Part shown: positions 1 to 43,578 of the stretch, piece by piece
Position numbering within the stretch: the first letter of the stretch is position 1
How the letters are laid out: every line of letters starts with the position of its first letter
Source: a virus
Strand: one strand, 5' to 3'
IMG/VR virus record: IMGVR_UViG_3300045988_008873
DNA length: 43,578 nt
The notes under the pieces: generated by a model
Told to the model about the DNA's origin: nothing
Database searches by the model: none
The model's input: the letters and a program-made list of their open reading frames with translations, nothing else
Made by a program: the position numbers and the translations under genes

Positions 1-99
1 ATTTTTTTGTAGTACGGCTCTGGTGCTCTGTTCACCCACACCACGTTTACAAGTGCTCGTTCCTCCGGCAACCGCTCCGTCACCGGAATCCACCGCCGC
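1..99. repeat. Terminal overlap copy 1, identical to 43480..43578.
   Basis: Base-by-base comparison: atttttttgtagtacggctc...caccgccgc occurs at both ends of the window. Confidence 0.95.
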
Positions 100-269
100 T
101 TCTCCCGCAGCTCTGCGTTCGCGGCGGTCAGGCGCTCGATCAAATCAATGGCTGCCTCGCCTAAATGCACGATGCAATCCGCGTCGCTAAAAAGCGGGCA
201 TAAACCACCGTCTGCACAAACTTCTTTTTCGCAGCACCGCAGCGCCTGTATAATTTCCTTGTCTGTCAT
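1..269 (-). CDS. 5' portion of a wrap-around gene: Cys-rich N-terminus plus coiled coil, continuing into the DUF551-like C-terminus at 43302..43479. The full protein is 148 aa.
   Basis: ATG at 269..267 overlaps the upstream TGA (ATGA). Hand translation gives MTDKEIIQALRCCEKEVCADGG...REKRRWIPVTERLPEE with no stop down to base 1. The frame is continuous with the 43302..43562 ORF. Confidence 0.75.
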   Translation of the reverse strand, partial: MTDKEIIQALRCCEKEVCADGGLCPLFSDADCIVHLGEAAIDLIERLTAANAELREKRRWIPVTERLPEERALVNVVWVNRAPEPYYKK

Positions 270-1138
270 GTCGTCTCCTTCCAAAATTCGTTGAACTTTT
301 TTCCGGTAATAATTGGGCGGCACCATTCTCGCTGGAATCTCCGCCATTCAGAATCGTGCTTTCCATCCTCTCCGCGAAACAGCATGGCATACGGCACAAA
401 TCCTGCCTGCATGGTCTGCATCAAGCGTGTTTCTGCGTCCTCAAAACTATCTCCGTCATAGCCACACAGCACATAGCAGCACATGGAATGACTGGCTGGT
501 CGAAAACCTGCCATTCGCAGTTTCTTCCCCATCTCCATCAGCGGTTCAAGATCATCCTTCGTGTCATACGCCGTGTATAGCCTTGCCGGTTTTATCTCAT
601 GCAGCAGTTCCGCTTGCCATTGCTGCAATAGCGCCGGTTCTAAGCCGCCCGTAAAAACAGCTCTGTGCTTTTGCCGCTTGAGCATCTCACAGACTGCCCG
701 AAAATGCGCTTCTGACGTTCCAAGAATGTTGTCATCAAGGATGTTCCAGCCGTCCACGATCGGAAGCTCCCGAATTACGCCATGTGCGCAGCGCGGTACG
801 GAGCAGAACCAGCAGTCCTTTGTGCAGCCACGCGACGTGAAAATTAAGCCGTCTCTCAGATACAGTCCCGGTGTAAAGTCTCCCATTCGGTCATCAAATG
901 CAGGACCGCCGACCTCTACCGGAACGCCGAGAATCTGCCAAGCATCGTATAGCTCCTCCGCACGCTCCAAATCCCATGAAAAGGTTACGGAAATATGCGC
1001 CTCGCTCACGCAAGCCTTGATACAGTCCGCAATGTTCTCGATCGTCGGCTCTCGGAAGAACGCCAGCGCATCAGTCGGCGAAGCGTTTGTCTTTCGCGGG
1101 AAAACACGAGCAATCGCCGTCTGTTCTAAATTGCTCAC
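266..1138 (-). CDS. Radical SAM domain protein (290 aa).
   Basis: CxxxCxxC cluster motif in FTSRGCTKDCWFCSVP, about 105 residues from the N-terminus. Start and stop are coupled to the neighbouring genes. Confidence 0.7.
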   Translation of the reverse strand: MSNLEQTAIARVFPRKTNASPTDALAFFREPTIENIADCIKACVSEAHISVTFSWDLERAEELYDAWQILGVPVEVGGPAFDDRMGDFTPGLYLRDGLIFTSRGCTKDCWFCSVPRCAHGVIRELPIVDGWNILDDNILGTSEAHFRAVCEMLKRQKHRAVFTGGLEPALLQQWQAELLHEIKPARLYTAYDTKDDLEPLMEMGKKLRMAGFRPASHSMCCYVLCGYDGDSFEDAETRLMQTMQAGFVPYAMLFRGEDGKHDSEWRRFQREWCRPIITGKKFNEFWKETT

Positions 1139-1139
1139 G

Positions 1140-1775
1140 TCACATCGCCCCTCCCCACTGTTCCGCCATCGCCTTTGCGATTCCGGGGAATGTTTTACTT
1201 CGAATCTTCGCTCTATCCTTTCCAGGAGAAAGCCAATGCAGTCTATCTCGTTCGCGTTTTGGCTTTGCCAGGAACTCCTTTTTTACGTTTTCCGTTTCTT
1301 CCAGCATAGGCAGCCCTTTTAACCACAGGCAGGTGCTTTTTTCTTCTGGATGTCCAAACTGCCACGGGTGGATAACCTGGTCTGCCTTTCTGTACAGCGT
1401 AGACATTACGCTCACGGGATTTTCCACTGCTATTTTCGGCACATCACCCTCGACAAACCGCATGAAAAACGCAGCCGCTTCATATCTCAGGCTTAGTGGT
1501 TTCTTCCCTTCCACAAACCATCTCGCGCCAGAAACAGACAAATGTGTGCATGGCGGATGTGCAATCAGCAAATCCCATTTCCCGATGTCATGTTTAACAC
1601 CGTCCATCGTGGTAATGATTCCGCCATTGATGGCTTTTAGCGCATCACCGAGAATATGCCACTCCGGATGTCCGCCGGACGGCTCCTGAATGTCGCAGGA
1701 GTACGCCTCATGTCCAAGCGCACGAAACGCCTTGCAGACTTCCTGCGATTCCTCGCATGCTACCAAAACCCTCAC
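1140..1775 (-). CDS. Short DNA (cytosine-5) methyltransferase-like protein (211 aa).
   Basis: Has IAHPPCTHLS (PPC catalytic-type motif) and IAVENPV (ENV-type motif). The N-terminal VLVACEESQ stands where the FxGxG SAM loop would be. Confidence 0.6.
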   Translation of the reverse strand: MRVLVACEESQEVCKAFRALGHEAYSCDIQEPSGGHPEWHILGDALKAINGGIITTMDGVKHDIGKWDLLIAHPPCTHLSVSGARWFVEGKKPLSLRYEAAAFFMRFVEGDVPKIAVENPVSVMSTLYRKADQVIHPWQFGHPEEKSTCLWLKGLPMLEETENVKKEFLAKPKRERDRLHWLSPGKDRAKIRSKTFPGIAKAMAEQWGGAM

Positions 1776-1993
1776 ATCGCACCTCCTATTTCCCGTTTCC
1801 CTCTTGCCGCCCTCCGGCAGTTTCTCGCCCCGCCATCGGTCATCTGGCTTATGTCGATGATCTCGGCGCGCTTGTCGTAGCCCGCGTTCCGTTCAGCCTC
1901 ATAGGCAAGCCACGCTTCGCAGGTAGCCCCACAGCCCGGTTCGCGTCGCGGGCAGTCCTTGCCGCATGGTCCGGCGTATTTTTGCCTGATCAT
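1772..1993 (-). CDS. Hypothetical Cys-rich protein (73 aa, internal start MIRQKY).
   Basis: ATGA overlap with the upstream stop at 1990. The longer 151-aa form has an implausible R/G/P-rich N-terminus that overprints the 76-aa gene. Confidence 0.55.
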   Translation of the reverse strand: MIRQKYAGPCGKDCPRREPGCGATCEAWLAYEAERNAGYDKRAEIIDISQMTDGGARNCRRAARGKREIGGAM

Positions 1994-2220
1994 GTCTTCC
2001 TTCTGACCTGCACCGTCACTTCTGCCTCCCAGCACTCCGGCGCGCGGATGACGATCTTCTTGTCTCTGCCTTCTTCCGGGTCGTGGACGCTGACCAGATA
2101 AAACGTCATGTTCTTGTTCTTCTGCGGGTACTTCTTCGCCCGGATAGGCTTTCCCAGTTCCGGCATCAGCCGGGGATAGAGCCCAGAAATGATATCCGGA
2201 ATGACGATCCAAGTATTCAT
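1990..2220 (-). CDS. Hypothetical protein (76 aa).
   Basis: Protein-like composition (MNTWIVIPDIISGLYPRL...). Start and stop overlaps tile exactly with the neighbours. Confidence 0.55.
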   Translation of the reverse strand: MNTWIVIPDIISGLYPRLMPELGKPIRAKKYPQKNKNMTFYLVSVHDPEEGRDKKIVIRAPECWEAEVTVQVRRKT

Positions 2221-2933
2221 GCCCCATCCTCCATCATCTGCCGGATCGCCGCCCTCTGGAAATCAGACAGCTCGTCCCCGTGATGCTGCACGTTGTACCC
2301 CGGCTTCTTCCCCGGCTGTAACGGCGCGCCCTTCTCATGTTCTTTCGATTCCCACGTCAAGAACTTCTGCTTCCAGTTCCGTACTGGGTCACCCTTCCCG
2401 TCGACCCAATTTCCGGCAGAATAATAGTCAAAAAATTTCTGTGCCAGATTCGGGGCTCCACGCTCCTTCGCGTATGCGGAAACCTCTTCCAACGTAGGTG
2501 GTATAAATTTCTTACGTTTCTTCTCAGAAATAGAACTACTCTCTTTTCTATTTCCATTTCCATTTCCTAAAGGTAATACCGTGGTATTACCGCAAGCACT
2601 ACCATCAGCCATACCAGAGTTATCATTTTCTTTGTTCCAACGCTTGCTGATGTTCTCCCTTTGACGCTGGCAATGCTTGTCCCGTTTTTCGATTTCAAGC
2701 TCCATCCGGCGATTGAAGTACTTGCCGTCATCATCCTTCTGGAACTTGCTCATAACCTCGTCTGACGGCTTTTTGACAGCCCGTATGATTTCCTGCATCG
2801 TCATATGCCCGCGCTCTCTTTGGAGGCACAGGAGCGTGATATACTGCCCACGCTCCCGCATATCCATCAAGGCACAGCCGGATAGGAAATCCGACGTGTA
2901 AAACAAGACGGCAGGGTCTTTGTTGTTTGCCAT
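2217..2933 (-). CDS. DUF1376/YdaU-like replication protein with a DnaD-like C-terminal region.
   Basis: N-terminal PAVLFYTSDFLSGCALMDMRERGQYITLLCLQRE and C-terminal EEVSAYAKERG...FFDYYSAGNWVDGKGDPVRNWKQKF are both typical of phage replisome organisers. Confidence 0.6.
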   Translation of the reverse strand: MANNKDPAVLFYTSDFLSGCALMDMRERGQYITLLCLQRERGHMTMQEIIRAVKKPSDEVMSKFQKDDDGKYFNRRMELEIEKRDKHCQRQRENISKRWNKENDNSGMADGSACGNTTVLPLGNGNGNRKESSSISEKKRKKFIPPTLEEVSAYAKERGAPNLAQKFFDYYSAGNWVDGKGDPVRNWKQKFLTWESKEHEKGAPLQPGKKPGYNVQHHGDELSDFQRAAIRQMMEDGA

Positions 2934-2945
2934 CCCGCCACCGCC

Positions 2946-3347
2946 TTAGAACGGCAATTCTTCGCCGTCATCTTCGTCCATCATCGTAAACCCGCCGGGG
3001 TTTTCCGGGTTCTGCGGTTCGGTGTTTCGCTTGCCTTCGCCGAAGTAAACACTGTTCGCTACGACCTCAGCAGACCGGCGCTTATTTCCGTCCTTGTCCT
3101 TCCAGTCGCGCAGCTGCAATCTACCGTCCACGACGGCCATACTGCCCTTGAAAAAGTAACCGCTTACAAATTCAGCTGTTCCCGCCCACGCGACGCAGTC
3201 AATGAAATCCGTCTCTTTCTCTCCGCCCTTCGGCGTAAGATCGCGGTCAACGGCCAGCGTGAAGGATGCAACGGACGTTCCGCCCTGCGTCTTTCTCAGT
3301 TCCGGGTCACGCGTGAGCCTGCCCATAATAACAATGTGGTTCAGCAT
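2946..3347 (-). CDS. ssb: Single-stranded DNA-binding protein.
   Basis: OB-fold signature MLNHIVIMGRLTRDPELR...FTLAV and an acidic tail DEDDGEELPF. Confidence 0.9.
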   Translation of the reverse strand: MLNHIVIMGRLTRDPELRKTQGGTSVASFTLAVDRDLTPKGGEKETDFIDCVAWAGTAEFVSGYFFKGSMAVVDGRLQLRDWKDKDGNKRRSAEVVANSVYFGEGKRNTEPQNPENPGGFTMMDEDDGEELPF

Positions 3348-3523
3348 TTGCCGTCCTCCGTATCCGCCGCGTTCTCTTCTGGAGCGCCCAAAATGGCTTT
3401 CAAAACATCGTCGAAACGATACGAAGGCGTGCGCTTGTACGCCTCAAAAAGCATATCGTATCTCGCGCACTTCTTTGCCAATTCCTCATACTTTTCCGTA
3501 CTCAGTTTTACATAGGATTCCAT
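3341..3523 (-). CDS. Hypothetical protein (60 aa).
   Basis: The ORF fills the gap exactly and has a helical, charged composition. Confidence 0.5.
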   Translation of the reverse strand: MESYVKLSTEKYEELAKKCARYDMLFEAYKRTPSYRFDDVLKAILGAPEENAADTEDGKC

Positions 3524-3525
3524 AA

Positions 3526-3825
3526 TTACGTTCCTTTCTTATAAATCAGTTTCGTTTCCTCCCAATCGGGATATTTCATTTTGAGATACCGCCTGATATA
3601 CTCTCTCAGACTTTTGCGCTTCGGCGATTGGTCAAATGCCACATGGCAGCTATCGCATAGCGTCACAATGTTCTCTTCAATTCCAAGCCCGCCCTGCGAG
3701 CGTGGTATGTAATGACACCACGGATTGCCGGGGCGGAGGCAGACGATGCAGCGCCCGCCGTCGCGCTCCCAGACGGCTTTCTTGACCTTCTCAGGTATCT
3801 TTGTTGCCTTCGTTTCCTTTCTCAT
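3526..3825 (-). CDS. HNH endonuclease (99 aa, internal start MRKETK).
   Basis: GGRCIVC...CHYIPRSQGG...NIVTLCDSCH gives the Cys4 and HNH pattern. GGAGG lies upstream of the ATG at 3825. The 241-aa extension is R/S-rich overprinting of the NinB gene. Confidence 0.8.
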   Translation of the reverse strand: MRKETKATKIPEKVKKAVWERDGGRCIVCLRPGNPWCHYIPRSQGGLGIEENIVTLCDSCHVAFDQSPKRKSLREYIRRYLKMKYPDWEETKLIYKKGT

Positions 3826-4360
3826 CCTGCCTCCATTCCAGCGCCATACGCTCGAGTTCTTCCGGCGGGAGCGTCTCGATGCCCTGCTGTTTGCAGTCCT
3901 CAACGACCAGATCAATGAGCCGCGCCATCTGCTTTGTGTCGTAGGTGCTCGAGCCGTAGTAGCAAATGACATTCGTGCAGCCCGGAATTTTTGACGCCAT
4001 AATCTCTGTACACCAGCCGAGACCGTCGTGCTCCCAGCCTTCCCGGAACCGCTTGACCGCCGCGTCCGGAATGCAGATCGTATCGGAGTTATCGCCAACG
4101 TCCGGGATATAGTGCCGGTAGATTTCCTCCGGCGGCGCACCCACCTTGACCGAAAGCTTATTGCAAAGCACCCAGAGATATCGGTTTGCATCCAGACTCC
4201 GCTTCTTGCGGAACTCCTTGATCGTGACCGTGTACTTCTTCTGCGGTTCAATCTCCCCGGCTACCATCTGGGCTTGTCCGGGATGCTCCGGACGGAGCTT
4301 CAGCCAGCTCCCCGAAGCGTCCATGCTCCACGAAGCTTCAACGACATTCAGCTCTCTCAT
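3791..4360 (-). CDS. NinB/Orf-family recombination mediator.
   Basis: KKRSLDANRYLWVLCNKLS matches lambda Orf RSLDQNRKLWACLGDVS. The gene sits directly after the SSAP gene. Confidence 0.7.
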   Translation of the reverse strand: MRELNVVEASWSMDASGSWLKLRPEHPGQAQMVAGEIEPQKKYTVTIKEFRKKRSLDANRYLWVLCNKLSVKVGAPPEEIYRHYIPDVGDNSDTICIPDAAVKRFREGWEHDGLGWCTEIMASKIPGCTNVICYYGSSTYDTKQMARLIDLVVEDCKQQGIETLPPEELERMALEWRQDEKGNEGNKDT

Positions 4361-5037
4361 GCCTTACTCGCACAATTCCAGCAAAGGCATCTGCCAAAGC
4401 GCTTTCTCGTCTTTTCCGCTACCTGCAATGCGGTAAACTGTGTGCCGCCTTCCATGACCTGCGTGATCTCGCCTTTACAATCCGCGCAGACAAGGCGTGG
4501 AGTGCTTGGCGCCTCGGCTTTCCCAGCGTGTCCGAAGGTGTAGACCGGCTTTCCCTTCGATGCAAGCGTCAGCGTTTTGATTCGCTCCTGCTCGTCGTAG
4601 GTGATCTCCGTCACGTCAAACTGGTCAGAGCATTGCCAGCGGCCTGTCTTGTCGTTCTTCTTGAGCCTCTGGCACTTCGCCGCGTCAATCCAGATAAACG
4701 GCGCGGAGTAGAGCTCCCGCCCGATACCGTGCTTAAAGCCGGCTCTTTTGAACGCATCCGAAGCCCGTCCCTTCTCAGCCTCTGTGTTGCTCTCTGTGCC
4801 TGCGTCCCACTTCCAGATCAGTTTCCCGCCCTTTCCGTAGTCCACGCCGATACCGCCGTACAGAACGCCGTCGACCAGCTTAAAATCATTCTCCCAGTTC
4901 TGCGCGCCTACCGTCTCGTCAAGCAAGTCCGCATCCGTTCTTGCCGTCTTGTACAGCAGAATCGACGCGCCCTTTTCGTTGCACTGTGCCACGCGGCACT
5001 CAATTTCATCCGGCCTTAAAAGGCGAAACTGCTTCAT
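4357..5037 (-). CDS. Rad52/Sak-type single-strand annealing protein with a C-terminal zinc ribbon.
   Basis: GRASDAFKRAGFKHGIGRELY is the Rad52-family hallmark. The C-terminus has CADCKG...CLCWNC. Confidence 0.75.
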   Translation of the reverse strand: MKQFRLLRPDEIECRVAQCNEKGASILLYKTARTDADLLDETVGAQNWENDFKLVDGVLYGGIGVDYGKGGKLIWKWDAGTESNTEAEKGRASDAFKRAGFKHGIGRELYSAPFIWIDAAKCQRLKKNDKTGRWQCSDQFDVTEITYDEQERIKTLTLASKGKPVYTFGHAGKAEAPSTPRLVCADCKGEITQVMEGGTQFTALQVAEKTRKRFGRCLCWNCASKA

Positions 5038-5267
5038 GTTTTATCCTCCGTTTCTTCGATCAGTTCCAGCGGGCAGTCACTTCCAACATACCTGCCCGGC
5101 CAGAGCAGCGGCTCGTTTGTCAGTCCGCACCGGCTGCTGCTCTTGCGGTAAAACTGGCACGCATCGCAGCAAATGTATTCGTTCCCTTTCAGATCGACCG
5201 GGAACACCACCCTGACGACCGCCGCCGTCTGAATATACCGGCTCACGCCGCTTTCAAAGTTCGCCAT
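5034..5267 (-). CDS. Hypothetical Cys-containing protein (77 aa).
   Basis: ORF with an ATGA-type overlap to the downstream gene. Confidence 0.5.
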   Translation of the reverse strand: MANFESGVSRYIQTAAVVRVVFPVDLKGNEYICCDACQFYRKSSSRCGLTNEPLLWPGRYVGSDCPLELIEETEDKT

Positions 5268-5279
5268 GTTCCCTCCTTC

Positions 5280-5504
5280 TCAGCCGGGACAGAACGTCTT
5301 CTTCTGATACCCCAGCTGCTCTAATATCCACTTTGTTCCCATCGTCTCTACCAGATCGCAAATGACATGATTGCCCGGGTCAAAGTTCTCAGAATCGCCC
5401 ACAAAGATATCTCCATCGTTTCCGGCGAAGTATTCTTCGCCTTCGTAAATCTCAGCGCCGAACCGGTCAAACATACATTGCGCTTGCTGTCTGTCTTCCA
5501 TCAT
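5280..5504 (-). CDS. Hypothetical acidic protein (74 aa).
   Basis: ORF with protein-like composition. Confidence 0.5.
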   Translation of the reverse strand: MMEDRQQAQCMFDRFGAEIYEGEEYFAGNDGDIFVGDSENFDPGNHVICDLVETMGTKWILEQLGYQKKTFCPG

Positions 5505-5513
5505 TCCACCAAC

Positions 5514-5687
5514 TCACCTCCACGCTTCTGTAAACACCGTCCAGAACACGATATCGCGGTACGTGACCTTCTGCTCCTGCGGCGCTTCTGGCGGATTCGC
5601 GCATATATAACAAAACCACTCCCGCCATCTGTTGCACATGCAATTCTCCCCGCGCCCTTTCGTGCAGCTCTCACAAGGATGCTCCAT
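5514..5687 (-). CDS. Small Cys-rich protein (57 aa), below the ORF-track length cutoff.
   Basis: Hand translation gives MEHPCESCTKGRGENCMCNRWREWFCYICANPPEAPQEQKVTYRDIVFWTVFTEAWR. It starts 1 nt after the upstream stop and fills a gap otherwise covered only by an implausible R/G-rich 127-aa ORF. Confidence 0.5.
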   Translation of the reverse strand: MEHPCESCTKGRGENCMCNRWREWFCYICANPPEAPQEQKVTYRDIVFWTVFTEAWR

Positions 5688-5688
5688 A

Positions 5689-5952
5689 TCATGCCCCCGT
5701 CAGTATCGCGCCGACGAAGAAGCACGCCGCCGCGCCTCCAAGCGTGACCGCCGCCCGGAACAGGCCAAAGCCAAGCATAACCGCCGTACCGCCCAGCAGC
5801 ATACACGCCACGGAGAAGCAGGCTGTTTCCGCGATCTTCATCAGGCTCTTTTGCCTCTTGCGAAGCCGTACGATCTCGTCCCACCTTTCGCCAAGCTCGC
5901 GCTCCCGCGCCGCTCTGTGGTTTAACTCCGTGATAATCTCAACGTCACTCAT
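5689..5952 (-). CDS. Small membrane protein (87 aa from MSDVEII).
   Basis: Two hydrophobic segments (ACFSVACMLLGGTAVMLGFGLF and AAACFFVGAILTGA). GGAGG lies 7 nt before the ATG at 5952, which overlaps the upstream TGA. Confidence 0.6.
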   Translation of the reverse strand: MSDVEIITELNHRAARERELGERWDEIVRLRKRQKSLMKIAETACFSVACMLLGGTAVMLGFGLFRAAVTLGGAAACFFVGAILTGA

Positions 5953-6703
5953 TCTCTGCCTCCACAAATTCGCCGCACATGATATTCTCCGGCTTGGTCT
6001 TCGCGATAATTTTTCTGTATTCGCTTGTGATTCTCACGCGGAGGCCTGCGTAAATGCCAAACTCACAGCCTGCCTCGATGCCTTCGCCTGCCTTGATGCC
6101 ACAGCCTGCCTCGATGCCACAGCCTGCCTCGATGCCTTCGCCTGCCTTGATGCCCCAGCCTGCCTTGATGCCCCAGCCTGCCTCGATGCCTTCGCCTGCC
6201 TTGATGCCACCGCCTGCCTCGATGCCTTCGCCTGCCTCGATGCCACAGCCTGCCTCGATGCCCCAGCCTGCCTTGATGCCACAGCCTGCCTTGATGCCAC
6301 AGCCTGCCTCGATGCCACAGCCTGCCTCGATGCCTTCGCCTGCCTTGATGCCCCAGCCTGCCTCGATGCCTTCGCCTGCCTTGATGCCACAGCCTGCCTC
6401 GATGCCACAGCCTGCCTCGATGCCACAGCCTGCCTCGATGCTTCCGGAAACTTCTAGCCGTCCAGCAAAAATGATTGATTTTTCAGTGATCAGATCGCCG
6501 TCCACCTTCCGGACATCATCCGTCCTGCCGAATACGGAAAGCAGCCATGACCCGTAGCTGAAACCCTTCTCCGCGCAGCAGTCCAGCAAATCCTGATACT
6601 CTACGCCATCCGGATACTTTTCTTCCGGGAATTCTTTCAGAAAATCCCTGTATCCGGCTGCACATGCGCCTTTCTCCCGCAGGAGCTCCTTTGTAATTTT
6701 CAT
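5945..6703 (-). CDS. Hexapeptide-repeat protein: a roughly 95-aa N-terminal domain followed by about 21 xGI(E/K)AG repeats.
   Basis: Strong SD aaggaggatgaaATG. The protein reads ...SGSIEAGCGIEAGCGIEAGCGIKAGEGIEAGWGIKAG... Confidence 0.8.
   Translation of the reverse strand: MKITKELLREKGACAAGYRDFLKEFPEEKYPDGVEYQDLLDCCAEKGFSYGSWLLSVFGRTDDVRKVDGDLITEKSIIFAGRLEVSGSIEAGCGIEAGCGIEAGCGIKAGEGIEAGWGIKAGEGIEAGCGIEAGCGIKAGCGIKAGWGIEAGCGIEAGEGIEAGGGIKAGEGIEAGWGIKAGWGIKAGEGIEAGCGIEAGCGIKAGEGIEAGCEFGIYAGLRVRITSEYRKIIAKTKPENIMCGEFVEAENE
6044..6445. repeat. 18-bp tandem repeat, about 22 units, coding.
   Basis: The plus-strand unit is gcctgcct(c/t)gatgcc(aca/ttc/cca/acc), head to tail with no spacers. Confidence 0.95.
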
Positions 6704-7423
6704 TTCATCCTCCTTAAATAATCTTCCTTGCCGAGTGGGGCTTTTCTGTTTGCTGCATAGCCCTTGCCGTGCGTCCCATACAGAGCCTTTGCCGTGCCAA
6801 ACGTAACTTTGCCTTTGCCTGTCAGAGCAAAGCGTGCGTTACTACGCCGTTGCCAATCCTTGCTTTACTTCGCCTTTGCCTCGCCAGTCCTGGCCGAGCC
6901 GTCCATCGCCCTCGCGTCGCTTAGCCTAGCCTTTCCGTTGCAAACATAGCATCCCATGCCGCCGCGAAACCAGACTGTGCTTTGCCTTTGCGAGGCACAT
7001 CAAATCTCTACAGTGCCGTTGCCACACATTGCATTCAAAGCCGTTGCTCACCTTGCGTTGCACCACCAAGCCTTTGCTTCGCTACGCAGCTCCAAGTCAT
7101 GCCCTCGCTACACACAGCAGTCGAAGCCTTTGCCGTACTTTACGCTGCAACACAACGCCATTGCTACGCTTTGCAACACCACGCCGTTGCCGTTCAATGC
7201 CTGTCTTCGCCGTTCGGAGCCATGCCTCTCCCTCGCGATACTATGCGTTTCATCGCTTATCCGTTGCTCCTCTGCGCCTTTCGCGGCTTCTCCTCTGCGC
7301 TCGTAGCTTATCGATGCCTTCGCTGTGAATCGTGTTGCCCTACTTTGCCGTTGCTGCGCCGTGCCGTGCGGGGCCGTGCAACTCCATTGCCCTTCGCCGC
7401 CGGGCCCATCTATGCCCTCGCAC
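6704..7423 (-). repeat. ORF-free segment carrying a dense same-orientation array of a short degenerate word. On the plus strand the word is GCC-N-TTGC-C/T; on the sense strand it is R-GCAA-N-GGC.
   Basis: I counted TTGC by hand 27 times on the plus strand in 6728..7390. There is no SD-preceded ORF. The region has C>G skew on the plus strand. Confidence 0.7.
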
Positions 7424-8008
7424 TTAATCGAGCACTTCGTAAGTGAACCGTCCCTTTCCGGAGTTCCGCCACTGGCCAATGCCTCTGAGCCGTCCGTAAT
7501 CCAGCCATTCCAGGACGATATCCTTGTGCGCCTTTTCATCCAGCATCGTAATTTCAAACTCGATCGTGCTGCCCGCCGGAATCTCCTCCGAGTTCGCAAG
7601 CGCCACACGCTCGCCCTGCGGGGTCGGTGCTCTCAAAGGCCGCTGGCATTCGCCGATCTCGCCGCTGACCTGAATTGGGATGTGCCGCGGCTCGACGAAA
7701 ATCAAACCGTCGATGATCTTCTTGTAAGCTTTCAAGCTCGAGCTTTTCGTGCTCTTGACTCTTGTCAGCATACCGCATGCGTCCTTGAAGAACCCCTTGA
7801 TCTGGTAGTCATACAGAACCGGGCAGCCGTTCGCGCGGGGAAATACCGTCATGCCCTTGTCTGCCACAACGTCCGCGCCCAAAGCCGCGATCTCGTCTTC
7901 GATGGTAGAAGCGTCCGGCGCTTTCGATGCGATGAAATCCCGCGCCACGTTCTCATTGCTCGGCCACGTGCCAAGCACAGGCTCTAAAAATGTTAATCTG
8001 ACTTTCAT
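7424..8008 (-). CDS. Hypothetical early protein (194 aa from MKVRLTF) with a RAMP-like C-terminal glycine-rich loop.
   Basis: The C-terminus GIGQWRNSGKGRFTYEVLD fits GhGxxxxxGhG. There is an internal PVLYDYQIKGFFKDACG. The SD aaggaaggaaa precedes the second ATG (8008). Confidence 0.7.
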   Translation of the reverse strand: MKVRLTFLEPVLGTWPSNENVARDFIASKAPDASTIEDEIAALGADVVADKGMTVFPRANGCPVLYDYQIKGFFKDACGMLTRVKSTKSSSLKAYKKIIDGLIFVEPRHIPIQVSGEIGECQRPLRAPTPQGERVALANSEEIPAGSTIEFEITMLDEKAHKDIVLEWLDYGRLRGIGQWRNSGKGRFTYEVLD

Positions 8009-8065
8009 TTGCGTTTCCTTCCTTTTCATTTGTTAAATATTTTTGCAAGCACCCAAATCGGATAC

Positions 8066-8308
8066 TTAGTAATCAAAGGAGTCCAAAAACTCCTCCCGCG
8101 TGATTCCAAGCCGCTTGCAAATTGCGATTGTCCCTTTCATCTGCTCCCCAAGTGGCTCACGCATTCGCTTTGTCAGCGTCGTTTTGCTTGATACCCCGGC
8201 GAGTTTAAGCAGGTCGTCCAGTTTTACGTTTCTCTCCTTTACCCTCCCGTAAATCAGGCGGGACAGATTCTTCGACGTATTGTCCCGTCCGAGCTTTACC
8301 GCTGGCAT
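8066..8308 (-). CDS. Small HTH DNA-binding protein (80 aa).
   Basis: LDDLLKLAGVSSKTTLTKRM is a helix-turn-helix-like segment. It is the second gene of the early operon. Confidence 0.55.
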   Translation of the reverse strand: MPAVKLGRDNTSKNLSRLIYGRVKERNVKLDDLLKLAGVSSKTTLTKRMREPLGEQMKGTIAICKRLGITREEFLDSFDY

Positions 8309-8309
8309 G

Positions 8310-8516
8310 TTATTCCTCCTTTTCTCTGCTGCGCCGCTCTACGACGGCATCAAATGCGGCGTTCAGTCGCGCCTTTGCGTTCGGCGGCTTCCTTGCCCCG
8401 TTCAAGATCATGGACAAATAGCCTTTTGTCAGTCCAAGCTCTGCGGCAAGATCGTCGTATGAAACACGCGCATTGTGCATTTTCCCAATCAGTACGCCTG
8501 TCCATTTTTCTGGCAT
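8310..8516 (-). CDS. Cro-like XRE-family HTH protein (68 aa).
   Basis: SYDDLAAELGLTKGYLSMILNG is a canonical XRE HTH. It is the first gene, divergent from the cI-like gene. Confidence 0.7.
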   Translation of the reverse strand: MPEKWTGVLIGKMHNARVSYDDLAAELGLTKGYLSMILNGARKPPNAKARLNAAFDAVVERRSREKEE

Positions 8517-8543
8517 CCCTTATCCTCCTAACTGTTAAATTTG

Positions 8544-8573
8544 TTGACTGCAACGCCCCAGACGTGCTATACT
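8544..8573 (+). promoter_or_regulatory. Sigma-70/SigA-type promoter P1 (TTGACT, 18-nt spacer, TGcTATACT).
   Basis: -35 TTGACT at 8544..8549, an extended -10 TG at 8565..8566, and TATACT at 8568..8573. Confidence 0.6.
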
Positions 8574-8579
8574 GCCATT

Positions 8580-8881
8580 AGCCCTTTTAGGTAAATTCGG
8601 GAGGTGGTCGTCATGACCAAACTTTTGAACTTGCCAGTTCCAGACCAAAGAAACGGCGTAATGCGTTAGGGCAAGGGGCAGCGCCAGAACTGCCAAAGTG
8701 AGCGGCGCGTCATAGAAGCGCAAGTTCGTTTTGTGTCAGGGTGGCATTGCCGAGCCGGTGGAAAGAACTCCATCAATTCGGACGGATGCAAGGTAACGCA
8801 GACGGCCATCCTGTGCAGCGCGTTCTGGTAAACAACTCTGGGGGAAACCGCTCGTGAACGAACCACGGGCGGCTTTTCTTT
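8580..8881 (+). ncRNA. Candidate transcript of about 300 nt, bounded by P1 and an intrinsic terminator. It contains an SD-preceded 18-codon ORF (8613..8669).
   Basis: Promoter and terminator are both read directly. GGGAGGTGG at 8599..8607 is followed by ATG at 8613 (MTKLLNLPVPDQRNGVMR). There is no long ORF on this strand. Confidence 0.4.
8848..8881 (+). terminator. Intrinsic terminator.
   Basis: Stem ccgctcgtg / cacgggcgg (9 bp including one G-U pair), loop aacgaac, followed by cttttcttt. Confidence 0.6.
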
Positions 8882-8891
8882 ACGCCGCAGT

Positions 8892-8939
8892 CAAATTTTG
8901 AAATTTGTTGTTGAAATCGTTTACTGTTTGTGCTACTAT
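8892..8939 (+). promoter_or_regulatory. Operator-like palindrome CAAATTT-TG-AAATTTG followed by promoter P2 (TTGAAA, 17-nt spacer, TGcTACTAT), which drives the cI-like gene.
   Basis: Palindrome at 8892..8907. TTGAAA at 8911..8916 and TACTAT at 8934..8939. The 10-mer AAATTTGTTG (8901..8910) also occurs at 8537..8546, abutting the P1 -35. Confidence 0.5.
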
Positions 8940-8998
8940 GAATTTGCGAGAAACACATTAGCATTGGCGCAAGCGTTGATTTGCTTGGGTCTTGTCTG

Positions 8999-9077
8999 TT
9001 GCAAACTTTTTCAACCACAAGGCAATAATACATCAAACATTCTCAACTGTCAACCGCTATTTGCAAACTAATTCAAC
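8999..9077 (+). promoter_or_regulatory. Two 17-bp direct repeats TTGCAAACT(tt/aa)TTCAAC in the leader of the cI-like gene; candidate operators.
   Basis: Copies at 8999..9015 and 9061..9077 share 15 of 17 positions and lie 62 bp apart. Confidence 0.45.
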
Positions 9078-9113
9078 TTTCGCCGTATTTAACAATTCCA
9101 GAGGTGTATTATT

Positions 9114-9455
9114 GTGTTTTATGACAACTTTGTTGCGCTTTGCGCTTCTGTAAACAAAACCCCTGCATACGTTGGCCGAGAACTCGAAATTGACAAGTCA
9201 ACAATAAGCTGTTGGAAAGCGCGGAAGACAAAACCCTCTGACGTAAATGCGCAAAAAATCGCCGACTACTTCGGCGTAACAGTAGAAGAACTGATGGGCA
9301 AAGGCATAAAAAAAGACCCCATCCCGAAGGATGAGGACGAAGATTGCGAAACCGCAGAACTCCATGAAATTTGGAGTTCTGCGGATAAGAGTGAGCGCCG
9401 TGATTTGCTCGAAATGGCACGTATGCTAAAGAACCGGAGAAAGCAGAATGGATGA
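9114..9455 (+). CDS. cI-like XRE-family repressor (113 aa, GTG start).
   Basis: KTPAYVGRELEIDKSTISCWKARKTKPS is an XRE HTH. The SD agaggtg is upstream, and the gene is divergent from the Cro-like gene. Confidence 0.75.
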   Translation: MFYDNFVALCASVNKTPAYVGRELEIDKSTISCWKARKTKPSDVNAQKIADYFGVTVEELMGKGIKKDPIPKDEDEDCETAELHEIWSSADKSERRDLLEMARMLKNRRKQNG

Positions 9456-9837
9456 TGCAAGCAACCTTCCGTTTTCGGAAATCGAGTTGAGCAAAGACGA
9501 AAGAAAAATGCTTAAAGCGTTGGCAGATAGCAGAATATTTGCGACGGATGATATTTTCCAGACCGCAAATAGGCTGAAACATTTTGGACTTGCGAATCTG
9601 CACCCAATCCCCAGCAAAGATGGTGTCCCTGTGTTATCGTTTGGCACGTCCTGCGCAATTGGAATAGAAGAACGCGGGAAGGACTACTTGGCGTATATTG
9701 ATCAGCGTAAGAAGTCCACAAAGGCTAGTCGAATCCACGACCTAGTGATTGCAATAATCTCATTCCTGCTTGGGCTGCTTACGTCTGAACATTTCTGGAA
9801 TTTCCTGAGCAAATGTCTGTCAGGATTCGAGGGCTAA
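9448..9837 (+). CDS. Hypothetical protein with a C-terminal transmembrane helix (129 aa).
   Basis: Start overlaps the cI-like stop (ATGGATGA). The C-terminus is LVIAIISFLLGLLTSEHFW. Confidence 0.55.
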   Translation: MDDASNLPFSEIELSKDERKMLKALADSRIFATDDIFQTANRLKHFGLANLHPIPSKDGVPVLSFGTSCAIGIEERGKDYLAYIDQRKKSTKASRIHDLVIAIISFLLGLLTSEHFWNFLSKCLSGFEG

Positions 9838-10024
9838 AGTCGCTGCAAACTGCTTTAAGCTTTTTTTCGCAGACAAGCACGATGTCGCCGCCGGGGCTGG
9901 CTGCGCCGATCGCGTGTTCGCACATTCGGCAAGCTTCTCCGCACTCGTCTTTTGTAGAAATTTCGGTTCTGATCCTGCACAACTGTGACATAATATTATC
10001 ATACTTTTCCCTGCTTAGAAACAT
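9779..10024 (-). CDS. Hypothetical Cys-rich protein (81 aa or shorter).
   Basis: This is an ORF only. Its 3' end overlaps the convergent gene by 59 nt, and the start is uncertain. Confidence 0.35.
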   Translation of the reverse strand: MFLSREKYDNIMSQLCRIRTEISTKDECGEACRMCEHAIGAASPGGDIVLVCEKKLKAVCSDFSPRILTDICSGNSRNVQT

Positions 10025-10160
10025 TGTTTCGCTCCTTCCACATTCTAATTAGTTCTCGTTTTTCCTCTGTCGTAAGTTCCATTAAATACTGAAAGCCACT
10101 ATCGGCGAGCGCAATTTCTTCACCCTTATTATAGCACATATCGTCCTGAATACAAACCAT
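9999..10160 (-). CDS. Hypothetical small protein (53 aa, internal start MVCIQDD).
   Basis: GGAG lies 9 nt before the ATG at 10160. The longer 125-aa form runs through an AT-rich promoter region. Confidence 0.4.
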   Translation of the reverse strand: MVCIQDDMCYNKGEEIALADSGFQYLMELTTEEKRELIRMWKERNNVSKQGKV

Positions 10161-10268
10161 TTTGCAATCTCCTATTCCAACGTTTCGTATATCTTGTGAA
10201 AGATTCTGTACAAAGCTGTACTGGTCCAAAAGAAGGACTAAATTATAGGAAGAAAAGAGGAAAATGAA

Positions 10269-10646
10269 ATGGATACTGTGGAAAGGCCGGTTCCGACCGA
10301 TACCCAAAAGTTTTGCAAATTCTGCGGTGAGATTATAGACAAAGAGTGTGTAATCTGCCCAAAGTGCGGAAAGCAAGTTGAGGAGCTAAAGGCCAAGCAG
10401 CCGGACATCGTAATAAATAACGCAAACAACAACGTAAACACGAATGTTGTTGGTTGCTGCAGGCCGAAGAATAAATGGACAGCATTCTTCCTTTGCCTGT
10501 TCCTTGGGCCGCTTGGCGCTCATAAATTCTACGAGGGGAAAGTTGGCATGGGCATTCTTTATCTTTGCACCGTAGGCCTTTTCGGAATCGGCTGGTTAAT
10601 CGACACGATTAGTTTACTGTTTAAGCCGAATCCGTACTATGTCTAA
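10269..10646 (+). CDS. Zinc-ribbon plus TM2-domain membrane protein.
   Basis: CKFCGEIIDKECVICPKCG gives the zinc ribbon. FFLCLFLGPLGAHKFYEGKVGMGILYLCTVGLFGIGWLIDT matches the TM2 domain pattern. Confidence 0.75.
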   Translation: MDTVERPVPTDTQKFCKFCGEIIDKECVICPKCGKQVEELKAKQPDIVINNANNNVNTNVVGCCRPKNKWTAFFLCLFLGPLGAHKFYEGKVGMGILYLCTVGLFGIGWLIDTISLLFKPNPYYV

Positions 10647-10828
10647 CTCAGAAATTTGCTTTCCTGCCGCTTTCCCTGTTTCTCGTCGCTTACATCTGAG
10701 ACGCAGGCAAACAGCATAGGCGCGCCCTTGATGTAGTCCAGGCTTAGACTGTGGACGTCCTTGAAAAGCGCCCCGTCTACGATGATGTTTACTTTCTCGT
10801 TTTCAAAGCGAATATTGATGCTCTGCAT
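10643..10828 (-). CDS. Hypothetical protein (61 aa from MQSINIRF).
   Basis: GGAGG lies 9 nt before the second ATG. Confidence 0.45.
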   Translation of the reverse strand: MQSINIRFENEKVNIIVDGALFKDVHSLSLDYIKGAPMLFACVSDVSDEKQGKRQESKFLS

Positions 10829-11124
10829 TTGGTGTACCTCCATATTTTAGAACGTTCGTTCAATAATTTCAATTTGGAATCTTCCACAAAGAACACCTTG
10901 CATTTTCTTCGTCCGGTAACCCTCATAAGCGGCAATTATGGGACAGACTATTTTGTATAATGGAATGTTTAAGATCGCCCCACCGTCGCTCCACCGGCGG
11001 TGGGGCTTTCTCACGCGCCTGTAACCAGTATAGCAAAACGGGTGGAAATGTCTACCATCAAATTGGTAAAACCATACCCGTGGCGGAAAAATCAGCGAAA
11101 TATATGTGAAAATGGAGGTATATC

Positions 11125-11706
11125 ATGTCGGCAATTCAGGAGCTCGCCCCATATATTTCTGCATATCAGGGGAACATCAAGCGGGCGAAAGAAGATCAGC
11201 ATTACACCATCGACAGACTTGTTGATGAATCCGGCGTTTCCAGATCGGCTGTTTCGAAGCTCTGTGCAGGTACGCAGCAAGACCCGAAACTATATAATTC
11301 TGCCGCGCTGTGCCGCGTTCTCGGGCTGTCGCTGGATGAGCTGTTCGGGCTAAAACAGCCTACCGACAGCCCAAGCGAACTACAGGAACGGAACCACAGG
11401 CTCGAACTCGAGAATGTCAGAGCGACCGCCGCAAACGAAATGCAGCGGGCGCAGATCAAAGCCACACACGCTATCTGCTACCTGTTGGTCTTTTTCTGTG
11501 CCATGCTTGCGTTTTCGCTGATCGTGTACCTTGTTATCGACTCGCAGATTACAGACGCTGGCATCATCCGGGACGGAAGGCTATCTGTAATGGCGTGGAT
11601 ATTTATCGCCCTGATTGTCGCGTCCATACTGGCCGTAGGCTTCACCATTCTTCGTATCGTCAAAAAGGAGAACCGCAATGAAAAAACTGAAAGTCCCAGA
11701 GGCTGA
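11125..11706 (+). CDS. Membrane-anchored XRE-family HTH protein (193 aa).
   Basis: YTIDRLVDESGVSRSAVSKLCAG is the HTH. It is followed by a coiled segment and then two hydrophobic helices (ICYLLVFFCAMLAFSLIVYLVI and VMAWIFIALIVASILAVGFTIL). The SD is ggagg. Confidence 0.7.
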   Translation: MSAIQELAPYISAYQGNIKRAKEDQHYTIDRLVDESGVSRSAVSKLCAGTQQDPKLYNSAALCRVLGLSLDELFGLKQPTDSPSELQERNHRLELENVRATAANEMQRAQIKATHAICYLLVFFCAMLAFSLIVYLVIDSQITDAGIIRDGRLSVMAWIFIALIVASILAVGFTILRIVKKENRNEKTESPRG

Positions 11707-12688
11707 AAAACTGCCGTCCGGCTCTTACCGCTGCCGCGTGATGGTAAACGGGAAAGCGAAGTCGTTCACAGCAAGCACAAAGCGAGAAGCAGAGCAAGAA
11801 GCTTTAGAATACAAAATCGGTATCCTTTCTGCCGAGGAGGCAAAGCCGGAAATAACAATCCGCAAAGCAATTGACGAATACCTGGAATTCAAGAGCGGCA
11901 CTCTTTCCCCAGCGTCTATTCGCGGGCACAGAATTAAGCAGCGGTGTTATCTTCAACCCATCATGGACGTTCCTTTGTCTAAGCTCTCTGTGAATGCTAT
12001 ACAGCAGGCAATCAACGCAGAAAAATGCAGCCCCAAGACCATCCGCGAAACATGGGCGCTGATACGTCCGGCTCTTAAACGATATGGCGTATCTTACGAA
12101 GTAGCACTTCCCGCCATCCAATCGGACGAGCACGCTTTTTTGTCTGCGGAAGAAATTCCTGTGTTTTTGAAAGCGGCGGAAGGGAGCAAGTATGAAATCG
12201 CGTTTCTTCTTGCGCTGCACTCTCTGCGTGTGTCAGAAATCCTCGGTTTGCGTTGGGAGAACGTTGATCTGAAAAAGCAGTCCATAACGGTTCGAGGGGC
12301 TACCCTGTTCGACGAAAACAACAAACTGGTAAACAAGGTGTCTAACAAAAACCGTTCTTCGCGGCGGACTATTCCGATCATGATACCGAGGCTGTCGCAG
12401 CTCCTTTCAGAAGCAGAAAAATCGAGTGATTTTGTCGTCGTTGCAAATCCGAACAGCATTCGCGCCGCGTCAAATAAAATATGCAAGGGCGCAAACCTGC
12501 CAGAAGTCGGGACACACGGTCTGCGGCATTCCTTCTGCTCCCTTGCGTATAAGCTAGGTATATCGGAAAAAGTCACGATGCAGCTAGGCGGATGGTCGGA
12601 TTACGGAACTATGCGGAAGATATACACGCACGTTGCGCAGGCAGACATATCCGAGTCTGTGCAGCAAATGAAAACGTTCTTTTCTTGA
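11678..12688 (+). CDS. int: Tyrosine integrase.
   Basis: LRVSEILGLRWENVD contains the Arg box. HGLRHSFCSLAY...GGWSDYGTMRKIYTHV gives the H-x-x-R and catalytic Tyr region. Confidence 0.9.
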   Translation: MKKLKVPEAEKLPSGSYRCRVMVNGKAKSFTASTKREAEQEALEYKIGILSAEEAKPEITIRKAIDEYLEFKSGTLSPASIRGHRIKQRCYLQPIMDVPLSKLSVNAIQQAINAEKCSPKTIRETWALIRPALKRYGVSYEVALPAIQSDEHAFLSAEEIPVFLKAAEGSKYEIAFLLALHSLRVSEILGLRWENVDLKKQSITVRGATLFDENNKLVNKVSNKNRSSRRTIPIMIPRLSQLLSEAEKSSDFVVVANPNSIRAASNKICKGANLPEVGTHGLRHSFCSLAYKLGISEKVTMQLGGWSDYGTMRKIYTHVAQADISESVQQMKTFFS

Positions 12689-12710
12689 TTTTGCCACAAC
12701 ATTTGCCACG
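12689..12710 (+). repeat. Arm-type repeats on the left side of attP: 2 copies of TTTGCCAC.
   Basis: attttgccacaacatttgccacg follows the int stop immediately. Confidence 0.5.
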
Positions 12711-12754
12711 AAAATAAAAAGCCTAGTGTTTTCAATTGGTTTGAGGCTCGATTT

Positions 12755-12782
12755 GAGGGTTCGAATCTCTCCTTCCGCGCCA
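12755..12782 (+). other. attP core candidate: the 3' end of a tRNA gene (T-arm, acceptor 3' strand, CCA).
   Basis: gaggg-ttcgaat-ctctc forms the T-arm with one G-U pair. It is followed by cttccgc-g-cca. No matching 5' acceptor strand lies within tRNA distance. Confidence 0.65.
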
Positions 12783-12791
12783 AAGAAAAAA

Positions 12792-12825
12792 CCCTGCAAT
12801 CGCAGTGATTGCAGGGTTTTCCTTT
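12792..12825 (+). terminator. Intrinsic terminator, potentially bidirectional.
   Basis: Perfect 10-bp stem ccctgcaatc / gattgcaggg with loop gcagt. It is preceded by aaaaaa and followed by ttttcctttg. Confidence 0.75.
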
Positions 12826-12884
12826 GTATATCAAGGCTTTTAGGCATTTCCTGCGTAACATTTATTTGCGATGCGTATCAATTA

Positions 12885-12950
12885 TTTGACACGTAAAACA
12901 CAATTTTGACACGCATTTTTGCCACGGAATTTGCCACGCTTTTTGCCTCG
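12885..12950 (+). repeat. Arm-type repeats on the right side of attP: 5 copies of TTTG(A/C)C(A/T)CG.
   Basis: Copies at 12885, 12905, 12918, 12930 and 12942. Confidence 0.55.
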
Positions 12951-13295
12951 TCATAGGGACTTTATTTTTCTTAAAACAGAATCATATACCCTCCGGTTTA
13001 CAAGTGAAAGCGTGTCCATGAGTTCATCAACGACCGTCCAAGCCTTTGCCGGGTCTTTCTCGGCTACCGCAAGCAAAAAATCGCTGTCCCCATACTCGCC
13101 AACGGTAGCCGGTTCTGCGGTCACAGGAGCGGGAGCACCAGAGTAGTAACCCACAAACTTATCTCTGGCATTCTCCGCTCCCTGCATCTTGTCGCGTATC
13201 ACATATAGGTTCGCCAGCTTGGCATAATTGGGATAGCTGGATTCTTCGTATTCCAGCCGTGCTATTTCCTTTCGGATTTCGGCCTCATCCAGCAT
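12951..13295 (-). CDS. Hypothetical protein (114 aa); last gene of the cargo operon.
   Basis: SD taaggaggg is upstream and the composition is protein-like. Confidence 0.6.
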   Translation of the reverse strand: MLDEAEIRKEIARLEYEESSYPNYAKLANLYVIRDKMQGAENARDKFVGYYSGAPAPVTAEPATVGEYGDSDFLLAVAEKDPAKAWTVVDELMDTLSLVNRRVYDSVLRKIKSL

Positions 13296-13307
13296 GTCTT
13301 TCCCTCC

Positions 13308-13679
13308 TTATGCTCTGTCAATCTGCTCCATGCAGCGCCGGATAGCATCGCGCGTCTTATCATCGTCTGCGTCGCGCATCATGTCTTCCAACGTCGAGCG
13401 CATATGTTCCCGAGCATCTGTCCGGCTGTATCGCCCCATAGAATCGCGATGCCTGCCACGGTAGGAGCTGCCCCGACCATACGTGCCGCGCATATCGGCT
13501 TCCCACTCGCCGTCGCGGGAATAGCCTCCGTCCTCAAGCATTTCGATTTTATAAGTGTTCTTGATGGAGCTTGTCAGCTTCTGGATTGCGTCCAAGTCAC
13601 CGGCGGACATTTCGCGCTTGTCGGCGATTTCGTCAAGCTCTTTGCAGAGCATTTCCCGAAGGTTTCTCAAATCGTACAT
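13308..13679 (-). CDS. Hypothetical charged protein (123 aa from MYDLRN).
   Basis: AAGGGAGGAAGG lies directly upstream of the ATG at 13679. Confidence 0.6.
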   Translation of the reverse strand: MYDLRNLREMLCKELDEIADKREMSAGDLDAIQKLTSSIKNTYKIEMLEDGGYSRDGEWEADMRGTYGRGSSYRGRHRDSMGRYSRTDAREHMRSTLEDMMRDADDDKTRDAIRRCMEQIDRA

Positions 13680-13693
13680 ATTCCTTCCTCCCT

Positions 13694-14116
13694 TCATGCT
13701 ACTCTCTCGACGGTCAGATTGCTGTTCGCGAAATTGACCGCCTGCGCACTTGTATTACGCATACCTACCGTCACACAGCAGCCCTTCGGTACGCAGACCT
13801 GTGCAGAGACGTAGATATTAAAATAATTCTCGACTGCTGCCGGAGTGACCGTAGCCGTAGCGCTTGCCAGTGCTTCGCCGTTGATGGAAAGCGCTGCGGT
13901 AATCGCTTCGACCGTGCCGCCGGTCGGGATGGCGATGTTGCCGCCGTAGGAAATTTTGAAAACTGCCCTACACTGGTTTGTCAGCCCGCGAAGCGTCACA
14001 AGCCCACTTCCCTCTCGATGTACAATGCACGGCTTGCTGCTGATCGTCGTTTCCGTCAGAGGCACATTCTGCCCGGCGGCAATTGTCTGAATGTTTACAT
14101 TCGTAAATTCTGCCAT
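13694..14116 (-). CDS. BclA C-terminal-domain-like (TNF/C1q jelly-roll-like) protein (140 aa).
   Basis: All-beta composition. The C-terminal NSNLTVERVA resembles the BclA end SASIIIEKVA. This is a recollection-based call. Confidence 0.4.
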   Translation of the reverse strand: MAEFTNVNIQTIAAGQNVPLTETTISSKPCIVHREGSGLVTLRGLTNQCRAVFKISYGGNIAIPTGGTVEAITAALSINGEALASATATVTPAAVENYFNIYVSAQVCVPKGCCVTVGMRNTSAQAVNFANSNLTVERVA

Positions 14117-14158
14117 AAAATCATTCCTTTCTGCCTCGAATTCGAGGCAATTAAAATA

Positions 14159-14182
14159 GCGGCGGGACGATTGCCCCGCCGC
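14159..14182 (-). terminator. Intrinsic terminator within the cargo operon.
   Basis: On the minus strand: gcggcggg, an 8-nt loop, cccgccgc, then tattttaa. Confidence 0.5.
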
Positions 14183-14249
14183 GTTGATCGAGTATCGGCA
14201 AGGAACCGATCATTTCCGTGAGTCCACGAAAAAGCTCTACGTTATGGAG

Positions 14250-15011
14250 TTAAGCGCAGTTGCCGCAGCCGTAGTTATAGCCGCTGTTGCAGCAGTACGG
14301 ATTTGCGACCACATAGGCCGGGCTCGGGCTCGGGCGGAGCGTGGACACAAGGTAGTTGTTCTGCGCCGCCTGAGAAGCCGCCAGCTGTGCCGCAAAGAGC
14401 TGCTGGTTCTGCTCGGCAATCTTCGCGTCCTTCGCTGCAAGCTCCTGCGCCGTCAATCTCTGGTCAATGCTGCGGAAGCCGCAGTTCATCGCGTCGATGA
14501 TGTCGCGAGTGCTGTTCTGCACGGTGTTGCGGGTGTCGCATGCCTGCGTCGCGAGGTTATAATTGATACCCTGAATCGCCTCTCTGGTCTCGCAGCAGCA
14601 GTTTGCAGCCTGCATCGCCATGTTGTTCAGCTGCTGCATAAGCGCGGCCTGCTGATTGCAGCGGGAAAGCTCCGCCTGAGAGAAGCCGGAAGTCACAGCC
14701 TGCGTTACACCGGCAAAGCCGTTAAGCATCCCCGTGTTCATCGCATAGAAGCCGTCGCAGATACCATTGTTCACGACGTCAATCTTTCTTTCGATGTTCG
14801 AGAAGTCAGAGGCCAGAACATAGCCGTCAACAACGCCGCCGCTGTTCCCTCCACGATTGCCAAAGCCGTTTCCGTTACCCCAGCCGCAGAAAATTGCGAG
14901 GAACAGGATAATGATCCACCAGCCATTACCGCCGCCCCATCCGTTGCCGCCGTCCGAGTTTGCCGGAACTACAGGCATGTTCATAGGAATACCATCGCCA
15001 TTCAAACTCAT
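14250..15011 (-). CDS. Gly/Asn-rich, single-pass membrane, Cys-rich coiled-coil protein (253 aa).
   Basis: GGNGWGGGNGWWIIILFLAIFCGWGNGNGFGNRGGNSGG is followed by ANCCCETRE and then NPYCCNSGYNYGCGNCA. The SD is aaaggag. Confidence 0.65.
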   Translation of the reverse strand: MSLNGDGIPMNMPVVPANSDGGNGWGGGNGWWIIILFLAIFCGWGNGNGFGNRGGNSGGVVDGYVLASDFSNIERKIDVVNNGICDGFYAMNTGMLNGFAGVTQAVTSGFSQAELSRCNQQAALMQQLNNMAMQAANCCCETREAIQGINYNLATQACDTRNTVQNSTRDIIDAMNCGFRSIDQRLTAQELAAKDAKIAEQNQQLFAAQLAASQAAQNNYLVSTLRPSPSPAYVVANPYCCNSGYNYGCGNCA

Positions 15012-15092
15012 AGTTTTCTCCTTTCGTAGATTTTGAAATTTATCTCAATCGTGGCCACGATTTTGACCGTTCAGCTGTTCGGAATTTCCGAA

Positions 15093-15308
15093 CTACTGCA
15101 TCAACTGCTGAAACTGCCCAGCCATCTGCTGGAGCTGGTTCAACTGCTGCTGCGAGATTTTCCCAGACTGTACCAGCTTCTCAACCTCCGCCCTCGGGTC
15201 TCCCTGAAAGCTCTTCTTGAACTGCTGAAACTGCCGCATCATATTTTGAAACTGTCCCATCACTCCAGGCATTTGCCCGCCGCCGAGCGCGTTAAACAGA
15301 GGATTCAT
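15093..15308 (-). CDS. Gln-rich small protein (71 aa).
   Basis: FQNMMRQFQQFKKSFQ...QQQLNQLQQMAGQFQQLMQ. The SD is gaaggagg. Confidence 0.55.
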   Translation of the reverse strand: MNPLFNALGGGQMPGVMGQFQNMMRQFQQFKKSFQGDPRAEVEKLVQSGKISQQQLNQLQQMAGQFQQLMQ

Positions 15309-15762
15309 TGTCTGCCTCCTTCACCTTTCTAACGGGCTTGACGCTCAGAGCCGCCACCTTTGCCGCCAGTTCGTCAAAGTCCTTGCGGGTCACGTATTCC
15401 ACCGTAGGAACTGTTTGTGGCGCTGTGGGGCTCACAGGGGCTGTAGAGCGCTCTACAAGGTCATACGTTGTCATTGCTGGTTTACCGCTTGCGTCGGCTT
15501 TCTTCACATACACAACCGGCGCATTCATATCCCAAAGCGTGACGGCGTTATTTGGCGCGACGATAAATTCGTTTGCCGCCTTTTCGTTCGGAACCCAGAT
15601 GATAGACTGTCCCCCGCTCGGCTGCTGTGACTGAGGTTGCGGAGTCGGATACTGCATCGACGGCGCAGGCTGATACTGTGGACGCATCATTGGTTCCTGC
15701 ATCATGGGCGGCTGATTGTAAATCGGCTGCTGATACACATAAGGCTGTTGTCCGAACATCAT
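15292..15762 (-). CDS. Protein with a Pro/Gln-rich N-terminus (156 aa).
   Basis: MMFGQQPYVYQQPIYNQPPMMQEPMMRPQYQPAPSMQYPTPQPQSQQ is followed by a globular C-terminal half. The SD is aaaggagg. Confidence 0.6.
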   Translation of the reverse strand: MMFGQQPYVYQQPIYNQPPMMQEPMMRPQYQPAPSMQYPTPQPQSQQPSGGQSIIWVPNEKAANEFIVAPNNAVTLWDMNAPVVYVKKADASGKPAMTTYDLVERSTAPVSPTAPQTVPTVEYVTRKDFDELAAKVAALSVKPVRKVKEADNESSV

Positions 15763-16151
15763 TTATCCTCCTTTTCCCAGTAGAACAGTGGGATTTCGTT
15801 CCCGGAATCCCAGCTATCGAAATACTTTCCGTCCTCTACGCACACGACGTGGCTTGATAGAGCGAGTACATACACGCCGCGCGGATGGTCTCTTGCGAAT
15901 TCCTCGACCGTATAGCAGTCCGGGCATGTGTTCGGCACAACGTTCCTGGTAAATCCCTGCTGCCGGAGGTACGCGCCCCAGACACTGTTTGCCGACGGCA
16001 TGTCCCCCATCTTCAACCCTTGTAGGCAAAGCCCAACGTATGTTTCATCCCAGCTCTTTCCCGCCGCCTTTGAGATCGCCCGGACGGTACAGTCTCCGAC
16101 TTGTTTTCCTTCCGGGTTCGGATTGAAATAAGAAAAGCCCATACCGAACAC
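15759..16151 (-). CDS. Putative papain-fold cysteine peptidase or amidase (130 aa).
   Basis: Candidate Cys-His-Asp arrangement: QVGDCTVRAIS, then LSSHVVCVEDG, then FDSWDSG. Confidence 0.4.
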   Translation of the reverse strand: MFGMGFSYFNPNPEGKQVGDCTVRAISKAAGKSWDETYVGLCLQGLKMGDMPSANSVWGAYLRQQGFTRNVVPNTCPDCYTVEEFARDHPRGVYVLALSSHVVCVEDGKYFDSWDSGNEIPLFYWEKEDK

Positions 16152-16217
16152 TCCTTTGATGTGTCCAGTATGGGCTTTTTCGTATTTTCGTGTGCCTCAG
16201 TTGTGCCTCAATTTTGC

Positions 16218-16700
16218 TTATCTCATCATCTCTTTAAAATATGCTATGCTCCAAACGCCTTGCTGCTCGAGTGTAAGACATTTGTCAAAGTTGGCCGTAA
16301 ACGTTTCGATGTCGATTTTGCCGTACTGTTCGGCGATTTCGCGGTCGATATCTTCCGTTGCCTTGCCCATCGCGTGGAGCTTGCGGACCATAATGGTCGC
16401 CCACTTGACGGGGAAACGCTGCGCATTGTCAATGTCGCTCTGGCTCCGTGTATTTGTGGCCTTGCGGCAAATCGCAAAGATCGTCGCCAGCGCCTGAATC
16501 TGCTCGGTTTTCATATCAGATACCTCCTTGTTTATATACTTACCAATCCACCCACGCAGGAGTTCATTGGGTGTTGTCCCGTCCTCTTTCGCTGCTGCCT
16601 TAAATTCTTCAGCAACTTCACGCCTCACTCTCGCAGCGACGTTTGTCATGTTTTCGGCCTGCCACTTTGCAGTGGCGCGGCGCTGCGAATCGCTCTGCAT
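16218..16700 (-). CDS. Ribbon-helix-helix domain protein (160 aa from MQSDSQ).
   Basis: The N-terminus MTNVAARVRREVAEEFKAAAKEDGTTPNELLRGWIGKYI has the RHH pattern. GGAGGTGG precedes the ATG at 16700. Confidence 0.55.
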   Translation of the reverse strand: MQSDSQRRATAKWQAENMTNVAARVRREVAEEFKAAAKEDGTTPNELLRGWIGKYINKEVSDMKTEQIQALATIFAICRKATNTRSQSDIDNAQRFPVKWATIMVRKLHAMGKATEDIDREIAEQYGKIDIETFTANFDKCLTLEQQGVWSIAYFKEMMR

Positions 16701-16714
16701 AGTTCCACCTCCAA

Positions 16715-17083
16715 TCAGCAAGGCATGGGGTCGTCGAGGTCCGCCGCGCGGCGCAAGGCTGCTTTTACAGCCTCAAGGTCGAAACTCTCAACGGGCTCCG
16801 AATTCGCAACCATCATCTCTGCCATGATATCGCCGGTTTCGGCCATGTAAACCTGCGCGTTCACGGCATTCGCGAAGCGGGTCAGCAGATCGGCTCCGTC
16901 TTTATACGGTGCCATTTTCTTTTCGCGGTCTGCTCTGATCGCCGCGAATTCAGTCTCCGTGATAAACCCTTCGCACATAAACTTGTGCGCCGTTTCCACC
17001 TCCGCATAAATTCTACTTTCGATGGTGCTGAGTTTATTTGACGCGTAGTAAAGTTTCTTTGTATTGATGCTCTTGATTTCCAT
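16715..17083 (-). CDS. Hypothetical protein (122 aa); first gene of the cargo operon.
   Basis: SD gggaggga is upstream. The gene lies about 38 nt downstream of the predicted TSS. Confidence 0.6.
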   Translation of the reverse strand: MEIKSINTKKLYYASNKLSTIESRIYAEVETAHKFMCEGFITETEFAAIRADREKKMAPYKDGADLLTRFANAVNAQVYMAETGDIMAEMMVANSEPVESFDLEAVKAALRRAADLDDPMPC

Positions 17084-17128
17084 TGTTTGTTCCCTCCCGG
17101 CTTTCGCCTTGCTTTATCTTATGGCCTT

Positions 17129-17157
17129 ATTATATAGTGTTAAACACTATATGTCAA
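17129..17157 (-). promoter_or_regulatory. Consensus promoter TTGACA, 17-nt spacer, TATAAT, with a 21-bp perfect palindrome filling the spacer.
   Basis: On the minus strand: TTGACA (17157..17152), tatagtgtttaacacta, TATAAT (17134..17129). The palindrome atatagtgtt-a-aacactatat is at 17132..17152. Confidence 0.75.
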
Positions 17158-17169
17158 GTACTTTTTTGT

Positions 17170-17206
17170 AAAAATACAAAAAATAAGCGCCGATTCCTCG
17201 GCGCTT
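17170..17206 (-). terminator. Intrinsic terminator ending the late/lysis transcript.
   Basis: On the minus strand: aagcgccg, loop aggaat, cggcgctt, then attttttgtattttt. Confidence 0.75.
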
Positions 17207-17209
17207 ATT

Positions 17210-17458
17210 TCAGCTATACAGTTTGCTCGACGTTTCTTTCATCCGCGCCATAATGTCAGGAAGCCGCCTCTGTACTGTGGCACGGCCAAGATACAATTCC
17301 GTAGCAACGTCCACTTGTGGAAGCTTATCCACAAAGTAGAGCTGCGCAATCTTTGCGTCTTCGCGGCCGAGATTCGATTGGTAAATAACCGTCTCCATAT
17401 CCCGGCGCATCAGTCCGCCAAGCTCCGGCGGTAATTTGCATCTGGCTTGTGGAGCCAT
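17210..17458 (-). CDS. Small HTH protein resembling sigma-70 region 4 (82 aa).
   Basis: AQLYFVDKLPQVDVATELYLGRATVQRRLPDIMARMK resembles sigma region 4 or a LuxR-type HTH. Confidence 0.5.
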   Translation of the reverse strand: MAPQARCKLPPELGGLMRRDMETVIYQSNLGREDAKIAQLYFVDKLPQVDVATELYLGRATVQRRLPDIMARMKETSSKLYS

Positions 17459-17470
17459 AGCCCCGCCCCC

Positions 17471-18163
17471 TTACTTCATCGCTTTTGCAAGTTTCTTCAA
17501 GAGGTCATCGCCGTACTTATAGGCGGCGAGATAGTTGATCGTGCCGTCGGTCAAACCGGCTCTTGCCTTGATCGTCCGCTTGGCTTCTTCCACGGACTCG
17601 TCGACCTTTACGGTGTCGTACTCGACCCACGGGAGCTTTCCGTGCTTCTGCCACTTGCGGGCGTGGTAGCCTGCTTTCGTGCCGATGTTCTGGACGGCGG
17701 TGATCTGTGCGCCGTTGTCCCAGATCGGGGTGCATTCGACCGCCAGACCGTCACCGATGTACATGCCCCAGTGCCCAGGCATCCAGAGGCCTTCGCCGGG
17801 AATGAGCTTGTCCCAGCCGGTCGTGGATACGTCCTTGCACTTTGCGATCATGCCGTCGGCGGACACGTCCGGGACGCTGTTCGACGCGTACCTTGCGCCG
17901 CCGTAGTAGGCGTTTTTGTTGCCGTCCCAGCCCCAGAGAATGCCCTTTGTCAGGTTCACGCAGTCAAAGCCATAGACAACTTTCCCGATGAGGCTGCGCA
18001 GATATGTGACCCTGCCGCCGGTGTACCAGTCCGGGTACTGGGCGGATTTCTCGTCAATGATCGTCTCGCCTACAGGGGAGCCGAAGCAGCCCCACATGTA
18101 GACGGTCTTGTAATTCTTCGCAACGTCAATGTGCCTGCGCACAAGCTCGGATGCTTTCATCAT
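17471..18163 (-). CDS. Endolysin, NlpC/P60-like cysteine peptidase.
   Basis: YGFDCVNLTKG carries the candidate catalytic Cys and PGHWGMYIGDG the His. The gene follows the holins directly. Confidence 0.65.
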   Translation of the reverse strand: MMKASELVRRHIDVAKNYKTVYMWGCFGSPVGETIIDEKSAQYPDWYTGGRVTYLRSLIGKVVYGFDCVNLTKGILWGWDGNKNAYYGGARYASNSVPDVSADGMIAKCKDVSTTGWDKLIPGEGLWMPGHWGMYIGDGLAVECTPIWDNGAQITAVQNIGTKAGYHARKWQKHGKLPWVEYDTVKVDESVEEAKRTIKARAGLTDGTINYLAAYKYGDDLLKKLAKAMK

Positions 18164-18399
18164 TTCTTTTCGCCCTCCTGCGGCGTACCCGCACTGTCAA
18201 GCACATCCTGCGTCTTCTGGGACTGGGTGCCGAAATAAAACGCGATGATGACCGCATAAATGGTCATAAAGTCCTGCGAGATTTTGCCCGCGACGGACAT
18301 GTACGCAAACACACCCGTCAGCGTGAGCGTGACCAGACTCTTGACACTGAGCAAATTGCCCAGCCGCTTTTTGATATTATCCATATGTACCCCTTTCAT
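18160..18399 (-). CDS. Holin (79 aa).
   Basis: Two TM segments (LVTLTLTGVFAYMSVAG and FMTIYAVIIAFYFG) with a charged C-terminus. Confidence 0.65.
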   Translation of the reverse strand: MKGVHMDNIKKRLGNLLSVKSLVTLTLTGVFAYMSVAGKISQDFMTIYAVIIAFYFGTQSQKTQDVLDSAGTPQEGEKK

Positions 18400-18668
18400 T
18401 CTACCGGTTCATTCTTTTTTGCGAATACTCTCTTGAAAGCCAGCAAGCCCAGCTCTGAGACTGCTGCGCCCCCGGCATAGCCGAGCACGTCAGACAGGTC
18501 GACCGACGTACCCAGCTCCGGGTTACTTCCGACTGCGATTAGGACAGCGATGGTTTTCAGCGCGCACGCCCAGATCAGCACCATCGTCAGGAGTCTGAGC
18601 AGATAGATGACGATGGTGCGCGCCATCTCGCCTTTGCTCCACTTGCCCTTTACTCGCATATCAGCCAC
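18396..18668 (-). CDS. Holin-like membrane protein (90 aa).
   Basis: Hydrophobic segments IVIYLLRLLTMVLIWACALKTIAVLIAV and GYAGGAAVSELGLLAF. Confidence 0.55.
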   Translation of the reverse strand: MADMRVKGKWSKGEMARTIVIYLLRLLTMVLIWACALKTIAVLIAVGSNPELGTSVDLSDVLGYAGGAAVSELGLLAFKRVFAKKNEPVE

Positions 18669-18960
18669 CCAGCCCCGCCAGAGCCAGCGCGTAGCCTACC
18701 AGCCCCGCGACGATCGCTGTCACGGCTGCCTTGATAAGCCCCTCCCAGCGGCTGCCGGGGAGCGCCTTGAGGGCTTTCACGTCGGTCTTGATCTCGTTCA
18801 CGTTCGACTCGATCGTCTCCTGCTTCGTCGCCAGCACTTCTACGGATGTAGCCAGCTGGTGAAGCGCCTTGTTGTCCGCCTCGAGCTCGTCGATGCGGTG
18901 CTGGTTGGATTTGCAGCGCGCGTCGATCGCTGCGACCTGCGCCTGAATTCCGTCGTCCAT
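18661..18960 (-). CDS. xhlA: XhlA-family haemolysin-like lysis protein.
   Basis: An N-terminal coiled coil (RIDELEADNKALHQL...) is followed by a C-terminal TM segment AAVTAIVAGLVGYALALAGLGG. Confidence 0.6.
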   Translation of the reverse strand: MDDGIQAQVAAIDARCKSNQHRIDELEADNKALHQLATSVEVLATKQETIESNVNEIKTDVKALKALPGSRWEGLIKAAVTAIVAGLVGYALALAGLGG

Positions 18961-18990
18961 ATCTGTCTCCTTTCTCGCCCGGAGGCGGCG

Positions 18991-19392
18991 CTATACTTTC
19001 TGCCAGACCGTCGGGGCGACCGTCGGGGTAAACACATTTCCGTCCATGAGCGACTCATACAGCTTGTCTCCCCACCATCCCTTCTCGCCCTTTGCGAAGG
19101 CCAGCGTGGAGGTAATTACTTCGGGGATGATCCTGTACCCGTCCCGGTACTGCACGTCCTCCCAGAGCGTAGGCGCTTTGTCGGGCGTGTTCTGTTCGGT
19201 GTCCCAGAGGTCGACGGCGGCTTTTTTGATCTTGCCGTGCCAGTTGATGCGCGTGCCTGCTTTGACGAGGCTGCCGCCGCCGGTCAGCGTCCCCAGGAGC
19301 TCCGGCGCGAGGCTGACTGTTTTATCGTCCAAAGCGTTTGCCGCCTGTTCGATGTACGGGCGCATTTTCTTGGCCCTATCCGTGTACGTCAT
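18991..19392 (-). CDS. Hypothetical protein (133 aa) at the distal end of the tail-fibre cluster.
   Basis: ORF with protein-like composition. Confidence 0.55.
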   Translation of the reverse strand: MTYTDRAKKMRPYIEQAANALDDKTVSLAPELLGTLTGGGSLVKAGTRINWHGKIKKAAVDLWDTEQNTPDKAPTLWEDVQYRDGYRIIPEVITSTLAFAKGEKGWWGDKLYESLMDGNVFTPTVAPTVWQKV

Positions 19393-19661
19393 GCCGTTTC
19401 CTCCCCCAGCAAGATTTTCGCCGCCGTCTCGGTGTCGATCAGCCGCTCACGCAGCTGCTCCGGGTTTGCCGTCTCGATGTCAAAATCGTCTGTGACGAGT
19501 TTGCTGGTTTCCTTGTAGGTGTACGGCGCGCCGTCAACGTCGATGGCCTCGGCGTATTCAACGCCCGTCTCCACCTGCCGGATGAGATAGCCCGCATCCG
19601 AGTACGTTTTGTACAGTTCCACGCCGTCTGTGCGCGTTTTGTAGTGCTCTCTTACGATCAT
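19389..19661 (-). CDS. Hypothetical protein (90 aa, internal start MIVREHY).
   Basis: A G-rich SD lies before the ATG at 19661. The longer form overprints the fibre gene. Confidence 0.5.
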   Translation of the reverse strand: MIVREHYKTRTDGVELYKTYSDAGYLIRQVETGVEYAEAIDVDGAPYTYKETSKLVTDDFDIETANPEQLRERLIDTETAAKILLGEETA

Positions 19662-19663
19662 GC

Positions 19664-21031
19664 TCACACCCCCACAATATGGTCTGCCAACGAGCTCCAG
19701 TTTGTTGCCGCTTTCCACGCATCCGCAAGAGATGCGGGCACCCGGATCTCCAGCTGCGCGTGCGTCTGATCGAACGCGTTGACGTTGGCCAGCGTTGGAA
19801 CTGCCGTGCAGTGCGTGAAGTCCACAAACCGCAGCGGATAGCATCGTTGAAACACCTGCGCCGGGATGCTCGCGATGTCCCCGAGGCATGTCACTCTGCG
19901 CAGCGCGTTGTCGCCCTGAAATGCGGCAGCGACAAAGGTTGTAGCGTCCGCTGGGATAGTGACTTCTAACAGAGCGCGGCAGGCCGAGAAGTCTCTAACT
20001 TGCCCGTTGACAGCCTTGATGTGGACGCGCTCGAGGGCTTGGGCTGTGCGGGCAGAAATCATATCAAAATTTACCCGCCGCACTGCTGTACTTCCGATGG
20101 CATTATCGCCGCTTTGCATCGTCCCTTTCGGGGATGCAATGGCTCGGATATTGGCGCAATTGTAAAAAGTCTGCCGAATTTCATCCATATCAGCCGCGAT
20201 AAGCACACGCAGTTGTGTACACATTTCAAATGTCCGGATGGCATATACTTTTGTTGTTTGCGGGAGTGAGATGCTCTCAAGCATGCTGCAATTTCTAACG
20301 ACCCCCGGCTCTGTGCTCACCACCCTCGCACCGACCTCAACTCTCCGCAGCATCGCGCAGCGGCCACTATCGGTTTCGCCGTTTGCAATCAGCCTCCGGC
20401 CATCGCGTCCAAGCCACATCGTCGTACCCTCTTTGACGCTCATCGTAATCACGTATGAGCCGCTGGATGCGTACACATGCCGATGCTCAATGTGCGAATC
20501 GGCATTTTTTGTTTCCGGGGTTGTTCCGTCGCCCCAGTCTACCGTTGTGGCGTTTCTTGTGCTCTGCCAATAGTTGAGGACAAAATCGTCCCACGTTTCG
20601 GTATCCACGTCGACGTAGAGCCTTGTCTTTCCGTCATCGGTAATGTACAGCGCGCCGATATCGAGCTCACGGCCTACGTCCTTGATGTCGGCAAGTGTCC
20701 AGTTCCAGCCCTGACAGATCAAGCCGTCATGGCTCGGAAGGGGCGGCAGCTCGGTCTTTGTGGCCAGCTCGGCGAGGGTCCACGCATACAGGAGCGTCCC
20801 GTCGTAGTCCCAGAAATTGATGTCCGACTCCTCGGGCGGGGTGGTATCTAACGTGCCGGTGATCTTCGCGCCCGAAGCGTCGTGCGCCGTCACGCCGGAT
20901 TTGAGCGACGCGGGGGTGACGGTATCGTCCGCCGTATCCACAAAGCGCGCCGTGCCGCCGCCCGTTTTCGGGACGTCCAGCGCCGGGACATCCGGGTACG
21001 ACGCGCCCGCGATTGTTACGTTCTGTCCCAT
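19664..21031 (-). CDS. Tail fibre or receptor-binding protein with BspA-type leucine-rich repeats (455 aa).
   Basis: There are repeated segments of about 23-26 aa (VRNCSMLESISLP, FYNCANIRAIASP, FSACRALLEVTIP, FQRCYPLRFVDF). The N-terminus is paralogous to 21042..21704. Confidence 0.65.
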   Translation of the reverse strand: MGQNVTIAGASYPDVPALDVPKTGGGTARFVDTADDTVTPASLKSGVTAHDASGAKITGTLDTTPPEESDINFWDYDGTLLYAWTLAELATKTELPPLPSHDGLICQGWNWTLADIKDVGRELDIGALYITDDGKTRLYVDVDTETWDDFVLNYWQSTRNATTVDWGDGTTPETKNADSHIEHRHVYASSGSYVITMSVKEGTTMWLGRDGRRLIANGETDSGRCAMLRRVEVGARVVSTEPGVVRNCSMLESISLPQTTKVYAIRTFEMCTQLRVLIAADMDEIRQTFYNCANIRAIASPKGTMQSGDNAIGSTAVRRVNFDMISARTAQALERVHIKAVNGQVRDFSACRALLEVTIPADATTFVAAAFQGDNALRRVTCLGDIASIPAQVFQRCYPLRFVDFTHCTAVPTLANVNAFDQTHAQLEIRVPASLADAWKAATNWSSLADHIVGV

Positions 21032-21041
21032 TGCGCCCTCC

Positions 21042-21704
21042 TTACTGGATCGTCAGCACTTTGGTCAGCTCGTCCTGTGTGATCGATGGAAATTTTGCCC
21101 GCCCGGTTTTCCGGGTCAGGCTGTTGGAGAAGAAGGTGATGCCGGTCGGCACATTGTCCTCCGTCGCGGTTGCGGACACGTCCACGGCGGCCACACGCAC
21201 CTTTTTAAGCAGCTTCCCGCTGGAGGGGGTCACGTCCTGCGCGGCCGTGGATGGCGTGGCCTGCTTCTCTTCCACCTGCACATACTTTTTGATCTCCGCA
21301 CCGTTTTTGTCGCCGGAGACATATCCGGCGGAGACCGCCGCCGATGGCGTGACCGTAATCTCATAGTCCGTCTGCGTGTCGCCGAGCACCGTACCCGCAA
21401 CCGCCGCGCCGGGGGTGACCGTGCCGTCGCCGACGCTCTTGGTCACCGGGTCGTCGTAGATGCCCGCCGGGATGGTGACGTTTTTACCGTTGACGCTTAC
21501 GTCGTCCACGCCCTTCTCCGGGACGGAGCCCGTGACCTCGCTGCCGTCTGCCCATGCCTTTTTCCCGGCTCGGATGTCGCTGGCCGCCGCGTCGCCGCTT
21601 CCCGTGTCCACGAATTTTGCCGTGCCAGAGCCATCTGCAAGTGGGATTTCCACATTCGGGACGCTTTCATACGTCACGTCTCTGATTTTTACATTTTTCG
21701 CCAT
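21042..21704 (-). CDS. Tail fibre-like protein (220 aa).
   Basis: The shared N-terminal module MAKNVKIRDVTYESVPNVEIPLADGSGTAKFVDT aligns with MGQNVTIAGASYPDVPALDVPKTGGGTARFVDT. Confidence 0.55.
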   Translation of the reverse strand: MAKNVKIRDVTYESVPNVEIPLADGSGTAKFVDTGSGDAAASDIRAGKKAWADGSEVTGSVPEKGVDDVSVNGKNVTIPAGIYDDPVTKSVGDGTVTPGAAVAGTVLGDTQTDYEITVTPSAAVSAGYVSGDKNGAEIKKYVQVEEKQATPSTAAQDVTPSSGKLLKKVRVAAVDVSATATEDNVPTGITFFSNSLTRKTGRAKFPSITQDELTKVLTIQ

Positions 21705-21714
21705 AGTGCACTCC

Positions 21715-21945
21715 TTACGTTATTATGATTCCGCCGCCGCTGTAGGTGATTCGCCCATAGTTCTTCGGGATGGGCGCGACGACAATATTTCTGGCCAGCA
21801 TCCGGTTCGCCGTGGGAAGCGTCTGCAATTCCTCCGACGGGGTGATCTCATAGTCCCCTTCATACGCCTCGCCGCCCTGATAAACCACCTTCGCCGGGGC
21901 GATCTTCATCTTTATCTCCGGCTGCGAAAGCACCATTTTAAGCAT
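21715..21945 (-). CDS. Hypothetical tail-associated protein (76 aa).
   Basis: ORF within the tail-fibre cluster. Confidence 0.5.
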   Translation of the reverse strand: MLKMVLSQPEIKMKIAPAKVVYQGGEAYEGDYEITPSEELQTLPTANRMLARNIVVAPIPKNYGRITYSGGGIIIT

Positions 21946-22231
21946 ATCCCGCCTCCTTCAGGAAGCTCTTCACGTCCACCTGAACGATCTCCGCCGCCTG
22001 CTTATTTCCGTCTGCGTCGGTCAGCGCGCATTGCAGACTCACCGCCCCGGGGCGCAGGCGCATTGCGTCTTCGTACGGGATTTTTACCAGCAGATGCGTT
22101 TCGTCAACGACTACCGGCGTGTACTGGAAGAACTGGCAGGCCTGTTTTACGTAAAATTCCAGTTTTGTCACCTTTGTCAGGTCGGTTCCCTCTACTTCCA
22201 CCGATAAAGCGTTTGCAATTTTCTGAAACAC
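21938..22231 (-). CDS. Hypothetical tail-associated protein (97 aa).
   Basis: ORF within the tail-fibre cluster. Confidence 0.5.
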   Translation of the reverse strand: MFQKIANALSVEVEGTDLTKVTKLEFYVKQACQFFQYTPVVVDETHLLVKIPYEDAMRLRPGAVSLQCALTDADGNKQAAEIVQVDVKSFLKEAGYA

Positions 22232-23751
22232 TTAATCACCCCCCCGCTCTGCTGCGCTTCAAATACGTCCAGCTCGTTCTTTGCTTTGATGAACGTCGTC
22301 GTGTCGTCCGAAAGCGAGATGGTAGGCAAGAGGCGCGAATCATATGTGTAATCGTGATACGCCACACCGCCTTTGTAAGATGCCGTCGCCGTCATTCCCT
22401 GCAATGCCACTGCGGTAATCGCAGTAGTTGGTACAGTAGCTTGGTTGAACCCATCGTTTGGGCTGGACGTTGTCCAAACTTCTGTTTGCGTTGCAACCAG
22501 TAATGTTGATTCCGATGCAGATGCGTAACTTACGCAGGTAGTTGCCTGTTTGTTCTCTCCGGTAACAATAGAAGAACCCCAGTTTGTGAGATTTTCGGAA
22601 GAATAAACGGTCGACACTGGTCTATAAAATATTCCCGAACTGCTGTTGTACTGCGAATAGTAAGTCCCAAAAAAATAATACTTTCCAGATAGGAACACAA
22701 CTTCTGACGCTGAATAACGTTTCATGACTACTGATTTGACAGGAGTTTTTATTTTCGTGAAGCTGGTTTCACTCCCATTTGCAACGTGCAGCTCTACATC
22801 ACCGCTAAAAGAACTTCCAGTCTCCTGTCGGATTGCCGAAAGGAACCATTTTCCATTTGCGCTCGAGAACTTATATCCGAAAAATTTATTCCCGCTGATA
22901 TCGTTAGTTTTCGTAATCATCGAATACTGCCAGCTACCAGAATCCAAAGGCGCATCCGAAAGAACCACATATGTTTTATCGGAATATTCGTCCCTGGAGC
23001 TTCCGTATCTTTCTATTGCAAATCCAAATTTCCCGTTACATTCAGCGATTCCGAAGAATCCGGTACCGTCTTTGCTATCTGATGGGAGTGTAACGCCCAC
23101 CTGCGTCCAGCTTGTGTTCCCTTTTTCTCGAACCGCAATCTTGACGTTTATTCCGACACGGTATGCGCACACGCAATAATCATCAGATACTGCGAGCGAG
23201 CACATTATGCCTTCGTATGTAGATTCGCTTCCTGCAAACGTCGCCTCTTCGGAAAACGTTCCACCAACCGCGCTAGATTTCAAAATCTTGAAATTGCTAC
23301 CAACCTGCACACAAACAAACCACATCCCATCAAAATACACTGTATTTGAAACACTTTTTGCATTGTAAGATGCCGGAAACGCATTCGTATCCCACGTTAC
23401 CGCACCGCCCGTATTTCTCAGCACAGAACACAACTGCGGGTAGTTCTCAAATGTCACTGTGCTCCCGTCGCACTTCAACCACGCATCTCCAAGACTCTGC
23501 GCGGGGCTCGTCCGGATGGTGCCGATGGGTACGATGCGGTCGACCATGTGCCGGAACGCGTCGTCGACAAGCGGGTTCGCATACGGCAAGCGGAGAAAGC
23601 GTCCCGTGGAATCTTGGAGCATTGTGCGCGTGTTGAACGGCGTGCCGGTATCGTCCGGGTCGTCTGCACGTGTCATGTCGTAAGTATCTGTCTGTCCGGC
23701 AACGGGCTTGAGTTTTACCCGCCCCGGAAATTTTGGAGTTCGGTCTTTCAT
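22192..23751 (-). CDS. Tail fibre or baseplate-distal protein (519 aa from MKDRTPKF).
   Basis: The N-terminus PKFPGRVKLKPVAGQ...DDTGTPFNTRTML is typical of siphovirus fibre proteins. The ATG at 23751 lies just after the upstream stop. Confidence 0.6.
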   Translation of the reverse strand: MKDRTPKFPGRVKLKPVAGQTDTYDMTRADDPDDTGTPFNTRTMLQDSTGRFLRLPYANPLVDDAFRHMVDRIVPIGTIRTSPAQSLGDAWLKCDGSTVTFENYPQLCSVLRNTGGAVTWDTNAFPASYNAKSVSNTVYFDGMWFVCVQVGSNFKILKSSAVGGTFSEEATFAGSESTYEGIMCSLAVSDDYCVCAYRVGINVKIAVREKGNTSWTQVGVTLPSDSKDGTGFFGIAECNGKFGFAIERYGSSRDEYSDKTYVVLSDAPLDSGSWQYSMITKTNDISGNKFFGYKFSSANGKWFLSAIRQETGSSFSGDVELHVANGSETSFTKIKTPVKSVVMKRYSASEVVFLSGKYYFFGTYYSQYNSSSGIFYRPVSTVYSSENLTNWGSSIVTGENKQATTCVSYASASESTLLVATQTEVWTTSSPNDGFNQATVPTTAITAVALQGMTATASYKGGVAYHDYTYDSRLLPTISLSDDTTTFIKAKNELDVFEAQQSGGVIKCFRKLQTLYRWK

Positions 23752-23752
23752 G

Positions 23753-24232
23753 TTATCCCCCCATGTCTCCTGCGTATAGTTCCTCGTCCGCGTAAACCCA
23801 GCCGACCTCCCGGCTCTCCAACACGTCATCTACGGCGATGATCGTCTTTTCAATGTTGTTCGCGCCTTCCCAGTCTAGGTCGTTGATCTTTGCCGGAGGG
23901 CGCGGGGCAGGATTGACAACTGCGTCGTATACGGCGTTCGCGGATTCGATATAAGCGTCCATAACGTCTTTGTCGAGCACTTCGTCAGAACCATAATCTT
24001 CCCGCACTTCTGCCGGAACGTCGATGTCGTGCGTTCTGAGCCGGTCACGAATGGTGATAAGCGCAGTTCCGACGCGGTTCAGGTCAGACGCTTTGTAAGA
24101 GCCTTTCAAGCCAGCTTCAAAGTCTGCCTTTTCCTGCTCCGTGAAGTCGCTCCACAGCTTCTTGTAAAGCTTCTCAGCATAGGAAGCGTCAGCCTGCGTC
24201 CGGTCGGTGATTAAGGTTTTCATAATTCTCAT
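23753..24232 (-). CDS. Tail/baseplate accessory protein (159 aa).
   Basis: Assigned by position between the Tal-like gene and the fibre genes. Confidence 0.5.
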   Translation of the reverse strand: MRIMKTLITDRTQADASYAEKLYKKLWSDFTEQEKADFEAGLKGSYKASDLNRVGTALITIRDRLRTHDIDVPAEVREDYGSDEVLDKDVMDAYIESANAVYDAVVNPAPRPPAKINDLDWEGANNIEKTIIAVDDVLESREVGWVYADEELYAGDMGG

Positions 24233-25710
24233 GCAGAAGCCCCCGTTCCGACGATGTCACACTCAGCCGCCGCGATGCCGCTCAGTTTTATGGTCATGCT
24301 CGTTATCGTCCCGGTAATGTGGTCATCCCACGGAGTTGTGGTGTCTACATAGTCACCGGGAAGCTCCTTGTCCATGACGATCTGAACGCTGTGCGTCTGC
24401 CGCCGCATATAATAGTCAAAGACGTGCTGCGTCACCGCTGCAACATTCGTCGAGTTGACAAGCGTCGCGTCCTTGACCTCGATGACGTTTGGCTTCGTGG
24501 ATGCCGTAATGTTCGGATTCTGTTTTACCGTGACCACCGTCGTGTGGAAATACTTTTTCCCGCCGACTTCAACCGTATCGCTTCCGCTTCCGGACGTGCT
24601 GTACGTGTGCGCGGTAACTCTTATCTCGGTCACGATGGCGGACTGGCTGACTTCGCCGCCGACGTAAAGCCGGTTCATAGGAATCACGGTCGGTGTTTCC
24701 TCAGACAGTCTCCATACCTTCACGTTTCCTGTTCCGCTGGTATCCACCACAGCCCGAAGCGCAAACGCGACCTGCTGCAAAGCTTCCCTTCGCGTGCAAT
24801 CGGGAATGTATCCTGTCAGCTTCTCGGTCTGTAGCTCCTCCGAAAGCTCCAAGACGAAATACCCGCCGAGGATGCTTTCTAAAACCGTTTTCGCGTTGGC
24901 GTTGGAATAAACAACAGCCGGGAATGGGTCTTCGTCCAGAATTCCCAAAGCGTCGATGCAGGAAACGTTGTATACGTTTTTGCTTACGCGGGTAGATTCG
25001 TCGATGTAAAACGTGCCAATTTTCGTCTTTCCGTTGTACGCATAAACGGGCTGCTTCTCTTGGAAAATAAAATCAATATCTTCCATGCTGTCCAGCGTGA
25101 AGTCCAGCGTGTTAATCGCTAACTCGTCGGATATGATGTTCAGTTCCTCGGTCGCCTCAACGCTCCGAAGCTCCTGCCGCTCGAACTCTCGAACAATGCC
25201 GAAAAGGATAAGGGAGATTTTAATGGGTCGGTTCGGAAGATTCGTTTTGTTGAACTGAATCTTGATTTTGTTATACAGTTCCACAGTTTTCTCACAGAAG
25301 TAATTTCCGCTGTTCGGGAAGAACTGCTGTGTGGCCAGCTGCGTTGTTCCGTTGTACCACGTGATATTCAGGTCGCTGCAATAGTCCCCGGTTTCCCCGT
25401 CAAATTTGAAATAGATGCCGAGGGACGTAAACTGCCCGTCAAGGGATATCTCAATGGTAGGCGGCGTTTGGAACGTACAGTCTGCGCCGCTCCGAGGTGT
25501 CGACCAGAAGCCGACAGGCTCAGATTTTGGCTTTAGCTTTCGCGTGCCGTTCAGCACCCATTGATTCTGCTCTGTCGTTGCCACTGGCCCCTCGAATGCC
25601 CCGAAGGGCAGAAGCGAGGTTTTTGAAATACCCATAGCCTCGCTTGCTGTCACACTCGCAGCCGCCGCAGAACCGACCGCAACGTCTTCATACACAACTT
25701 TTACACTCAT
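24229..25710 (-). CDS. Tail-tip (Tal-like / tail endopeptidase-like) protein (493 aa).
   Basis: Assigned by size and by being the second gene after the tape measure. Confidence 0.55.
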   Translation of the reverse strand: MSVKVVYEDVAVGSAAAASVTASEAMGISKTSLLPFGAFEGPVATTEQNQWVLNGTRKLKPKSEPVGFWSTPRSGADCTFQTPPTIEISLDGQFTSLGIYFKFDGETGDYCSDLNITWYNGTTQLATQQFFPNSGNYFCEKTVELYNKIKIQFNKTNLPNRPIKISLILFGIVREFERQELRSVEATEELNIISDELAINTLDFTLDSMEDIDFIFQEKQPVYAYNGKTKIGTFYIDESTRVSKNVYNVSCIDALGILDEDPFPAVVYSNANAKTVLESILGGYFVLELSEELQTEKLTGYIPDCTRREALQQVAFALRAVVDTSGTGNVKVWRLSEETPTVIPMNRLYVGGEVSQSAIVTEIRVTAHTYSTSGSGSDTVEVGGKKYFHTTVVTVKQNPNITASTKPNVIEVKDATLVNSTNVAAVTQHVFDYYMRRQTHSVQIVMDKELPGDYVDTTTPWDDHITGTITSMTIKLSGIAAAECDIVGTGASA

Positions 25711-26099
25711 AGCGGCGTCCTCTTCGGCTTCATCGCAACAAAATTAAATGTAAGGTTTCCCCATTCGTTCTTCTGCCCGTAAGCCGTCAAAAGTTCATCG
25801 TCTCCGTTTGCCACATATGCATCGAAGGTCAATGTTCCTTGTGCATACGGAACGGTGAGGGAATGGCTGTCGACAGGTGCGGAGATTGCTTCATAGAACC
25901 TGTCATATTCCGCTGGGTCAGTTCCGACCGGGTCAAGCTCCACGCTGTAGTTATAAAACGTGCCGATGATGTCTCGCACCATCGCGCCGGTCATTACGCG
26001 CCCCGCATTATCGCCGTCCAGAACCGCGAAAGAACGTTTCAGACTGGTTACATGCAGGTTCGGATACGCCGTGCCATCGAGGGTCAAAACACTTGTCAT
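25707..26099 (-). CDS. Distal tail protein-like (130 aa).
   Basis: It lies immediately downstream of the tape measure, with an ATGA-type overlap. Confidence 0.45.
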   Translation of the reverse strand: MTSVLTLDGTAYPNLHVTSLKRSFAVLDGDNAGRVMTGAMVRDIIGTFYNYSVELDPVGTDPAEYDRFYEAISAPVDSHSLTVPYAQGTLTFDAYVANGDDELLTAYGQKNEWGNLTFNFVAMKPKRTPL

Positions 26100-28366
26100 G
26101 CCTTCACCCCCGCCAGCCTTACGCCTACACGCTGCGTTTCTTCGTTGTTCGCCTTATAGACAGCCCGCGCAAACTCTCTGCCGTTGAGCTGCAAGATGAT
26201 TGTCTGCGACCGTCCGCCGGATTCGTTCATAGCCTGCTTGAATGCCTGCACCATTGTCTCAAGCGGCGTTTCGATGTTCGTCCCGCTTTTCTGGTCACCC
26301 AGCACCGCCATAAACTCCCGGTTCGGCGGGATGACCGCACCTTCTGCCAGTCTCGGAAGTGCAACCTGACTGACAAGCGGAATGCTGATGCCAAAAGACT
26401 TGCCGCCGATGATGGGAACCCAGTCCGGAATCTCAAAGTGAATGGTATTCAAAGCGGAAATCAGAAGGTTAATGCCATCGATAATAAAGTTGATCGCGCC
26501 TTCGATCGTCGCTATAATGCCGTTCCAAATCCCCTTGAAGATCTCCTTAACGCCTTCCCAAGCCTTTGTCCAGTCTCCCGTAAACACGCCGACGACAAAG
26601 TCAACAATGCCTTTCAGGATGTCTTTTACGCTGTTATAGAGGTCTGAAACCAGTTTCCCAACCGTCTGGAAGAACGCTGCAAGTACGGGAGATTTTGACT
26701 GTAGCCATGTAATGAACATATTCCATGCGTCCTTGATGGAGTTTACAATCGCGTTCCACGTCTGCTTCATCCCTTCCCAGATCTGCTTAATGCCTTCTAC
26801 GGCAAGCTTCATGTCTCCTGTGAATACGCCCTTGAAGAACTTCCCGAAGCCGTCTATAATTTTCTTCAAGCCCTGAATCAGTTCTTCTCCATGTCCGGTG
26901 AAGGATACAAGCGCAACCAGCGCGGCGAGGAAACCTGCAATCAGAAGGGGAATCCAGCTACCCGTCAGAAGCGAAATGCCGATACCGGCGGCAAGTAGCC
27001 CAGCGATGATCGTAAGCGTATTGACCAAATTAAAGCCGTTTTCGATAACGTCTTTGATGCCGACAACCAGCATGGCAAGACCGCCTACAACCAATGCAAT
27101 TCCTGCCGCGATTGGCCCGAAGGCAATTGCAAGCCCAACTGCAAGCGCGGCAAGACCTGCCAGCATCCCGAGGAAGTTGTGTAAATCAATCCCGTTATTC
27201 CAAGCATCCAGCCAGAAGTATACAAGCGCAAACGCACCGGCAACAGCAAGGGCGATACCCCAAATTTTGCTCAGGTCGTTCGTGAACAAGCTCGCGATTT
27301 TCCACGCAAGAAGCCCAGCGGCGATAGCGCCTACCAATCCGAGAATGTCGTGGAGCTTGTCCTCTGCCATGTCGAGATTCGAGAAGTCCGGCGCGATCTC
27401 CGTTGATGCAGCACCACCGCCTCCGCCAGCGCCAGACGCTGTGTTGTCTGTAAGCTGGTTGATCTCGTCAAAGCTTGCCATGCTCTTGCTTGCGTCTTTT
27501 GCCGCCGCCCCAACGCCTTCCAATGCCTTCTGCTCGTCGTTCAGTCCTTGTGCGGCTGATTTCTGCGAAGACCAGCTTTTCCCGGAAAGCATACCGAAGA
27601 ACTTTGCAATCACCGTGACTACCTGTGTGAGGATATTCACCAGCTTTACAAAAACTGGTATCACCACTTGCAAAATTGGCTGGGCCAGCGTCAAAAACGC
27701 CGCCTTGAGCCGCGCCACAGCTGCGCGTGCTTCGTCGTTCTTCATAATAGTTTTTCCAAGCCACGTTCTAAGACTTTGCAGCGCTCGAGTAATCAGAGAG
27801 AACACCAGAACGCGCTTAAAAAGCCCAGAAACACGTTTGCTGAACGTGTTCATGCTGTCGGAAACCTTCTTCGCAGCGGCTTCCATTCGCTCTGTTGCGC
27901 CGCTTGCGTTTGTGATTTGCTCCGTGAGTTCTCCGGCTTTTTGCTTCGCAGCGTCCAAAGCAGAAGTCTGCTCGATCACTTTGTCCGTGATTTTTGCATA
28001 TTTCCCGTCCAAACTCTCAACGATCTTGTCCTGCTCTTTTAAGATTGCTTCCTGCTCTTTGATTTGCGCCGCAACTTCCGTCTGCCGTCCGTATGCTGTG
28101 ATATAAGCCTCCGGAGACGCAGACACCTCACCGGACGTGATCTGCCGAAGCCGCTCGGATTCAGTCCGCAAAGATTTCAGCGCATTTTCTGCCTGTTTTG
28201 CGGATTCTTTCGCCGCGTCAAGCTGAGATTTCAGACCGCTCTGCTCTCCTGTGCTTTTTTTCAGCTCGGCTTCCATCTTGTCGATTTTCGCCGTCAGCTT
28301 ATCAAGCTCCTTCTGCGCGTTTTTTGCGTCAACCTCCGCTTGAACAACGATTTTGCCGTCTGCCAT
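26096..28366 (-). CDS. Tape measure protein (756 aa).
   Basis: It has a long coiled-coil N-terminus, central hydrophobic glycine-zipper segments, and a position after the tail chaperones. Confidence 0.85.
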   Translation of the reverse strand: MADGKIVVQAEVDAKNAQKELDKLTAKIDKMEAELKKSTGEQSGLKSQLDAAKESAKQAENALKSLRTESERLRQITSGEVSASPEAYITAYGRQTEVAAQIKEQEAILKEQDKIVESLDGKYAKITDKVIEQTSALDAAKQKAGELTEQITNASGATERMEAAAKKVSDSMNTFSKRVSGLFKRVLVFSLITRALQSLRTWLGKTIMKNDEARAAVARLKAAFLTLAQPILQVVIPVFVKLVNILTQVVTVIAKFFGMLSGKSWSSQKSAAQGLNDEQKALEGVGAAAKDASKSMASFDEINQLTDNTASGAGGGGGAASTEIAPDFSNLDMAEDKLHDILGLVGAIAAGLLAWKIASLFTNDLSKIWGIALAVAGAFALVYFWLDAWNNGIDLHNFLGMLAGLAALAVGLAIAFGPIAAGIALVVGGLAMLVVGIKDVIENGFNLVNTLTIIAGLLAAGIGISLLTGSWIPLLIAGFLAALVALVSFTGHGEELIQGLKKIIDGFGKFFKGVFTGDMKLAVEGIKQIWEGMKQTWNAIVNSIKDAWNMFITWLQSKSPVLAAFFQTVGKLVSDLYNSVKDILKGIVDFVVGVFTGDWTKAWEGVKEIFKGIWNGIIATIEGAINFIIDGINLLISALNTIHFEIPDWVPIIGGKSFGISIPLVSQVALPRLAEGAVIPPNREFMAVLGDQKSGTNIETPLETMVQAFKQAMNESGGRSQTIILQLNGREFARAVYKANNEETQRVGVRLAGVKA

Positions 28367-28378
28367 TGTCTCACCACC

Positions 28379-28945
28379 TTATTTTGAAATGCCCCATGCG
28401 GCGAGAACGTCTTTCTCTGCCTCTGTGTATGTAACTTTCAAATCGATTATATCCCTGTTCTTTCGGTAGAACTCCCGTTCCTGCTTGTCCAGAGGCTTCC
28501 CGTGTGCCTTTTTGTCTCGAATACGAACCACTTGAGCAAACAGGCAGTCTCCAATTTCCTGATAGAAAGACAGGAACGACCACCAGTGCAGATACTCAAG
28601 CGCCCGAACCTCGCATCCGGCGATTCTGTTCACGGGGGCAATAATCATGTTGAAGTCCTGCTCCCATGACATCAGCACGGGTTCTCTCTTCTTTTCTTTG
28701 CGTTCTTCCCCACGGTCTATAAACCGGAAACACTGGTTCAGAGCTTCCTGATAGTCGCTGGCTGGCATTCCCTCAAAGTCGGGATAGAAGATTCTCAGCG
28801 ATGCCTCCGCCTTGTCCTGCTCGTCCAGCTCGCTATCAACAAGGGCGGTGAGGATATCCAACACCGCCCGATAGTCAGACCGGATTTCGTATTCTGTTCC
28901 GTTTACATTGACCGATGTCGGTAAAGACCAGATTACTTTTTCCAT
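28379..28945 (-). CDS. Gp15-like tail assembly protein (188 aa from MEKVIW).
   Basis: It lies between the chaperone and the tape measure. The sequence SDYRAVLDILTAL...FYPDF resembles the phage Gp15 family. Confidence 0.55.
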   Translation of the reverse strand: MEKVIWSLPTSVNVNGTEYEIRSDYRAVLDILTALVDSELDEQDKAEASLRIFYPDFEGMPASDYQEALNQCFRFIDRGEERKEKKREPVLMSWEQDFNMIIAPVNRIAGCEVRALEYLHWWSFLSFYQEIGDCLFAQVVRIRDKKAHGKPLDKQEREFYRKNRDIIDLKVTYTEAEKDVLAAWGISK

Positions 28946-29352
28946 CTTTCCATATATTTCTTGATTCTCGGGTTCGTAGCCTTCTGTTCTCTTGCAAAGG
29001 TGGTGTCGATCTGGTCGATGATGCCGAGCATCAGATTGCTCCATACAGGCAAACCGTCAGCCAGTGCGAGGACATTCATAGAGCCGAAAAGAGGCGTGCA
29101 GAGCGGAACCCCGAAAAGACTGTCGATCGTATCGCGCATTTCGTTGCTTTCCCGACGCGCAACCTCAAAGATTTCCTTTTTGTTCGCGTTCTTTTCCACT
29201 TCTGCCTGATATTTCCGCTGACGATCTTCCAATCCGTTGAACACGTCAAAAATTTTCTCTACAATTTCTGCGTCTGTCGGGTTGACCTCGAGCGTTACTT
29301 TGTCGTTGATGTTGATTTTTTCAACGCCAGTTGCAATCTTGATGTCCGCCAT
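28933..29352 (-). CDS. Tail assembly chaperone (139 aa).
   Basis: It lies immediately downstream of the major tail protein and ends in TGG AAA AAG TAA, overlapping the next start. Confidence 0.55.
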   Translation of the reverse strand: MADIKIATGVEKININDKVTLEVNPTDAEIVEKIFDVFNGLEDRQRKYQAEVEKNANKKEIFEVARRESNEMRDTIDSLFGVPLCTPLFGSMNVLALADGLPVWSNLMLGIIDQIDTTFAREQKATNPRIKKYMERWKK

Positions 29353-29365
29353 CTATTGTCCCTCC

Positions 29366-29899
29366 TTATGCCGCTTCCGGCGTAAACGTGATTTCTCCGT
29401 TGGAACCGACCGCCGCAGTGCCGGTGATTCTCTCGCCGCCCGGCGTTACCGTAAGCGGCATACCTACGAAGCCGCCGCCTTCGCCGCCAAGACCTGTCGC
29501 CTCGATTGCAGCACCCTTGTATCTCTCCGCGAAAACAGCCGTTTTCTTCGTGCCTGCGTAATGATGCACGATAAGAATGTCCTGATTCGCCAGAGCCGCC
29601 GCGTTCTGTTCCTTAACGGCGAGGTTCCAGACATGCGTAAGCGCAACATCTCCGGCATCGAGTTCGCACGGTTCAAAGTCCTGCGTGATGATGGGCTTCT
29701 TCATAGTGGTTCTGGTCGTGCCGAGGATGTCCTTGTTGGAATCCTTCTGCCAGTCGTATTCCATGCTGGAATCCGTGACGCGCGTCCCAAGCGGCGACCA
29801 CACGGCGGCGGAATCAGTGCCCGTATTCACAAAAAGAATCAAAAGTTCTCTGTCTACAGGCTGCCCCGCAACAGTGTTAAAGGTCATATTTTCTGCCAT
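29366..29899 (-). CDS. Major tail protein (177 aa).
   Basis: Assigned by position and size, with beta-rich composition. Confidence 0.65.
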   Translation of the reverse strand: MAENMTFNTVAGQPVDRELLILFVNTGTDSAAVWSPLGTRVTDSSMEYDWQKDSNKDILGTTRTTMKKPIITQDFEPCELDAGDVALTHVWNLAVKEQNAAALANQDILIVHHYAGTKKTAVFAERYKGAAIEATGLGGEGGGFVGMPLTVTPGGERITGTAAVGSNGEITFTPEAA

Positions 29900-29901
29900 A
29901 G

Positions 29902-30357
29902 TTAAATCACCTCATATGTCATTTTCATCAAAATATGATGATCTTCGGAACCGTCTTCATATGGCGTAAGCATTGTCGCGCGTGCTGATATTTCCATCTT
30001 TCGCACTCGTATCCCATCGCCTAAAGACGGATGATTTTTTGTTGCCCACTCACCGAAGCGATTCAGCATTGCATCGACTCGTAAGCGCTTGTCATTGCTA
30101 TTTCCGGGAATAATCCGTGCCACCATTGCGAATCGATATGCAGCCTCATATCCGCCCAGAATGTATGGCCCCCGTGTGATATACGTCCCCGGAATTACAG
30201 ATAGTTTCATGCCCGCCGAATCAGCGGGTAAGAACTCATAGTTGATCATCGCGGCTGGTATGTCCTCACCAGTAAAAGAGTTAGCCCATACCATCATCTT
30301 CCTTGAAATGTCATCTTCTTCTGCTATTGATACAAGCTTCTTCTTGTCAGAGTTCAT
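29902..30357 (-). CDS. Tail terminator or tail completion protein (151 aa).
   Basis: Synteny. Confidence 0.45.
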   Translation of the reverse strand: MNSDKKKLVSIAEEDDISRKMMVWANSFTGEDIPAAMINYEFLPADSAGMKLSVIPGTYITRGPYILGGYEAAYRFAMVARIIPGNSNDKRLRVDAMLNRFGEWATKNHPSLGDGIRVRKMEISARATMLTPYEDGSEDHHILMKMTYEVI

Positions 30358-30757
30358 TCTTCACCGCCTTATCTGCTATACGAATCCATTTTTCAAGGTT
30401 TTCGGCTTTCGATGCTTCAAACCAGTATGATTGAGCTTGATTGTGTCCAGCCTTATTGAACTCAAGATTCTTATCGGTCAGCACCTTTGTCATCCCTTTC
30501 TTCGCGTATGTGCTGCCCGTCTCCGGGTCAACCATGACTTTCCCGTAATACAGGAATCTTGCATACGGTCCCGGATAGATGATCGCATTACCGTCCACCA
30601 TTGTTCTCTGGTCGAGAGAGCCGGTCAAAAACGGAACATACGGACTTGTGTCCTTCCGTGCCTGAACCGCAACAATATGCTCCGCTTTCGTGCATGCCTG
30701 CGCGAGTTTTTCGTGCAACTCGTCAAAGCCATCGGTTTTCACACTGAATTTCAGCAT
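30347..30757 (-). CDS. HK97 gp10-like head-tail joining protein (136 aa).
   Basis: Synteny, plus an N-terminus MLKFSVKTDGFDEL typical of this family. Confidence 0.5.
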   Translation of the reverse strand: MLKFSVKTDGFDELHEKLAQACTKAEHIVAVQARKDTSPYVPFLTGSLDQRTMVDGNAIIYPGPYARFLYYGKVMVDPETGSTYAKKGMTKVLTDKNLEFNKAGHNQAQSYWFEASKAENLEKWIRIADKAVKNEL

Positions 30758-31221
30758 TACGTGCCTCCGACCTGCCAGTGCTGCATAGACGGACTTCCGA
30801 AGTCCTTCATGTCCACCTTTGTCACTTTGTACACATCGTCGTAAAGCATCTCAATCTGTTCTTCCGTCTTGTCCGGCTCGACTACTTCACCCTTCACAAA
30901 GAAGGTAGTGCCGCCGTTACCGTCCGTGGATAGCGTCCAGATTTTGCTTTTATCAGTTGCACGCCAGAATTCTTGCGGCCCGACGTAGCGCTTCTCCGCG
31001 CCTGTCACGCCGTCTACGGCTGGCGAGGAAAACGGAATGTACAGGTTTACCGCATCTGCGCCTTCAAGCCCGCTCGCGCGGACGTTAGCAGCTTTCGATG
31101 CTTGGAGCATTACGCCGCGAATCACTGTGATGTAGCGCTTCTGCGTGTCATTGAAATCCTGGTCTTGCTCCTGCGTGACGTTGTAGATTGTTACAGTGTG
31201 GGGGGCGTACATGCAAAACAC
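30757..31221 (-). CDS. Head closure protein (154 aa).
   Basis: Synteny. Confidence 0.45.
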   Translation of the reverse strand: MFCMYAPHTVTIYNVTQEQDQDFNDTQKRYITVIRGVMLQASKAANVRASGLEGADAVNLYIPFSSPAVDGVTGAEKRYVGPQEFWRATDKSKIWTLSTDGNGGTTFFVKGEVVEPDKTEEQIEMLYDDVYKVTKVDMKDFGSPSMQHWQVGGT

Positions 31222-31631
31222 CTGCCTCTGTAAAGAAGCCCAGTATGGGCTAGATATTCACGCGCTACGCTTGCAAGGGCTTTCTTTGCTTCCGAAGCCG
31301 CTTTCAATGCAGCGACAGAAGAATCACCGCCGCTGCGAAGCGTCCGGGAATAGCCGCCCACAGTCTCGCTCTGCAATTCTCCTTCGTCAGATGCAAGCCC
31401 GGCGGACACATTCTTTCTGGCAAGCTCTTGTGCCGTGTCGATCAGAATATACTGGTCGACTAAGGCACAGCAGCACATTTTTACAGCATCCAGCTCTGCA
31501 AAATCCTTTGCTCGGTTTTGCGTGTAGTAGTCGAGGAAGGAACTGGCACGTGTCGCCAATCTGCAAAAACTGTCAGCGTCTACGGTTCCCATGTAAGTAT
31601 CGCAGTAGTATTCATAATCAGCGTAGATCAT
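31191..31631 (-). CDS. gp6-like head-tail connector (146 aa).
   Basis: The sequence YADYEYYCDTYMG...SFLDYYTQNR is typical of this family. Confidence 0.55.
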   Translation of the reverse strand: MIYADYEYYCDTYMGTVDADSFCRLATRASSFLDYYTQNRAKDFAELDAVKMCCCALVDQYILIDTAQELARKNVSAGLASDEGELQSETVGGYSRTLRSGGDSSVAALKAASEAKKALASVAREYLAHTGLLYRGRCFACTPPTL

Positions 31632-31738
31632 CACCCCACCCCTTCCAGAACAGCCAGAATTTCAGCCTTTTTCATGGAACTGTTGACCCCTTCCACCCCG
31701 TTTTCCTCGGCATAATCGAGAAGCTGCGCTTTCGTCAT
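31631..31738 (-). CDS. Small SAP/HeH (Rho-N-like) motif protein (35 aa), below the ORF-track cutoff.
   Basis: Hand translation gives MTKAQLLDYAEENGVEGVNSSMKKAEILAVLEGVG. The stop overlaps the next start. Confidence 0.5.
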   Translation of the reverse strand: MTKAQLLDYAEENGVEGVNSSMKKAEILAVLEGVG

Positions 31739-31785
31739 GCCGGAAAACGTGGGCGGTTCAGAGGCAGGCGCTCTCAACAGTTCGT

Positions 31786-32652
31786 TTAACCCCCCGCCGA
31801 GATCGTGCCGACTACGATGCCATCCATGCGCTCTGCAAACAGCACCATACCATTGATAACGGTATCGGAAGCTGTCATGTTGGTATAGTCCGGCTCCTCA
31901 TGGATGCCGATATAGCCGGTTGCGTCGGTGGTGAAGTCAAACACTTCGCCAAGATCTGCGCCGTTCACGGGGATGTAATACAGAACAATGTTGTCCTTCG
32001 CCGTTGCGTAGATCTTGCCCTTCGGAACACTGGAATTGAAGATCACAGTGCCAAGACCGAGGAAGTTCTCCACGTAAGTCATGCCGAAAGCGGTCTGCAA
32101 GGTGATGTTCGCTGTTGCGAGGTAGTCAGCCACATCGAGGGGGTTCATGAAATAAACCGCGCCGATCTCGTCGTCCTCGAACAGAACCTGCAACTGCCCC
32201 CACGCCTGCGCAAGGGTAGCCTGGAAGGTCGCGCCCGTTGCCGTTCCTGTGCCGGTGGCGAGGAACGCAAAAAAGTCCTTCCGGATACCCTTCTGCACGT
32301 CCTTGAGCATCTCGTCTGTGGTCATTTCTACCGCCTGATCGTAGCCACGGTCGGTGATAGCCTCCGCAGACGTTGCCTTTCTCCACTTCTTGAGCGTGAT
32401 CTCCTGATAGTTCACGGGCTCCGTTTTGTACTTGCTCAGGGGAATGGTTTCACCTTCCGCCACAGCACCATCTTCCAGCGTGCCGGTAGCCTTGTAGCTC
32501 TTGAGCACGGTGCCAGCCTGCTTTGCGATTTTGCGGGTAACGCCAAGAGCCTCCATCAGCTTCTTGATGGAATAGCCGAACATTTCGGTAAATTCGATCT
32601 CGCGAACTCGCGCAAGATCAGCTTTTTTAATCAGCTTAGGATCAACAGCCAT
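31786..32652 (-). CDS. Major capsid protein (288 aa).
   Basis: Assigned by position after the scaffold gene, by size and by composition. Confidence 0.75.
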   Translation of the reverse strand: MAVDPKLIKKADLARVREIEFTEMFGYSIKKLMEALGVTRKIAKQAGTVLKSYKATGTLEDGAVAEGETIPLSKYKTEPVNYQEITLKKWRKATSAEAITDRGYDQAVEMTTDEMLKDVQKGIRKDFFAFLATGTGTATGATFQATLAQAWGQLQVLFEDDEIGAVYFMNPLDVADYLATANITLQTAFGMTYVENFLGLGTVIFNSSVPKGKIYATAKDNIVLYYIPVNGADLGEVFDFTTDATGYIGIHEEPDYTNMTASDTVINGMVLFAERMDGIVVGTISAGG

Positions 32653-32654
32653 AG

Positions 32655-33248
32655 TTAATCTTCCTTTCTAAACAAATCCATATTTGCGGCGATTGCAGCG
32701 CGCCGCTCCGCTCTGTCAGTGATTTTCATAATCTCGTCTTTTGTCATCGGCTTACCGCCGTCGTTGAGACGTGCGCCCATGTCCACACGGACAGAAGGCT
32801 TGGATACAAGTCCTTTATAAGTTCCTTCGATAAGTGCATCGAGACTCTTTGTGTCCTTGATTTTCTCACCGTCCATCTCCAATGCGGTCATTTCCTCGCC
32901 GCAGCCGCGCATGGCAAGATCGAGATTTGCGCCTGTGATATTTTTGCTTTCAAAGTAAGCCCGAACAGCCTTTTCCTTTGCCGCCTTGCTTTCCTTTGCT
33001 GTAATGCCGGATTTATAAGCCTCGAAGTCCGAGTGTTCTTTTTCGTACTTCTCCTTATATCCGCCATCGCCCGCCGCCTTGAGGTCGTCCAACTGCTTTT
33101 GAACGTCGGGCAGTTTCTCCGCGTCAGACTTGTACTTGCTGACATCAGCCTTCAAGCCGTCTACGGTATCGGTATGTGCTTCAATGATGGTGTCCACCTG
33201 TTCGTCGGTGAGTCCCATGCCTTTCAGTAATTTTCTGGTCAATGCCAT
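32655..33248 (-). CDS. Scaffolding protein (197 aa).
   Basis: Charged helical K/E/D-rich protein immediately upstream of the capsid gene. Confidence 0.7.
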   Translation of the reverse strand: MALTRKLLKGMGLTDEQVDTIIEAHTDTVDGLKADVSKYKSDAEKLPDVQKQLDDLKAAGDGGYKEKYEKEHSDFEAYKSGITAKESKAAKEKAVRAYFESKNITGANLDLAMRGCGEEMTALEMDGEKIKDTKSLDALIEGTYKGLVSKPSVRVDMGARLNDGGKPMTKDEIMKITDRAERRAAIAANMDLFRKED

Positions 33249-33298
33249 TTCTATCTTCCTTTCCTTTGTCCGCAGTTCGTCGCGGCGATAGATTGTAT

Positions 33299-33323
33299 AA
33301 AACCGCAGTGCTTCGCGGGTTTT
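33299..33323 (-). terminator. Weak hairpin followed by a T-run after the head-morphogenesis gene.
   Basis: On the minus strand: aaaacccgcgaagcactgcggtttt. The GC stem is short and has a bulge. Confidence 0.3.
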
Positions 33324-33332
33324 ACCTGTAAA

Positions 33333-34523
33333 TTATTTGTAGAAAACTTTTGTTCTTTCTGGTTGCTCCGGCAATCCTGCCGCCTTGCTGAACCTGCTAT
33401 ATTCTGCGTTCAGCCGCCGAAGCTTTATGTTCGCGGCGGTCGCGTCCTCGGAAAGCCCAGCTTCTTTGTATGCGTTTCTAAGCTTTTTCTGCGCGCGGAT
33501 TTGACGCTCTATGCGGCGCTGCATCTGTGTCGCTTCATAGGCTGTGTAAGTCTTTCCGTCAAACGTGCAGCCAAGACCATCGTCGATATGCTTGAGCTGT
33601 TCGTCGGTGTAATCCCTCTCGGAAACGCCCGGAATGTACGGATATTTGTGATGGCGGCAGTTCGCGCCGGTCAGGCCATCAACATATCCATAGCCGGTAG
33701 TCTCCACAAGGTCATCGTAAAGCCCCAGCGGGTCAGGTTCGCCGCTTTCACTCTGGTAATATACTTTCCCTTGCCACTCTTTGTGGCTCGACCACGGCGA
33801 AGCGCCCGGCTTATCACGCGCCCCTGAGTGCGCAGAAACTTCAAAGTATCGCGTCTCTAGGTATTCTGCGCTTTGGTTCGTGTACTGGTCGCAGATTTGA
33901 TTCACGCCGGTCATGACAGCTCTCCGAACAGCAACGTCGATGTTGTCAACGTGTCCGCTTTCGTAGCTCACGAATTTCAGTCCACCTGCAAGCTGTTGCA
34001 CCGCAGACTTAATCGCCTGATTGTAGCTGATCGCCCCGCTCTGAATCTGCATAACAGCAGAATCCAACGCCCACTGATACGCACGCGCAGGCGGCAGCAT
34101 TGTGCGCCCAGCGTCCACTAAAAAGCCCATTGAGCGCGTTATGTTGCGCAGCGTTTGCTTCGTCTGCTCGTATATTGCCCAAGTATCTTCTACGCTTACC
34201 AGCGTTTCCGGCTGTGTGATATGCGCAAGGTCTATCAGGTCGGTGTAATACTTCTGGTTGCGTTCCACAACATCATCAAGCAGATCATTTAACTTTGTTT
34301 CGCTGATGCCGGTTGTCTTGCGGATTGCTTTCTCGATGTCCTTTAGGTCGGTGCCATGCGACCGCAGCGCCCGGATTGCCTGAACAGTCACTTCGTTCAG
34401 CTGATCTTTCAGCGCAAGTCGGCTGCAAATCTCATCGAGGAGCGTATCTTCCAGCCCCCGGAATAGTTCGGCAAGTTCTTCTGGGAGCGCGTCAAGGACT
34501 TCCGGATGAAACGGATATTTCAT
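33333..34523 (-). CDS. SPP1 gp7-like minor head (head morphogenesis) protein.
   Basis: GARDKPGASPWSSHKEWQGKVYY...GANCRHHKYPYIPGVSE is typical of the gp7 / Mu F family. Confidence 0.7.
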   Translation of the reverse strand: MKYPFHPEVLDALPEELAELFRGLEDTLLDEICSRLALKDQLNEVTVQAIRALRSHGTDLKDIEKAIRKTTGISETKLNDLLDDVVERNQKYYTDLIDLAHITQPETLVSVEDTWAIYEQTKQTLRNITRSMGFLVDAGRTMLPPARAYQWALDSAVMQIQSGAISYNQAIKSAVQQLAGGLKFVSYESGHVDNIDVAVRRAVMTGVNQICDQYTNQSAEYLETRYFEVSAHSGARDKPGASPWSSHKEWQGKVYYQSESGEPDPLGLYDDLVETTGYGYVDGLTGANCRHHKYPYIPGVSERDYTDEQLKHIDDGLGCTFDGKTYTAYEATQMQRRIERQIRAQKKLRNAYKEAGLSEDATAANIKLRRLNAEYSRFSKAAGLPEQPERTKVFYK

Positions 34524-35139
34524 TTGCTTGCCTCCGTTTCACAATATCATCATAATGCGGTTTTACCCGTATCACGTTCCAGTCGCATTCTTCCGGTACT
34601 CTGCCGTAAAATATCACCCATTCCGGAGATAGCCGCTTCATCATTTCTTCGTAGCCGCGCAGGAACAGGCGTTTGCTATCCTTATTTGCCTGCGTCCCAA
34701 CCGAAGAAACCGCTACTATGCCGCCGACAGGCTCGCCATCGAAGCACCAATCATAGCTCCTCTCATCGCTCCATGAGATCGTCGGGTAAACCGTCATCCC
34801 GTGCAGCTGCCAGTATGCCGCTAACCAGTGCTTGCGGTAATGGTTGTATATCTGCATGGCAAGCGGCATATCCGTATATGTTGAGAAGTCTGGCGCACAT
34901 ATCGCCTCGTACTGCTGCAACTTTGAAATATACCTATCCGGTTGATTCCAGTACCGGGCGAATTGATAATCGTCTATAAAGAAATGCACGACCTTGCCTT
35001 CCGGCTGCTTGGCTGTGTATACGTAATTTGCGGGAATGAATTCCCCTTGTGGATACGCTTTGACCGGGTCAATTTGCGGAACGCCATATTTTCCTACGCC
35101 GAGGAATACGCACTTGTCTAAGTTTTCAAAATTGATCAT
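34492..35139 (-). CDS. DUF4417-like protein (215 aa).
   Basis: VHFFIDDYQFARYWNQPDRY...APDFSTYTDMPLAMQIYNHYR matches my recollection of the DUF4417 pattern. Confidence 0.5.
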   Translation of the reverse strand: MINFENLDKCVFLGVGKYGVPQIDPVKAYPQGEFIPANYVYTAKQPEGKVVHFFIDDYQFARYWNQPDRYISKLQQYEAICAPDFSTYTDMPLAMQIYNHYRKHWLAAYWQLHGMTVYPTISWSDERSYDWCFDGEPVGGIVAVSSVGTQANKDSKRLFLRGYEEMMKRLSPEWVIFYGRVPEECDWNVIRVKPHYDDIVKRRQANEISVSSGSP

Positions 35140-35525
35140 ACTTTAAACCCGTATTTTCTCCTCAACTTGTCAAGCTCGTCTTTATAAATAGCTTTCGCCA
35201 TTGAACTCAGTCCGTCTCTCCTGTCAATAATGTCTCTTGCCTTCATCCCGTTTGGAAACATTTTTGACAAGTTCGCGATTTCATCCGCGTAGCGTTTTTT
35301 TGCTGCGTTGTACGCATCTGCCCACATCCTTATCTCATCAGTTTTTGGACGTCCAATGCTCTGACTTCGACGCAATTTTTCATTCATTTCAAATGTTGTG
35401 TATGGGTCTGTCAATATGTCTTTCGCCCAGTTTATTTGTTTTTCGCTTCCTAAGATTTGTGGGAGCTTAATGCCGACCCTCTCGCCTCCAGAGCCTCCAC
35501 CAGCTCCACCTCTGCCGCCCATCAC
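35136..35525 (-). CDS. Hypothetical protein with a Gly-rich N-terminus (129 aa).
   Basis: ORF beginning MMGGRGGAGGGSGGERVG. Confidence 0.5.
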   Translation of the reverse strand: MMGGRGGAGGGSGGERVGIKLPQILGSEKQINWAKDILTDPYTTFEMNEKLRRSQSIGRPKTDEIRMWADAYNAAKKRYADEIANLSKMFPNGMKARDIIDRRDGLSSMAKAIYKDELDKLRRKYGFKV

Positions 35526-36925
35526 TCCACCTCCTGCTGCTGTTCAGTTACCATGTCCTGTGCCTTTGGGAGTGCAGCCTTTGCGGTTGCCTCGTCCTCG
35601 TTCATCCAGCGCATACGGAACTCCCAGTCATTCATAATGCCTGCGCTGAGAAGCTGCATGTCGCGCTGGAAATCCGTCTGCTTGTCCTCAATGATGGAAT
35701 CGTCAAAGTCAACGGAAATCTGTACTTCCTCATTCAGGCCAGCTTCCATGTACCTGTTCCCCATGCGGAGCAGCGTCCTGCAAAGCTCTGTGATTGCCTG
35801 TTCAAGCAAAATCTCATGCTTCTTGATCGTTCGGAACATGGTGCTGTTCTCGCTGATAACCTGCGTCGCTGTAGCAATACTTCCCTGATCGAATTTGTAA
35901 TGATTCTCACCGAAGCCGCACTTGCTGGACAGGATATTCAACATATCCTGCATACCGGTGTTGAACTCCTCGGTGCGGAGAGTCATATCAACGGACTGCA
36001 AAATATTCCCGTTGTTTGCCCTGTCTTCCGGTAAAACGTAATAAACGGTCTCACGCTTATCAAAGACCGGTCTGCCGTTCACGTCTCGCGTTGCTTCCGG
36101 CTGAACCACAATGCGCTTTTTGCCCAGCACAAATTCATTTACATAGCTGTCATAGGTAATATCGACGCTCTTGAGCTGGTCGATGGCATATGCAAACACA
36201 GCCACACCAAGCGGGTTATTTTCATCGGAGTTCGCGATATTCAGCCTGTCAATGACAAACTGAGGCTTGTCGCTCCCTGTGTGTACAACAGGCGGGATTG
36301 TTTCAAAGCCCTTTACACTGGTCAGAGGGACTTCTTCGGAATCATACAAATGGTTCTCGATGTCGTACTCGCCGCCGTTCAGCCTGTGAACTTGAATGTA
36401 TGTGTACTCTGTATCGTCCACCTTTTTTGTAGAGGCGAACGCACACTCCCTGATGATTCCATTGTCCCATGTCAGGGGATAAATGTTCGTCGCGCTGACG
36501 TAGTTGATACGAATGCGCCCAGAATCAGCAATTTCGGAAGTGTCCGGATTGATGAACATTCCCTCAATGACCGGAACATACGCTATCGTTCCAAGCGCTG
36601 CCTTTCGCTCCTGCGATTCGTTCGCCTTGATCTCCCAGTTATTTTCAGAGAGAATCGTGTCTACGAACTCCTGCTCCTTCTTCCCCTCGAGCGTGATGCT
36701 TACCTTCTCGTTCATCAGAAGGTTTGCCCAGTCCTCGCAGACCTTTTTCGCCATGCTCACGGAATATCTGTGGCACTCCAATTCTTCAATGCCGTTCCAT
36801 ACCGTGTAACTGTGGAAGTCCTCGACGTTTCCTTTGTACCAGTCTCCCCAAACGCCGATCAGCTTGTAGAAATCAAGATCAACGGTATCAAATCCCAGCT
36901 CCTTTAATGCTCTGCGTATGTTCAC
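35522..36925 (-). CDS. Portal protein (SPP1 gp6-like).
   Basis: It is 467 aa, lies immediately after terL, and has a family-typical N-terminus. Confidence 0.8.
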   Translation of the reverse strand: MNIRRALKELGFDTVDLDFYKLIGVWGDWYKGNVEDFHSYTVWNGIEELECHRYSVSMAKKVCEDWANLLMNEKVSITLEGKKEQEFVDTILSENNWEIKANESQERKAALGTIAYVPVIEGMFINPDTSEIADSGRIRINYVSATNIYPLTWDNGIIRECAFASTKKVDDTEYTYIQVHRLNGGEYDIENHLYDSEEVPLTSVKGFETIPPVVHTGSDKPQFVIDRLNIANSDENNPLGVAVFAYAIDQLKSVDITYDSYVNEFVLGKKRIVVQPEATRDVNGRPVFDKRETVYYVLPEDRANNGNILQSVDMTLRTEEFNTGMQDMLNILSSKCGFGENHYKFDQGSIATATQVISENSTMFRTIKKHEILLEQAITELCRTLLRMGNRYMEAGLNEEVQISVDFDDSIIEDKQTDFQRDMQLLSAGIMNDWEFRMRWMNEDEATAKAALPKAQDMVTEQQQEVE

Positions 36926-36929
36926 TCTT

Positions 36930-38210
36930 TCACCGTCCCATCGTATGCCCGGCGCGTTCCAGGTCTTTGTAATAAGGCTCTATGCTGTACTCAAACGCAT
37001 CGAGGCTGTCAATATCGGATGTCCCATCGTCAAGGCGCTCGTCCTCGAACTTATCCGGGTCATAAATTGCTGATTGAAACGCATCGATCAAATGTGGGCA
37101 GTTCCGCGAAACCTTGAGCCTACCTTGCTTCATCAGGAGCACGACAAGCCGTATTCTGTCTGTGATCTGCATTTTCAGCGCGTTCTTGACTTGTGTCCCA
37201 AGATTCTGCTTCTGTGCCGTATGATCTAGCCCACGAATCAAAACCGTTTCCGCGCTGTCTGCTCGCGTCTGGCTGTATCCGTATTTCGATGTTATCAGCT
37301 TGCAAAACGTAGCAAACCGCCTGTTCAGCGCGTCAGGGTCGATCTCTTCGTTCTTGATGTATTCTTCTTCCAATGCCACAACTAGATAGTCCTTCGTGAT
37401 TCCAGTCGCTTGAAACTTCGTTGCAGACTTCGTGCCGCCGAAGTCAACGCCAATGGAAATAACGGAGAACCTTGTATTTTTTCCCCTTGCCCATTTGAGA
37501 GGGTCATCAATCAGATACTTTTCTGTGTCGTTGGCAAAGTCCTTGTAAACAATTCCCTCCGCAGCTACCCACAGCCCACGCACATAGCGGTCGTAGAATA
37601 TCCCGGCGTACATGTTTTCATAGCGCTCAAGCGTCCTTTCGCTCAAGCCTGGGTTATCTCGCATTTCGAAATGTAGGTAAAGCGTGTTCCGTTCTCTGTG
37701 CCGCTTTATCCATTCCTGATAAAACCAGTGGTGAGGGCTTCCGGGGTTACAAGAGAACCACAGCTTCGCACCGTCCACAGAGCATCGTGCAAGCGCCTGC
37801 TCCACAAAAGAGCGTGGCATAAGCACCACTTCGTCCAGAAGCACGCCAGCTAACGTTCTGCCTTGAATCAGCGTATAGCTTGCCTCGTCCTTGCCGCCGA
37901 ACACCTCAAAGTAATTCGTCACAGCGCCGCGCCGCACTTCCATGACCTTATCGCCACGCCGCCAGCGGATGATATAGTTCTCTTTCGCAAGGCTCATCGC
38001 CGTAAACGGTACAATGATGTTCTTTGTGCAGCTATCCACCGTTCGTCCGCACACGCCGAAGCGCTGACCGTTGAAATTCTCCATCGCCCAGCGGACAAAC
38101 GCCCACATCATGATAGAAGTCTTGCCAGAACGCACAGCGCCGTCGCAAATCAGCGCATCATACTTGGAATAGGGGAAGGCAAGGATTTTTTGCTGTTTTG
38201 GGCTAATCAT
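36930..38210 (-). CDS. terL: Terminase large subunit.
   Basis: Walker A motif DGAVRSGKTS, Walker B motif GVLLDEV, and a C-terminal nuclease-region acidic motif. Confidence 0.9.
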   Translation of the reverse strand: MISPKQQKILAFPYSKYDALICDGAVRSGKTSIMMWAFVRWAMENFNGQRFGVCGRTVDSCTKNIIVPFTAMSLAKENYIIRWRRGDKVMEVRRGAVTNYFEVFGGKDEASYTLIQGRTLAGVLLDEVVLMPRSFVEQALARCSVDGAKLWFSCNPGSPHHWFYQEWIKRHRERNTLYLHFEMRDNPGLSERTLERYENMYAGIFYDRYVRGLWVAAEGIVYKDFANDTEKYLIDDPLKWARGKNTRFSVISIGVDFGGTKSATKFQATGITKDYLVVALEEEYIKNEEIDPDALNRRFATFCKLITSKYGYSQTRADSAETVLIRGLDHTAQKQNLGTQVKNALKMQITDRIRLVVLLMKQGRLKVSRNCPHLIDAFQSAIYDPDKFEDERLDDGTSDIDSLDAFEYSIEPYYKDLERAGHTMGR

Positions 38211-38625
38211 CGCTCTCCAACCCTTCTGCCATTTCGCGCAGGCTTACGCTCAGAGCGTCTTCCTTAATCGTATCTGTTGGATTTCCTCCAATCATCGCCC
38301 ATTTGTCAATCAGCGTCCCCATTGCCGTTGTAATCTGGCTCAGGTTCGCAGCGGCGAGTTTATCAGGGTCATTCAGCATCTCAAGCCCTTTCCCGATGAA
38401 AGAACATACAAGCTCTTTTCTGGAATCCATGTACGCTAGAATGTCCGCCGTGTTTTCCTCTTTTTTTCGTCTGCACATCTCTGCAATATCTGCATTATTG
38501 TGCACAATCTTCTTTACAGTGTTCGGGGAGCAGCCGTTAAGCTTCGCCACAGCGTTACAGCTTCCGAGCTGGGCATAGTCGGCAACTATTTTCTTTTTTT
38601 GCCGATCTGTCAACCTCGCAGCCAT
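38203..38625 (-). CDS. terS: Terminase small subunit (140 aa from MAARLTD).
   Basis: HTH QLGSCNAVAKLNGCSPNTVKKIV. GAGGTGGTG precedes the ATG at 38625, and the gene overlaps the terL start. Confidence 0.7.
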   Translation of the reverse strand: MAARLTDRQKKKIVADYAQLGSCNAVAKLNGCSPNTVKKIVHNNADIAEMCRRKKEENTADILAYMDSRKELVCSFIGKGLEMLNDPDKLAAANLSQITTAMGTLIDKWAMIGGNPTDTIKEDALSVSLREMAEGLESDD

Positions 38626-38780
38626 AATCACCACCTCGAAATAGTTATCCTTTTCACGCTCCACCGGATTGCGGTTTCCGGTGGAGCTAAGAAAAAGGAG
38701 GTTCCGCAGTACGCTGCGTAGCCGTAAGAAGGATGAAAGCGCAGAGGATACACCTCTACGCTCTCAACGATACACTATGT

Positions 38781-39161
38781 TTAAGGCTCTCTTACGCAAA
38801 CTTTTGAATATAAACCACGTTTTTCTGCCACCAAGTAGATAAACTGCCTATGCCATTCCTGAGCGGTACGCTCCGAGACATATACCACCATAGCAGCGCC
38901 CTGTAAGGTGTGTGTGCGCTTCCACAGGACCAGATCAATAAGCTTCAGCCGTTCCGCACCATCGGAAAGCTGCTTTGTTTCTTCGACAGCAGCATCTACC
39001 GCGTCGATTTCCTCTCGCGTCATAAGCGTACCGCCCTTGTAGCTTCGTACCATCCATTTTGCGTAGCCCCACCACCCATAGCGCGGTTTGCTCACCCTAT
39101 CAGCCCCCTTACTCTGTTCCGTCCAATATTTTCTTGATATCCTCTGCATTGATTTTGACAA
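38781..39161 (-). CDS. RinA/ArpU-like late transcriptional activator (126 aa).
   Basis: It lies just upstream of terS. The sequence LQGAAMVVYVSERTAQEWHRQFIYLVA is a sigma-region-4-like HTH. Confidence 0.5.
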   Translation of the reverse strand: MSKSMQRISRKYWTEQSKGADRVSKPRYGWWGYAKWMVRSYKGGTLMTREEIDAVDAAVEETKQLSDGAERLKLIDLVLWKRTHTLQGAAMVVYVSERTAQEWHRQFIYLVAEKRGLYSKVCVREP

Positions 39162-39357
39162 TATCCATTACAATGTCGCTCATAATGTTAGCGGCAAAAA
39201 TAGCCTTGTCTTGCCCCGTCGAATTGAAATATCCTGTCTTTGTTGTCCCATCCTCCGCAGTAGCAACAATGCAGATCGATGAGGGCTTGAAATCTAACAC
39301 AGTTTTTAGGGATTCTTCCAGCCATGCGGAATACTCCTGCTTTGTAATGTCCTCCAT
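39109..39357 (-). CDS. Hypothetical protein (82 aa from MEDITKQ).
   Basis: The ATG at 39357 shares 1 nt with the upstream stop. Its 3' end overlaps the next gene by 53 nt. Confidence 0.45.
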   Translation of the reverse strand: MEDITKQEYSAWLEESLKTVLDFKPSSICIVATAEDGTTKTGYFNSTGQDKAIFAANIMSDIVMDIVKINAEDIKKILDGTE

Positions 39358-39668
39358 TATTGTTCTGTCTCCTTTTTGAAGCTGTCCTTCAAACACGCAC
39401 ACAGAAACGCCCCGTTTGTCATCACGTGCCAAATAGACGGCAGCCCGGATTCTGCGTCAATGTGCGTTGGGTCTTCCCAAATTGCCAGAACGTGCCTTAA
39501 AAGCGCCTCGTGCCATCTCTCCGGCTCAATGCTGCGCCAGTCCTCCGCGTTGCCGTATTTCTCAAAGCCGTACATGCGCGTTTCCAGAATCGCAAGGATG
39601 GCTTCCACGGGGACGGTGGACGGTCTTGGCTTTCCTCCGTCAAACTTTGCGCCCTTCAACTGCTCCAT
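39357..39668 (-). CDS. MazG-like (DUF5664-type) nucleotide pyrophosphohydrolase domain protein.
   Basis: KFDGGKPRPSTVP...YGFEKYGNAEDWRS...ALLRHV...ESGLPSIWHVMTNGAF follows the dATP/dGTP diphosphohydrolase N-terminal-domain pattern as I recall it. Confidence 0.5.
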   Translation of the reverse strand: MEQLKGAKFDGGKPRPSTVPVEAILAILETRMYGFEKYGNAEDWRSIEPERWHEALLRHVLAIWEDPTHIDAESGLPSIWHVMTNGAFLCACLKDSFKKETEQ

Positions 39669-39846
39669 GCGTTACCTCCTTCAGTCTTTGCGCCGAAAGC
39701 GCGCTGTATGTTTCCTTTAGAATCTCCACCGTGTAGCGCACCTCGCCGCAGCTTTCGCATAAATATCTTCGTGTTCTGATGATCCGCTCGCTGGTCGGTC
39801 TGCTGTTCATGCACCGCATCTTTTGGTTGCAGCCTGGGCAAATCAT
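39640..39846 (-). CDS. NrdR-like zinc-ribbon protein (68 aa).
   Basis: MICPGCNQKMRCMNSRPT...RRYLCESCGEVRYTVE. Confidence 0.5.
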   Translation of the reverse strand: MICPGCNQKMRCMNSRPTSERIIRTRRYLCESCGEVRYTVEILKETYSALSAQRLKEVTHGAVEGRKV

Positions 39847-39861
39847 AGCTGTATCCCCCTC

Positions 39862-40680
39862 TCACAAGAAAACGGTCTCATCGGTGACTTGTCCATTGTC
39901 TGTGATTTCTACTTCCATTTCATCAGATAATTTCACGCGGATTTCTGCCAGCTTTGCACGAAATGGCGCAAATGACGAGTTATAGCAGTCGCATACAATG
40001 TAGTCTCCATCAAAACGGAACGTGTTTTTGTGGCAGTCCTTGTACTCTGCATTCCTGTTGCAGGTTGAAAGCTTTGCCCATCGTCCCTTCCAGTCCGGAG
40101 CTTTGATTTTGTAATCAGGATACGCTTCCTGGAATGCTGCATACTTTTCCGGGAATAAACCCCGTAGCTGATGCAAAAACATCGGAACGGTTTTGTCCTG
40201 ATAATCCCGAATGACGCCGCCCATTATTGATCGTGGGATAAAATCGCAAATTCTCTTGATGTTTTCTGGCGTGAGTTTGTCTGCGCTTATGTACAGTTTG
40301 TTTGTGCCAAAATGCGGGTCATCGCAACGGATTTCCCCACCGAAATCCTCCAACCATGTATAAGAAACGGTGAGAAAAGCGTCTTCTCCTATGCGTGTAA
40401 TCAAATTGGTTGATGGATATTGCAGTTTCCCATAAGCTGGATTTGTTCTGGCTTCTTTCTGAACCCGTAAAAATGCCTTTGACCGTTTTGTTCCACCATC
40501 CACAATTGTGATATCACCGTTGGGGCATCTGACGCCAAACAGCGTTGTTACGCAAAAACACTTTCCGTTTTTATAGGCAGAGCATTCCTCGGCGCGGTTG
40601 CAGCGGATGTATTCCGCTCTTAACCTACAATCCCTGCTACCATCTCCGTATAAATGCGCGCAAATGCAGTTATCGTTCAT
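39862..40680 (-). CDS. Cys-rich hypothetical protein (272 aa).
   Basis: The N-terminal 55 aa contain 9 Cys and there are further Cys pairs near the C-terminus. I recognise no family. Confidence 0.55.
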   Translation of the reverse strand: MNDNCICAHLYGDGSRDCRLRAEYIRCNRAEECSAYKNGKCFCVTTLFGVRCPNGDITIVDGGTKRSKAFLRVQKEARTNPAYGKLQYPSTNLITRIGEDAFLTVSYTWLEDFGGEIRCDDPHFGTNKLYISADKLTPENIKRICDFIPRSIMGGVIRDYQDKTVPMFLHQLRGLFPEKYAAFQEAYPDYKIKAPDWKGRWAKLSTCNRNAEYKDCHKNTFRFDGDYIVCDCYNSSFAPFRAKLAEIRVKLSDEMEVEITDNGQVTDETVFL

Positions 40681-41177
40681 AGCTGTATCCCCCTTATGTA
40701 CTTATCGAAATATGTCACAGCGACCGCCATAGCCGCCCACATGTCCGCTGCGAACCCGTAAAAGAAACCGGGGTTCTTCTTTGTTCCCTTGCCGTAGTTC
40801 GGCTGACCGGGCGCGTAGCGGTCGACGAGGGCTTGCCGGATGTTCGCATCCTTCGCCGACGCTCTGCCGCAAAGGTAGAGCTTTTCTTCCCGGCGGAAGA
40901 TCTTCTGCGGCGGATGACTCACGCCGTATAACGTCGCAAATTCCCAGAACCGGCCAATCCAGAAGCAGGTGTCGAACACTTCCTGCCCGACCGGCATACC
41001 CATACCCGCCACCATTTCGATTGCCAGATGGTCATACGTGCTGAAAAAAACGCTGTACATCTCCTCGTTCGGAACTTTACCAACGTCCAGCACCTTCCGG
41101 ATTTCCTTCCCGTCGTGCTCTACGAGGACATACCCGGATTCTATATTTCCCGGGTCAATCGCCAGAATCGTTCCCAC
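40677..41177 (-). CDS. RuvC-like Holliday junction resolvase.
   Basis: ILAIDPGNIESGYVL, then HLAIEMV, and a C-terminal acidic or aromatic motif, typical of the phage RuvC family. Confidence 0.65.
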   Translation of the reverse strand: MGTILAIDPGNIESGYVLVEHDGKEIRKVLDVGKVPNEEMYSVFFSTYDHLAIEMVAGMGMPVGQEVFDTCFWIGRFWEFATLYGVSHPPQKIFRREEKLYLCGRASAKDANIRQALVDRYAPGQPNYGKGTKKNPGFFYGFAADMWAAMAVAVTYFDKYIRGIQL

Positions 41178-41697
41178 CTTGCAGCCTCCTTCCGGTCTCG
41201 CACGGCTTCATTTCGGGGCAATCGCCGTATTTCGTGCAATGCGGCTCGAGCAGCCCTTCAAACTCCGGGAAATGATTGACCACCAACCAGCGCATCATTA
41301 AGACAACTTCCCGCGTTTCTTTCGCCGCCAGTTTGCAGATCCGCTTTTCTGTAATAGTCATCAGCTCTTCGGCACTCATGTACCAGATCATGTCTACCGG
41401 CGCGTCCTGCCGCGCTGCGTTCCGGTCGTATTCGTTCTGCCGGTCATTCCGCTGTGACCGGATAAACGACTGTGCGTGGACGTGGCGGGCTAAATGGGTG
41501 CTTACCCAGTACGGCACGTCTTCAAGATAAAACGCAAACTGCAGCGTCCGGATGGGGCTGTGCTGCGCCCGGAGGATTGCGTGCTTCCACTCCAAGTCCG
41601 GTGCTGTTTTCATCTCTTTGCCGATGGTGACCAAAGCGCACTGTTTGGCAAACGCCCAGTCCTCATCGGTGGGATATTTCAAAAGTGTAATGTTCAT
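41155..41697 (-). CDS. ThyX-like (flavin-dependent thymidylate synthase family) protein, short and divergent (180 aa).
   Basis: HLARHVHAQSFIRSQRN compares with the ThyX signature RHRxxSxxxxSxR. The ATG at 41697 has an ATGA overlap. Confidence 0.5.
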   Translation of the reverse strand: MNITLLKYPTDEDWAFAKQCALVTIGKEMKTAPDLEWKHAILRAQHSPIRTLQFAFYLEDVPYWVSTHLARHVHAQSFIRSQRNDRQNEYDRNAARQDAPVDMIWYMSAEELMTITEKRICKLAAKETREVVLMMRWLVVNHFPEFEGLLEPHCTKYGDCPEMKPCETGRRLQGGNDSGD

Positions 41698-41990
41698 TCT
41701 TCCCTCCGTTCTCCGTAGCTGCAAAAATCGTCCGGTTCTACGCAAACCGCCTCGCCGGAATAACCGCGCTCGTTCTCCTTTGGCTCTGTGTGCAGATAGC
41801 ACAGTCCGTTCGGCTGGTTTCTGTAGTATTTGCAGTCCTTGCAGCGAAGCACCCTAACGTAATCTTCTTTCATCACGTTTTTGAAAATGTTCAGAGCGAT
41901 TTCCACCTCGTCCGTGTTTCTCACCATTTGCACAAGCTGCGCTTTGCTCATCTTGCACAGATCGTTCAGCATCTGCTCAAAATCACCCAT
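41694..41990 (-). CDS. Cys-rich hypothetical protein (98 aa from MGDFEQ).
   Basis: GGAGGA lies 9 nt before the ATG at 41990. The protein contains CKDCKYY...C...C. Confidence 0.5.
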   Translation of the reverse strand: MGDFEQMLNDLCKMSKAQLVQMVRNTDEVEIALNIFKNVMKEDYVRVLRCKDCKYYRNQPNGLCYLHTEPKENERGYSGEAVCVEPDDFCSYGERREE

Positions 41991-42261
41991 TGTCTGCGTC
42001 CTCCATCCAACCGTCCATGCGTACCCCGCAGTGCGGGCAGTAATCCATTCGCGCGTCAAATCCGATGTCGCACGCCGAGCAATACTGGATATCTCCTGCC
42101 GCTTCGCTATGGAACGGAATCCACTTCGCGTGAACCACCGGCACAGCGTCTACGACTGGCAGACTGTATAAGTCCTCACGTATCCACTCGTATCCCCACT
42201 CCATTTCGATACAATCAATTACTGCATCTAAATCAACTAACCGCACGATCTTCACCTCCAT
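41983..42261 (-). CDS. Zinc-ribbon protein (92 aa).
   Basis: CSACD...YCPHCGVRMDG. Confidence 0.5.
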   Translation of the reverse strand: MEVKIVRLVDLDAVIDCIEMEWGYEWIREDLYSLPVVDAVPVVHAKWIPFHSEAAGDIQYCSACDIGFDARMDYCPHCGVRMDGWMEDADNG

Positions 42262-42622
42262 CCATACGCGCCCCGCAGTTGGGACAGTGCTTGTAATTCA
42301 GAAGGCTCACGTCATCATCCGTCTCGAAACACCATTCTTCGCCGCAACTGGAGCACTGGATTGTTGTGAGACTGTTCCAATCATCATCTGCTCGCACCTC
42401 CACGCCAGCCTCGTCCAGCAGGTCAGAAAGATCGGTATCCACGCTGCTGCCAATAAAGTCGCCATTTTCGTCGTAGTGGTTGTACTCCGTGGTCGGCCGG
42501 GATTCTATCCCTGCAAGCTCTTTTAAAAGTCTCAGATATTCGTCGTTATCGATGAGCTGAGCCTGATAGAGTTGTCTCAACTGCGCTTTGGTTATGTGCT
42601 TAGCCATCACCACTTCACCCAT
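42233..42622 (-). CDS. Zinc-ribbon protein (about 124-129 aa; start at 42622 or 42607).
   Basis: CSSCGEEW...HCPNCGARMDG, the same C-terminal motif as the downstream gene. Confidence 0.5.
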   Translation of the reverse strand: MGEVVMAKHITKAQLRQLYQAQLIDNDEYLRLLKELAGIESRPTTEYNHYDENGDFIGSSVDTDLSDLLDEAGVEVRADDDWNSLTTIQCSSCGEEWCFETDDDVSLLNYKHCPNCGARMDGGEDRAVS

Positions 42623-42688
42623 CCTTTCACCAAATATCCAAGCCAAAACCCTACAAAAAGAATGTGGAGTATCTGTAACCAATGTACC

Positions 42689-43129
42689 TCAGCCATCCTT
42701 CTTGCCCTCCATTTTCTGCAAAGCCTTTTCGGCTTCTTCGTGGCTCAAAAATACGGTCTCGCCGAATGCCTCGAGCCAGATAAGCGCGAACTTGATAGGA
42801 ACAATGCCAACTGTAAAACGTCCCGGCGTTTGCTCGATGTATTGCAGCCGATAAACCGTATCGCCCACCTTGCACGGCAGAATCAGGACGCGCCCGTCTC
42901 TGTCGGCTTTCATCAGATCCACCATTCGTGAGATGGAGTAATCACAGCTGGAAAGTGTTTCCTCAATTTCCCGAGCCTCTGCGCACGCCTGCGGAGAAAG
43001 CCCCGTGTCCTCGTAGGCTTTCAGCCTTTCCCAAACCTTCTTCTGCGTGCAACTTCCGTTATACGGGCATGGCAGCTCGCGGCACTGTGAAATGTCGCAG
43101 AAGTTGCCTCCAAACGTTAATCGTTCCAT
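42689..43129 (-). CDS. Hypothetical protein (146 aa from MERLTFGG).
   Basis: The ATG at 43129 shares 1 nt with the upstream TGA. Confidence 0.5.
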   Translation of the reverse strand: MERLTFGGNFCDISQCRELPCPYNGSCTQKKVWERLKAYEDTGLSPQACAEAREIEETLSSCDYSISRMVDLMKADRDGRVLILPCKVGDTVYRLQYIEQTPGRFTVGIVPIKFALIWLEAFGETVFLSHEEAEKALQKMEGKKDG

Positions 43130-43305
43130 CACATTCCCTCCCTTTTTAGCTTCACCCGGTAACAGAGCCTTCCGCACCGTTCACAGACCGCGTAATTTGT
43201 GTGATACTTCCCGCCGTGCCGGTTGCTTCTGCGGCGTGTTACCTGCACATACGTATACTTGTTCAGTTTATGCAGACCAATGCGGCAAAGAATGGGGCTT
43301 TTCAT
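43129..43305 (-). CDS. Small basic zinc-ribbon-like protein (58 aa), below the ORF-track cutoff.
   Basis: Hand translation gives MKSPILCRIGLHKLNKYTYVQVTRRRSNRHGGKYHTNYAVCERCGRLCYRVKLKREGM. There is an ATGA overlap with the DUF551 stop, and the SD ggaggtgg is upstream. Confidence 0.5.
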   Translation of the reverse strand: MKSPILCRIGLHKLNKYTYVQVTRRRSNRHGGKYHTNYAVCERCGRLCYRVKLKREGM

Positions 43306-43578
43306 AAATCCACCTCCGACGCTTCCGGCAGCGGCATCCAGTGGGTGACTTCCACTGCCTCGTCTACAAGATCAATCTCATCTTCCCCGTATTCTGCCAA
43401 CAGATCGAGGACTACAGGAGAATCCCAATACCATCTCCCTCTGTAAAAGCACGCAGTACCAGAAAACGGAACGCCCTTTATTTTTTTGTAGTACGGCTCT
43501 GGTGCTCTGTTCACCCACACCACGTTTACAAGTGCTCGTTCCTCCGGCAACCGCTCCGTCACCGGAATCCACCGCCGC
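43302..43578 (-). CDS. 3' portion of the wrap-around gene (DUF551-like C-terminal domain).
   Basis: The ...VTHWMPLPEASE ending is typical of DUF551. The frame stays open to the window end and continues from 269..100. Confidence 0.7.
   Translation of the reverse strand, partial: RRWIPVTERLPEERALVNVVWVNRAPEPYYKKIKGVPFSGTACFYRGRWYWDSPVVLDLLAEYGEDEIDLVDEAVEVTHWMPLPEASEVDL
43480..43578. repeat. Terminal overlap copy 2, identical to 1..99.
   Basis: Same 99-nt string as the window start. Confidence 0.95.

What the first reader, a model, noticed from the sequence alone, without database searches (positions are those of the whole stretch)
6704..7423. 720-bp ORF-free, strand-asymmetric block carrying about 27 same-orientation copies of a short GCC-N-TTGC word in the middle of the early operon
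Elsewhere this genome is tightly packed, with overlapping stops and starts, yet this interval has no credible gene. It runs from the stop of the 194-aa early gene (7424) to the strong SD/ATG of the repeat protein (6703).

The only ORFs here are three mutually overlapping plus-strand frames and one minus-strand frame. None has an SD.

Counting by hand, TTGC occurs 27 times on the plus strand. The positions are 6728, 6750, 6764, 6789, 6809, 6815, 6850, 6860, 6876, 6938, 6982, 6988, 7019, 7029, 7044, 7053, 7058, 7074, 7130, 7161, 7171, 7187, 7264, 7335, 7345, 7351 and 7387. Most copies sit inside GCC[T/G/A]TTGC[C/T] (sense strand [G/A]GCAA[A/C/T]GGC). Only about 5 copies occur in the opposite orientation, and I would expect only a handful by chance.

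The phases modulo 3 are flat (8/8/11), which argues against a decayed coding repeat. Spacings are irregular (5 to 77 bp), with many near 10, 16 and 31 bp.

A second word, GCCCTCGC, recurs at 6908, 7101 and 7414, with a variant at 7228.

The plus strand is C-rich (23 C against 10 G in 7021..7080), so the early transcript would be G-rich and poorly self-complementary. No inverted copies are present, so this is neither a hairpin array nor a CRISPR array.

The candidate roles are all inference:
- An iteron-type replication origin, since it sits next to the recombination and replication module, although no AT-rich unwinding element is obvious.
- A protein-titration or centromere-like array.
- A cluster of orientation-dependent Chi-like sites.
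- An early RNA bound by the adjacent RAMP-like protein.
Basis: partly seen in the sequence, partly recalled or inferred. Interest (0 to 1): 0.75.

Follow-up and report, generated by a model that had tools for sequence, protein, structure and literature searches.

The report
Pentamer-lattice array beside phage Cas7-like gene
The gene-free 720 bases are built from about 140 five-base units that each start with G, and this kind of block always sits next to a phage gene for a CRISPR-type (Cas7/Csm3-like) RNA-binding protein, which points to an undescribed phage RNA-protein module.

Summary
The 27 TTGC / 13 GCCNTTGC copies far exceed dinucleotide shuffles. They lie on a coherent ~5.1-nt lattice that fills 6704-7423 and occurs nowhere else in the window. 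On the sense (minus) strand the block reads as ~130 pentamers plus 14 hexamers, with G first in 86%.

The upstream 194-aa gene (7424-8008) folds as a Cas7/Csm3-type RAMP: all top-50 PDB matches are CRISPR RAMPs, almost all Cas7-family backbone subunits.

In 91 of 92 related loci, the only strongly 5-nt-periodic segment abuts this gene on the same strand, downstream in most and upstream in four. A DNA-only search for (GCNNN)10GC found more arrays, and 54 of 64 carry a second, very divergent Csm3-like family (phrog_4652; Felix O1-like phages, mycobacteriophage LittleE). Among close relatives, lattice Gs vary about 4-fold less than positions 3-5.

Best reading (inferred, ~0.55): the block is the RNA partner of the RAMP protein and sets its register, one subunit per pentamer. 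The biological role is unknown. Origin, Chi-cluster, pseudogene and CRISPR-array readings fit poorly. I found no Rfam family or paper describing this.

The parts
6704..7423 (-). Pentanucleotide-lattice array. On the sense strand it parses as about 130 pentamers plus 14 hexamers of the form G-N-N-N-N (G at position 1 in 86%, C at position 2 in 48%). The grammar is [GCAAN GGNNNN (GNNNN)k]. There is no ORF.
   Evidence: Selection on lattice positions. The same kind of block abuts the homologous gene in 91 of 92 loci.
7424..8008 (-). 194-aa Cas7/Csm3-like RAMP protein gene (stop codon 7424-7426). The ORF also has an upstream ATG at 8029, but homologues support 8008. The C-terminal G-rich loop is GIGQWRNSGKGRF.
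   Evidence: AF2 model: pLDDT 76.8, pTM 0.77. Foldseek against PDB: all top-50 matches are CRISPR RAMPs, almost all Cas7-family subunits (Csm3, type VII Cas7, Cmr4, Csf2); a few are Cmr1 or Cas6. Weak profile hits. BFVD homologue at 88% identity is named 'Cas system-associated RAMP superfamily protein'. No Pfam or PHROG match. The family has 1730 clusters at 50% identity.
6761..7390 (-). 16 copies of the punctuation motif GCAANGG (plus-strand CCNTTGC starting at 6761, 6786, 6812, 6847, 6873, 6935, 6985, 7016, 7041, 7071, 7127, 7158, 7184, 7261, 7348, 7384). Each copy marks the place where one hexamer interrupts the pentamers. That gives unit lengths of 5k+1.
   Evidence: Pooled over the family, the commonest unit lengths are 26, 31, 36 and 41 nt, and 396 of 641 spacings are 1 mod 5.
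6908..7421 (-). On the sense strand it is GCGAG|GGC, that is, two consecutive lattice pentamers. It is part of the same array, not a separate element.
6701..6716 (-). Shine-Dalgarno (AGGAGG) and ATG of the next gene (252-aa hexapeptide-repeat protein). This is the 3' boundary of the array, and there is no terminator between the two.
9025..9053 (-). Candidate early promoter (TTGACA-17-TATTAT, 11 of 12). It would drive the leftward operon of HTH gene, 80-aa gene, RAMP gene, array and recombination genes. That it transcribes the array is inferred.
   Evidence: No promoter-like or minus-strand terminator-like site lies inside 6704-8008.

Best explanation
The 720-nt block is the nucleic-acid partner of the Cas7/Csm3-like RAMP protein encoded directly upstream. 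It most likely acts as RNA, as an untranslated part of the early leftward transcript.

Its lattice of G (GC) every five nucleotides would set the register for cooperative, sequence-selective polymerisation of the protein, one subunit per pentamer (about 140 on this block). The conserved GCAAN-GG sites, each adding one extra base, would act as punctuation or nucleation points.

The product would be a long, CRISPR-independent ribonucleoprotein filament made early in infection.

**Shown**
- The lattice.
- The protein fold.
- The two-way genomic coupling of block and gene.
- The conserved strand polarity.
- Purifying selection on lattice positions.

**Inferred**
- That the partner is RNA rather than DNA.
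- Direct binding.
- The stoichiometry of 5 nt per subunit.
- What the particle does. Because the gene sits third in the immediate-early operon, just after the cro-like HTH genes, my guess is an anti-defence or nucleic-acid-shielding role.
For: **The lattice**
- It is strong, coherent over the whole block, and unique in the window.

**The neighbouring protein**
- Its model matches only CRISPR RAMPs, chiefly Cas7-family backbone subunits, whose known job is to polymerise along a single-stranded RNA.
- Weak independent profile hits land on the C-terminal G-rich loop.

**Forward association**
- In 91 of 92 loci encoding homologues (54-100% aa identity; Clostridia, Coriobacteriia, Synergistaceae, Sedimentisphaerales) the only strongly periodic segment in about 12 kb abuts the gene.
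- It lies downstream in most loci, and directly upstream as a 5' leader in L085, L086, L087 and L090. The G-lattice is always on the gene's strand.
- No other gene is conserved next to it.

**Reverse association**
- A protein-blind scan for (GCNNN)10GC in viral contigs gave 64 arrays of at least 200 nt.
- 54 of them carry a RAMP-like gene of a different family (phrog_4652), and 53 of those 54 are on the array's G-rich strand.
- A phrog_4652 member (essentially wV8 gp95; 99% identical) has a pLDDT-94 model. Its top-50 PDB matches are again all CRISPR RAMPs, chiefly Csm3 and other Cas7-family subunits.

**Hints of RNA**
- In wV8 the pentamer runs lie between a promoter-like site (11 of 12) and gp95.
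- In mycobacteriophage LittleE each run is followed by what looks by eye like a tRNA T-arm.

**Selection**
- Among 26 close relatives, variable sites per pentamer position 1-5 are 6.5, 14.5, 23.4, 22.6 and 25.2% (Fisher p = 1e-5 for position 1 against positions 3-5).
- Lattice G is variable at 4 of 109 sites, against 23 of 83 for other Gs.
- Whole units are still gained and lost, for example one clean 169-nt indel at 99.9% identity.
Against: - There is no expression, binding or structural data, so RNA against DNA is not settled.
- All known Cas7-family filaments bind 6 nt per subunit, not 5 (established knowledge from Cascade, Csm and Cmr structures). The proposed register has no precedent.
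- Foldseek TM-scores are only about 0.5. No curated Cas7 profile is passed.
- The sequence link between the two phage RAMP families is modest: hhalign probability 56% (E 1e-4) and 28%.
- RNA-folding z-scores across arrays range from +1.4 to -4.9. There is no consistent signature of an unstructured scaffold.
- Some phages carry extra arrays away from the gene.
- The block has no long complementarity to anything else in the window, so it cannot be a guide.
Confidence: 0.55

Rival explanations
1. DNA-level element. The array works as double- or single-stranded DNA, for example a replication origin, an R-loop initiation zone or a protein-loading or titration site, recognised by the RAMP-like protein or by a replication or recombination protein.
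For: - The block sits in the early replication and recombination module (Rad52-like, NinB, primosomal-like genes).
- In Gordonia phage Trine and in wV8 the homologous gene lies next to DNA polymerase, primase or ligase.
- A G-rich transcript over a C-rich template favours R-loops (general knowledge).
Against: - There are no iterons of 17-22 bp, no helical (10.5-bp) phasing and no AT-rich unwinding element. The block is 57% GC.
- Strand polarity relative to the gene is kept in 92 of 92 and 53 of 54 loci, even when the array moves from downstream to upstream.
- In LittleE the module is an oppositely oriented insert between tail genes. An origin would not be expected there.
- The length varies from 300 to 1500 nt, with free gain and loss of units.
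- Cas7-family proteins are RNA binders.
Confidence: 0.2
2. Purely cis-regulatory spacer. The untranslated stretch, with or without the protein, only tunes translation or stability of the flanking genes. One form would be autoregulation, in which the protein coats its own leader or trailer and occludes the next ribosome-binding site.
For: - The array runs right up to the SD of the next gene here.
- It runs up to the SD of the RAMP gene itself in L085 and L090.
- This resembles cooperative coating of an unstructured leader, as in T4 gp32 (general knowledge).
Against: - 300-1500 nt, or 60-300 binding units, is far more than occlusion of one ribosome-binding site needs.
- Extra arrays occur elsewhere in the operon.
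- The regulated neighbour is not conserved.
Confidence: 0.12
3. Functionless by-product. A pentanucleotide microsatellite born by slippage has decayed and merely hitch-hikes beside the gene.
For: - Unit indels are frequent among near-identical phages.
- TRF sees almost no repeat, as expected for an old, decayed array.
Against: - Lattice positions are about 4-fold less variable than positions 3-5.
- The lattice is kept in loci whose proteins are only 54-60% identical and in a second protein family with a different consensus (GGCNN, GGTNN).
- The GCAANGG punctuation is conserved across phyla.
Confidence: 0.05
4. Decayed or recoded protein-coding repeat, or a cluster of Chi-like recombination hotspots.
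For: - The neighbouring gene does contain a coding tandem repeat (18 nt x 21).
- The motif is orientation-biased.
Against: - A 5-nt period cannot encode protein. The mod-3 phases are flat.
- All six frames are closed, with mixed stop codons.
- No related locus carries an ORF that is conserved across relatives over the interval.
- The word is not enriched outside the block (7 copies in 42.9 kb), unlike Chi.
Confidence: 0.03

Closest known systems
Cas7-family backbone of class 1 CRISPR effectors (Csm3 of type III-A, Cas7 of type VII, Cmr4)
   Same: The predicted fold is the same: an RRM-like core, a long beta-hairpin 'thumb' and a C-terminal G-rich loop. These proteins polymerise along single-stranded RNA in a fixed nucleotide register.
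   Different: - This is a solo gene in a phage early operon.
- There is no CRISPR array, and none of the nearby window genes tested matched a Cas family; no neighbouring gene is conserved across related loci.
- The partner sequence has a 5-nt (5.1) lattice, not the 6-nt register.
- The partner is low-complexity and carries no spacer-like information.
- Curated Cas7 profiles are not passed.
Type IV-B Csf complex (PMC7937560; bioRxiv 10.1101/2020.07.31.231399)
   Same: A Cas7-like filament assembled on non-CRISPR RNA, with no nuclease or adaptation genes.
   Different: - The IV-B complex also has Cas11 and Csf1, is plasmid-borne, and binds heterogeneous cellular RNA.
- Here there is one protein and a dedicated, adjacent, periodic template.
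RNA anti-CRISPRs / solitary repeat units (Racr; PMC10651486)
   Same: Phage-encoded non-coding RNA that engages Cas6/Cas7-type proteins and is expressed early.
   Different: - Racrs mimic a host CRISPR repeat (one structured unit) and use host Cas proteins.
- This array has no CRISPR-like repeat or hairpin, and the phage brings its own RAMP.
- The module also occurs in phages of hosts not known to have type III systems, such as Felix O1-like phages (the statement about the hosts is my own knowledge).
Register-setting assembly sequences and multi-site protein-sponge RNAs: the TMV origin of assembly (G every third base, 3 nt per coat subunit), TRAP-binding (G/U)AG repeats at 5-6-nt spacing, and CsrB/RsmZ
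   Same: This is how I think it works: a short base signal repeated at the footprint of one protein subunit, many times, on one strand. This rests on established knowledge of those systems. It is an analogy and was not tested.
   Different: - The proteins are unrelated.
- Those elements have 11-22 sites, while this one has about 140.
- No binding data exist here.

Membership tests
Cas7/Csm3 RAMP superfamily (protein 7424-8008) | RRM-like core with thumb hairpin; fold similarity to solved Cas7 subunits | tested here: met
   All top-50 Foldseek PDB matches are CRISPR RAMPs, almost all Cas7-family subunits. Best hit is 9ash_F (Csm3), E 1.6e-5, TM 0.48-0.58.
Cas7/Csm3 RAMP superfamily (protein 7424-8008) | C-terminal glycine-rich loop (GhGxxxxxGxG type) | tested here: met
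   - GIGQWRNSGKGRF is present. G176, W180, R181 and G186 are at least 93% conserved in 96 family members.
- The weak profile hits fall on this loop.
Cas7/Csm3 RAMP superfamily (protein 7424-8008) | Passes a curated sequence model (Pfam, NCBIfam or PADLOC Cas7) | tested here: not met
   - Pfam: no hit.
- PADLOC Cas7_IIId: E 0.011, 13 bits.
- NCBIfam Csm4: 11 bits against a cut-off of 55.
Cas7/Csm3 RAMP superfamily (protein 7424-8008) | Binds RNA in a 6-nt register as a filament | not testable with these tools
   Only the partner's 5.1-nt lattice is seen.
CRISPR-Cas locus / CRISPR array | Direct repeats of 23-50 nt separated by unique spacers, with other cas genes nearby | tested here: not met
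   - TRF and the repeat finder give only short degenerate matches.
- No neighbouring gene is conserved across related loci, and none of the nearby window genes tested matched a Cas family.
Iteron-type replication origin | Several 17-22-bp iterons in helical phase next to an AT-rich unwinding element | tested here: not met
   - The period is 5.1 nt, with no peak at 10.5.
- The longest repeat families are 15-37 nt at 60-88% identity.
- The block is 57% GC.
Chi-like hotspot set | Short oriented word over-represented and dispersed along the genome | tested here: not met
   13 of the 20 GCCNTTGC copies lie in this 720-nt block, with 7 in the remaining 42.9 kb.
Any Rfam RNA family | Match at or near the gathering score | tested here: not met
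   - Nothing in the block, even at E <= 10.
- Nothing in seven related or analogous loci.
Phage RAMP plus pentamer-array module (class proposed here) | A Csm3-like gene of about 190-250 aa directly flanked, on the same strand, by a segment of at least 200 nt with a G-led ~5-nt period | tested here: met
   - Window.
- 91 of 92 homologous loci.
- 54 of 64 arrays found by pattern alone.

The most novel reading that the evidence does not exclude
Phages of many bacterial phyla carry a previously undescribed two-part system. One part is a solo Cas7/Csm3-like protein. The other is a dedicated non-coding array written in a pentanucleotide code, (GNNNN)n, (GCNNN)n, (GGCNN)n or (GGTNN)n.

The protein would polymerise on the array at 5 nt per subunit. 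That is a register unknown among Cas7 filaments. The result would be a CRISPR-independent ribonucleoprotein made early in infection.

Such a system could be an exapted CRISPR backbone or a relative of its ancestor. It may act in counter-defence. Alternatively, because the RNA is perfectly complementary to its own C-rich template, it may act as a self-targeting R-loop former.
Probability: 0.4. Interest if true: 0.92.

Novelty: new variant of a known kind. Interest (0 to 1): 0.82.

Why it matters
**Scale.**
- The protein family is large. It has at least 7980 clusters at 90% identity and 1730 at 50% identity.
- It has no Pfam or PHROG entry. Its partner array is invisible to ORF callers, TRF, CRISPR finders and Rfam.

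**What it would add.** If the coupling reflects a real ribonucleoprotein, three things follow.
- It would show that Cas7-type backbones exist and function outside CRISPR in viruses.
- It would give the first example of a sequence-encoded register for such a filament.
- It would explain conspicuous "empty" stretches in many gut-phage early operons.

**Tractability.** The sister family occurs in cultured phages: Felix O1-like coliphages and Salmonella phages, Gordonia phage Trine, and Mycobacterium phage LittleE. The idea can therefore be tested at the bench straight away.

Tried and rejected
- **Recoded or frameshifted gene.** All six frames are closed with mixed stop codons. A 5-nt period is incompatible with coding.
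- **Known RNA family.** Rfam at gathering score and at E <= 10 gave nothing in the block. It gave nothing in seven other loci, and ARAGORN found no tRNAs in the five loci scanned.
- **DNA similarity to cultured phages.** blastn found no match.
- **Tandem-repeat and inverted-repeat finders.** TRF found only a 34-nt, score-31 hit. There are no inverted repeats. The lattice is too degenerate for these tools.
- **Unstructured RNA scaffold.** The window block folds worse than all 20 shuffles (z = +1.8). Across 11 other arrays, however, z runs from +1.0 to -4.9. I dropped this as evidence.
- **Guide-like complementarity.** No 14-mer of the block recurs elsewhere in the window on either strand. The excess of 12- and 13-mers is one 13-mer shared with the neighbour's 18-nt coding repeat.
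- **A conserved third gene.** None was found.
- **Internal promoter or terminator.** Neither was found on the sense strand. The promoter scan of an upstream-array locus was uninformative.
- **Catalytic residues.** No broadly conserved Csm3-like Asp is evident. E39, D100 and E141 are conserved, along with many Arg, Lys and Gly. Nuclease activity cannot be inferred.
- **Literature.** Nine searches turned up no description. Topics covered: Cas7-like or Csm3-like proteins in phages, solo RAMPs, pentanucleotide periodicity, and repeats in Felix O1 and wV8. The Felix O1 genome paper lists other direct repeats only. The library lacks most subscription journals, so prior work cannot be excluded.
Full report
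**1. The observation**

The interval 6704-7423 lies between the stop codon of a 194-aa gene (7424-8008, minus strand) and the SD/ATG of a 252-aa gene (5945-6703, minus strand).

Against 2000 dinucleotide-preserving shuffles:
- TTGC: 27 against 11.5 +/- 2.6.
- GCCNTTGC: 13 against 0.44.
- GCCCTCGC: 3 against 0.08.

No shuffle reached any of these values. No reading frame is open, and the stops are of mixed type, so stop-codon reassignment does not rescue a gene. There are no inverted repeats, and TRF sees almost nothing. The G/C skew is the same as in the flanking genes, so the 'strand asymmetry' is not a property of the block itself.

**2.

- Identity autocorrelation of the sense strand peaks at 5, 10 and 15 nt, then at 21, 26, 31, 36 and 41 nt. 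The G indicator has spectral power 10.2 at period 5.11.
- In sliding 200-nt windows the power reaches 11.4 inside the block. The highest value in any window wholly outside the block and its flanks is 3.4, and the window median is 1.4.
- A simple dynamic-programming parse gives about 130 pentamers, 14 hexamers and one tetramer. G is first in 86% and C second in 48%.
The 27 positions lie on a 5.10-nt lattice, with resultant length 0.68 against a maximum of 0.63 in 300 random sets.
- The 16 GCAANGG copies mark the places where one extra base is inserted. This produces units of 5k+1 nt. Pooled over the family, spacings of 26, 31, 36 and 41 dominate, and 396 of 641 are 1 mod 5.
- The 'second word' GCCCTCGC is just two adjacent lattice pentamers, GCGAG|GGC.

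**3. The neighbouring protein**

The 194-aa protein has no Pfam or PHROG match. It belongs to a very large family: at least 7980 clusters at 90% identity and 1730 at 50%.

- An AlphaFold2 model (pLDDT 76.8, pTM 0.77) matches only CRISPR RAMPs among its top 50 PDB hits, almost all of them Cas7-family backbone subunits. These include Csm3 of several type III-A complexes, type VII Cas7, Cmr4 and Csf2; a few lower-ranked hits are Cmr1 and Cas6. E-values go down to 1.6e-5, and TM is about 0.5-0.58.
- Weak sequence-profile hits point the same way and fall on the C-terminal G-rich loop, GIGQWRNSGKGRF. They are type VII Cas7 (E 0.076), PADLOC Cas7_IIId (E 0.011) and Csm4 (E 0.17).
- A BFVD entry 88% identical is already named 'Cas system-associated RAMP superfamily protein'.

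No curated model is passed.

**4. Coupling of gene and array, forward direction**

I fetched 92 loci encoding homologues: 80 viral contigs and 12 MAG contigs (Clostridia, Coriobacteriales, Atopobiaceae, Synergistaceae, Sedimentisphaerales), at 54-100% identity.

- In 91 of them the only strongly 5-nt-periodic segment in about 12 kb directly abuts the gene. The exception has only 156 nt of upstream sequence.
- The segment is downstream in most loci. In L085, L086, L087 and L090 it lies immediately upstream and runs up to the gene's own ribosome-binding site.
- The G-lattice is always on the gene's strand.
- The length ranges from about 300 to 1500 nt.
- L092 is almost ideal: G1 in 96%, C2 in 88%, with 'GCAAA G GCNNN' punctuation.
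- No other gene is conserved beside the pair.
- Three loci have an additional array elsewhere in the same operon, without a second RAMP gene.

**5. Coupling, reverse direction, and a wider class**

Of these, 64 hold a periodic array of at least 200 nt, mostly (GGCNN)n in high-GC phages.

- My family HMM found nothing in these loci.
- However, the ORF ending at the 5' edge of many arrays ends in G[ILV]G[DE][FW]RP..G.[FY]G[RK]F.V.
- All six such proteins tested fall in phrog_4652, a family of unknown function. None has a Pfam hit.
- An HMM of this family finds a gene in 54 of the 64 array loci, and 53 of the 54 are on the array's G-rich strand. Six of the ten misses have under 700 nt of flank.
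- phrog_4652 members occur in cultured phages: Felix O1-like viruses, Gordonia phage Trine, Mycobacterium phage LittleE and others.
- A phrog_4652 member (essentially wV8 gp95; 99% identical) gives a pLDDT-94 model. Its top 50 PDB matches are again all CRISPR RAMPs, chiefly Csm3 and other Cas7-family subunits, and its order of secondary-structure elements matches that of the window protein.
- Profile-profile similarity between the two families is modest: probability 56% (E 1e-4) and 28%.
- In wV8, short (GGTNN)10-12 runs, each followed by a conserved hairpin, flank the gp95-gp94 pair. The upstream set lies after a promoter-like site (11 of 12).
- In LittleE, three (GGCNN) runs are each followed by what looks by eye like a tRNA T-arm. 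The module is an oppositely oriented insert between tail genes.

Pentamer arrays are thus partnered with Csm3-like genes in two very divergent families, with different pentamer consensus sequences.

**6. Is the lattice under selection?**

The array changes quickly by gain and loss of units among phages whose RAMP proteins are 94-100% identical. One example is a single clean 169-nt indel at 99.9% identity.

Within ungapped blocks of at least 85% identity from 26 relatives, the fraction of variable sites at pentamer positions 1-5 is 6.5, 14.5, 23.4, 22.6 and 25.2% (chi-square p = 5e-4; position 1 against positions 3-5, Fisher p = 1e-5). Lattice Gs vary at 4 of 109 sites, against 23 of 83 for Gs at positions 3-5. 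The lattice is maintained. It is not a fading microsatellite.

**7. Context**

The window is a temperate siphovirus genome: integrase 11678-12688 (+), tape-measure protein, portal and large terminase. The leftward early operon runs as follows:
- a candidate promoter at 9053-9025;
- an HTH gene (8310-8516) and an 80-aa gene;
- the RAMP gene, then the array;
- a hexapeptide-repeat protein and several small ORFs;
- a Rad52-like annealase, NinB/Orf, a primosomal-like protein and a methyltransferase.

No promoter-like site and no sense-strand terminator-like site lies within the RAMP gene or the array. Co-transcription is therefore the default expectation, though it is inferred.

**8. Interpretation**

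Shown:
- a selected, strand-specific G-lattice of period about 5 nt;
- a Cas7/Csm3-fold protein next to it;
- a two-way, phylogenetically deep coupling of the two.

Inferred:
- The array acts as RNA. The arguments are the constant polarity relative to the gene despite rearrangement, its position as a leader or trailer, the promoter-like and T-arm-like flanks in the sister family, and the known RNA-binding role of Cas7 proteins.
- The lattice sets the register for cooperative assembly, one subunit per pentamer. This follows the same logic as the G-every-third-base origin of assembly of TMV, or the spaced triplets bound by TRAP. Both are analogies from established knowledge.
- The GCAAN-GG sites act as punctuation.

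The 5-nt register would be new for a Cas7-type protein, since all solved complexes use 6 nt. The role of the particle is open. Its position just after the cro-like genes suggests counter-defence.

I put 0.55 on the RNA-partner reading, 0.2 on a DNA-level element, 0.12 on a purely cis-regulatory spacer, and under 0.1 on a by-product, pseudogene or Chi cluster.

**9. Comparison with known systems, and novelty**

The closest systems are the Cas7 backbones of class 1 effectors, the type IV-B Csf complex that assembles on non-CRISPR RNA (PMC7937560), and RNA anti-CRISPRs (PMC10651486). This module differs from all of them in four ways:
- it has a single solo RAMP gene;
- it has a dedicated, adjacent, low-complexity template;
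- it has a pentanucleotide rather than hexanucleotide period;
- it has no CRISPR-like repeats.

Rfam has no such family, and nine literature searches found no description. I rate it a new variant of a known kind (a CRISPR-related ribonucleoprotein backbone). There is a substantial chance that the array-plus-protein module deserves to be called a new class.

**10. Caveats**

- Everything functional is inference from sequence.
- Fold matches have TM about 0.5.
- The homology between the two phage families rests mainly on shared fold, shared C-terminal motif and shared context.
- The substitution test depends on alignments within a repetitive region, although only long, ungapped, high-identity blocks were used.

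Noticed in passing
window 8655-8878 (+): A full-length FuFi-1 RNA (Rfam RF02986, 101.6 bits, E 5e-21). It lies in the divergent control region between the leftward early operon and the rightward genes. A terminator-like hairpin at 8848-8872 forms its 3' end.
   Followed up: no
window 5945-6703 (-), repeat at 6064-6441: The gene just after the array encodes 21 tandem 18-nt units, that is, G-I-[EK]-A-G-x hexapeptides. It gives a weak LpxD-type left-handed beta-helix hit. Copy number differs among close relatives by 18- and 36-nt indels. One 13-mer of the array (7311) matches six of these units.
   Followed up: partly
L213 (Escherichia phage wV8, NC_012749) 2150-2480 and 3560-3830: (GGTNN)10-12 runs flank gp95/gp94. 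Each run is followed by a conserved hairpin (GGGTAGTTAGTCTCAGCTACATTAAAATGAGACTTACC). A repeat annotated only as 'DR_4' recurs in both gaps. A promoter-like site (11 of 12) at 2094-2121 precedes the first set.
   Followed up: partly
L215 (Mycobacterium phage LittleE, NC_042322) 3633-3998: Three (GGCNN) runs lie downstream of gp34/gp33. Each is followed by what looks by eye like a tRNA T-arm (GGTTCGATTCGCC..., GGTTCGAGTCCATCGG...). ARAGORN and Rfam call nothing there. The two genes are inverted relative to the surrounding tail genes.
   Followed up: partly
L082 ~3200-3450, L083 ~2070-2300, L089 11351-12100: Second pentamer arrays lie in the same operon, on the same strand, but not next to any RAMP gene. 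This suggests the protein can act in trans.
   Followed up: partly
window-family arrays against phrog_4652 arrays: The net period is 5.10-5.18 in all 11 window-family arrays tested, and 4.9-5.0 (median 4.98) in the 64 arrays found by pattern. In the window family the extra 0.1-0.2 comes from one hexamer per GCAANGG unit. Why that family needs it is unexplained.
   Followed up: partly
window 7424-8029 (-): The ORF of the RAMP gene extends to an ATG at 8029 (201 aa, MKRKETQ...). Homologues align from the ATG at 8008.
   Followed up: partly
L100 11082-11133: This is a false positive of the pattern scan: an (AGAGC)n microsatellite that appears to lie inside a coding region (judged from the flanking sequence, not checked). 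Exact-pattern hits therefore need the periodicity and length filter.
   Followed up: yes

What the first reader, a model, noticed from the sequence alone, without database searches (positions are those of the whole stretch)
7424..8008. Early-operon protein with a RAMP (Cas6/Cas7)-like glycine-rich loop, with no cas genes or CRISPR array in the genome
The protein ends in RLRGIGQWRNSGKGRFTYEVLD. This fits the GhGxxxxxGhG glycine-rich loop followed by a final beta-strand, which closes many RAMP-fold proteins (Cas6, Cas5, Csm3/Cmr4).

Two other regions recall RAMP features. The N-terminus MKVRLTFLEPVLG resembles the RAMP beta-1 strand. The segment GCPVLYDYQIKGFFKDACG resembles the ...P-x-x-S-x-KG-x-x-R/K-x-A motif.

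The gene is third in the Cro-led early operon, a typical location for counter-defence genes, and it directly precedes the 720-bp motif array. A solitary phage RAMP-fold protein could be an RNA-processing or RNA-binding factor for that region. It could also be a Cas-subunit mimic acting as an anti-CRISPR.

This is motif recognition by eye, not a homology result.
Basis: inference. Interest (0 to 1): 0.65.

Follow-up and report, generated by a model that had tools for sequence, protein, structure and literature searches.

The report
Phage VIPR system: RAMP protein plus guide-RNA array
The gene encodes a small Cas7-like (RAMP) protein which, together with the 5-base-periodic non-coding array just downstream, matches the VIPR RNA-guided DNA-silencing systems of phages described in two 2026 preprints; this is a divergent, very common gut-phage member of that known kind, not a new kind of thing.

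Summary
The 194-aa ORF at 7424..8008 (-) is real, third in the Cro-led operon, and ends in a glycine-rich loop plus a final strand.

The RAMP reading also holds:
- Weak single-sequence hits all fall on Cas7 or Csm4.
- A family profile hits type VII Cas7 (E 2e-5) and Csm4 (E 1e-3).
- The top 50 Foldseek PDB matches to the AlphaFold model (pLDDT 79) are almost all Csm3, Csm4, Csm5 or type VII Cas7.

The decisive result concerns the 720-bp "motif array".
- It is a strand-specific array of about 130 pentamers, G-[C/A]-N-N-N, with G every 5 nt.
- A 6-nt GCAANG junction splits it into about 25 units of 5n+1 nt.
- The same periodicity lies beside the gene, on the gene's strand, in 72 of 83 loci.

This matches VIPR systems (bioRxiv 10.64898/2026.04.26.720920 and .720927). 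In those, Vipr RAMP protomers polymerise one per pentamer on a vrRNA. The variable bases then guide binding to double-stranded DNA, which silences competing phages.

The family aligns over its full length with the validated SUSP1 Vipr (hhalign E 2e-5). It keeps that protein's G-loop Trp-Arg.

It differs from the characterised type II systems in having one fixed G, short units, no structured tail and no conserved accessory gene. I found no natural targets. The anti-CRISPR mimic idea is unsupported.

The parts
7424..8008 (-). vipr gene. It encodes a 194-aa single-RRM RAMP (Cas7-like) protein with beta-1 at residues 2-7, a helical insert at about 19-50 (low confidence; corresponds to the Vipr alpha-bundle), RRM helix-1 at 67-81, a thumb beta-hairpin at 119-143 (CQRPLRAPTPQGERVALANSE), helix-2 at 158-175, a G-loop at 176-187 (GIGQWRNSGKGR) and a final strand at 188-193.
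   Evidence: ORF. AF2 model with pLDDT 79 and pTM 0.75. Foldseek PDB top hits are Csm3 and type VII Cas7, E 4e-6. Profile against PDB: Cas7 E 2e-5 and Csm4 E 1.2e-3. hhalign to SUSP1 Vipr is full-length, E 1.8e-5. Conserved columns.
6760..7421 (-). Putative vrRNA array of about 130 pentamers G-[C/A]-N-N-N on the gene's strand. An 8-nt junction motif GC[AG]ANGG[CA] divides it into about 24-25 units. That motif comprises the last pentamer GCAAN, one extra G and the first GC of the next unit. Unit lengths are mostly 26, 31, 36 or 46 nt (5n+1).
   Evidence: Motif list and spacing. Position matrix over 860 motif copies from the loci with an array of at least 8 motifs. G-periodicity power 44.5 at 5.1 nt, unique in the window. 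Unit parse. No Rfam hit. RNA less folded than shuffles, z +2.4. No terminator-like site on the minus strand between gene and array.
8066..8308 (-). 80-aa ORF, second gene of the early operon and directly upstream of vipr. It has no family hit. It is not conserved next to vipr in other loci, so it is not a demonstrable vap accessory gene.
8310..8516 (-). Cro-like HTH, first gene of the operon that contains vipr and the array.
   Evidence: Pfam HTH_3 E 7e-5 and PHROG transcriptional repressor
9114..9455 (+). cI-like repressor, divergent from the Cro-led operon. Included as context: the VIPR module sits at the lysis-lysogeny switch of a temperate phage.
   Evidence: Pfam HTH_3 and Phage_CI_repr, PHROG transcriptional repressor. 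Integrase at 11678..12688.

Best explanation
The gene and the adjacent non-coding block together form a VIPR (Viral Interference Programmable Repeat) module of a temperate gut Clostridia phage.

Shown here:
- The protein is a small single-RRM RAMP homologous to the validated SUSP1 Vipr.
- It is followed, with no terminator, by a co-oriented array of pentanucleotide repeats. The first base is almost always G, the second is C or A, and the last three vary.
- This gene-array pairing is conserved across relatives down to about 50% protein identity.
- Arrays differ between phages with identical proteins by gain, loss and substitution of whole units.

Inferred from the SUSP1 and P. fulva work in the two preprints:
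- The array is transcribed with the Cro-led early operon.
- Vipr protomers polymerise on it, one protomer per pentamer.
- The thumb and G-loop (W180, R181 here) sequester the fixed G and the following base, and expose the variable bases.
- The exposed bases pair in a gapped register with double-stranded DNA of a competing phage, prophage or satellite. The bound filament blocks transcription.

This clade is a divergent variant. It has one fixed G instead of GG, and both SUSP1 residues that read the first G are replaced (H17 to T14, D177 to Q179). Its units are short, 4-9 pentamers ending in GCAANG, instead of about 100-nt vrRNAs with a pseudoknot tail. It has no conserved accessory gene.
For: Fold:
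- AF2 model, pLDDT 79.
- The top 50 Foldseek PDB hits are almost all Csm3/4/5 or type VII Cas7.
- The profile hits only RAMPs in the PDB. Weak single-sequence hits all fall on the G-loop of Cas7_IIId, Csm4 or type VII Cas7.

Homology to a validated Vipr:
- SUSP1 ORF 28474..29061 carries the published residues H17, K33, E71, M72, D177, W178 and R179.
- hhalign of the family profile against it aligns 174 columns end to end (P 78%, E 1.8e-5).
- Profile against profile aligns 185 columns (P 66%, E 5.6e-5).
- Pairwise BLASTP gives E 3e-5 and aligns GIGQWRNSGKGRF with GVGDWRPRFGRF.

Array:
- G occurs every 5 nt, at 70-84% of positions across 860 motif copies, and the motif spacing peaks at 21/26/31/36/41 nt.
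- In 464 unique units, position 1 is G in 94% and position 2 is C in 56% or A in 33%.
- Substitution rates between related units are 1.6%, 17%, 22%, 29% and 34% for positions 1 to 5.

Association:
- The strongest 5.1-5.2-nt G periodicity of each roughly 12-kb locus lies next to the gene, on its strand, in 72 of 83 loci. Power is 16-48 against a 99th-percentile background of 9.4.
- There are 0 motif arrays on the opposite strand in any locus.
- The same statistic picks out the experimentally validated SUSP1 vrRNA array.

Modular turnover: contigs encoding the identical protein carry 13-25 units that are shared in part, and the close relative L003 (96.6% nt identity in the gene) shows whole-unit indels.

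RNA: the array folds less well than shuffles (z +2.4).

Literature: the VIPR definition includes alternative YNNNG/NNNNG repeats and 'staggered arrays'.
Against: - No RNA or binding data exist for this locus. Transcription, processing and RNP formation are all inferred.
- Sequence homology to SUSP1 Vipr is only moderate (hhalign probability 66-78%). It is comparable in E-value to the hit on CRISPR Cas7, though it is full-length rather than C-terminal only.
- Units of 4-9 pentamers would specify only about 8-16 bases under the published two-bases-per-repeat rule. That seems too little for specific targeting.
- No structured 3' tail and no conserved vap gene were found.
- Target searches under the 1-nt-skip rule and ten other rules gave no signal clearly above shuffled guides. 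These used 1.7 Mb of related prophage DNA. Exact scans of IMG/VR gave only chance-level hits.
- About 10 of 83 loci show no clear array within the sequence held.
- I could not check whether this clade is among the preprint's 667 classified systems, because no supplements are held.
Confidence: 0.78

Rival explanations
1. It has VIPR-like ribonucleoprotein architecture but a different code or output. This clade would read three variable bases per repeat. Alternatively, one long filament would run across units with a 1-nt register shift per turn. It could also target RNA, or the phage's own or the host's genes, rather than repressing competing phages by the published xNN rule.
For: - There is only one fixed G, and both G1-contacting residues of SUSP1 Vipr are replaced.
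- All three remaining positions vary, and the fifth varies most.
- Units of mostly 5-6 pentamers equal about one filament turn, which is 5-6 subunits per turn in SUSP1.
- The published rule showed no clear enrichment.
Against: - None of the alternative rules gave a signal either.
- The local database was small and the test had little power.
- The preprint states that types with YNNNG/NNNNG repeats exist and treats them as the same system.
Confidence: 0.12
2. The array acts as DNA, not RNA. It would be a replication origin, a partition site or another protein-binding platform, whose 5.15-bp period is half a helical turn. The RAMP protein or another early protein would bind it.
For: - The mean period of 5.10-5.20 nt is close to half of 10.3-10.4 bp per turn.
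- The block lies just before the recombination and replication genes: Rad52/Erf-like, SSB and HNH.
Against: - The extra nucleotide always falls inside one specific motif (GCAANG|GC) and is not spread along the helix.
- The array is always on the gene's sense strand, even where it has moved upstream or kilobases away. No locus has one on the opposite strand.
- The sense strand is about 63% purine and is selected against folding.
- The partner protein has an RNA-binding RAMP fold homologous to a protein shown to bind such repeats as RNA.
Confidence: 0.04
3. The protein is an anti-CRISPR. As a solitary Cas7 mimic it would poison host type I/III effector complexes, and the array would act as a decoy RNA.
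For: - Cas7-like fold.
- Early-operon position.
- RNA-based anti-CRISPRs that mimic repeats are known (established knowledge; related titles).
Against: - The protein is no closer to any host Cas7 than E 2e-5, and only on 55 residues.
- The array has 5-nt, not 6-nt, periodicity and carries no CRISPR-repeat-like sequence.
- The gene-array pairing and the G-loop Trp-Arg match Vipr, whose function was shown to be DNA silencing.
- Hosts span several Clostridia families and Coriobacteriia (Eggerthellaceae, Atopobiaceae), with no single CRISPR type implied.
Confidence: 0.03
4. The protein is a Cas6-like endoribonuclease or RNA chaperone. It would process or regulate the polycistronic early transcript in cis, for example by controlling expression of the downstream recombination genes, with no guide function.
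For: - The array is an intergenic part of the operon mRNA, between vipr and the next gene.
- RAMPs include the Cas6 nucleases (established knowledge).
Against: - It has a single RRM with a Cas7-type thumb, and the best fold matches are Cas7/Csm3, not Cas6.
- Whole-unit turnover and hypervariable positions within a fixed frame are what a guide library shows, not a cis-regulatory element.
- In some loci the array is kilobases from the gene or upstream of it.
Confidence: 0.03

Closest known systems
VIPR systems (Vipr protein + vrRNA), type II of Escherichia phage SUSP1 and the P. fulva prophage; bioRxiv 10.64898/2026.04.26.720920 and 10.64898/2026.04.26.720927
   Same: - A phage-encoded RAMP of about 20 kDa with a single RRM, thumb, G-loop and helical insert.
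- No cas genes and no CRISPR array.
- A long intergenic region beside the gene made of tandem pentanucleotide repeats with fixed G-containing positions and variable positions.
- The G-loop Trp-Arg is kept: W180/R181 here against W178/R179 in SUSP1.
- Full-length profile alignment.
- Arrays vary between near-identical phages.
   Different: - The repeat is G-[C/A]-N-N-N with a single fixed G. This is closest to the preprint's 'YNNNG' alternative, not GGY-NN.
- The residues that read the first G in SUSP1 (H17, D177) are T14 and Q179 here.
- About 25 short units of 4-9 pentamers are joined head to tail by a 6-nt GCAANG junction. SUSP1 has a few vrRNAs of about 100 nt with 9-16 repeats and a pseudoknot tail. 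The arrangement here may be the preprint's 'staggered arrays', but I could not see its figure S18.
- No conserved accessory (vap) gene.
- The module sits in the Cro-led early operon of temperate Clostridia and Coriobacteriia phages.
- Natural targets are unknown.
CRISPR type III Csm3/Cmr4 and type VII Cas7 backbone subunits
   Same: The RRM core, thumb hairpin and C-terminal glycine-rich loop followed by a final strand are shared. These are the best structural matches (E 4e-6 to 1e-4, TM 0.5-0.6) and the best PDB sequence matches. Polymerisation along a guide RNA is shared by inference.
   Different: - No cas neighbours and no CRISPR repeats.
- 5-nt rather than 6-nt register.
- The RNA carries a sequence-specific periodic G.
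- The protein is smaller and has a helical insert in place of a separate small subunit.
- Sequence similarity is limited to about 55 C-terminal residues.
Cas6 endoribonucleases
   Same: RAMP superfamily with a glycine-rich loop.
   Different: Cas6 has two RRM domains and cuts within repeats. This protein has one RRM plus a Cas7-type thumb, and no Cas6 entry is among the listed top 50 fold matches.
RNA anti-CRISPRs and phage mini-CRISPR arrays
   Same: Phage-borne repeat RNAs without a full cas operon.
   Different: Those copy host CRISPR repeats and rely on host Cas proteins. This array has no CRISPR-like repeat and comes with its own RAMP protein.

Membership tests
VIPR (Vipr + vrRNA) | Small single-RRM RAMP protein with G-loop, thumb and alpha-helical bundle, lacking a second RRM | tested here: met
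   The AF2 model has beta-1, a helical insert at 19-50, helix-1, a thumb hairpin at 119-143, helix-2, a G-loop and a final strand, in 194 aa. Foldseek hits only RAMP backbone subunits.
VIPR (Vipr + vrRNA) | Sequence homology to an experimentally validated Vipr (SUSP1) | tested here: met
   hhalign gives 174-185 aligned columns end to end, E 1.8e-5 and 5.6e-5, at a moderate probability of 66-78%. BLASTP pair E 3e-5. Support is moderate, not strong.
VIPR (Vipr + vrRNA) | Intergenic tandem pentanucleotide repeats beside the gene, with fixed G-containing positions alternating with variable positions (YNNGG, or the alternatives NNNGG, YNNNG, NNNNG) | tested here: met
   G occurs every 5 nt. Position 1 is G in 94% and position 2 is C/A in 89% of pentamers, while positions 3-5 vary. 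The pattern lies beside the gene in 72 of 83 loci. It corresponds to the YNNNG-like alternative.
VIPR (Vipr + vrRNA) | Residues that hold the repeat's fixed bases (SUSP1 H17, D177 for G1; R138, W178 for G2; R179 etc. for Y3) | tested here: inconclusive
   W180 and R181 align with W178 and R179 and are at least 90% conserved. H17 and D177 align with T14 and Q179. That fits the loss of the first G but is an inference. The thumb arginines R123, R126 and R134 are conserved, but their alignment to R138 is uncertain.
VIPR (Vipr + vrRNA) | No cas genes and no CRISPR array in the locus | tested here: met
   Repeat scan of the whole window. No Cas family among the 30 ORFs scanned against Pfam. No cas-like conserved neighbour in 83 loci.
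VIPR (Vipr + vrRNA) | Conserved structured 3' tail capping each vrRNA (a pseudoknot in the SUSP1 clade) | tested here: not met
   Units end in a 6-nt GCAANG junction only. The array is less structured than shuffles and has no Rfam hit. The preprint allows other architectures, namely staggered, ribozyme-interspersed and single-vrRNA arrays.
VIPR (Vipr + vrRNA) | Accessory vap gene next to vipr (typical, not universal) | tested here: inconclusive
   Clustering of neighbours in 83 loci found no conserved partner apart from generic cI/Cro HTH genes, integrase and SSB. The 80-aa upstream ORF has no family hit.
VIPR (Vipr + vrRNA) | vrRNA is expressed and co-purifies with Vipr as a helical filament, one protomer per repeat | not testable with these tools
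   Needs sRNA-seq, RIP or cryo-EM. Only co-orientation and the absence of a terminator are shown.
VIPR (Vipr + vrRNA) | Variable bases match dsDNA targets in competing mobile elements with a 1-nt skip | tested here: inconclusive
   The published rule gave 334 perfect sites against about 264 for shuffles (ratio 1.27). Other rules gave ratios up to 1.28. There was no signal for two-unit guides. IMG/VR exact scans were at chance level. Power was low.
CRISPR-Cas Cas7 (Csm3/Cmr4/type VII Cas7) | Encoded in a cas operon next to a CRISPR array | tested here: not met
CRISPR-Cas Cas7 (Csm3/Cmr4/type VII Cas7) | RAMP fold with thumb and G-loop | tested here: met
CRISPR-Cas Cas7 (Csm3/Cmr4/type VII Cas7) | 6-nt register on a sequence-independent guide backbone | tested here: not met
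   The associated RNA has a 5-nt register with a sequence-specific G. The register is inferred from the DNA sequence, not from a complex.
Cas6 | Two RRM domains and repeat-specific endonuclease activity | tested here: not met
   The model has a single RRM, and no Cas6 entry is among the listed top 50 fold matches. Nuclease activity was not testable.

The most novel reading that the evidence does not exclude
This gut-phage clade would be a mechanistically distinct VIPR type. It would use mini-guides of about one filament turn (4-9 pentamers), with one fixed G and three free positions, chained by a 1-nt register shift. Its recognition rule would differ from the published GGY/NN, 1-nt-skip code. 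It might read three bases per repeat, or act through many short guides cooperatively. Because the identical protein recurs in hundreds of human-gut assemblies, it would be a major, uncharacterised layer of inter-phage conflict in the gut.
Probability: 0.25. Interest if true: 0.7.

Novelty: new member of a known kind. Interest (0 to 1): 0.5.

Why it matters
VIPR was reported only in 2026, as a non-CRISPR, RNA-guided DNA-binding system of phages and a possible ancestor of CRISPR RAMPs. The experimental work covers type II systems of E. coli and Pseudomonas phages.

This locus shows that a divergent clade is extremely common in temperate phages of human-gut Clostridia and Coriobacteriia.
- The family has thousands of protein clusters.
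- The identical protein occurs in 643 blocks of public assemblies.
- The module sits at the lysis-lysogeny switch.

Three features make it a natural test case for how the repeat code and the protein co-vary, and for how little guide is enough:
- the single-G repeat;
- the matching replacement of the two residues that read the first G;
- the very short, chained units.

For annotation, the gene should be called vipr. The 660-nt block should be called a vrRNA array, not an origin or junk.

Tried and rejected
- **Single-sequence family searches.** Pfam gave nothing. PHROG 4652 was only E 0.3. NCBIfam and PADLOC gave sub-threshold RAMP hits. These are suggestive only, so I used profile and structure searches.
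- **GenBank phages by tblastn.** This gave four unannotated gut-phage records and no named relative.
- **Treating the block as a tandem repeat or CRISPR-like array.** TRF and the repeat finder saw only fragments. The pattern emerged only from the motif position matrix and Fourier analysis.
- **Conserved neighbours as accessory genes.** None were found beyond generic lysogeny and recombination genes.
- **Second vipr copy near distant arrays.** None was found.
- **Natural targets.** I tested eleven pairing rules on single units, six rules with two junction offsets on adjacent unit pairs, and twelve rules by total site counts. All ran against 1.7 Mb of related prophage DNA with shuffled controls. 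Nothing was clearly above control.
- **IMG/VR exact scans with the longest window unit.** The 18-specified-base xNN pattern gave 2 hits, one in a membrane-protein-like ORF and one in a region of overlapping ORFs. My rough estimate of the chance expectation, from an assumed size for the collection, is about 1-2, so I treat these as chance. The contiguous-triplet pattern gave 0 hits.
- **Helical-phasing (DNA) reading of the 5.15-nt period.** I considered this and rejected it as the main explanation. The extra base is always inside one motif, and the array is strictly strand-specific.
- **Rfam at a permissive threshold on the array.** No hit and no hammerhead.
- **Supplementary tables of the preprint.** I wanted to see whether this clade is already classified, but they are not held.
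Full report
**1. The observation**

The window has a minus-strand ORF from 8029 to 7424. The ATG at 8008 is preceded by AAGGAAGGA and a 7-nt spacer (sequence). The gene is third in an operon that begins with a Cro-like HTH (8310..8516; Pfam HTH_3 and a PHROG repressor) followed by an 80-aa ORF (8066..8308). The operon runs divergently from a cI-like repressor (9114..9455).

The window is a temperate siphovirus-like genome. It carries an integrase (11678..12688), SSB, a Rad52/Erf-like annealing protein, HNH, and capsid and tail genes. No CRISPR-like array is present. No Cas family was found among the 30 ORFs scanned.

**2. The protein is a RAMP**

Single-sequence searches gave nothing in Pfam. 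All the weak hits elsewhere fell on the C-terminal loop of RAMP proteins:
- cas5_csm4, E 0.17
- PADLOC Cas7_IIId, E 0.011
- a 200-aa Cas7 in the PDB, E 0.23

The family is very large. It has more than 7,980 clusters at 90% identity and 1,730 representatives at 50% identity with E<=1e-3. Almost all are about 200 aa and unnamed.

A profile of 77 diverse members (A1) raised the PDB hits to E 2e-5 for type VII Cas7 and E 1.2e-3 for Csm4.

An AlphaFold2 model built from 42 homologues has pLDDT 79 and pTM 0.75. Its order of elements is that of a single-RRM RAMP:
- strand 2-7
- a poorly predicted helical insert at 19-50
- strand 62-66 and helix 67-81
- a long hairpin at 119-143
- helix 158-175
- a glycine-rich loop at 176-187
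- a final strand at 188-193

Foldseek against the PDB returned 61 matches at E<=1e-3. The top 50 are almost all type III Csm3/Csm4/Csm5 or type VII Cas7, with single Cmr, type III-D and Cas7-11 entries (best E 4e-6, TM 0.5-0.6). Against viral models, the best match is an 88%-identical UniProt entry already named 'Cas system-associated RAMP superfamily protein'.

**3. The neighbouring block is the key**

On the gene's strand, the 720 nt after the stop codon hold about 25 copies of an 8-nt motif, GC[AG]ANGG[CA]. The first copy starts 2 nt after the stop.

I fetched 80 genomic loci of relatives and two GenBank phages. The motif is enriched 10- to 27-fold on the gene's strand next to the gene, and absent on the other strand.

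A position matrix over 860 motif copies shows G every 5 nt between motifs (70-84%), followed by C in about 45% of cases. Motif spacings peak at 21, 26, 31, 36 and 41 nt, that is 5n+1. The block is therefore a run of pentamers. One extra G at each motif shifts the register by one.

In the window, the G indicator has spectral power 44.5 at 5.1 nt. Only this region of the 43.6 kb shows such power.

Across 83 loci, the strongest 5.1-5.2-nt G periodicity of the whole locus lies beside the gene, on its strand, in 72 cases. Power there is 16-48, against a 99th-percentile background of 9.4. This includes loci where the 8-nt motif itself is not recognisable. The array is usually directly downstream, sometimes directly upstream, and occasionally a second array lies kilobases away. 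It is never on the opposite strand.

No other neighbour is conserved.

**4. Anatomy of the repeat**

In 464 unique, well-delimited units, pentamer position 1 is G in 94%. Position 2 is C in 56% or A in 33%. Positions 3-5 are variable. The last pentamer of a unit is GC[A/G]AN, followed by one G.

Between related units from different loci, substitution rates are 1.6%, 17%, 22%, 29% and 34% for positions 1 to 5.

The exact window protein is on record in 643 blocks of public assemblies. Six contigs encoding it carry arrays of 13 to 25 units, which share many units but differ by whole-unit gain, loss and replacement. The close relative L003 (96.6% nucleotide identity in the gene, no indels) shows the same kind of turnover, plus stretches where only the periodic G is kept.

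The array RNA folds less well than shuffled versions (z +2.4). No terminator-like site separates it from the gene. It has no Rfam match.

**5. Identification**

[quoted passage not shown] A second search found its structural companion (10.64898/2026.04.26.720927).

The preprints describe VIPR systems as follows:
- A phage-encoded Vipr RAMP of about 20 kDa is flanked by long intergenic regions.
- Those regions encode vrRNAs made of tandem pentanucleotide repeats: GGY fixed and NN variable, with alternatives NNNGG, YNNNG and NNNNG.
- One protomer binds each repeat in a right-handed filament.
- The thumb and G-loop sequester the fixed bases.
- The variable bases pair with double-stranded DNA, skipping one target base per repeat.
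- Binding silences genes of competing phages, prophages and satellites.

**6. Direct test against a validated Vipr**

In phage SUSP1 (KT454805.2) the ORF at 28474..29061 carries the published residues H17, K33, E71, M72, D177, W178 and R179. Its downstream intergenic region reads GGTCT GGTGT ....

- The family profile aligns with this protein over 174 columns end to end (probability 78%, E 1.8e-5).
- Profile against profile aligns over 185 columns (probability 66%, E 5.6e-5).
- Pairwise BLASTP gives E 3e-5 and aligns GIGQWRNSGKGRF with GVGDWRPRFGRF.

The Trp and Arg that hold the second G and the pyrimidine in SUSP1 are W180 and R181 here, both at least 90% conserved. The two residues that read the first G, H17 and D177, align with T14 and Q179. 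This fits the loss of the first G from this clade's repeat, but it rests on two clades only and is an inference.

As a control, my periodicity statistic applied to 50 kb of SUSP1 peaks exactly on its validated vrRNA array (power 22.7).

**7. Best explanation and its limits**

The gene is a vipr gene and the block is its vrRNA array.

Shown here:
- the fold
- the homology
- the repeat anatomy
- the strict co-orientation
- the conservation of the pairing
- the modular turnover of units

Inferred from the preprints:
- transcription of the array
- filament assembly
- DNA targeting
- inter-phage repression

The differences from the characterised type II systems are real:
- a single fixed G
- short units of 4-9 pentamers joined by GCAANG, instead of about 100-nt vrRNAs with a pseudoknot tail
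- no conserved accessory gene

Under the published two-bases-per-repeat rule, a unit would specify only about 8-16 bases. The code or the functional unit may therefore differ in this clade.

My target searches under many rules found nothing clearly above shuffled controls in 1.7 Mb of related prophage DNA. Exact scans of IMG/VR were at chance level. These tests had little power, so natural targets remain unknown.

**8. Rivals**

- **DNA-level role (origin or partition site).** The 5.15-nt mean period and the nearby replication genes suggest it. Three points argue against it: the extra base is confined to one motif, the array is strictly strand-specific, and the partner protein is an RNA-binding RAMP.
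- **Anti-CRISPR Cas7 mimic.** Nothing supports this beyond the fold.
- **Cas6-like processing enzyme.** The single RRM and the Cas7-type matches make this unlikely.

**9. Verdict**

The locus is a new, divergent and very abundant member of a kind of system first described in 2026. It is not a new kind. I could not determine whether the preprint's classification already includes this clade, because its supplements are not held.

Noticed in passing
window 8655..8878 (+): A FuFi-1 RNA (Rfam RF02986, 101.6 bits, E 5e-21) lies between the Cro-like and cI-like genes. It is on the strand opposite the Cro-led operon. It has a promoter-like site at 8544..8573 and a strong terminator-like hairpin at 8848..8872. 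It could therefore be antisense to the early-left leader.
   Followed up: partly
window 5945..6703 (-), repeats 6064..6441: The gene just after the array encodes a 252-aa protein with 21 tandem 18-nt (hexapeptide GIEAGx/GIKAGx) repeats. It has no Pfam or PHROG hit. Its length varies between related contigs (222-258 aa), and it is absent in some.
   Followed up: partly
L081 11597..12056; L041 10258..10553; L006 3197..3431; L008 8631..8820: Some related loci carry a second motif cluster of the same kind and same strand, 1.7-5 kb away from vipr, with no second vipr copy nearby. In L081 it is the strongest 5.14-nt periodicity of the locus. The others could be coding repeats, which I did not check.
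   Followed up: partly
L053 and L055 (contig JAGCAN010000001.1, 67356-79967 and 19463-32074): Two vipr-plus-array modules with the same identity to the query and the same array coordinates lie about 48 kb apart on one Oscillospiraceae contig. This suggests two related prophages or a duplication.
   Followed up: no
L026, L036, L038, L042, L071, L082 (and the truncated L035, L037, L061, L078): About ten loci encode a full-length relative but show no clear 5-nt periodic array within the flanks held. They may be orphan vipr genes or have arrays elsewhere.
   Followed up: no
window 266..1138 (-) and 19664..21031 (-): There is a radical-SAM-like ORF at the left end (sub-threshold Pfam hit, E 2.9e-5). 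There is also a BspA-type leucine-rich-repeat protein next to the tail genes.
   Followed up: no
loci L005, L022, L026, L057, L073: Several homologous loci sit in bins labelled Bacteroides, Prevotella or Alloprevotella, while most are Clostridia or Coriobacteriia. This is probably mis-binning of phage contigs rather than true host range.
   Followed up: no
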